Shown: positions 1 through 34,166 of the stretch, piece by piece
Layout of the letters: each line of letters begins with the position of its first letter
Position numbering within the stretch: the first letter of the stretch is position 1
Source of the DNA: a virus
Lineage: Duplodnaviria; Caudoviricetes
Reading direction: 5' to 3' (one strand)
IMG/VR virus record: IMGVR_UViG_3300030012_004344
Span: 1-34,166 of that record
Length of the DNA stretch: 34,166 nucleotides
Notes under the pieces: generated by a model
What the model saw: only the letters and a program-made list of their open reading frames with translations
Database searches by the model: none
What the model was told of the DNA's origin: nothing
Made by a program: the position numbers and the translations under genes

Positions 1-3000
1 TTCCTTGACCTGTAACAGATATGTTATTACCAAATGTGGATGTATTGTCTACATTTAATGTGCCATCAAGATCAGTATTACCAGTTACATTTAAAATATC
101 TGTAATTTGAACAGTGCCACCAGCAGAGTCTAATATTAGATTACCTGATGAAGTATCAATTTCATTGTCATTTGTAATTGCGACCTTAATATTTCCAAAT
201 GTACCTCCACCACCAGTGAAGTTGTTTGATCCTAGATCAATGTCACTACCTACGGTCAATGACCCAGATACAGATACATCATCGTCAAGGGTAATTGTAC
301 CACCAGCAGAGTCAATTACTAAATTACCAGTGCTTGTGTCAATCTCATTATTTGCTGTGATACCAAATCTAATGTTATCAAATTGTGCACCATCATTACC
401 AGTAACTTGTCCTGATATCACTGCTGTTCCTGATACTGTTAAGTTGTCAGTAATTTGAACAGTTCCACCAGCAGAGTCTAATATTAGATTACCTGATGAA
501 GTATCAATTTCATTAGCAGCAGTAATACCAATCTTCACACTATCAATGGTTGCACCTGTCGCAGTTAAACCACCAATGTTGTAAGTTTCTGTTCCTGTTC
601 CAACTGTGCCACTTGTTTCCTTACTTACAAGTTCAATCCAGTTTCCAGCATGAGCAAAGAATCCTTTTCCTACAGCGTGAACATGAGCGAACATACCATG
701 ATATGTGCCAGCATTTGGTAAATCAGAATAGTTAGCGTATAGTGATGGAATCTTATTCTGACCAGATATACCCTCTATGATACCATTTGCATCGATTAAT
801 CCTGCAAATGTGGATATACCAGCTACTGTTAAATCTCCTCCGATATTGGTATTTTTCTCAATACCCATACCACCTTCAATTACATAACAACCCTCATCTT
901 TATTATTTGATTGAGTTGTATCTGTAATTTCTAGAGTGCTATTAATTTTAAGTGTGCCTGTAATTGTACAGTTATCATTGACTTTAATTTCATTGTTGAA
1001 CGTAACAGGACCATCAAACTGTGATAACACTCGATTTGATTTACCACCCTCAACTATAATTCTCTCTTTAACAACTACCTCATCAAATATAACACTCAAT
1101 CTTGATGGATCTTGACCTGTAACTGTTGGAGTTGGTGCATCAAATGTTGTCTCTTCACCAGTTGTAGATGTGACTCTCTTGTTTCCAATATAAAAGTCAC
1201 CTCTGTTATTCATACCAGTGTAAACAACAGCACCACCACTTTTCTCTTGCGATTGTGATAAGAACTCTTCTCTCTCTGTAAGTGTTCTGTTCTGAACCTG
1301 TGGTAGACCAGTTGAGTAGTTACCTGGACCAAAACCAAGATATTCAAAAGTGTGACCTGATGCACGAAGTATTGACGGTCTTCGGAACTCAACAGAAAGA
1401 GGTTTGATTTTTTTAACTATTGAATTTACTGCGTGACTCGCTTTTAAACTACCAAGCACACCTCGAATCACTGTAATTTCATCTAATCCAGATCCACTTA
1501 AAGATGAACTGGTGACTCTCATCATTTCATTATCAATCTGAATATATGATCCAATTGGTATACGAGTTACAGTGCCGATACCAGAATTAATAGGTGTAAT
1601 TCTTAAATTCGTATCAATTACATTATTTGTAATTGCAGCAACAAGAGTAAATGATTGATTATCATAAAATGTTAAGTTTCTCGCACCAATACTTTCTGTT
1701 GTTGCATCTGAATTTGCGTTTGATGAATTTAATCCGTTTGGTAATATACGAACACCAGCAAGATTTGAATTTGTAATTGCAGAGAAGTTAGTGACACTAA
1801 TCTTCTCTTTTACAGAGAATGTACCTAGATTATTGTTTGACGTATCAAGAACCGTAAATTTATTTCCTGATACAAATCCATGTGCTGACTGACATACAAA
1901 AGTTGATATTCCTGTAGCGGAATCAAATGTATCTGATGTAATAGTAACTGCTACACCAACATTAATTGCATATTGACCAGATATAATTAAAGGATCACCA
2001 GATGTCTTCGCAACAGAAACAGATGTTGTAGATGGGCAAGCAGTAATTCTATAATGTCCACCAGCAGTTGTACCAATACCTGTGATTTGTAGTACATCAT
2101 TTTCACAACTTGATATTTCATTTTGAGTGATAGTGTATCTTGCATTACCATCTCCAGTTCCAATGGCAGTGGCATCAAAAAATAACCCTTCAGGTGTATA
2201 AGATGATCCACCAGTAATAATATCTACATTGGAAACACCACCACCAGATACTACAACTCTCGCAGTTGCACCTTTCCATGTTCCTGAAGCAGAACCGCTT
2301 AACAATCTAACATTCTGGAATGTCCCATTATTATAAGCTGCACCACCTGTAATCGTACCAGTGCTAATACCACTGAAATTATGCTCTCGATTAAATCCGA
2401 TGGTCGCGATACCAGCAGATGAATCAACAGTTGCGATTGATAGACCAACACCAAAAACTTTAAGAACACTGTCAATAGATTCTCTAGTGATGCTCTTTTT
2501 AAGATCATTAGTTACAACTTCGCCAAGAGGAGCTCTCTTTGCAAAAGATACAGCAGCAGGTGGGTTATCATTGAAGTTATCTTTATCTAATTGTGGATAT
2601 AAATCAACTACTTTCTGACTATACTTATTACCTGTAAATTCAGTAGGCATTGAATTATCTGCCTTCAAAATATAAAGATGATAGACACCATCCTGTACAT
2701 TTTCAATATGAGGAGATATAGTCTCACTTCTATAAATGTAGAAGTTAGATTTAAGATCGTTTCTTTCAAATCTTGGTAGATCTGTATTTCTGATAGTTAC
2801 ATCATTGGTAGAATTTGTACCTGTGCTATGAACAACACCATCTACATCAGTTGTGGAATATTTAAACTGTTTATCATTAGTAATTTCAGATACAGAGAAT
2901 GTGCCATTGAATCCTAAATTGTCTGTACCAGCAGTATTTGTGCTACTTGTGACATTCTTAACTATGATATCATCACCAACATTCAAGTCATGAGGTATTT

Positions 3001-5578
3001 CACTAATGACAGTTACAATATTAGATGTTTGTGTACAAGTTCCAATAAATCTTGGATTACGATTAAAATCAAAGTCTGCTGTAGTTAAATTTGATAATCC
3101 AACATCAGCGTTCTTTCTGAATCCTGTACTACTTGACTCCTGTATAATAAAACTTTCTTCTGGATTTTTTGTATTAGGAAGTTCTTTTGGTATTGCGACA
3201 CGAACTCTATAAATTTTATCGTCAAGTGATCTGTCATCATCTCTTCTTGTGAGGAATGATGTCTTTGTTTTTACTATCCCAGAACTTGAATTGATTGATG
3301 TATATGCACTGTTTGTTGTTGCAACTTTAATAAACCACTGTGAGTTTACATCATCATATTGAATTGGTGATCCAATTTCACCTGCTTCCTTGTCATGAAC
3401 ACGACTTACGATTGATAATTTTGTACCTTGAAAGACTGTAATCGCTGTATTATTGTTAGCGTTAGTAAGAGTTGATGCAAGTTTGATTTGTGTATCTGAA
3501 TCTCTGATCGCAAAGTAAACTTTATTTTCTTCTATATTTTCTGGTAAATCACCATCATCACTGAATATTCTTACCTTCTCACCTGTCTGAATTGTATGAG
3601 TTGGAACTGTGAATACATTGTTTGTAGGACCAGATGTAACTACATATCTTTTCTCACTTGTATTTGTTCCAATACCTATTGTAGATCCAGCACCGATGAT
3701 ATTATCAAGCATCTGAATATGTGCTGTGACAGTTGCTGCTGATCCAACTTGAACGGATAATGAATCATCAATTTTTGCACCAACTCGATAACCTTGAATT
3801 AAAATTGGTGGTGCATCATCTTTATCTTCAAATCCAAAGAGATACAAATGACTTGATATACCAACTGATTTTGTTTTTGTAACATCAAGTTGTAACCAAT
3901 CAATAGGTAAACTTTTGGTTGTGATTGCTTTCGGAGTGATAATTGATGTTATAAATCCTTTGTTATCTTTTGCAAATGCTTCTTTCTTAAATCCTTCAGC
4001 AACAAGTGATATTTGTCCAAAGTTTGAGTTTGAGTTAGTGATAGATGCATCACCACCTGATTGAGCATCGAAATGTTTATTGTAACCTATTGCAAATACA
4101 GATACAACCTGTAAAACTGCATCATTAATAATTGATATATGAGTTGTATCCCATCCAGTTCGATATATCGCACCTGAATCTAAATGATAAACTGTGGATT
4201 GATCTAAAGATGAAGATTGTGTTGATAATGCAGATCCTTTTACAGTTGTAAGTGCGATACCCTCATATAATCTATTTGTTGGATTATATTTTACAAATGC
4301 TCTATCATCTTTCTGCAATGAAATACCAGTAAACTGGGCAACAACCATTGAACGGAATCCATTTGCCTTTTTACCATCTGCTTTCATTCCCTGCATACCA
4401 AATACTGATCTTAATGAACAGTTAAAGATATAAGGGGATGCACCAGATACAGTATCTGTTTCAACAGTAATTGTTGCAGAAGAAATGTTTGGTGTTGCTG
4501 GTAAGTTTTCTCGTACAAAAGGTAAAACATATGTAAACTGTTTACTATTTGCAACAGTTGCCACCTTTGTTGAAATATTATAGTCGACTGGAGTAACACC
4601 TCTTATCTTTATTGGTGTTCCTACATTTAATCCATGATCTTGTGGAGTTGATACAGTCACAACAGAACCAGGTGTATTTCCATCTCCAGAAATAATACTA
4701 CCGCCTGATACAGGGATGGGGTCAGATTTAAATGCACCAACTATCTCAAATTCCATTCTCTGTTTTGAGAACCCAAGAGTATTTGAGGGGAACTTTTGAT
4801 CAATATCTCTACCTGATGCTAAATTAAAGGCATTGGATAGTTTACTATAATACATATCCAAATCAGTGATGGTATAACCTGGTGGGTTATTAACACCATC
4901 TGCATATTCAAAACATGTTAGTTTGTGGTGAGAAAAAGTAGGTTTTGCTTGATTAGTTGTAGAGAAATCAGAATCATCTGTATATACAAGACCTGTATCA
5001 AGACCATCAAAGAAAGAAAACTGCCAAAAGTAACAACCACCAGTAATTCTAAAAATTGCAGATGTTCCAACACTTGGATCAGTTGGATTTGGAACATATA
5101 GAGGTCTGATTTTTGTTTTTCTTAAATCAAGACCAACAATTGACGTACCACGAGGGATAATACATCCACCATTTATACTATTAAACTTATAAAGAATATT
5201 ATCTTCTTGAGTTAAATCAAAATTAGATGTAAGATTTAGAGTTAAAGTATCTTGTGCAACAGTACCAACACCACCTGATGGGGGAACTGCGTATGCAGTA
5301 CCACTATTATTATAGATTGCAAAACCAGGTCTATTATCAATTACATGATCACCAGGATATACTAATATTGTTGTCTTTTCGGTTATATCATTATTTGTTC
5401 CCCTTACATATGAAAATCTCGCAGATTCAAGCAGAGCTCTTTGAATCGTTTTAAATGGTTGTGCTAATGAATTACCTTGATTTGATATACTATCAGTAGC
5501 ATCCAGATCATTAGGATTTACATAGAGAATTTTTCCCTCTGTGTTCTTTATAAAATTCTCTAACTTATTAAGAGGCAT
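1..5578 (-). CDS. Very large virion structural / tail fibre protein (partial, runs off the left edge; >1,850 codons)
   Basis: ATG at 5578 gives MPLNKLENFIKNTEGKILYVNPNDLDATDSISNQGNSLAQPFKTIQRAL. The same frame reads G/T/S/N-rich fibre sequence at the window edge (LNVTGNTDLDGTLNVDNTSTFG). It is absent from the ORF track, consistent with having no stop in the window. A late-promoter motif ATAAATA lies at 5610-5616. Confidence 0.88.
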   Translation of the reverse strand, partial: MPLNKLENFIKNTEGKILYVNPNDLDATDSISNQGNSLAQPFKTIQRALLESARFSYVRGTNNDITEKTTILVYPGDHVIDNRPGFAIYNNSGTAYAVPPSGGVGTVAQDTLTLNLTSNFDLTQEDNILYKFNSINGGCIIPRGTSIVGLDLRKTKIRPLYVPNPTDPSVGTSAIFRITGGCYFWQFSFFDGLDTGLVYTDDSDFSTTNQAKPTFSHHKLTCFEYADGVNNPPGYTITDLDMYYSKLSNAFNLASGRDIDQKFPSNTLGFSKQRMEFEIVGAFKSDPIPVSGGSIISGDGNTPGSVVTVSTPQDHGLNVGTPIKIRGVTPVDYNISTKVATVANSKQFTYVLPFVRENLPATPNISSATITVETDTVSGASPYIFNCSLRSVFGMQGMKADGKKANGFRSMVVAQFTGISLQKDDRAFVKYNPTNRLYEGIALTTVKGSALSTQSSSLDQSTVYHLDSGAIYRTGWDTTHISIINDAVLQVVSVFAIGYNKHFDAQSGGDASITNSNSNFGQISLVAEGFKKEAFAKDNKGFITSIITPKAITTKSLPIDWLQLDVTKTKSVGISSHLYLFGFEDKDDAPPILIQGYRVGAKIDDSLSVQVGSAATVTAHIQMLDNIIGAGSTIGIGTNTSEKRYVVTSGPTNNVFTVPTHTIQTGEKVRIFSDDGDLPENIEENKVYFAIRDSDTQIKLASTLTNANNNTAITVFQGTKLSIVSRVHDKEAGEIGSPIQYDDVNSQWFIKVATTNSAYTSINSSSGIVKTKTSFLTRRDDDRSLDDKIYRVRVAIPKELPNTKNPEESFIIQESSSTGFRKNADVGLSNLTTADFDFNRNPRFIGTCTQTSNIVTVISEIPHDLNVGDDIIVKNVTSSTNTAGTDNLGFNGTFSVSEITNDKQFKYSTTDVDGVVHSTGTNSTNDVTIRNTDLPRFERNDLKSNFYIYRSETISPHIENVQDGVYHLYILKADNSMPTEFTGNKYSQKVVDLYPQLDKDNFNDNPPAAVSFAKRAPLGEVVTNDLKKSITRESIDSVLKVFGVGLSIATVDSSAGIATIGFNREHNFSGISTGTITGGAAYNNGTFQNVRLLSGSASGTWKGATARVVVSGGGVSNVDIITGGSSYTPEGLFFDATAIGTGDGNARYTITQNEISSCENDVLQITGIGTTAGGHYRITACPSTTSVSVAKTSGDPLIISGQYAINVGVAVTITSDTFDSATGISTFVCQSAHGFVSGNKFTVLDTSNNNLGTFSVKEKISVTNFSAITNSNLAGVRILPNGLNSSNANSDATTESIGARNLTFYDNQSFTLVAAITNNVIDTNLRITPINSGIGTVTRIPIGSYIQIDNEMMRVTSSSLSGSGLDEITVIRGVLGSLKASHAVNSIVKKIKPLSVEFRRPSILRASGHTFEYLGFGPGNYSTGLPQVQNRTLTEREEFLSQSQEKSGGAVVYTGMNNRGDFYIGNKRVTSTTGEETTFDAPTPTVTGQDPSRLSVIFDEVVVKERIIVEGGKSNRVLSQFDGPVTFNNEIKVNDNCTITGTLKINSTLEITDTTQSNNKDEGCYVIEGGMGIEKNTNIGGDLTVAGISTFAGLIDANGIIEGISGQNKIPSLYANYSDLPNAGTYHGMFAHVHAVGKGFFAHAGNWIELVSKETSGTVGTGTETYNIGGLTATGATIDSVKIGITAANEIDTSSGNLILDSAGGTVQITDNLTVSGTAVISGQVTGNDGAQFDNIRFGITANNEIDTSTGNLVIDSAGGTITLDDDVSVSGSLTVGSDIDLGSNNFTGGGGTFGNIKVAITNDNEIDTSSGNLILDSAGGTVQITDILNVTGNTDLDGTLNVDNTSTFGNNISVTGQG
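102..514. repeat. 65-bp direct repeat (102-166 and 450-514, one mismatch) plus a diverged copy near 291-349
   Basis: gtaatttgaacagt(g/t)ccaccagcagagtctaatattagattacctgatgaagtatcaatttcatt occurs twice, 348 bp apart (in frame). It encodes NEIDTSSGNLILDSAGGTVQIT on the minus strand. Confidence 0.92.
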
Positions 5579-5608
5579 CGCTTAACTTACACAAAATATT
5601 ACTATGTT

Positions 5609-5866
5609 CTATTTATCCGCTTTGGAATCCTGTTGAACTTCAGACCTTACTTGATTAACCATGGCTTGCCTTTGCATTGCTTTCCTTTTCGCTTTTAAAC
5701 GTGCAGCAAGTTTCTCTCTCGCACTAACATCAGCATCATGCTCTTTCTCCTTTGGTTTTTCTCTGTTAACGGATGGATTTGGAGTTGATTTAAATTTACT
5801 TACTGCGTCTCTTTGTTTTTGGCGAAGAGTATCGATATTCTCTTTTAATTTATCGAAAGATTTCAT
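5609..5866 (-). CDS. Small basic coiled-coil protein, possible internal head protein
   Basis: 85 aa, K/R/E/Q-rich, N-terminus MKSFDKLKE, with its own ATAAATA motif at 5878-5884. Confidence 0.7.
   Translation of the reverse strand: MKSFDKLKENIDTLRQKQRDAVSKFKSTPNPSVNREKPKEKEHDADVSAREKLAARLKAKRKAMQRQAMVNQVRSEVQQDSKADK
5610..5616 (-). promoter_or_regulatory. T4-like late promoter (ATAAATA)
   Basis: ATAAATA about 30 nt upstream of the fibre ATG at 5578. Confidence 0.65.
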
Positions 5867-5877
5867 GGGTTTTTAAG

Positions 5878-5884
5878 TATTTAT
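5878..5884 (-). promoter_or_regulatory. T4-like late promoter (ATAAATA)
   Basis: Motif lies 11 nt upstream of the ATG at 5866. Confidence 0.65.
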
Positions 5885-6015
5885 CAGCATCCATCATCAT
5901 GTGTTGTGTGGATACGTACAATTTCATCATCATGTTCCCTCATTTGATTTTTTTCTTTTTCTTCTTCTTCTTTTATCTTGTGAGGTGATTGGTGTAAAAT
6001 AGATTTGTTCTTCAT
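5884..6015 (-). CDS. Possible small overlapping ORF (43 aa, MKNKSILHQSPHKIKEEEEKEKNQMREHDDEIVRIHTTHDDGC)
   Basis: Translated by hand. It fills the gap up to the next late promoter and overlaps the 3' end of 5930-6166 in another frame. Confidence 0.3.
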   Translation of the reverse strand: MKNKSILHQSPHKIKEEEEKEKNQMREHDDEIVRIHTTHDDGC

Positions 6016-6166
6016 CTAATTTTTGTTTACAAATTTTAAGCACACCCATAAATTCATCAGGTGTTTCACATTTTATATATCTCTCCTCTCCAGTATCACT
6101 AAAGATAACAAATTTTCTAGATGAAATGTTAATTAAGACTGATTCTACAAATCCATCAAAAGACAT
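5930..6166 (-). CDS. Hypothetical cyanophage protein (78 aa from MSFDGFVES)
   Basis: ORF track 5930..6202. The internal ATG at 6166 is preferred because it lies downstream of a CTATATA late-like motif near 6190. Confidence 0.65.
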   Translation of the reverse strand: MSFDGFVESVLINISSRKFVIFSDTGEERYIKCETPDEFMGVLKICKQKLDEEQIYFTPITSQDKRRRRKRKKSNEGT

Positions 6167-6212
6167 AAGTGATACCCGTACCCACTCATTATATAGGATC
6201 AAGATTATTATG

Positions 6213-9200
6213 TCAACCTTCCAGTTTTTCTAATCGTGACTTAAGATTCTCTATTGTTTGTTGTTGTTCCTTCATTGCCTCAATCAACAATGGCACAAGT
6301 TTCTCATAACGAACAGTCATATAGTTTTCATCAGCGGGTGCAGGAGCAACAGCTTCTGGTAAAACTTCCTTAACTTCTTGAGCAGATACTCCAACATGAA
6401 TCTCTTCCTTATCATATCCAAGATCAGCAGCAGTATCATTAAAGTTGAATGTAAATCCACTCAATGACATGAGTTTTTCTAGAGGACTTTCAATTGGTGT
6501 GATATTTGTCTTCAATCTCATGTCAGATGCGAAAGCAGTGATGTTATCTGTGCATAAAATTTGTCCACCATTAGTAAGTGTAATTTTAACAGTGTTTGGT
6601 GTAGATCCTAAATTACCACCAGTATTCATAATTCTTACACCATTATCGAATCTCATTGAACAATATCCATCATTCAAATCAACTATGTCTCCATCATCAG
6701 ATAGACGAACACCACCACCTGTATCATTATCATGATTAAGAGATATACTACCATTTAATCGTAAATCATTTGTCGATGGATTATAACTAATTCCAGCATC
6801 AGTATAGACTGTCTCTGCAGTTGCTGTTGAATTATTGTCAGTTACAAATGTCAGATAATGAGTTGAATTATTTCCTCTAGATTGAGTCTTGATCTGGTCT
6901 GCGTTAGAAGCATTAGGGACACTATTTAAGTTGATAGTTTCCCAACTCCATGTGCTACCGTTAGACATAGCAACTTGACCATTATTTCCATTATCACCTG
7001 TACTATCCTGTAGTTCAGTGATTCTTGCTGCAAGTAGTGTAAATAAATTAGATTGTGGATTATAAGTTAATTGGTCATCATAAAATACACTATTCTGTGT
7101 GCCATTATTACCATTTAAAAATGCAATGTATCGTGTGGCATTTGTATCTTCTTCAGATGCCTGTACGCTTTGAGCACCACCAGCATTTGCAGTTCCCCAT
7201 GCCCATCCACCAGAACCATTTGCAATCGGAACCTCGCCAGTTGTTCCAGAATTACCAGTTGATTCCTGAATTGTTGCTGGTCTAATCTTACTAACAGTAA
7301 ATAAATTACTACTTGGATTGTAATGTAACTGATCATCATGTCTTAAATTTTTTGTGCCATCACCACTTCCCTCAACAAAAGTAAGATAATGTAAAGTTGA
7401 AGAATCTGTTTCATCAGAGAATATTTGTAATGATGATCCAGCAGAGGGTACACCCCAATCCCAACCACCTGATCCATTCGCCACAGGAACATTACCAGTA
7501 GATCCTGTATTACCACTCGCATTTTGAATTTGTGCTGGTTTGATTTTTTGAGATACAAGAACATTTGTATTTGGATTATAATATAAATCACCATCTGTAT
7601 AAACACTTTCATATGAGAGAGATCCATTATTACTATCAACAAAAGTTAAGTAATGCGATGCGTTAGTTGCCCTTACTTGTGTTCTTACTGTATTTGCTTG
7701 TGAAACAGTCGCTGCACTAAAGTTAATACCAGTTGTAGTGATACTTGTGACTCTTCCCTTTGCGTCAATAGTAGGAATTGGAACTTGAGTGGAACTTCCA
7801 TATGTTCCAGCACTCACTCCTGTTGCTGCTAAAGTTGCATTTGTAAGATTAATATTTGCAGTACCATCAAAGGATATATTATCAGTGCTTATATCACCAG
7901 AAACTGTAAAGGTTCTTGGATTAGTTAATTTGTTTGCCTGTGCAACAGTTGCAGTACCAAAGTTTATACCCGTTTGACTGATGGCAGTCACAAGACCTTG
8001 ATCATTTACAGTTACAACAGGTGTATTTTGACTATTACCAAATTGTCCCGCTGATAATCCACTTATTGTTTTTAATTTACCTCTTAATATGACATTGGCA
8101 GTACCATTAAATGCAACACCAGCAGCAGATACATCACCAGCATTGTTTGTTCCTGTATTTCCATCAATACTAAAGTTACGATTATTTGCTAATTGAACTG
8201 CTGTTTGAACAGTCGCGTTAGTAAAATTGATATTTCTAGTGCTTGCAGAAGTAACTCTCCCCTTTGCATCAACAGTAACTTGTGCATATTGTGTGCCAGT
8301 GGAATTTCCATAAGTTCCAGCAGACACACCACTATTAGCAAGAGAAGTAACTAGATTTACATTACCAGTTCCATTAAATGATACTGCTGATGCTGATATA
8401 TCTCCCGTCGCACTAAAGTTTCGAGAGTTTGACAAAGCATCAGCGAAATTAGCTGTTCCCTGAAATGCACCGTTAAATGTTGTTGCAAATATATTACGGA
8501 ACTTAAGTGATGAGTTACCAATATCATATTGATTATTATCCTCTGGTAAAATGACAGAATCACCTGATGTAGCAAACCTTAATCTTGCACTACCACCACC
8601 TTCTGCATCATATATTCTGACACCATTTGCCATTCTGATTGAACAATATCCATCATTTAAATCAACGATATCACCATCATCGCCTAACTCAATACCACCA
8701 CCAGTTACATTATTAACTGTAACATGAAGTGATCCACCGAGTGTAAGTAAACCAGTGCTTGGATTATATTTTAATGACTCATCAGTAAAAACACTTTCAT
8801 AAGTATTTGATGAGTTATCAGAATCAACAAATGTTATATGATGAGTTGCATTTGTATCCCTTGTAACTGTGCGAATCGCATTTGCATTTTGTGCTGTACC
8901 AACAGTGGATGTAAGGAAATCAATGGCAACCTCACTTGCTGCAGTTATTCTTCCTTTACCATCAACTGTGATTCTTGAGTATGATGTTCCAGTTGTGTTA
9001 CCAAATGTCCCAACATTACTATTGACTGTATCTAAAGTTGTGTTGAGGGTGACATTACCCGTACCATCAAAGTTTTGTGCTGGAGCATCAACATCTCCTG
9101 TAATCGTAAACGTTCTTACATTTTGAAGTGCTGTTGCTGTATCAGAATTACCAGTGATGCTTGCTGTGACATTATCAGCAAAAACATTTCTCCATCTTGT

Positions 9201-11579
9201 TCCAGTCAGTCCAAGGTCATATGTGCTGTCTAATTTAGGAATGACATGTCCATCAGAATTTATGACTAATCTTGGTAGTGAATTTGTATTACCACCAGTA
9301 AAAAATTCAAAACCATTACTTACCTGTTGTATTCGACAATCAAAATCTTCAGAAATTGTTGTTCTAAAATCAATTAAAGCATCACTTCCTTGTCTATTCA
9401 ATTCAATTGTTCCACCATGAAGAAGTGTATAATCATTATTACTAGATCCTGCTCTCGCATGTATATCACCAAGTACAGTCAATACATTTGTACCTGGATT
9501 ATATTTTACACTAGCATCAGTAAATAAATTTTCAAAAGATCCTGAAGTCGAATTATCACTATCAACAAAAGTTAGAAAATGATCTGAAGATACTGATCTT
9601 GTTTGTGTTTGTACTGTTTGTGCCTGTTGCACAGTCGCAGTTCCAAAGTTTATACCTGTATTGACTACTGATGTTACACGCCCTTTTGCATCAACGGTAA
9701 TCACGGGTATTGTTACAGTTGATCCATATGTATCAGCAGTTACACCTGTATTAGTCAAACTCAAATTGAGTGCAACGTCATTTGATCCATTGAAAGAAAC
9801 TCCAACTGCGTTACCGTCACCAGTAATACTAAATGTTCTATTATTTGCTAATACAGTCGCACTATCAGCAAGACCTCTAAAATTTGTAGCAAATACTTCG
9901 TTTAACTTTAACCCACTACTACCAATATCATAAGTATTATTTGCAAACGGAATGATATTCGATGCTAATGTGATTTGTCCTTGAAATGTTGATATACCTG
10001 TAACTAATAGGTTTCTACCTTGAACTTCATCATAGACAACATCTCCTAATACATTTAAGTTACCACCTACAAATAAATCAGATCCAGTGGTTACAATACC
10101 TGCAAGTGTTGATGTTCCTGTGACACCAAGATTTCCCCCAATATTTACATTCTCCTCTACACCGATACCACCTTGTGTAATTATAGATCCGTTATCTTTA
10201 TTAGTTGATGATGTTGCGTTATTTACAAATAAAACATCGTTAGTCTGTAAAGTACCAGCAAATGAATCAAGAAGTAAATTACCAGACTGTGTGCCAAGTG
10301 TATTACTTTCTATCTTAATATTACCAAGAGTTGAAATACCACTAACTTTTAAATTTTGAACCTCTACGTCACCAGTAAAAGATGTTTGTGGGAGTGTTGC
10401 AATACCACTTACAGTCAATCCATCGGCAGATACAGTTCCCGTAACATCAATTCCGTAAATAGTTGTGTTCAATTTTAATATATTATCATGGTATAATTCA
10501 ACGGCTCCATTTGTAATTACTTTTACTCCATCTTCACCAGTACTAGATTGCAGATGAACTATATTAGATCCTCTAATATAAAGATCTCCTTCTCCAGAAT
10601 CAGTTATAAAACTATTATCCCCATCATGAAATATTGATAAATCTAATCCAGTTCCAAAAAATAATTTATCATCATCTTGGAAATTTGCATTTGCATTATG
10701 AGTTGTAAATCCCGATATGACTATGTTTGATAAATTACTTGTTCCATCTACTCTTATATCTCCACCAACATCTAATTTTTTACTTGGATTAGCTATACCA
10801 ACACCCAAAAATTGTGTGCTTACATCATATACGATACCAGTTGCACCATCAATTAATCCAGACGAGTTATGATACTGAAGTTCTTTAACATTACCACCAG
10901 CACCTGCTTGAACACTACCTTGATTAATATAACTTAATCCACCTGTAGAATTTTTTACAAGAACCTGACCTGTGACACCAGCAGAATTGCCTTGATCAAC
11001 CAATGTGCCTGATAATCTAATATCTCCGACCACATGAAGTTCTTGTGTAGGATTTGTGGTCCCGATACCGACCAGACCTGAATTAGTAACTCTAAATCTT
11101 GAACCATTGTTGATATCTAATGCACCACCGATTGATAATAAATCAGTTGAATCATCAAATGTCAGTCCTGATGATGTTGCAAAGTCGCCACTATCTTTAA
11201 ATAGAACACTATTATCGGCACCAGGTGGTGCTACTGTGATCGTAGCAGCAATTCCCAAGTTATTTGCACTTACTCCAATACCTGTTCCAGCAAAATTTAG
11301 TTGAGTGATACTACTTAAAGTTCCTACAAGTGTTCCTTCATCAAATACACTTATAGAACCTGGAATTAATCCACCCTGAATTGGAACCCAAAATCTTTCG
11401 CCAGGTCTTGACGGAATCGCAACAATTTGAAATTGAGTGCCAGATGGCACATTTGGCAATGTACCAATTGGATTTCCTAAATTTGGTTCTGCTTGATCGA
11501 GTCCAAGATATTTGTATCTGTCAGTTGTTAGACCAGTATGATCTCTTATCTTGACTCTGCCACTCAAATACTTGGTCAT
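6213..11579 (-). CDS. Long tail fibre protein with C-terminal intramolecular chaperone (peptidase S74-type autocleavage domain)
   Basis: 1788 aa, G/T/S/N-rich, with VGIGTTNP-type shaft motifs and multiple internal repeats. The C-terminus ASDMRLKTNITPI...GVSAQEVKEVLPEAV...VRYEKLVPLLIEAMKEQQQTIENLKSRLEKLEG is the classic S74 signature plus a coiled coil. Confidence 0.92.
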   Translation of the reverse strand: MTKYLSGRVKIRDHTGLTTDRYKYLGLDQAEPNLGNPIGTLPNVPSGTQFQIVAIPSRPGERFWVPIQGGLIPGSISVFDEGTLVGTLSSITQLNFAGTGIGVSANNLGIAATITVAPPGADNSVLFKDSGDFATSSGLTFDDSTDLLSIGGALDINNGSRFRVTNSGLVGIGTTNPTQELHVVGDIRLSGTLVDQGNSAGVTGQVLVKNSTGGLSYINQGSVQAGAGGNVKELQYHNSSGLIDGATGIVYDVSTQFLGVGIANPSKKLDVGGDIRVDGTSNLSNIVISGFTTHNANANFQDDDKLFFGTGLDLSIFHDGDNSFITDSGEGDLYIRGSNIVHLQSSTGEDGVKVITNGAVELYHDNILKLNTTIYGIDVTGTVSADGLTVSGIATLPQTSFTGDVEVQNLKVSGISTLGNIKIESNTLGTQSGNLLLDSFAGTLQTNDVLFVNNATSSTNKDNGSIITQGGIGVEENVNIGGNLGVTGTSTLAGIVTTGSDLFVGGNLNVLGDVVYDEVQGRNLLVTGISTFQGQITLASNIIPFANNTYDIGSSGLKLNEVFATNFRGLADSATVLANNRTFSITGDGNAVGVSFNGSNDVALNLSLTNTGVTADTYGSTVTIPVITVDAKGRVTSVVNTGINFGTATVQQAQTVQTQTRSVSSDHFLTFVDSDNSTSGSFENLFTDASVKYNPGTNVLTVLGDIHARAGSSNNDYTLLHGGTIELNRQGSDALIDFRTTISEDFDCRIQQVSNGFEFFTGGNTNSLPRLVINSDGHVIPKLDSTYDLGLTGTRWRNVFADNVTASITGNSDTATALQNVRTFTITGDVDAPAQNFDGTGNVTLNTTLDTVNSNVGTFGNTTGTSYSRITVDGKGRITAASEVAIDFLTSTVGTAQNANAIRTVTRDTNATHHITFVDSDNSSNTYESVFTDESLKYNPSTGLLTLGGSLHVTVNNVTGGGIELGDDGDIVDLNDGYCSIRMANGVRIYDAEGGGSARLRFATSGDSVILPEDNNQYDIGNSSLKFRNIFATTFNGAFQGTANFADALSNSRNFSATGDISASAVSFNGTGNVNLVTSLANSGVSAGTYGNSTGTQYAQVTVDAKGRVTSASTRNINFTNATVQTAVQLANNRNFSIDGNTGTNNAGDVSAAGVAFNGTANVILRGKLKTISGLSAGQFGNSQNTPVVTVNDQGLVTAISQTGINFGTATVAQANKLTNPRTFTVSGDISTDNISFDGTANINLTNATLAATGVSAGTYGSSTQVPIPTIDAKGRVTSITTTGINFSAATVSQANTVRTQVRATNASHYLTFVDSNNGSLSYESVYTDGDLYYNPNTNVLVSQKIKPAQIQNASGNTGSTGNVPVANGSGGWDWGVPSAGSSLQIFSDETDSSTLHYLTFVEGSGDGTKNLRHDDQLHYNPSSNLFTVSKIRPATIQESTGNSGTTGEVPIANGSGGWAWGTANAGGAQSVQASEEDTNATRYIAFLNGNNGTQNSVFYDDQLTYNPQSNLFTLLAARITELQDSTGDNGNNGQVAMSNGSTWSWETINLNSVPNASNADQIKTQSRGNNSTHYLTFVTDNNSTATAETVYTDAGISYNPSTNDLRLNGSISLNHDNDTGGGVRLSDDGDIVDLNDGYCSMRFDNGVRIMNTGGNLGSTPNTVKITLTNGGQILCTDNITAFASDMRLKTNITPIESPLEKLMSLSGFTFNFNDTAADLGYDKEEIHVGVSAQEVKEVLPEAVAPAPADENYMTVRYEKLVPLLIEAMKEQQQTIENLKSRLEKLEG
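7719..9843 (-). repeat. Five ~65-75 aa protein repeats in the tail fibre (RxFxxTGD...FxGTxNVxL...GTYG...TVDAKGRVTS...INF)
   Basis: Copies begin NRTFSITGD, VRTFTITGD, SRNFSATGD, NRNFSIDGN and PRTFTVSGD. Coordinates are approximate. Confidence 0.85.
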
Positions 11580-11581
11580 AA

Positions 11582-12850
11582 TTATGTCGTGCTATTTTCT
11601 AGAATACTTGCTATAAACTCCATCTGTAATGGAGCAACCAAACCACCACTTGATGATACGCCAACATAGACTGCAAATGTGTCCGTTGTGACTGAATCTA
11701 CACCAAGATTACGATTATGGGCGTAATCTGTAGTTCTTGGATATGCGTGTTCAGTTGAATTATTATCCTGTGTGCATGTAAACACTATGGAAGTTGTAGC
11801 AATACCCACAATACTATTTGCTTTTTTAACTCCATTAGTTGCTCCTGCTTCAAAGTAATGTTGGCTTGTATTTGATGATGTTCCTACATCAAGACGGAAT
11901 GTGTTTGTAGTTACATTTGATATTGGTAAATATTTTTTACTTGCTGGATCACCATATCTTGGGTATGGATGTGTTGTTGCACGATTATCTAAATCACAAC
12001 TGAATGTTATTGCACCATCTTCCAATTTAACAAGATCACCATTTGAGAATCCATGATTGTTTGCTGTCACAGTCAAGATACCCACAGTTGGACTGTAAGT
12101 TGTTCCAGCACCTGCGGTCACTGCTGTTGGTGCTGATAGTCCATGACTCGCTTTTGTGAAAGTAGTCATACCAGATCTACCATCATATATGACATTCGTT
12201 ACAGAGAATGTGCTTCCACCAACTACACTGATAGCATTTTCCCTTGCTCTTACAAAGAAATGTATCGCTGGATTATAAAAATGTTTGTAGTTTTTTGAAC
12301 TTCCAACGACTGCAGAGAACTCTGTAGTGAACCCTACAAGGTCGACAATATAAGATTGTTGTGGATCTGGAAATATTGATGTGGTAAGACCAGCGTTACT
12401 TGAACATGTAAATGCAATACCTGCAAGAGTTACTCCATCACCCGAAGATAAACCATGAGGATCCATTGTGGTGACTGTGGCGATACCAGATGGTTCATCA
12501 TATATGACATTTGTAATCGTAGTTATACCTGTCTGATTACCTTTGATGAATAATCTATCAATCGTTGTTGCTGTCTTTTCTAAAACTAATCTACCATCAA
12601 TTAGAATCGCTGCATCATTTGGTGGTATCTCAATATCTTTTATAATTCTTATATCTCTCTTATTATTTGTGCTTCTTGATTCTCTACGTTGTATAAGTGT
12701 AACTGTTGGATATGTATTGATTCCTACATTGGATACTTGTGCGTATAACAAAAGGGAGGACGCTCCTGTTGGAACTTCATATAACTTTTGTTCACCTGGT
12801 GCTACAGGTACAGCCAATGATATAAATTTATTTACTGGTGCAATTGCCAT
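11582..12850 (-). CDS. Virion structural protein (baseplate/fibre associated)
   Basis: 422 aa with repeated YDxxxGxxTVT..HG(L/F)SxGD and FTC...HxYPR beta modules. It is tightly coupled between two fibre genes. Confidence 0.75.
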   Translation of the reverse strand: MAIAPVNKFISLAVPVAPGEQKLYEVPTGASSLLLYAQVSNVGINTYPTVTLIQRRESRSTNNKRDIRIIKDIEIPPNDAAILIDGRLVLEKTATTIDRLFIKGNQTGITTITNVIYDEPSGIATVTTMDPHGLSSGDGVTLAGIAFTCSSNAGLTTSIFPDPQQSYIVDLVGFTTEFSAVVGSSKNYKHFYNPAIHFFVRARENAISVVGGSTFSVTNVIYDGRSGMTTFTKASHGLSAPTAVTAGAGTTYSPTVGILTVTANNHGFSNGDLVKLEDGAITFSCDLDNRATTHPYPRYGDPASKKYLPISNVTTNTFRLDVGTSSNTSQHYFEAGATNGVKKANSIVGIATTSIVFTCTQDNNSTEHAYPRTTDYAHNRNLGVDSVTTDTFAVYVGVSSSGGLVAPLQMEFIASILENSTT

Positions 12851-15727
12851 TTATCTCAATGCTAATATTAATGGTGTTAACTGTGCTTGAATCGCTCTGT
12901 TGAAATCTCTTCCACGAATTGTAGAAGTAGTCTGATCAACTGTTAGACCTTGACCGATTCTGAAATTACCTTTTTGATCAGTACTGGTAAATGGGACTTG
13001 ACCTCCATTTATTGCAACAATTTCATTTTCAGGTATAGGTTCACCACCTTGGAAAGGGTTGGAACTATTTATATCTGTACCAGCACCTATGTATTCAAAT
13101 GAATGGGAACTCGTGATGATACGACTGATCCTCTTAAATTCACTACTTGAACCAGCAGAGACTGCATATGGAACAAACTCATTAAAAGTAACAGTGGTCA
13201 ATCCAGCGTTTGTTGGTTCGGTTGCTGTTTCTACAGTAAAGAATATCGGATCCATTTCTGCAACAGCAGTTGCTGATCCACTTGAGAATGATATAGTTAC
13301 ATCTTGCTGATTCGCACCCACACCAGTTGGTAAGAAGTTTCTACCACTTGCAATCACATCAACAGAGGTAATTGTACCTGCTGCACTTACGTTCGCAGAT
13401 AGCTCTGCAAGTATCGCTTCAGGACCTGCTGGTGCAGTAATTGTCACGTTTGGTGGAGCAGTCTGACTGTATCCTGATCCACCATCTGTAATCTTGATGC
13501 TTCTGACTAAATTAAGTGGAGCTGTTGTGATTCCTGTTTTACCTAATGCTGTGTCAGCATAATCATCTAAATTTAATTTAAAGAAGAATGCTTGTCCATC
13601 AAATGGTTTTCTTACATTATTAAGATCATCTTTAACATTGTTCAATACAAATGAATCACCCTCCGCAACTGTGGCAGTGTTTACAGTTCCAGTAAATTGC
13701 GTATCACCAACACCATCAGCAACTAAACCAAAGATACCAAATGATGAGTTAGAGTTTGTAAGATCACATTGTCCACCAGAATCAACGTAGATACCTTTTT
13801 CACATCCTATCGTAAATATTGAAACTAATTGAGCATATCCATCATTCGTAATTGATACACCAATACCTGCTTCATTATATTGTGTGAATGAATCGCATAC
13901 CATAGATTTCAAATCTTGACCTAAACTATTGATACCCGTAAATGCTGCGTTTGCATGATCACCATTTATCTTCATACCGATACTCCCAGTCATGAAGTTT
14001 GTACAGTTTCTTATGTAAGGTGATCTCCATCTACCACTTGGACCTTCATTCGCAGGACCTAAAGCAATATAACCACTAATTGCTTTATCAGAATTTTCAG
14101 TAGGTGGAAAAGCAACTGAACCACATCCAGAGTGATCTGTTGCATGAGATATACCTGCGAAACTTAAATTTTCTACCAAACAACCTCTTCTTACATGCAG
14201 AACATCTTTATTTGGATTATTAGGCACTATAGTAACAAGTCTTAAATCTTCACCTGAAATCGCTACATCAGTTCTTAATCCTATCGGGTTTGCCTCATTA
14301 TAAACTCCTGATCTTATTTTAATCGTGTCACCTGGTTCAGCGATGGCAGCTGCAGCAGCAACAGTAAATTTAGCATCACCTTCTAGCAGTCCACTATTAC
14401 TATCCATCCCGTTCTTTGTAACCCATAATGTTCTCTTTGTTTGAACACCAGATGGTCTCCATGATACACCAGACCCAACTGATGATAATCTATAATCAGT
14501 TTGTGCAGCACCAACTCCGTCGTCATTATTGATATCTTTTAAAATACTATTAAGTTCTACACTTCCATTTAAAACTGTTTCTCCATCTACGTTGAGTGAA
14601 TTATCGAAGTCAGCTTCACCTTCAACCGTTAAAGTATTTTTTAGAACTGTTGCTCCATCTACTTCTAACTCACTATTAAGATCAGTTCTCCCATCAACAT
14701 CAAGAGTTGAATTGAGTGTGGTTGAACCATCTACGTTCAATGTGGTGTCAAAATCACCAGCACCTTGCACGTTCAAATCAGATTGTAATGTAGCATTACC
14801 ACCTAACTGCATTGTGCTATTAAATATCGCTGGTCCGTCAAGGTTAAGTGATGAATCGAAATCAACAGAACCTGAAACATGAAATGTTCCTGTTACATCT
14901 AAAGTAGATGATGGATTATTATTTTGAATACCCACATTAGTCATCCTGTAAATGGATGAATTACTACCAGATCCACTAGTTCCCCATAAATCTTTAGTTT
15001 GTATTCTTGCAATAAAACCAGGATTACTTGGATCTGGAATTGGTATTAGTGTATCAGTTCCAAGACCAAGACTATTAAGTTGTACAAAATTTAAAGCAGT
15101 AAAAGTAGCTGCCACTCCAGCATTTTGTAGATATACACCCTCATCCTGAACAAGAATGCTCGCTGCATTTCCTGGTGTAACAGTTATCCAACGTATACCA
15201 CCAGCATCTTGATTTAAATAAGCACCATTAACTCCAGATGAATTTGTTGAATCAAATATATCATTATCAATTTTTACACTTCCACGAACATCAAGTGCTT
15301 GTTCAGGATTTGTTGTTCCACCAATACCAACAGATCCAATTCCAGTTGTTGCAGTTAAAACAGTTCCTCCAAAACCAATATGAAATTGATTATCAGCAAC
15401 TTGTGCAGACGCAAATGTTGATACCCCTGTCACAAGAAGACTTCCAGTGGTTCCAGTAAACTCTCCAGTTTCGTCCCAATTATCCCATGAACCATCTAGC
15501 TCATCATATATGGCACCCATGATTTTTACATTACCAGCAGCTTGTAATGCAGGAACTTTTCCAAATTTTCCAGGTAATCCACGATCACCAGTTATTTGTA
15601 TACCTTCTTTAACCAGTATTTGTCTGAATATACTTACTGCCTCTTCTGGTGCGACTAACTTACCATGAACATAAATGTTCTCAAAAATAGAGTCACCTGA
15701 AAATGTCTGGTCTGCATTAACTGCCAT
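12851..15727 (-). CDS. Tail fibre/spike protein with shaft repeats and a predicted pectate-lyase-like beta-helix
   Basis: 958 aa. It has 12-residue LNVDGxxxLxxx repeats, then the WVTKNGxDSNSG...AEPGDTIKIRSGVYNE motif typical of beta-helix starts, and a GGSGY...P.VTI module. Confidence 0.8.
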   Translation of the reverse strand: MAVNADQTFSGDSIFENIYVHGKLVAPEEAVSIFRQILVKEGIQITGDRGLPGKFGKVPALQAAGNVKIMGAIYDELDGSWDNWDETGEFTGTTGSLLVTGVSTFASAQVADNQFHIGFGGTVLTATTGIGSVGIGGTTNPEQALDVRGSVKIDNDIFDSTNSSGVNGAYLNQDAGGIRWITVTPGNAASILVQDEGVYLQNAGVAATFTALNFVQLNSLGLGTDTLIPIPDPSNPGFIARIQTKDLWGTSGSGSNSSIYRMTNVGIQNNNPSSTLDVTGTFHVSGSVDFDSSLNLDGPAIFNSTMQLGGNATLQSDLNVQGAGDFDTTLNVDGSTTLNSTLDVDGRTDLNSELEVDGATVLKNTLTVEGEADFDNSLNVDGETVLNGSVELNSILKDINNDDGVGAAQTDYRLSSVGSGVSWRPSGVQTKRTLWVTKNGMDSNSGLLEGDAKFTVAAAAAIAEPGDTIKIRSGVYNEANPIGLRTDVAISGEDLRLVTIVPNNPNKDVLHVRRGCLVENLSFAGISHATDHSGCGSVAFPPTENSDKAISGYIALGPANEGPSGRWRSPYIRNCTNFMTGSIGMKINGDHANAAFTGINSLGQDLKSMVCDSFTQYNEAGIGVSITNDGYAQLVSIFTIGCEKGIYVDSGGQCDLTNSNSSFGIFGLVADGVGDTQFTGTVNTATVAEGDSFVLNNVKDDLNNVRKPFDGQAFFFKLNLDDYADTALGKTGITTAPLNLVRSIKITDGGSGYSQTAPPNVTITAPAGPEAILAELSANVSAAGTITSVDVIASGRNFLPTGVGANQQDVTISFSSGSATAVAEMDPIFFTVETATEPTNAGLTTVTFNEFVPYAVSAGSSSEFKRISRIITSSHSFEYIGAGTDINSSNPFQGGEPIPENEIVAINGGQVPFTSTDQKGNFRIGQGLTVDQTTSTIRGRDFNRAIQAQLTPLILALR

Positions 15728-16287
15728 CAGAAAAATCCTCCTGCCCCAATTTTCGACGCAACTTTAGCTAAACTAACATAACTTCCAGCAAAAGCTGAAA
15801 ACATATTATGAGTTCTTAATACAATTGCCATGTTACCATCACGAGGATTATGAATATGAACACGATTACCATGTATGTCTACATTACTTGTGGAGGTGTT
15901 CTTTTCAGATCTACCAATTCTTACATTATTCCCTTGCAAAACTAAAGTATCCTCTGCATCAATTGTAATATTAGTTGCTTTAATGTTTAATGAATTATTT
16001 TTTACAACAATATCAAACTTTCCATGATTTGTCTGAATCATGATCGCTTGTCCATCATTTGATTGAACAGCATTTTCCAATTGTCCAGCAGCTATTTCCA
16101 AAGTTCCATCACTATGGATACGTGCTAAACCACTACCATGTTGTGTTACGTTGAATTGATGTCCAGAATCATTCTTTGAACATAGTGCCATCGCAGTATT
16201 ACCTGCAGCACCCATCTCATTCGATCCTGTTTCTATAAAACAATTCGGACCAAAAGCATTAATTTGTCTTTTTTCTTGTGATGACAT
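15727..16287 (-). CDS. Baseplate spike (gp5 C-terminal-like beta-solenoid) protein
   Basis: 186 aa with short beta repeats (SLNIKATNITIDAEDTLVLQGNNVRIG). It lies directly downstream of the gp5-related genes. Confidence 0.55.
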   Translation of the reverse strand: MSSQEKRQINAFGPNCFIETGSNEMGAAGNTAMALCSKNDSGHQFNVTQHGSGLARIHSDGTLEIAAGQLENAVQSNDGQAIMIQTNHGKFDIVVKNNSLNIKATNITIDAEDTLVLQGNNVRIGRSEKNTSTSNVDIHGNRVHIHNPRDGNMAIVLRTHNMFSAFAGSYVSLAKVASKIGAGGFF

Positions 16288-18401
16288 TAATATCCTCCTC
16301 CATATCCTCCACCACTAGGTGGTGATGGTGGCGGTGATGGTGGTGGTGACGATGGTGGCGAAGATGGTGGTGTGGATGCAGGAGGTGAAGAAGATTCGTT
16401 TGACTGACTTGGAGATTCTGGTGTAGATGTTTGTGTTGTTGATGTTGTTGTTGTTTCGTAAGTAGTTGAAATTGGTGTTTCAGATGTTGAAGTTGTTGAT
16501 ACCATGTCATCTGCTTCCTCTTCAGATGTCACAACTTCATTCATTTGCTCTGGAGGAGTTTCAACTAATGTATCAATCGAAATTTCAGGAGCAATTGACT
16601 CCTCTGATTCAATAATCTGATAATTTTCCTTTGGTAAGATACAATCTATCACTTGAATTAACCTTTCTTCTCTTGTTGATCTTTCAATTGAAATCACTGG
16701 TCGTAAAATCGCACCTGATCCAGTTCTTGTAGAAATATTTATTGTTGGTAAAATATCAGTTGGTATCTGCTCTACTACATCCACTCCAGCAACACTTCCA
16801 TCATCTTTAAGTATTAATTTAAGATTATCATCAGTGATAAAGTCTTCGGGTTTATAATTAATACCTGGATTGTCAACAATTACTTTACTAATAAACAATT
16901 CTTGAATACCACCTTTACCTGTTGTATATTCTGCAACAGGATAATTTTCACCTTCACTGATTATGATAACATCTTTAATTTGTCCGAAAGTGGGTGAATT
17001 TTGATTCTGATCAATTATTGCTCTACCAAATGCACCATAACCTTGACCACATGAATCAGTAAATGACACTAATGGTGCTGTTGTATATCCAGAACCTGGT
17101 TTTGTGATTCTAACTCCAGCAATACTCGCAGTTCTAGAGAAAGATCCAAATATGTCATCTACATCTAACTTGTCTATGAATTTACCCAGAATAACTTCAC
17201 CAGCACCACCACTTCCATCTCCACCAAAAAATTCTATTTTAGGAGGACCGCAATTAAAAATATTTGTTGTATTACATGGTTCCAATCCACTTGGTGTCCC
17301 TACCTGTGTTCCGAAAATACTCCATTGACCGTATTCTTCTTCAAATTCTCCAATTTTATTTGAAACTCCATCAGTCATTCGAGTTCCAAGTGATAATGCT
17401 CCATCAATTAAATTTTGTTGTTGTTTGTTTGATCTAGCAGGTCTTAAACCAACACCCATTTTATATACATTACTTGAAACACACGTATCTCCACCACCAC
17501 ATTTAAAAAGATCAGATGCCTTTGATATAGTATCAACACCTCCAGATATGAAATCCTTAACACTAAAAAGTCCACCCTCTATTCCAAGACCACTAAAGGT
17601 ATTTGATATTGGATTGATGAGAGGTGTCATTACCTGATCTATTTCTTTGTTTATTTTACCTGCTATTGCACCAGTGAATTGTTGCACCGCACACGTAGGA
17701 ACATTTGTAACATTTTTTATCATACCAGTAAGCATGTCTTCGATTGTACCTTTTAATGCATCTGATACTTTTGATCCTAAACAATCTAATCCACTAAACA
17801 TTTTTGCAGAGGGTTCAATCATACCCTCCTGTAGTTTTGTAATTTGTGCAATGGCAGCTGTTACTGGTCTACCACTAGCAGCAAATTCTGCAAAGGTTTT
17901 TGCTTCAATGCCTGATAATCCACCTTTTATATAACCTATTAAACTATCAGATAATGCATTTGTTATCTGTCCAGTAAAAGCAGTGCTTGCGTTTGATATC
18001 TCATTAGTCACCGATTTCATGTCACTTGCAAGATTTAAACCAGCACCATCAATTTCAGTAACTTTATTAAAAAAGTTCTTCAAACTTATATCAACATTAT
18101 CGAAAAAATTATTTTTACATGGATTTGCACCTGAAACAAGTTGACCAAGATTTGGTGACAATGGTTCTACACATACTTTAGTTGGTTTTTTATATTCTTC
18201 TAATTGTTTAAATCTTTTGATTTGATCACTAATAGACAGTTTATCAATCTGCTCTTGATTTAAAGGATTTACTTCAGCTAAATCAGGAAAGACAGATTTA
18301 ATCTCCTTAATAGCACCATCCCAATTTGGTGGGTTAAGTTCTATTAATTTCTTATATGCTTGGATTTGCTCTTCAGATATTGAGAGTTGTGCTTCTGTCA
18401 T
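16287..18401 (-). CDS. Baseplate hub-associated (gp5-related) structural protein with low-complexity T/S/P tail
   Basis: 704 aa: a helical Cys-containing region, PGSGYTTAP.V.F / GENY / PGINY beta modules, then a T/S/E/P-rich tail ending GGGYGGGY. Confidence 0.6.
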   Translation of the reverse strand: MTEAQLSISEEQIQAYKKLIELNPPNWDGAIKEIKSVFPDLAEVNPLNQEQIDKLSISDQIKRFKQLEEYKKPTKVCVEPLSPNLGQLVSGANPCKNNFFDNVDISLKNFFNKVTEIDGAGLNLASDMKSVTNEISNASTAFTGQITNALSDSLIGYIKGGLSGIEAKTFAEFAASGRPVTAAIAQITKLQEGMIEPSAKMFSGLDCLGSKVSDALKGTIEDMLTGMIKNVTNVPTCAVQQFTGAIAGKINKEIDQVMTPLINPISNTFSGLGIEGGLFSVKDFISGGVDTISKASDLFKCGGGDTCVSSNVYKMGVGLRPARSNKQQQNLIDGALSLGTRMTDGVSNKIGEFEEEYGQWSIFGTQVGTPSGLEPCNTTNIFNCGPPKIEFFGGDGSGGAGEVILGKFIDKLDVDDIFGSFSRTASIAGVRITKPGSGYTTAPLVSFTDSCGQGYGAFGRAIIDQNQNSPTFGQIKDVIIISEGENYPVAEYTTGKGGIQELFISKVIVDNPGINYKPEDFITDDNLKLILKDDGSVAGVDVVEQIPTDILPTINISTRTGSGAILRPVISIERSTREERLIQVIDCILPKENYQIIESEESIAPEISIDTLVETPPEQMNEVVTSEEEADDMVSTTSTSETPISTTYETTTTSTTQTSTPESPSQSNESSSPPASTPPSSPPSSPPPSPPPSPPSGGGYGGGY
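16290..16500 (-). repeat. Low-complexity Thr/Ser/Pro repeat (SPP/SPPP) and GGGY-GGGY terminus
   Basis: ggt/gat/ggc and gtt triplet runs encode STTSTSETPISTTYETTTTSTTQTSTPESPSQSNESSSPPASTPPSSPPSSPPPSPPPSPPSGGGYGGGY. Confidence 0.85.
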
Positions 18402-18423
18402 TATAAGAGTTTTATATTATACT

Positions 18424-18430
18424 TATTTAT
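18424..18430 (-). promoter_or_regulatory. T4-like late promoter (ATAAATA)
   Basis: Motif overlaps the stop of 18430..19041 and lies 22 nt upstream of the ATG at 18401. Confidence 0.6.
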
Positions 18431-19041
18431 CAGGTTATTTCAAAGTTTAAATCCGCAATATTTTCAATCTCCTTAAGTTCTTCAATCTCCTCAACCACTC
18501 GTGGTTTCTTAATGGCATTAACTTGTGGTGGTAAATTTGGATCAATACCTAAATTTTGCAATGACACTTGAGGCACATTTCTTCCCTTTCCTCCACCTTT
18601 TTGTACACCTTTACATGTTTTTAAACCAGGTGTGCTGACATTATCGTTTTCATTAAATTCTTGTCCACCTAATATTCCCTCTGTGCTTCCATTTGTAAAT
18701 CCTTTTGTCTGATCAAATTTACCATCACCTATTTCATCACTTTTTGTTCTTGGTAAAACACCATCAATTATGGGTGCCATATTGTCATCAGCAAGAAATC
18801 TACCTATTACAGTATCACCTTGAGATATTCTCGGTGTTTGCATCATTTCTCTTGCTCCACTACCAGCAGTGGCAGGTAATAAAACCATCGCGTATACAAC
18901 ATCCCTATCTTCAATTCCATCTTGTTCAGAGTAATGATCTAAAATACGAACCTTGTATCTCCATCCCCAACCTTGACCAGTGACTTGATCTGCTTGATTA
19001 TCAAAAGATACGACTTTTCCTATGAAAACGTTATTATTCAT
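18430..19041 (-). CDS. gp5-like N-terminal OB-fold baseplate hub protein
   Basis: FIGKVV...GWRYKVRILDHY...AMVLLPATAGSG...GDTVIGRFLADDNMAPIIDGVL matches the gp5/VgrG OB-fold pattern. It follows the hub gene. Confidence 0.75.
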   Translation of the reverse strand: MNNNVFIGKVVSFDNQADQVTGQGWGWRYKVRILDHYSEQDGIEDRDVVYAMVLLPATAGSGAREMMQTPRISQGDTVIGRFLADDNMAPIIDGVLPRTKSDEIGDGKFDQTKGFTNGSTEGILGGQEFNENDNVSTPGLKTCKGVQKGGGKGRNVPQVSLQNLGIDPNLPPQVNAIKKPRVVEEIEELKEIENIADLNFEIT

Positions 19042-20306
19042 TTTTTACTTACGTGTAAACCATATGTATCACGAGCGAGTGTTAATGATGTCACTGATTT
19101 ATTAGAGTCAAAATAATGACACAAATGTAAAATAAGATATTTACCACTCTGTCTCTTATCTATACCTTCACTACATTTTTCATCTGCCAAAGCTTCAATT
19201 TCAAGTTTGATAACATCACCTGCTCTTAATTCAATATTACATGGAACCATTATTTCAACAATTTGAGAATGAAGTATATTATATCTCATTGATGATTTTG
19301 CTTGCCATTCTGCTGGAGTATTATTAATAGATGTGCTAACTCCAACTTTATAACTTCCAACATCAAGAATGTGTATATTTGTTAGATTAAAACCTTGTAA
19401 TTCTAATTCTACATCTTCACTATTACCGAGTGCTTGGTCAATGCCACCCGTATCACTAATTTTGTAAATTTTTTCTACATACTTTTTATTAAAAGGATTA
19501 AAGAAAATATTACGACTCGCATATGTCCCTGATTCAATCGCTTGAATCACATCTTGATCCTTAAGAAAATTTGGTGCTTTTAAAATTTTAAAATCGTTTT
19601 CATCACCTTTTTGATCTGCTCTAAAGGAACCATTATAAACATAAACTTGTTTTGGTTCTTGTGATACTAGAGAATTAATTGATTTAAAATTAAATCCATC
19701 TTGAGTTTCATAGAAAAAATAACCAGGATCACCCTTGACAGGGACAGCTTTTCTTGCTAGATCTGTAATTAATTCAAAAGCAGTTTTACCCTTTCCTGTG
19801 AAATCATACATATTTTTTGTTGCTTCAATATCAAAATAATCAGAATCGATACCTAATTTCTTTTTTAAAATTGTAGATACTGAATCGCTAATGGTTAGAT
19901 TACTGTACTTATCAAATATGGCAGAAGTTTTGTTTTTCATTTCCCATTTTGAAACTAAATCCAATAATATTGCCTCACGATTAGATTCTCTACCGATTTG
20001 GGGAGCTGCTTTTACCTTCATCCCTGAATTTGAATTTTTCCTATTAAAATCTAAAGTTCCATATTTTGTTTCTATTTTAAAAGTAAAATCTTCATTACCA
20101 GATATTTTGTGTAAATTTTTCGCAGATTCAGAGGATTCAACATATGTGACACTTGCTGTAACTGCTGGTGAGTATACACTTTCATAATAACTGAAACTTG
20201 TAACCTTTCCATTTACACTTCTTGTGAAAGATTGTCTCTTTCTCTTTTTTGTACGAGAGATAACAATCTCCTCATATTTTGATGCTGCAGCTGCTGCGTT
20301 TGCCAT
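19038..20306 (-). CDS. Baseplate hub protein (gp27 / late-control-D-like)
   Basis: 422 aa with YYESVYSP, GYFFYETQDGFNFKSI and VPCNIELRAGDVI...SGKYLILHLCHYF...T.LTLARD. It lies between the tape-measure-like and gp5-like genes. Confidence 0.72.
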   Translation of the reverse strand: MANAAAAASKYEEIVISRTKKRKRQSFTRSVNGKVTSFSYYESVYSPAVTASVTYVESSESAKNLHKISGNEDFTFKIETKYGTLDFNRKNSNSGMKVKAAPQIGRESNREAILLDLVSKWEMKNKTSAIFDKYSNLTISDSVSTILKKKLGIDSDYFDIEATKNMYDFTGKGKTAFELITDLARKAVPVKGDPGYFFYETQDGFNFKSINSLVSQEPKQVYVYNGSFRADQKGDENDFKILKAPNFLKDQDVIQAIESGTYASRNIFFNPFNKKYVEKIYKISDTGGIDQALGNSEDVELELQGFNLTNIHILDVGSYKVGVSTSINNTPAEWQAKSSMRYNILHSQIVEIMVPCNIELRAGDVIKLEIEALADEKCSEGIDKRQSGKYLILHLCHYFDSNKSVTSLTLARDTYGLHVSKK

Positions 20307-21355
20307 TATGATTTACCTCCTACAGGTACAGGATTATCGACAGGAACAATTTTTTCAATGGTTTTCGTAGCGACAATAATCTTTGTATTTGTTTTTGTGT
20401 TTGTTGATTTGGATTTTATTGTATCAATTCTTTGACTCTGATCATTTGATTTAATCATCACTGTTCGATTTATAATACCAAGAGCTTTTTCGTAAAAGGT
20501 TATTTTTCGATTGACTCCAGATATTTTATTAATATCACCTGATTTTATATATTCATCTTTCCTTATATAAGCTGCAGCAAGTTTTTTTTCTAATTCAGAT
20601 TTTTTATCTGATAATTTAAATCTCTTACGATCCTCTTCAGGTAATACACCCTCACCATCTCTTTCAGTTGAATCTAATTTTACATCTGATCCAGATCCCC
20701 TTGAAATAGTAGTTTTTTTATCCTCTGGATCTTTTTCTATTTTTGTATTATTTTCTTTACCAATAGATTTGTTAAAATCTTTATTTTCATTTACATTATC
20801 AGACCCTTTTTCTTCTTCTTTCGTGGATTCACCACCAAATTCCTCTGTCTCTTTATCAACAACATCAAGATTTTTGTTCAGTGTTTCTACCTCTTTGTTT
20901 ATCTCTTGTTTTCTTTTATCTTGATCTTCAAAATTAACACCTGTAAAAAATTCAGTTATATTTTTAAGACCTGTGCCAACTATTTGCAGTGTCTTAAATG
21001 CAAAATTAATCAAATTTTTATTTCGCTCCTTCCACTCTTTAAATTTTTCTATCAAACCTGGCAATGCTGTAATTAATTGACCTATTAATATTGTTGCACC
21101 AAATTGAATTACCTTCTCAAAAAATCCCATCACACTTTTAGCAGCATTTTTAGCTGCATCACCTACTTTCTGAATTGGTGATCTTTTTAATGTTAATTTT
21201 TCCTCTTTTTCTTTAACTTTTTGTTGTTGAATTTGTTTTTCTATCAATGATTTTTTTTCGGCACGTATGTCTGCAAGAGTCTTATTCGCATCAGTTAAAC
21301 TACTACGAAGATTAGTTACATTTATTTTTAATTTTTTTACTTTTTCTTTTAACAT
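20306..21355 (-). CDS. Tape-measure-like / tail-associated coiled-coil protein
   Basis: 349 aa: a K/E-rich coiled coil, then a hydrophobic helix (FFEKVIQFGATILIGQLITALP). The layout parallels the upstream gene. Confidence 0.55.
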   Translation of the reverse strand: MLKEKVKKLKINVTNLRSSLTDANKTLADIRAEKKSLIEKQIQQQKVKEKEEKLTLKRSPIQKVGDAAKNAAKSVMGFFEKVIQFGATILIGQLITALPGLIEKFKEWKERNKNLINFAFKTLQIVGTGLKNITEFFTGVNFEDQDKRKQEINKEVETLNKNLDVVDKETEEFGGESTKEEEKGSDNVNENKDFNKSIGKENNTKIEKDPEDKKTTISRGSGSDVKLDSTERDGEGVLPEEDRKRFKLSDKKSELEKKLAAAYIRKDEYIKSGDINKISGVNRKITFYEKALGIINRTVMIKSNDQSQRIDTIKSKSTNTKTNTKIIVATKTIEKIVPVDNPVPVGGKS

Positions 21356-21356
21356 A

Positions 21357-22889
21357 TTATACCTTTATTTTATATTTTTCTTTTATCTTATTCATGTATG
21401 GATTCAATACGTTCACAGAATTTATATCTTCCATAATATTTGTTATACCAAGAGATAATGGAGGTTGTTCTGGCATTTTATCTTTTTCCGTGCCTAAATC
21501 CATTTGGACTATCTCTGTAGTACCCTCTCCCACAGGTCCCAATTTACTTACAATATCTTCGGTTTGTTTATTTGGAATAATAGTTCCAGCAGTATTTGGT
21601 TTAAATATTTCCGCTCCACGTTCACCGACAAGATATGATTTATCTTTAGAAACTGATCCTCCAGTCTCTCTTGCTTCCATATTACTAGCATCATTCACAT
21701 CTTTCGCGACTAAAGCAGCATCAGCAGCGAGTGATACAGCGGTTCCAACACCAGGTATCATAGATGCAGCACCAGATCCTAGTTCTAATAACGCACCGCC
21801 CCAGTCACCTTTTCTCATTCTATCAATTGCAAATACAGCACCCAATCCAAGACCCACAAATGGTATTTTCTTAAGAAGAGATTTAGCACCTGCCTTCCCC
21901 GCAGTTTTTGTTAAAGTTTTTGCAGCGATCTTCTTTCCTGTTTTTGCGATTACTTTTTTTCCAATATTTTTAGAAGTCGTACCTGTTATTTTTGCTGCTA
22001 TCTTACCTGCTTTTTTACCACCGACAGCGATACTTAATCTTGTAATTGCCTTACCAAGTTTCGGTCCATACTTGAATATTGATTTTGCAAGTCTAAAAGC
22101 ATTTCTGATTACCTTTATTACACCTCGAATCGCTTTGACTATTTTCATAATCTTTCGGATTGCCAGTGCAACACCTACAAGAACGACTCCACCAACTAAC
22201 CATTTAAAATTATTAACAACCCAATCAAAAACCTTTTCTAATTTTTTTCGATTCGCCTCATCCGACAACCAACTAAAAGCACCAGTGACTAATTGACCTG
22301 CAAAAATTGTTAATAGAAATTCTTTTATCTTATCAAATAAACCTACCGCTGGTTGTAAAAGTTTCTTTGTAGTTTCTTTAATACCTGTAAATAAACTTTT
22401 TCTCTTTCCCTCTAATTTTTGCTCTTCCTCTTTACGACCTTCTTTTTCTAGTTTTGTTCTTAAATTATCATTTTCCTGCTGTCCTTGATCAATTCTAAAT
22501 GCAAAATCTTTTGCAAGCACACTACTAATACTTTGTATTGCAAGTGAAATTTCGTCAATATCAGATCCCTGTGCTCGATTATTTCGACTTACTTTCAATA
22601 TATCTTTTAACTTTGTTATTTTAAATGAGTTAATCGAAATCTTTTTTTCTATCTTTGCAATTATATCAAAAATATTTTCATCTTGAGTTTCAGTCTGCTG
22701 TAAATTTTCAGTCGTAAGTGCTCCACTAGGACTTGGTATTATAGAACCACCTCTTAAGGATCCAAGACCACCACCACTTTTTTTTACTATTGCACTACCA
22801 CCTCCATCACCCCCAGTGAATATACTCTTGAGGTTTGTTACATTTAGTTTTACGTTTGAAGGAATGACTTCAGGATTAATGGCTTCCAC
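21357..22889 (-). CDS. Tape-measure-like protein with membrane segments (GTG start)
   Basis: 510 aa with a coiled coil, hydrophobic helices and G/A-rich KKIPFVGLGLG / IPGVGTAVS repeats. It carries RETGGSV...YLVGERGAEIFKP (about 21598-21671), a motif common at tape-measure C-termini. Confidence 0.65.
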   Translation of the reverse strand: MEAINPEVIPSNVKLNVTNLKSIFTGGDGGGSAIVKKSGGGLGSLRGGSIIPSPSGALTTENLQQTETQDENIFDIIAKIEKKISINSFKITKLKDILKVSRNNRAQGSDIDEISLAIQSISSVLAKDFAFRIDQGQQENDNLRTKLEKEGRKEEEQKLEGKRKSLFTGIKETTKKLLQPAVGLFDKIKEFLLTIFAGQLVTGAFSWLSDEANRKKLEKVFDWVVNNFKWLVGGVVLVGVALAIRKIMKIVKAIRGVIKVIRNAFRLAKSIFKYGPKLGKAITRLSIAVGGKKAGKIAAKITGTTSKNIGKKVIAKTGKKIAAKTLTKTAGKAGAKSLLKKIPFVGLGLGAVFAIDRMRKGDWGGALLELGSGAASMIPGVGTAVSLAADAALVAKDVNDASNMEARETGGSVSKDKSYLVGERGAEIFKPNTAGTIIPNKQTEDIVSKLGPVGEGTTEIVQMDLGTEKDKMPEQPPLSLGITNIMEDINSVNVLNPYMNKIKEKYKIKV

Positions 22890-23055
22890 TTTGTTGTGCT
22901 TTTAGGTTTTCCTCTTCAATGTATTGTTGTAGTAATGAAACGTAAATTTCACGTTCCCACGGAATCATATTTTCAATCTCCGTTAAAGAGTATTTATGAT
23001 GCTGAATCAAGGCAAAATTTATTTTATAGTATGACTCAAGATTCGTATGAGACAT
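22876..23055 (-). CDS. gp51: Baseplate hub assembly catalyst (gp51-like), 59 aa; missed by the ORF track
   Basis: Hand translation MSHTNLESYYKINFALIQHHKYSLTEIENMIPWEREIYVSLLQQYIEEENLKAQQSGSH contains the Y.INF.L.QHHKYSL.E.ENM.PWER.IY motif. Confidence 0.85.
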   Translation of the reverse strand: MSHTNLESYYKINFALIQHHKYSLTEIENMIPWEREIYVSLLQQYIEEENLKAQQSGSH

Positions 23056-23057
23056 AC

Positions 23058-23783
23058 CTAACTGAAAAAAGCAGCTAAACCCTCCAACACTACGTCAGAT
23101 TCAACTTTTGTTTTTGGATTTGTTATTTTAACTGTATGTGTAAGTTTTGGCATGGTTGCAAAGAAATTTTCAATTTCTTTAAATTGTTTTGTATTCAATT
23201 GCTCAACAAATTCTTCAAGTTCTTTCTTTGTTGAATCATTTGCACCCCAACTTTCTTCTGCATTATATATCATATCAATACAAGAAGTTACCATTCCCAT
23301 CGTTGTTGTTATATCAGAACTCGCACTTTCCGTTGTGTCAAAATTATTTTCTACAAATTGATTTAAGGATGGATACTTCATTTTCATAGAAAGTTCATCA
23401 TCAAGTTTAATAATATTTTTATGTGACTTATCTTTCTTAATTTTTATTGTATCAATGTCTATTTCAGTTGTAACTTGTGTTTTTTCATCATCAGGACATA
23501 ATAAATTTACTTCTATAGTTTCTCCAACTGACTTACCACGAACATTTAAGAACAAATATTCCATATCAAAGGTAGATAAATTACTTATTTTAACACCCTT
23601 CGTCATAATACAAGCATCTAATATTTCAACGATTGCGTTTGTAATCTGTTTCATATCCTCTGACTCAAGTGCCATTATAAGAATTTTCTCTTCACGAACA
23701 AGAAACGGACGATATTTTATTTTTTTACCAGTTGAAGGTAATACCAACTCATAAGTTGGCGTATTAATTTTAGGTAAAGGCAT
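23058..23783 (-). CDS. gp26: Baseplate hub subunit / assembly chaperone (gp26-like)
   Basis: MPLPKINTPTYEL.LPSTG..IKYRPFLVREEKIL...D.EYLFLNVRGKSVGE...LEGLAAFF. Confidence 0.88.
   Translation of the reverse strand: MPLPKINTPTYELVLPSTGKKIKYRPFLVREEKILIMALESEDMKQITNAIVEILDACIMTKGVKISNLSTFDMEYLFLNVRGKSVGETIEVNLLCPDDEKTQVTTEIDIDTIKIKKDKSHKNIIKLDDELSMKMKYPSLNQFVENNFDTTESASSDITTTMGMVTSCIDMIYNAEESWGANDSTKKELEEFVEQLNTKQFKEIENFFATMPKLTHTVKITNPKTKVESDVVLEGLAAFFS
23064..23085 (-). other. Candidate -1 programmed ribosomal frameshift signal (GGAGG - 10 nt - T TTT TTC)
   Basis: The minus strand reads TTG GAG GGT TTA GCT GCT TTT TTC AGT TAG GT ATG. The -1 frame TTT TTT CAG TTA GGT ATG continues without a stop into gp51. 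Confidence 0.55.
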
Positions 23784-23803
23784 AATGTCTGATACAATTC
23801 AGT

Positions 23804-24424
23804 TTAGTTATTTATACTACCTACGTCCATGATGTATCTGTCATAATTAAAACTAACAGTTACTTTAAGGATTTCAGCAGTACCATATGATACAGGTATA
23901 GAAGTTATAGATTTCGGAAATGCGTTTATAAATTGATAATCTAATCTTCTTCTAAAGTTCTTTTCAAATTTAGTTACATACATTGTATCACATTTATATG
24001 AATCTGGATACTGAACTCTACGATAAAATCCCTTTTGACTCTCACTCACATTAGAACCACTTGAAATATAATCCATCCAACCTTCAAAAATTCTCAAATT
24101 TGTATAATTTTCATCTATGTAAAATGTAAAATCTATGTCAGTATAAATTCTCGTGTGTGCAAATTCTTGAGGAACACCCATGAAATCACCTTTTACCTCT
24201 CCAGTTGTAAAGGCAGATGCTGGAAGAGATGCTTCATTACACAATATACCACTTTTTCTGGAAATAAAATCTCTTACATTTGCAATTCCCATTGATGAAA
24301 GATGATTTGTGACTGATGGTTTAAGTGTAGAAAAACTCACTTGAAAATAATTTGACTGTGCAAGAGGGGTCAATGCCTCTTTTGCACCAAACATGGTAAT
24401 GTTTCTAACTATAGGTTTTGACAC
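23804..24424 (-). CDS. Tail-tube-fold protein (gp54 baseplate tail-tube initiator / gp19-like), GTG start
   Basis: LCNEASLP...RIYTDIDFTFYIDENY...FEGWMDYI...INAFPKSITSIPVSYG...LKVTVSFNYDRY is the tail-tube-family pattern. Confidence 0.72.
   Translation of the reverse strand: MSKPIVRNITMFGAKEALTPLAQSNYFQVSFSTLKPSVTNHLSSMGIANVRDFISRKSGILCNEASLPASAFTTGEVKGDFMGVPQEFAHTRIYTDIDFTFYIDENYTNLRIFEGWMDYISSGSNVSESQKGFYRRVQYPDSYKCDTMYVTKFEKNFRRRLDYQFINAFPKSITSIPVSYGTAEILKVTVSFNYDRYIMDVGSINN
23809..23816 (-). promoter_or_regulatory. T4 late promoter, perfect consensus TATAAATA
   Basis: Lies 25 nt upstream of the gp26 ATG at 23783. Confidence 0.8.
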
Positions 24425-24425
24425 T

Positions 24426-24465
24426 CTAAATACCTATTAAGACTTTCTATATTATTTCTATTTAT
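24426..24465. promoter_or_regulatory. Overlapping pair of late promoters for two divergent genes (CTAAATA + at 24426-24432; ATAAATA - at 24459-24465)
   Basis: A 39-bp gap separates the divergent genes. Each motif abuts the start codon of the opposite gene. Confidence 0.65.
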
Positions 24466-24901
24466 GTCATATAAAGGTAAGTTTAGACCAACTTTCATTA
24501 AAAAGTACAAGGGAGATCCTACAAACATCATTTACAGATCATTGTGGGAGAAAAAATTCATGGTCTACTGTGATAAAAATACAAATGTATTAGAGTGGGG
24601 AAGTGAGGAGATCGCACTACCATATCGTTCTCCTGTTGATAACAAGATTCATAGATACTTTCCTGATTTTTATATTAAAGTGAGGGAATCTACTGGTCAT
24701 ATTAAAAAATACTTGATTGAAGTGAAACCTTTTAAACAAACAGTTGAACCTCAAGTTAAAAAAAGAAAAACAAAAGGATACATCTATGAAGTTTATGAGT
24801 ATGCTCGTAATCAAGCAAAGTGGAAAGCAGCAAGAGAATTTTGTAAAGATAGATTATGGGAATTTAAAGTCTTAACAGAAAATGAACTTGGAATCAAATG
24901 A
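24464..24901 (+). CDS. gp4: Head completion protein (TnsA-like nuclease fold)
   Basis: YKGDPTNIIYRSLWE...WGSEEI..PY.SPVD...HRYFPDF...IEVKP..QT...NQAKW.AA...F..LTE.EL. Confidence 0.92.
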   Translation: MSYKGKFRPTFIKKYKGDPTNIIYRSLWEKKFMVYCDKNTNVLEWGSEEIALPYRSPVDNKIHRYFPDFYIKVRESTGHIKKYLIEVKPFKQTVEPQVKKRKTKGYIYEVYEYARNQAKWKAAREFCKDRLWEFKVLTENELGIK

Positions 24902-25245
24902 GTCGAATCAGTCCAGTTTTAAATGAATTAATAGGTATAGAGGATCCTGATGTATTGATGGCAGAAATTCTTGAAGTATGCAGTGAAACAGAATCAGTTC
25001 CAAGTATTGGTAATTATTACACTTTCATATATCAACCAAAAACATCGAGTCTTCGTTATGACGCACATCCATTTGTTGCTGTCACAAATATATTTTCATG
25101 GGGTTTCAGTGGAATAAATTTTCATTGGGGGCAATCAAGGCAATATACCTTTGAAGAAGTGGTTGGAAGTCTACATAAAATTTACCCAAATGAGATTAGA
25201 GATTTACAAACACTGCCTTTTGGTAAAATACGTATAAATAGTTAA
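24898..25245 (+). CDS. Conserved cyanophage protein (resembles part of DNA end protector gp2)
   Basis: 115 aa with YTFIYQPKT...YDAHPFVAVT...GF.GINFHW. It overlaps the gp4 stop (ATGA). Confidence 0.6.
   Translation: MSRISPVLNELIGIEDPDVLMAEILEVCSETESVPSIGNYYTFIYQPKTSSLRYDAHPFVAVTNIFSWGFSGINFHWGQSRQYTFEEVVGSLHKIYPNEIRDLQTLPFGKIRINS
25233..25240 (+). promoter_or_regulatory. T4 late promoter, perfect consensus TATAAATA
   Basis: Lies 16 nt upstream of the gp48 ATG at 25257. Confidence 0.8.
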
Positions 25246-25256
25246 AAAAAATATAG

Positions 25257-26399
25257 ATGGCACGAGAAATCATAGGTTATAGGACTAATAGAAGAGGTAG
25301 AAGAGTCGCTATCTATGGAGATTCTAATCCGTCTGTAAATACTAATGTCACACCAAAACCAGTTGAGAAACTGACAGAGGGTGGAGATCAACCTGTCATA
25401 AAAAATAAAAATACAAATAATAGAACACAAAATAAACCAAAAAGAGCATCTGTTGGTGGAATATTAAGGTATCCATATGAAGCACTCACAGCACATACAG
25501 ATTATTTACAAATCGATATTGTAGAATATAAATCTGTTAAACAGAGTAGTGGTAGTTTAGTATCAAATCCAGCATCTGGTGGTCGTAGAATACAAGGTAG
25601 CAAAGTAGTTGGAAGCACAAGACCTAGAGGACTTGCAACGAAAGCGTTAAAAAACACGGGAACTATTTTATTACCAGTGCCCAATTCAGTACAGGATGGA
25701 AACTCGGTAGATTATGGTAGCAGTAAATTAGGAAGTTTACAAGCAACTGCAGCAACTGGAATCAGAAATTTAATGGATGCTGACTTTACGAAAGGTGCAG
25801 AGGCATATGGTGATCAGGTCAAACAATCTGTTGCAAAAGCAAAAAATGAATTTGTAGCTGGTGTCGGAGGTGCTGATACGGCTGCTGATATTTTAAAGAA
25901 ACAACTTACAACTCAAGCAGTTGGAATGTTAGGGGGGAACATAACTATCGATCAATTAATGGCAAGAGAGAATGGTGAAATATTTAATCCAAATATGGAA
26001 CTTTTATTTAATGGTCCTACATTAAGAAATTTTAAATTTTCATATAAAATGATGCCTCGAAACGAAAAAGAAGCAGAACAAGTCAGATTAATTATACGAT
26101 CATTAAAAAGTAACATGGCGGTAAAGACAAAAGCATCATCTGGTCAGGGTGGTTCATTTTTCTTAAAAACTCCAAACGTTTTTAATTTAAGATATCGAAC
26201 TGGTAATAGTGATCATCCTTTCCTACATAGATTCAAACAGTGTTTCTTAACTGATATATCAGTGAATTATACAGGAGAAGCATCACACATGACATACGCT
26301 GATGGAACACCAGTTTCAATGGTCATGGATTTAACATTCAAAGAACTTGAACCAATATATGATGTGGATTACGATGAAGATGGAGGAGTAGGTTTCTAA
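25257..26399 (+). CDS. gp48: Baseplate tail-tube cap
   Basis: ILLPVPNSVQDGNSVDY...NPNMELLFNGPTLRNFKFSYKMMPRNEKEA...CFLTDISVNYT...DGTPV...LTFKELEPIY. Confidence 0.88.
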   Translation: MAREIIGYRTNRRGRRVAIYGDSNPSVNTNVTPKPVEKLTEGGDQPVIKNKNTNNRTQNKPKRASVGGILRYPYEALTAHTDYLQIDIVEYKSVKQSSGSLVSNPASGGRRIQGSKVVGSTRPRGLATKALKNTGTILLPVPNSVQDGNSVDYGSSKLGSLQATAATGIRNLMDADFTKGAEAYGDQVKQSVAKAKNEFVAGVGGADTAADILKKQLTTQAVGMLGGNITIDQLMARENGEIFNPNMELLFNGPTLRNFKFSYKMMPRNEKEAEQVRLIIRSLKSNMAVKTKASSGQGGSFFLKTPNVFNLRYRTGNSDHPFLHRFKQCFLTDISVNYTGEASHMTYADGTPVSMVMDLTFKELEPIYDVDYDEDGGVGF

Positions 26400-27058
26400 T
26401 GAGTTTTTTCAGAGAATTTCCAAATTTAATTTATCCGTCATATATGTCGGATAATTTTTCATCTCTTAATACAATAGAGGTGAAAAATATTTTTCGTAGA
26501 ATTAAATTACGTGATGATTTAAAAAATAATTTTACTGTTTTTAATTATTATCAAATTCCAATGAATTATAGACCAGATATGGTTGCTGATGAAGAGTATG
26601 GATCACCAGAACTTGATTGGGTTGTTATATTAACAGCAGGTATCATAAATGTTAGAAATGAATGGCCTCTATCTGACAAAGAGATATATGACTTTGCACT
26701 TGAAAAATATGGAACTAACTTAAATAATGTAAAATATTACGAATCTAAAGAAATAAAAAATTCAGATGGACGAATCATACTACCAAAAGGTAAAATTGTT
26801 GATGAAGATTTTATATTTACTTACTTTGATGGTGGTCGTCAATCAGTTTCTGGAAAAAATATAAGAACTGGTATTAGTCACTATGAACATGAAACTCGTG
26901 AAAACAATAAAAAACGTCAAATACAAATTTTAAGACTTGAATATTTACAACAATTCCTGAATGATTTTAGAGATATCATGGTATATGATAAATCGTCGCA
27001 ATACGTTGATGAAACGACTGCGACGACTGAAAATTCCAACCTTATGAATTCTTATTAG
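26399..27058 (+). CDS. gp53: Baseplate wedge protein
   Basis: FFREFPNLIY...KNIFRR...RPDMVA..EYG..ELDWVV....I......WPLS...YEHE..ENNKKRQI.IL. Confidence 0.9.
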   Translation: MSFFREFPNLIYPSYMSDNFSSLNTIEVKNIFRRIKLRDDLKNNFTVFNYYQIPMNYRPDMVADEEYGSPELDWVVILTAGIINVRNEWPLSDKEIYDFALEKYGTNLNNVKYYESKEIKNSDGRIILPKGKIVDEDFIFTYFDGGRQSVSGKNIRTGISHYEHETRENNKKRQIQILRLEYLQQFLNDFRDIMVYDKSSQYVDETTATTENSNLMNSY

Positions 27059-27963
27059 GATTCTGCTAATTTAGCAAAATAAGATAAAGCATCATCATCC
27101 TCATCACTAGCAAGTGATACTGGTTCTTTGGGTCTTGAAATACCTTCACTTAAATCTTCAAGTTCTCTTACTGATCCACGATTTGTCTCTTCTTCAAAGA
27201 CTTCTGGATCTGATGGTCGTGAACTTGTCACTCTTAAAACATTTTCTAAACGTTTTTTAAGTTCATCATAAGTTTTAAATTGGTCGGTAGCAACAATCTC
27301 TGCAAGAGAATATTGTTTTTTCCATAAACCTTCAAGTGCATCATCATCTTCAAGTAAAGGACTTACTGCTGCAAATTCAGAACTATCATAGTTTCTAAAT
27401 CCTGCCACATTTTTTGCTTTTAACTTGAAATTAGCACCTTGCCAGAAATCAAATGGATCAATTGCTTCTTCGTCTTCAAACTCTGGTTGCATCGCTGCGG
27501 TGAGTTTATCAAAGATTTTCTTTCCATATTTAAAGAGAAATACTTTCCCTTCATTTTCTGGATTTGCTGGATCCTTAACAACGTAGATGTTAGATATGTA
27601 AGTTAACTTACGTTTCTGTTTTCTCGCTGTCTCCTTTCCCGCATCTGTTCCATTATTCCAGAGTTCGGTATTATATTCTGATACTGGATCTTTTTGTCCT
27701 AAAGTTGTCAAAGAGTTTTCAATATACCATCCGCCTGGTCCTTGAAATGCATGAGAATATAACTTCACGAATGGAAGATCCTCACCATTAGGAGCAGGTA
27801 AAAAACGGATAATGGCATATCCATTACCACCTTTATCAACATCAAGTTTCCACAGACGATCATCAGTAGATCCTCCTGTGTTATTCATTTTTTCGACTTC
27901 TTTAACAAGTTTAGCTGTCAAAGAACCTAGCTTTGATTGCTTTTTAAGATTAGCAAACGACAT
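27055..27963 (-). CDS. gp32: Single-stranded DNA-binding protein (302 aa from MSFANLKK)
   Basis: DDRLWK...GNGYAIIRFLP...HAFQGPGGWYIENSLTT...GKVFLFKYGKKIFDK, with acidic tail DDDALSYFAKLAES. SD GAGGT precedes the ATG at 27963. Confidence 0.96.
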   Translation of the reverse strand: MSFANLKKQSKLGSLTAKLVKEVEKMNNTGGSTDDRLWKLDVDKGGNGYAIIRFLPAPNGEDLPFVKLYSHAFQGPGGWYIENSLTTLGQKDPVSEYNTELWNNGTDAGKETARKQKRKLTYISNIYVVKDPANPENEGKVFLFKYGKKIFDKLTAAMQPEFEDEEAIDPFDFWQGANFKLKAKNVAGFRNYDSSEFAAVSPLLEDDDALEGLWKKQYSLAEIVATDQFKTYDELKKRLENVLRVTSSRPSDPEVFEEETNRGSVRELEDLSEGISRPKEPVSLASDEDDDALSYFAKLAES

Positions 27964-28007
27964 TTTTGGATACCTCGGATTAATTAGATTTGGTAGATTA
28001 CTTTTAT

Positions 28008-28036
28008 AGTATAACAAAGAATCTCTTATTGGTCAA
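28008..28036 (-). promoter_or_regulatory. Sigma70-type promoter for gp32 (TTGACC-N17-TATACT, with TGn extension)
   Basis: -35 at 28031-28036, -10 at 28008-28013, exact 17-bp spacer. Confidence 0.8.
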
Positions 28037-28358
28037 TAGCCAATCGTAGAGACTGAATTGTCTTGTGCATTGCATTAAAAAGAAACTGCATGTCTGTCCC
28101 ATCAGGAAAACCCATGAGAGTGATACTTTTTTTAAGTTCCTCTTTCATTCGTTTTGCATCTGGATCATCAGAAAGAGACAGTCGAGTATACATAATTTTT
28201 TGTCTCTCCAACAAGTCAACTAACAGGTCAATATGTTCAATACGATCCTCACGAGACATACCTGCAAAAGAAAAAAGACTTCCATAGACAGTTTCTTGAA
28301 GTTCGTTAATTTCACGTAACTCTTCACGTATTATTTCTGAATCGAAAAATTTACTCAT
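28026..28358 (-). CDS. Conserved cyanobacterial/cyanophage protein (DUF1825-like)
   Basis: FFDSEII.EE...L.ERQKIMYTRLSLSDDPDA. Usual position between gp59 and gp32. Confidence 0.75.
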   Translation of the reverse strand: MSKFFDSEIIREELREINELQETVYGSLFSFAGMSREDRIEHIDLLVDLLERQKIMYTRLSLSDDPDAKRMKEELKKSITLMGFPDGTDMQFLFNAMHKTIQSLRLAIDQ

Positions 28359-28959
28359 TGACTAGTTCCCGTAAAAATTTTTTATATTGAAACACATTAA
28401 TATTTAGGAAAGGTAGATATTTTTTCAATTTAAGACTTACGGATTCCCACACTGGATCCTTGAGTTTATTATCAAAATTTTTTCCAAAAGAAAATATTTT
28501 CTCGAAAATTGCGAATGTTTCTAAACTGATATTTCCACCCAGATATTTTTTTAGTATCACTGGATGTCCTTTCGAGCAGTTGAATAGATCTTCCAATTTT
28601 TTTTCCGAGAGCAATTCCTTTGATTGTTCTTTGAACAAGTATGTTAAACTCTGTTGTCGTCTCATCCAATCTGCGTAATTTCTTTCTCCAGAGTTTATTA
28701 TTTCTCCAATCCATAAATTTTGTGGTGTGTCAGTGGTCACGAAGTTTGCAAGAAGAAAATCAGTTATCTCCTGATCCGAATATTTTCTTGATGTTTTTTC
28801 AAACCAATACTTGTCTTTTCTTTTATTAAATGAAGTGACAGTCGCTCTTGATTTACCACCATACTTAAAAAAGTCATACTTACGATTCGTAAAATGACTT
28901 TTCATCGAAAGATATGTTTGGTAAGTCTCAAACGGAGTCACTTTCGTCTTCAACATCAT
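28351..28959 (-). CDS. gp59: Loader of gp41 DNA helicase (start may be the GTG at 28941)
   Basis: Y..YLSMKSHFT..KYDFFKYGGK......F.KRKDKYWFEK...ISLET. Confidence 0.9.
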   Translation of the reverse strand: MMLKTKVTPFETYQTYLSMKSHFTNRKYDFFKYGGKSRATVTSFNKRKDKYWFEKTSRKYSDQEITDFLLANFVTTDTPQNLWIGEIINSGERNYADWMRRQQSLTYLFKEQSKELLSEKKLEDLFNCSKGHPVILKKYLGGNISLETFAIFEKIFSFGKNFDNKLKDPVWESVSLKLKKYLPFLNINVFQYKKFLRELVNE

Positions 28960-29140
28960 GTGATTCTAATTGTGTAATTGCATCAACAGGAACTTCATTA
29001 TCACCGATACGATACCAGTGTTCTAGTTTTCCTGATTTATAACTTTCACGTTTTCCAAGATATTCGAGGTCATGAAATTTATGCTCTCGAAGCATTGCTT
29101 GTAAACGATGGTGTGTCAAGTCCGATTGGGAAATTTTCAT
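28928..29140 (-). CDS. Hypothetical conserved cyanophage protein
   Basis: 70 aa, overlap-coupled to gp33 and gp59. Contains H.RLQAMLRE...LEYLG...HWYRIG..EVPV. Confidence 0.7.
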   Translation of the reverse strand: MKISQSDLTHHRLQAMLREHKFHDLEYLGKRESYKSGKLEHWYRIGDNEVPVDAITQLESHDVEDESDSV

Positions 29141-29397
29141 AATGGAAGTTTAGCACGAGAAGTCTTCTTCATGAAGTTGAGTCTTGTTGCATCCCATTTG
29201 AGTCTTTCCTTCAAGGGTTTTGAAACAACCTTCTTTATAGATTCTACCTCAAGATTGTTAATTTCGCAATAGTGCAAAATTGCATCAATATAATTGAGAT
29301 TTTCCTCTGCCACGATAGTCTCAATTTCTTGTGCAAATTTTTGCGGAGTTAGAAATTTACTCGCAATCGCTTTTTCTAGTTCTTTATTTGGTTCCAT
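29137..29397 (-). CDS. gp33: Late-transcription coactivator (86 aa from MEPNKELE)
   Basis: KF..EIE.IV.E..LNYIDAI..YCE.N..E.E....VSKPLKE.LK.DA..LNFM. Confidence 0.88.
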   Translation of the reverse strand: MEPNKELEKAIASKFLTPQKFAQEIETIVAEENLNYIDAILHYCEINNLEVESIKKVVSKPLKERLKWDATRLNFMKKTSRAKLPL

Positions 29398-30064
29398 AGA
29401 GTTCCAATTTATCCCTAATAAACTTCTCGATGTACTTTGTAAGAAGTTTGATGTACTTTGATTTGTCTCTTTCTTCATAGACGACACACTCTCCATTTTC
29501 ACAAGCCATGATAATGACCAATTTTTTTACGGTAATCCCAGTCAGTTCATATAACATACAACCGTATGCCATACATTGAACAAAATAGTGATCGATCCAC
29601 TCTCGTGGTTTTGGTTTTTTTGAAGTTTTGAAATCGATTATCGCTAACTCATTCGCATACTCTGCTATACAATCAACGGTTCCCGCAATACCAAGTTGTT
29701 TACTATAGAGAGATCCTTCTAGTGCGTGTATATTATTTATGTTGTTTAATTTAGATTTAGAAATCTTAAATAGAAACTCTGCCATCGGTTGAACTGGCGG
29801 TAGTTCATTATTTTTAAGATAATTTTCTGTCAAAGTATGCATATCAGTGCCACGACTGGTAGCCGCCTTTGTGATACGATCCGCTTTTTCATTTCCTACT
29901 TTTTTTCTCCAATTGACAAAAATCTCTTTATTATAGTGACTTGTAATTGAAGTAATAGAAACTAATTTTAATAATTCATCATTATCTGGAACAGAATAAT
30001 AACGAACTCCCTCGATTGTCTCCCTTTCTAATTTGGGGAGATTTAAATTAACAAAATCAAACAT
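29384..30064 (-). CDS. PD-(D/E)xK exonuclease
   Basis: RGTDMHTLTE...LEGSLYS..LGIAGTVDCIAEY...LAIIDFKTS...YFVQCMAY. Confidence 0.85.
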   Translation of the reverse strand: MFDFVNLNLPKLERETIEGVRYYSVPDNDELLKLVSITSITSHYNKEIFVNWRKKVGNEKADRITKAATSRGTDMHTLTENYLKNNELPPVQPMAEFLFKISKSKLNNINNIHALEGSLYSKQLGIAGTVDCIAEYANELAIIDFKTSKKPKPREWIDHYFVQCMAYGCMLYELTGITVKKLVIIMACENGECVVYEERDKSKYIKLLTKYIEKFIRDKLELYGTK

Positions 30065-30819
30065 TACATACCTAATTGCATTTTAGCGATGATGTATTCT
30101 TTAACAAGACCAGAGCGAACAATGTCTTCTATACCAAATTCGATAAGATCAAAAGAAGGCATAGTGCGAACAATTTTCATAAAATCAATAATCCCATTTT
30201 TTTCATTAGTTTTTTGTAAATCAGTTTGAGTGGCATCACCACAAAAACATATTCTACTGTTTTCACCAACTCTTGTTATTATACTATCTAATTCATGAAA
30301 ATTCAAGTTTTGAAATTCATCTACAAAGACAATACAATTATCAAGTGTTGTTCCTCTTAAAAATGAGGTGCTCCAAAACTTAATTGTTTCTTGAGCTTTC
30401 AAATTACCATATAACATCTCAAAATCGGCATCAGATGGCATTTGAAACATATATTTTACCATATTTTTATATGGTATTTGATATATATCTGCTTTGTCTT
30501 CATGATCTCCTGGTAAAAATCCAATTTCACGAGTTGCAACAAGAGATCTCACCAAATAAATTTTTTCATAAGGTGTATTCTCATCAAGCACATCCTTTAA
30601 GGCATTATATAATGTAATAAATGTTTTTCCTGTACCTGCTGCACCATATGCAATAAAATGTTTATTATTTGAATAAGATTCAAATAATTTTTTTTGACTA
30701 TCAGATAAAGGTTCAATATCTACAAGATAATCTAAATTTAATGGTTTTTTCCTTTTCATCTGTTTAGCGGTCAATCCGACCCCAATCGCCTGATCGGATC
30801 CTCTTTTTTTTCTTGCCAT
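30064..30819 (-). CDS. phoH: PhoH-family ATPase
   Basis: Walker A GAAGTGKT, plus REIGFLPGD, SFLRGTTLDN, DEFQN, GD..QTDL and DIVRSGLVK. Confidence 0.95.
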   Translation of the reverse strand: MARKKRGSDQAIGVGLTAKQMKRKKPLNLDYLVDIEPLSDSQKKLFESYSNNKHFIAYGAAGTGKTFITLYNALKDVLDENTPYEKIYLVRSLVATREIGFLPGDHEDKADIYQIPYKNMVKYMFQMPSDADFEMLYGNLKAQETIKFWSTSFLRGTTLDNCIVFVDEFQNLNFHELDSIITRVGENSRICFCGDATQTDLQKTNEKNGIIDFMKIVRTMPSFDLIEFGIEDIVRSGLVKEYIIAKMQLGM

Positions 30820-31067
30820 TATAATTTTTTCACTCTTGAACCAGGCATTTTTGATGCTTTTTGTAAAACATCATTCCAACCTGGTTTTGATTTTCTTAAC
30901 TTATCTCTCCATTCTCCAACCTCACCTACACCTGGCACTGTCGAAGGATCAGAATAGTCACGAGTCCATTCAGGATTGTTTTCTTTCCATTTATCCCAAT
31001 CATGAACACTCATGGATACTTCTTTTTTTTCACCTGTCTCTTGGTGTACTACTGGATAAGTTGCCAT
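30819..31067 (-). CDS. Conserved hypothetical T4-like cyanophage protein
   Basis: 82 aa, MATYPV....TGE.KEV.MS...W...GWNDVL. CTAAATA upstream at 31089-31095. Confidence 0.78.
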   Translation of the reverse strand: MATYPVVHQETGEKKEVSMSVHDWDKWKENNPEWTRDYSDPSTVPGVGEVGEWRDKLRKSKPGWNDVLQKASKMPGSRVKKL

Positions 31068-31088
31068 TTGATAATTACGATATGTTAA

Positions 31089-31095
31089 TATTTAG
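31089..31095 (-). promoter_or_regulatory. Late promoter-like motif CTAAATA
   Basis: Overlaps the thyX stop and lies 21 nt upstream of the ATG at 31067. Confidence 0.55.
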
Positions 31096-31724
31096 ACCCA
31101 TTCAAGAGCCTCTGATACAGTTGGAAACTGTTCGATAAAGACACTACGACATGCTTCAGCGATGCTCATGTGTTCTTTTTGTGTTCCATGTGCAGAACGT
31201 AAATCGATATAGTGAATCCATGAACGACATGAACCTGTCATATAGATTTTAGTTGGTGTACACAATGGTAATACCATTCTAGCACATTCTTTTGCAACTC
31301 CCTCCTCAATCATTTGATTATATAATGATTGTGCAGAACTAAAGAGAGTTATCATTTGTGCCTCTAATTTTTGTTTCACAAAGGGATCAAGATCATCTGT
31401 AGAATTTTGACGATTTTTAAGATCTTGTTTTCTTAAATCTGGTAATTGAATTTTTCCTAATTCATTACTTTTCGCATATCGTTGAGAAAATTCTTGAAAT
31501 GTAAATGAACGATGTCTCAAAATCTGTGCAGCAATCGCACGAGTTGTCTCTATTTCAAGAGTCATTGATGATTGTTCAAATACAGACCAATGATTATGTT
31601 TAATACAATATTTCAATAATCCCGCATAATTTGGATTATCTTGATTATTTGGATTAGAGACTCTGGCAATATGTGCCATCGTTTTTTCAGCATCAGGAGT
31701 AATACTTACTAATTTGACTACCAT
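31092..31724 (-). CDS. thyX: FAD-dependent thymidylate synthase
   Basis: HWSVFE, the RHRx7S signature (RHRSFTFQEFSQRY), E.ARMVLP and R.....TQKEH. Confidence 0.96.
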   Translation of the reverse strand: MVVKLVSITPDAEKTMAHIARVSNPNNQDNPNYAGLLKYCIKHNHWSVFEQSSMTLEIETTRAIAAQILRHRSFTFQEFSQRYAKSNELGKIQLPDLRKQDLKNRQNSTDDLDPFVKQKLEAQMITLFSSAQSLYNQMIEEGVAKECARMVLPLCTPTKIYMTGSCRSWIHYIDLRSAHGTQKEHMSIAEACRSVFIEQFPTVSEALEWV

Positions 31725-31894
31725 TACTTAAATCCTTTAAAATTTTGACTTTTGAGATTTACAAGTTCTTCCCTTGCGATTTTAAGTTGATCTCTCATAA
31801 GTTGTATTTGATCATCTGTATATAGATCATCTTTCTGAAGCAATCTTTCAAGCATTTTTATAAGTCTTTTTGTTCGATTAATCGGAGTACCCAT
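31724..31894 (-). CDS. Small conserved hypothetical protein (about 56 aa, ends KGFK)
   Basis: 3' part of track ORF 31724..32008. The 5' part of that ORF overlaps another gene, so the start is placed at MGTPINR. Confidence 0.65.
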   Translation of the reverse strand: MGTPINRTKRLIKMLERLLQKDDLYTDDQIQLMRDQLKIAREELVNLKSQNFKGFK

Positions 31895-32045
31895 CGTCAT
31901 CATCATACAATTCATCATAATCCATAGAATTTGCGAATGCATCAGAATTTTTGTATGCATCGACATCAGAGTAGACTTCTGCTTTGATATTGTCAAGTAA
32001 TAATTCAAGATTACGGATCAATATCTTTAGTTTATCTCTATCCAT
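31878..32045 (-). CDS. Small acidic-tailed hypothetical protein (55 aa); missed by the ORF track
   Basis: Hand translation MDRDKLKILIRNLELLLDNIKAEVYSDVDAYKNSDAFANSMDYDELYDDDDGYSD. It starts just downstream of a consensus promoter. Confidence 0.75.
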   Translation of the reverse strand: MDRDKLKILIRNLELLLDNIKAEVYSDVDAYKNSDAFANSMDYDELYDDDDGYSD

Positions 32046-32063
32046 TTGATTATCATTTTATAC

Positions 32064-32092
32064 ATTATAACAAAAAAAATAGGAAGAGTCAA
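32064..32092 (-). promoter_or_regulatory. Sigma70-type promoter TTGACT-N17-TATAAT (with TGn extension)
   Basis: -35 at 32087-32092, -10 at 32064-32069, exact 17-bp spacer. It faces the thyX-phoH gene run. Confidence 0.82.
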
Positions 32093-32102
32093 CCTCTTCC
32101 TA
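32072..32102 (-). terminator. Rho-independent terminator after the DUF4278-like gene
   Basis: Perfect 9-bp stem TAGGAAGAG/CTCTTCCTA with a 5-nt loop, followed by 8 U on the minus strand. Confidence 0.85.
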
Positions 32103-32108
32103 AAATGA

Positions 32109-32252
32109 TTAACTGCAAGGTGATGCCTTGCTTTTAACTTTAAGACCACGATACATTAGTTCGTGTCTTTCACGCTTTGCTGCTTCATCAACAACTTTTG
32201 CGTTGTACTCTTCAGTGTCGTATTCGACACCACGATAAGTGACTTTTGCCAT
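32109..32252 (-). CDS. DUF4278-like small protein (47 aa)
   Basis: MAKVTYRGVEY...LMYRGLKV has the duplicated YRG motif of DUF4278. SD GAGG lies 8 nt before the ATG. Confidence 0.82.
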   Translation of the reverse strand: MAKVTYRGVEYDTEEYNAKVVDEAAKRERHELMYRGLKVKSKASPCS

Positions 32253-32283
32253 TTGCTTGTCCTCGGTAGTAGGGGTTTTTAAT

Positions 32284-32328
32284 CCCGTTCCTTCAGTCGG
32301 CATTTGCGTCCTCCGAAGAGGATGAACG
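32284..32328 (-). ncRNA. Glutamine riboswitch-like aptamer B (Downstream-peptide / glutamine-II type)
   Basis: CGUUC A UCCUC-UUCG-GAGGA CGCAAAUGCCGACUGAAG GAACG GG: outer stem CGUUC/GAACG and a UUCG-capped hairpin, in the 5' leader of a DUF4278-like gene. Confidence 0.78.
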
Positions 32329-32330
32329 TA

Positions 32331-32373
32331 CCCGTTCCGTGTCGGCTTACTTGCGTCCCTTGCGGGATGAACG
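32331..32373 (-). ncRNA. Glutamine riboswitch-like aptamer A (tandem copy)
   Basis: CGUUC A UCCC-GCAA-GGGA CGCAAGUAAGCCGACACG GAACG GG: same core with a GNRA-capped hairpin and a 2-nt linker to copy B. Confidence 0.75.
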
Positions 32374-32417
32374 ATGTGTTTATATTAACACATTCACACT
32401 ATATAGACAAGTAATTA

Positions 32418-32433
32418 TGTATTGATTGTTACA
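32418..32433. promoter_or_regulatory. NtcA binding site (TGTA-N8-TACA)
   Basis: tGTAttgattgtTACa is an intergenic perfect match to the extended consensus, about 45 bp upstream of the aptamers. Confidence 0.7.
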
Positions 32434-32505
32434 AAAATCCTCACAGATCAAAAATTTGGCGGGATTTTTTTTGCCCCTTTTTTGGAATAAAAAGTTGATT
32501 TTGGT

Positions 32506-32838
32506 TTATGATCTCTTTTTTTTCTTATTGTTCTGTGGTTTATATCCCCATAACTTTGGACTGATAGTTCCCTTACCATAATCAATTTTTTTCAATCCTT
32601 TTTTAAATTTATCATAATACATATCAAATAATTTCAGTTGCGAACCTCTTGTTAGGTCATAACAAACTGCATTATCAACACAATACTTAATAATACATGC
32701 GTCAGTTGGAAATTCACGAGAGGAAACTTGTTCAAAAGTTCCATTTGAAATCAATATTTCACAACAATAATTTTCTTTTGAATTTTCTCTCTCATCTTTT
32801 GTCCAAAAATCTGGACGATTTGTAGTTTCACTTGTCAT
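32506..32838 (-). CDS. Conserved hypothetical cyanophage protein
   Basis: 110 aa, ...DLTRG....LFDMYYDKFKKGL..I.YG.GTISPKLWGY, basic tail. Confidence 0.75.
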   Translation of the reverse strand: MTSETTNRPDFWTKDERENSKENYCCEILISNGTFEQVSSREFPTDACIIKYCVDNAVCYDLTRGSQLKLFDMYYDKFKKGLKKIDYGKGTISPKLWGYKPQNNKKKKRS

Positions 32839-32843
32839 AATAA

Positions 32844-33437
32844 TTACGAACGATTACCCCATCTAATATCGGGATATGCTTTACTTACTATTTCTTTTGT
32901 AATTTTATATTTTTCACCAAGTCTTTTATCTTTTACAAGAGTTAAAATTTCTGCCTCAAGTGGATGTAATCCTTCAAGCACGTTGATAAACATAGTTTCA
33001 CGACGAATGCTTTTTATCGAATCATTACCACCCTTGATGAAATGATAAAAATGTTTATACTCTCTTCTGATTGTAGTATGTCCTTGTTGATCACTTGATC
33101 CTATAGAAAAACTACCTTGCTCATGCATTTTTCGGACTTCATGCTCAATCTTTGTGGTCAATGTGCCACTGTAAGTATTTTGTTCATCATATCCTGTGTA
33201 AGGAACTTCACCCTCTGGTAAAACAGACACAACTGATTCATCAAAATTCCAGATAAAAAGTGCTTTTAAAGATATATGTTCGTATCTTTTTAAAATTTCA
33301 ACTTTTTTTGCAGCTGATCTTTGTCTTGATGCAAGATCAAGAACCTCAAATGCAAAAGGATTGTTGGGTAGGTTAGACGAAGCGACCTTAACAGTTTTTG
33401 GTTTAGTCTTCTTCGTCGGAGTTTTCGTTGTTGTCAT
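32844..33437 (-). CDS. Conserved T4-like phage hypothetical protein (197 aa from MTTTKTP)
   Basis: LIWNFD-like motif (LFIWNFDES), LPEGEVPY, RRETMFIN.LEGLHP.EAEIL.LVKDK.L. The start is shifted to reduce overlap with the upstream gene. Confidence 0.8.
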   Translation of the reverse strand: MTTTKTPTKKTKPKTVKVASSNLPNNPFAFEVLDLASRQRSAAKKVEILKRYEHISLKALFIWNFDESVVSVLPEGEVPYTGYDEQNTYSGTLTTKIEHEVRKMHEQGSFSIGSSDQQGHTTIRREYKHFYHFIKGGNDSIKSIRRETMFINVLEGLHPLEAEILTLVKDKRLGEKYKITKEIVSKAYPDIRWGNRS

Positions 33438-33630
33438 AATTTTCAAATCTAAATGCGACAATTTCATCAGGTACGAGGTTTCCATTTCCATCAAACATTT
33501 CTGGATGAGGTCTTGGTATTTCTTGATAATTCATCATATATTCTCTTGTTACCCAACCGATAACAGCACCGATAAGAAAAAACAAGAGTGATATGGGAAG
33601 AATCATGTATAAGATAACATCAGTTGTCAT
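33403..33630 (-). CDS. Small single-pass membrane protein (DUF2973-like)
   Basis: N-terminal hydrophobic helix, then HPEMFD.NG.LVPDEIVAFRF. SD GAGGAGG upstream. Confidence 0.75.
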   Translation of the reverse strand: MTTDVILYMILPISLLFFLIGAVIGWVTREYMMNYQEIPRPHPEMFDGNGNLVPDEIVAFRFENYDNNENSDEED

Positions 33631-33645
33631 GAAAAACCTCCTCGA

Positions 33646-33861
33646 TTATTTTATTTTCTTTGATCTAATTGAGAATTCAAAATGAATGATGTATTCTCTT
33701 TTTAGGATACGAATAATTCTATTTAACAATATATTAAATGATTTTTTTCGTTTTGGTTTTCGTCCTCTTAAGATTAATTCAAATCCACGATCAATATGAT
33801 TTGATTTATTTATATCAAGATCTGATGACTTGATGTTCTTTAAGGAATCGAATTGTTTCAA
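33646..33861 (-). CDS. Small basic hypothetical protein (start uncertain)
   Basis: 71-aa ORF filling the gap between the glutaredoxin and the membrane protein. Confidence 0.5.
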   Translation of the reverse strand: MKQFDSLKNIKSSDLDINKSNHIDRGFELILRGRKPKRKKSFNILLNRIIRILKREYIIHFEFSIRSKKIK

Positions 33862-34057
33862 CTGATCCTCCTATATTTTGAGATCCACATACGACTTGTG
33901 GAAATGTTGATCCCTTACCAAACTTATCATAAAATTCAGTGCGAGTAAAGTCTTCATCTAAAGTATACTCTATGAAATCACTACTTGTCAACTCCATGAC
34001 CTGTTTGACCTTGTAGCAATATGGGCAGTTGGTTTTTGAATAAATTTTAAATTTCAT
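33815..34057 (-). CDS. Glutaredoxin
   Basis: IYSKTNCPYC active site, with TFPQV and IGG motifs. Confidence 0.92.
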   Translation of the reverse strand: MKFKIYSKTNCPYCYKVKQVMELTSSDFIEYTLDEDFTRTEFYDKFGKGSTFPQVVCGSQNIGGSVETIRFLKEHQVIRS

Positions 34058-34081
34058 AATAACATTATAACATGGTTTTTT

Positions 34082-34088
34082 TATTTAG
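34082..34088 (-). promoter_or_regulatory. Late promoter-like motif CTAAATA
   Basis: Lies 24 nt upstream of the glutaredoxin ATG. Confidence 0.55.
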
Positions 34089-34166
34089 GTTGACATGTAA
34101 GTGATATGTCCGTGCATCCAGAATGTGCCTCCAATATCACTACCATCTAATTCTTGATTACCATTC
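34085..34166 (-). CDS. C-terminal fragment of an upstream gene (partial)
   Basis: An open frame from the right edge reads NGNQELDGSDIGGTFWMHGHITYMST-stop. The ending resembles fibre tip domains. Confidence 0.45.
   Translation of the reverse strand, partial: NGNQELDGSDIGGTFWMHGHITYMST

Follow-up and report, generated by a model that had tools for sequence, protein, structure and literature searches.

A double glutamine-type aptamer upstream of a DUF4278 gene

Do the two glutamine-type aptamer repeats that precede a small cyanophage gene act as two separate RNA switches, or do they form one? We addressed this question for a virus record of 34,166 bases, which we call the window (the whole stretch of DNA that was analysed). 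The double element lies on the minus strand at 32373-32284, 33 nt upstream of a 47-aa DUF4278 ORF, and T4-like cyanophage genes (thyX, phoH, PD-(D/E)XK nuclease, glutaredoxin) are found near it. Phage records under the names Synechococcus, Prochlorococcus, Cyanophage or Marine virus, 137 in all, match the 301 nt around the element; Prochlorococcus phage P-TIM68 matches best (86.7% over 291 nt). The 47-aa ORF matches PHROG 5049 (E 2e-22) and, exactly at the cut-off of 25.3 bits, Pfam PF14105 (25.3 bits, E 2e-5), in agreement with a protein like IF17, an inhibitor of glutamine synthetase (GS) in the host.

Read on the minus strand, copy A consists of CGUUCA (32373-32368), the P2 hairpin UCCC-GCAA-GGGA (32367-32356), CGCAAGUA, AGCCGACAC and GGAACG followed by G. 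Copy B consists of CGUUCA (32328-32323), the P2 hairpin UCCUC-UUCG-GAGGA (32322-32309), CGCAA, AUGCCGACU, GAA and GGAACG, again followed by G. An earlier note on this DNA described the shared words, the two hairpins and a 2-nt gap between the copies (UA, 32330-32329, at the boundaries drawn there), and all of these are present. Within the window, the half-aptamer pattern is found at the element only, two times, and in none of 200 mononucleotide shuffles. The copies are unequal: downstream of CGCA, copy A continues as AGUA-AGCCGACAC-GGAACG and copy B as A-AUGCCGACU-GAA-GGAACG. Each copy holds one half of the class-I E-loop, which in the crystallised class-I construct is AAGUA before P3 and GAA after it (PMC5393176; PDB 5DDP). 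Here and below, PMC numbers refer to the parts of those publications covered in this work. Neither copy alone has the E-loop and P3 hairpin of RF01739, with GAA missing from A and AGUA from B. Rfam places copy A in RF01704 with 33.4 bits (gathering 33) and copy B in RF01739 with 34.8 bits (gathering 35); such borderline scores from different families suggested that neither model fits a single copy.

Our main reading, to which we give a probability of roughly 0.7, is that the 90-nt element is a single strand-swapped RNA fold with two glutamine-type pockets that likely binds two L-glutamines and likely controls DUF4278 translation.

Collection of related elements

Pattern scans together with seven cultured-phage loci yielded, besides the window, 595 loci, many of which are chance matches; 182 distinct double elements could be parsed. 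The 122 loci from a loose pattern scan of genome contigs look like chance matches and were rejected. A single split E-loop as in the window is found in 159 of the 182 elements; 152 of these were alignable, and the 7 with bulged or unequal-length P3 strands were left out. The remaining 23 carry AGUA and GAA in both copies. Twenty of them, mostly from SAR86/SAR92 genomes, form local P3 hairpins and are ordinary tandems, whereas L388, L525 and L560 have an E-loop in both copies and yet pair across copies. One scan pattern selected the G form of copy A, no pattern fixed the base after B's GAACG, and the parser set B's register by the length of A's strand. A second sample comprised 40 elements with a long or cut-off P2 hairpin in copy A (P2a), outside the 152. 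To remove RNA-pattern bias, we also selected 80 loci by protein similarity, of which 75 had 300 nt upstream and 70 could be parsed. Three of the five unparsed loci visibly contain both halves with longer P3 strands, and two show B's 3′ half only in the stretch inspected.

Many relatives carry genes inside the element. The P2 hairpin of copy B (P2b) encloses an ORF of 49-69 aa in 92/159 relatives, with the stop codon overlapping the E-loop strand in 88 of these 92; in others the ORF sits in P2a or in both P2a and P2b. The window has none and belongs to the compact form, as do 33 of the 70 protein-selected loci. Among the seven cultured phages, P-TIM68 is compact and the other six carry a P2b gene. 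A weak tree built from 97 downstream genes requires 25 or more changes in whether the P2b gene is there, which suggests that it is often gained, lost or recombined. The P2-loop genes encode small two-cysteine proteins (L593-L598, L603, L599 and many viral loci); PHROG 504 corresponds to the P2b gene of L603 and PHROG 6471 to the P2a gene of L599.

Two loci from marine proteobacterial genomes, L601 (1473-1594) and L602, which hold the L560 and L525 elements, contain a strand-swapped pair with two full E-loops, so the swapped fold is not confined to phages. The L601 element is located among host-like genes, upstream of a 69-aa ORF without Pfam match. On a SAR86 chromosome, outside cyanobacteria, a conventional glutamine-I tandem (L552:321-655) precedes a 54-aa ORF that contains YRG repeats and matches DUF4278 weakly (E 1e-4, below the cut-off). 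A Prochlorococcus single-cell genome contig (L599) carries a swapped element among phage-like genes, and matches in cyanobacterial genomes are therefore probably phage DNA and not host copies. In L594 (1680-1874) and L609 (586-780), a manA RNA follows the DUF4278 gene. Several glnA rows in supplement 5 of PMC2864571 contain another structured P3-loop insert with its own AAGUA...GAA, one of them with a P3 like the phage shared helix; this is possibly a second kind of nested domain.

A probable single fold assembled from both copies

Comparative sequence analysis shows that P2, the E-loop (AGUA and GAA), P3 and the linchpin (the long-range pair) of an outer aptamer come from A's 5′ half and B's 3′ half. 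This outer domain, running through A's 5′ strand, P2a, CGCA, AGUA, P3, GAA and B's 3′ strand, would make up a complete class-I aptamer. An inner domain would replace the loop of the outer P3: A's GAACG would pair with B's CGUUC over a loop of 3-6 nt, followed by P2b and CGCA, giving a circularly permuted aptamer without E-loop that is joined to the far end of the shared P3 helix. We infer the swapped P1 pairing from the linchpin, the E-loop, P3 and the pocket geometry of the crystal structures. In both crystal structures the bases that follow G59 and G22 share one pocket, and cross-copy linchpins thus imply cross-copy P1s. The parts of the element are as follows.

32368-32373, minus: A's 5′ strand CGUUC(A), outer P1, predicted to pair with B's 3′ strand; C1 and G2 of the outer pocket (outer linchpin covariation, RNAalifold).
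32356-32367, minus: P2a hairpin with GCAA loop, where some relatives accommodate an entire ORF (first three hairpin pairs conserved in 159/159).
32348-32355, minus: CGCAAGUA, containing the G22 equivalent, the outer linchpin C (32353) and the AGUA half of the E-loop (class-I pattern of PMC5393176; 32353 covaries with 32285).
32339-32347, minus: shared P3 5′ strand AGCCGACAC, pairing with 32303-32295 through six Watson-Crick pairs with two internal C-A mismatches (covariation).
32323-32338, minus: predicted inner P1 hairpin of A's 3′ GAACG with B's 5′ CGUUC and a 4-nt loop that begins with the inner linchpin partner, G 32332 (inner linchpin 143/152, RNAalifold).
32309-32322, minus: P2b hairpin with UUCG loop (first three hairpin pairs conserved in 67/67 compact and 92/92 ORF-bearing elements).
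32304-32308, minus: CGCAA, containing the G22 equivalent and the inner linchpin C (32306), with no AGUA after it (CGCA unchanged in 70/70 protein-selected loci).
32295-32303, minus: shared P3 3′ strand AUGCCGACU (covariation).
32285-32294, minus: GAA half of the E-loop, B's 3′ strand GGAACG (outer P1; C58 and G59 equivalents) and the outer linchpin G (32285) (covariation, Rfam alignment).

In the outer domain, AGUA (32351-32348) and GAA (32294-32292) flank the shared helix in the manner of the RF01739 E-loop; 20/70 protein-selected loci have AAA instead of GAA. The P1 bases of RF01739 (C1-G59 and G2-C58, plus G22) are present, with strand partners as predicted above, and its long-range pair 23-60 is formed across copies. 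The inner-domain E-loop is absent in 159/182 elements including the window and present in L388, L525 and L560.

Covariation supports the swapped pairing

The outer linchpin joins the base in A's CG[C/G]AA to the base after B's GAACG. It was paired in all 152 aligned elements, 82 as C-G and 70 as G-C, a proportion that is not a natural ratio because one scan selected the G form. The inner linchpin, between B's 5′ part and the base after A's GAACG, was paired in 143/152 and broken in 9, and the within-copy alternatives were paired in 85/152 and 81/152. The inner linchpin is G-C, with both sides exchanged, in L061, L134 and L419. In L061 the two positions read C..C within copy A and G..G within copy B, which makes two mismatches if the copies fold independently and two pairs if they are swapped. 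In the shared helix, A8:B2 was paired in 152/152 (G-C 77, U-A 62, A-U 11, U-G 2). The other positions were paired in 151/152 (A1:B9), 152/152 (A2:B8), 105/106 (A4:B6), 101/102 (A5:B5) and 152/152 (A7:B3), and C-A or A-C mismatches prevail at A3:B7 and A6:B4, where 47/152 and 19/102 are paired. The two strands shorten in step (9/9, 7/7, 6/6). All 40 elements of the second sample form both linchpins and A8:B2. Among the protein-selected loci, both linchpins are C-G in 70/70, A8:B2 is paired in 69/70, and the four P1 strands are exact in 70/70 although mismatches were allowed.

Changes along the tree of 97 downstream genes point the same way for the outer domain, although the tree is weak (138 columns, 45 open forks). 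For the two sides of the outer linchpin the tree gives 7 and 7 changes, and 7 for both together; for A8 and B2 it gives 29 and 31, and 31 together, whereas unpaired control columns come near the sum (7 and 9, joint 15; 8 and 31, joint 39). The inner linchpin (3 and 9, joint 10) does not follow this pattern, owing to its losses. In a MAFFT alignment of 48 compact 9/9 elements (47 relatives and the window), pairing at the swapped positions amounts to 97.9%, with a covariation of 0.311, and 0/500 shuffles score as high. The within-copy pairs are 31.9% paired, and 292/500 shuffles score as high, i.e., they are at shuffle level. A slide control on this alignment is not independent, since the structure was derived from the same sequences. 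An RNAalifold consensus recovered the swapped P1s and both P2s and missed the shared P3. No P1 strand variants were found among the relatives, so the swapped P1 is without covariation of its own. In the window both linchpins are C-G under the swapped and the independent model alike, and the case for the swapped fold therefore rests on the relatives and on the split E-loop.

Other computations were less informative. Folding the window element as a single sequence gave a z of -0.57, no better than shuffles, and the MFE structure misses P2b and P3. We rejected the energy of swapped versus independent P1 as a test: the swapped form is lower in 67/67 compact phage elements and also in 20/20 conventional tandems, so P1 energy does not discriminate. 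Rfam RF01739 fits L012 as one class-I aptamer from end to end with a 39-nt insert in P3 (41 bits); on 14 test loci it found separate halves in 7, the end-to-end form in 1 and no glutamine match in 6.

Doublets of this kind have been regarded as two independent tandem glutamine-I aptamers with a pseudo-cooperative response. PMC9481103 counts 157 glutamine doublets as pseudo-cooperative, that is independent, and the 2010 glnA alignment (PMC2864571 supplement 5) holds the A-type and B-type halves as separate single rows. Each copy in the window could close its own P1, its linchpins are C-G within each copy, and Rfam scores the halves separately. Against this stand the lack of a whole E-loop or local P3 in either copy, the shuffle-level scores of the within-copy pairs, and the 70/152 relatives in which both within-copy linchpins would mostly be G-G and C-C. 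Pseudo-cooperative tandems as defined in PMC9481103 are two complete independent riboswitches with a platform each, and the window element, which has no room for a second expression platform, is not of this kind. We consider independent aptamers very unlikely.

The covariation bears out the proposal of the earlier note that the element is a structured, selected, double glutamine-type aptamer, and argues against its treatment of the copies as separate units, since A and B fold into each other. That note took glutamine-II as its frame. It was right that the class-II pseudoknot strand is absent: copy A runs into B's P1 strand and copy B has none, the best helix of B with the 12 nt that follow its GGAACGG averaging 3.1 bp against 2.8 in shuffles (159 elements, register free). 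Also rejected was a short pseudoknot of class-II type (GUA/UAC in A, AAU/AUU in B), as it is not kept in relatives and the linkers vary freely. The features themselves, an E-loop and a three-way junction, are those of glutamine-I. A glutamine-II-like pair in which CCGA pairs with B's UUCG tetraloop in place of the pseudoknot would account for the RF01704 score of copy A and for the complementarity of CCGA and UCGG in the window. However, the RF01704 alignment breaks two pairs in the 3′ stem and draws on B's first bases, UCGG occurs in P2b of just 12/67 compact relatives (a UUCG loop in 6/67), 92/159 elements have an ORF instead of the loop, and the CCGA strand of A is paired with that of B. 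We regard this pairing as scarcely credible. The supposed retention of stable tetraloops also fails among the relatives: GNRA/UNCG loops occur in just 38/159 P2a and 13/67 P2b hairpins, and many relatives have a whole ORF there.

Probable ligand and pockets of the element

The bases that touch glutamine, and the long-range pair next to them, are common to both classes (PMC6698751). Equivalents of these contact bases, C1, G2, G22, C58 and G59, are present in both pockets of the element. They are likewise preserved in both pockets of 70/70 protein-selected loci, in the inner pocket together with CGCA. A C-G linchpin is the class-II norm (PMC6698751) and occurs in single glnA rows too (2010 glnA alignment, PMC2864571 supplement 5). 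As the contact bases are present, the C-G linchpin is known and the gene context is that of the host circuit (PMC6212724), L-glutamine is the probable ligand of both pockets. The altered ligand raised by the earlier note is unsupported, each base known to contact glutamine being unchanged in both pockets. A variant class for glutamate, 2-oxoglutarate or asparagine at one or both pockets would fit the surroundings of the inner pocket, which resemble neither solved class (E-loop and pseudoknot loop are absent). All direct glutamine contacts of PMC6698751, the ordinary linchpin, and a downstream gene and NtcA box that suit the host glutamine circuit nevertheless make another metabolite improbable in our judgement.

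The inner pocket is less sure than the outer one. It lacks the E-loop, its linchpin is broken in 9/152, and the linker is tight: the copies are separated by 3-6 nt, and in 115/159 elements just 2 nt follow G60 to close the inner loop, which may strain the pocket. These features would suit the same swapped fold with glutamine in the outer pocket only, the inner domain being a structural or folding scaffold or relevant only with a gene nested in P2b. We consider this unlikely, given the unchanged contact equivalents and CGCA, the G-C flip on both sides of the inner linchpin in L061, L134 and L419, and the full second E-loop retained in L525 and L560. With two glutamine pockets, as we prefer, coupling through the shared helix might steepen the response, and cooperativity of the double aptamer is a live possibility that the fold predicts.

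Predicted promoter, expression platform and direction of the switch

Features around the aptamer suggest how the element could control its gene.

32419-32432, minus: candidate NtcA box, perfect GTA-N8-TAC, whose start lies 59 nt before the aptamer's first base (sequence).
32374-32410, minus: likely sigma70-type promoter with -35 TTGTCT (32410-32405), 17 nt and -10 TAATAT (32387-32382), the start probably near 32375 (by analogy with relatives).
32253-32284, minus: predicted expression platform, a C-tract with G59/G60 as one possible pairing partner and, weakly, the Shine-Dalgarno GAGGA (32264-32260) as the other (folding predictions that disagree on direction).
32109-32252, minus: DUF4278 (IF17-like) ORF, 47 aa, two YRG motifs (Pfam PF14105, PHROG 5049, protein alignment).
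32072-32102, minus: intrinsic-terminator-like hairpin and U run, closing a unit of ~300 nt (consensus match only).

We take GTA-N8-TAC to be the NtcA consensus. Of the 152 relatives that have 100 nt of upstream sequence, 112 carry a perfect box, where mononucleotide shuffles give 4.55, and 80 of the boxes start at -61 to -57. Its position is the same in both linchpin forms and hence gives no hint on switch direction. The window as a whole holds 14 perfect boxes against 6.7 expected (0/100 shuffles as high), and other phage genes may be NtcA-controlled. The promoter site of the window matches at 8/12 and was not flagged by a promoter scan; in relatives, the best -10 hexamer is TATAAT in 77/154 and ends 7-8 nt before the aptamer in 75/154. 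The -10 lies inside an inverted repeat of 7 bp (window 32374-32393), with a mean best stem of 5.5 in 154 relatives against 4.2 in shuffles, and we found no description of a promoter stem-loop element in the cyanophage literature searched. A near-consensus sigma70 promoter (11/12) points towards the next gene, its -35 hexamer lying inside the terminator-like hairpin after the DUF4278 gene (32064-32102, minus). RNA contigs from two studies (four runs) fall almost solely on 32107-32370, and some span leader and ORF. We do not count them as proof of transcription, because most are relatives at 85-95%, they tell nothing of strand or start, and divergent flanks would go unplaced.

Control might work through capture of G59/G60, freeing or hiding the ribosome site that lies 20 nt downstream. 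An anti-Shine-Dalgarno helix begins with the linchpin C in G-C-form relatives, and locking the aptamer is predicted to open the site in 37/40 whole leaders and 61/65 3′ segments; the same ON logic has been proposed for gifB (PMC6212724). In the C-G form, which includes the window, free G59/G60 are predicted to pair with the C-tract (0.76-0.80) in helices of ~3 bp; the helix from G59 into the C-tract averages 3.8 bp in C-G-form leaders against 3.6 in shuffles. Locking the 3′ segment alone is predicted to make the site less open in 77/126 and more open in 5/126 C-G-form cases, and with the whole leader 7 of 27 become more open and 9 less. These folding models favour an ON switch for the G-C linchpin form and disagree on direction for the C-G form of the window.

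The likely purpose would be to tie an IF17-like phage gene to host nitrogen status jointly with the NtcA box. In Synechocystis the IF17 C-terminus is needed for GS binding, DUF4278 proteins as short as 47 aa lack it, and GS inhibition is unproven even for the host's short DUF4278 forms (PMC6212724). A more far-reaching scenario combines these elements into an obligately linked, truly cooperative two-glutamine sensor: a strand-swapped riboswitch of ocean and lake cyanophages with a permuted inner aptamer, P2 loops serving as gene slots, and an outer linchpin flip from G-C to C-G accompanying a change from an ON to an OFF platform. We put this forward tentatively, and would sooner bet against it than for it as a whole.

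Relation to known riboswitches

Glycine and guanidine-II units fold separately and then dock, and c-di-AMP riboswitches are one pseudo-symmetric fold. Like these cooperative two-ligand riboswitches (tandem glycine, guanidine-II, c-di-AMP; PMC9481103 Table 1), the window element has two pockets, one ligand and one platform; none of the three is described, in the part of PMC9481103 covered, as two repeats exchanging base-paired strands. The outer domain resembles glutamine-I (glnA RNA, RF01739; Synechocystis gifB leader, PMC6212724) in P1 CGUUC/GAACG, P2, the AGUA/GAA E-loop, P3, the long-range pair and the contact bases, and the gifB context likewise has a downstream DUF4278 gene and an NtcA box. 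In contrast to glutamine-I, two repeats together build the outer domain here, a circularly permuted aptamer takes the place of the P3 loop, and the linchpin is C-G in the window and G-C in the crystallised RNA. With glutamine-II (Downstream-peptide, RF01704; PDB 6QN3, PMC6698751) the element shares the C-G long-range pair, the same pocket bases and the DUF4278 gene, but it has no 3′ pseudoknot stem. Glutamine binding survives when a glutamine-II aptamer is cut into two pieces after the linchpin strand, and in crystals the RNA forms a strand-swapped dimer (PMC6698751). Conventional glutamine-I tandems (PMC9481103; SAR86/SAR92, e.g., L552) also place two CGUUCA...GGAACG units a few bases apart. 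Their copies each have a full E-loop and local P3 (61-62 bits each), whereas the window type has split E-loops and cross-copy pairs.

Cyanophage glutamine aptamers and tandem glnA RNAs are already known (PMC2864571, PMC9964418, PMC9004378). The published 99-nt glnA feature of S-CREM1, whose leader is of the G-C form, spans the whole double element, and its publication, in the part covered, makes no comment on the fold. Six junction strings were absent from the glnA rows of PMC2864571 supplement 5, parts 127-129, where gaps could hide them. We found no description of the swapped fold in the literature searched; Ames and Breaker 2011, Ren 2015 and preprint supplements may bear on it. A new architecture of a known riboswitch family is, on comparative grounds, well supported as structure, with binding and cooperativity predicted.

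The element thus invites a new reading of a known family, in which some glutamine doublets counted as independent would be one linked fold. Such a fold would offer a physical route to real cooperativity for a ligand of millimolar affinity. It would be a natural instance of a strand swap that in this family was previously seen only in crystals, and also of a circularly permuted aptamer. The compact, gene-free 90-nt form of the window, close to that of the cultured P-TIM68, is directly synthesisable and testable, in contrast to the gene-containing forms. For the biology of abundant cyanophages, the element points to sensing of host nitrogen through NtcA and glutamine, and to the timing of an IF17-like protein by these signals.
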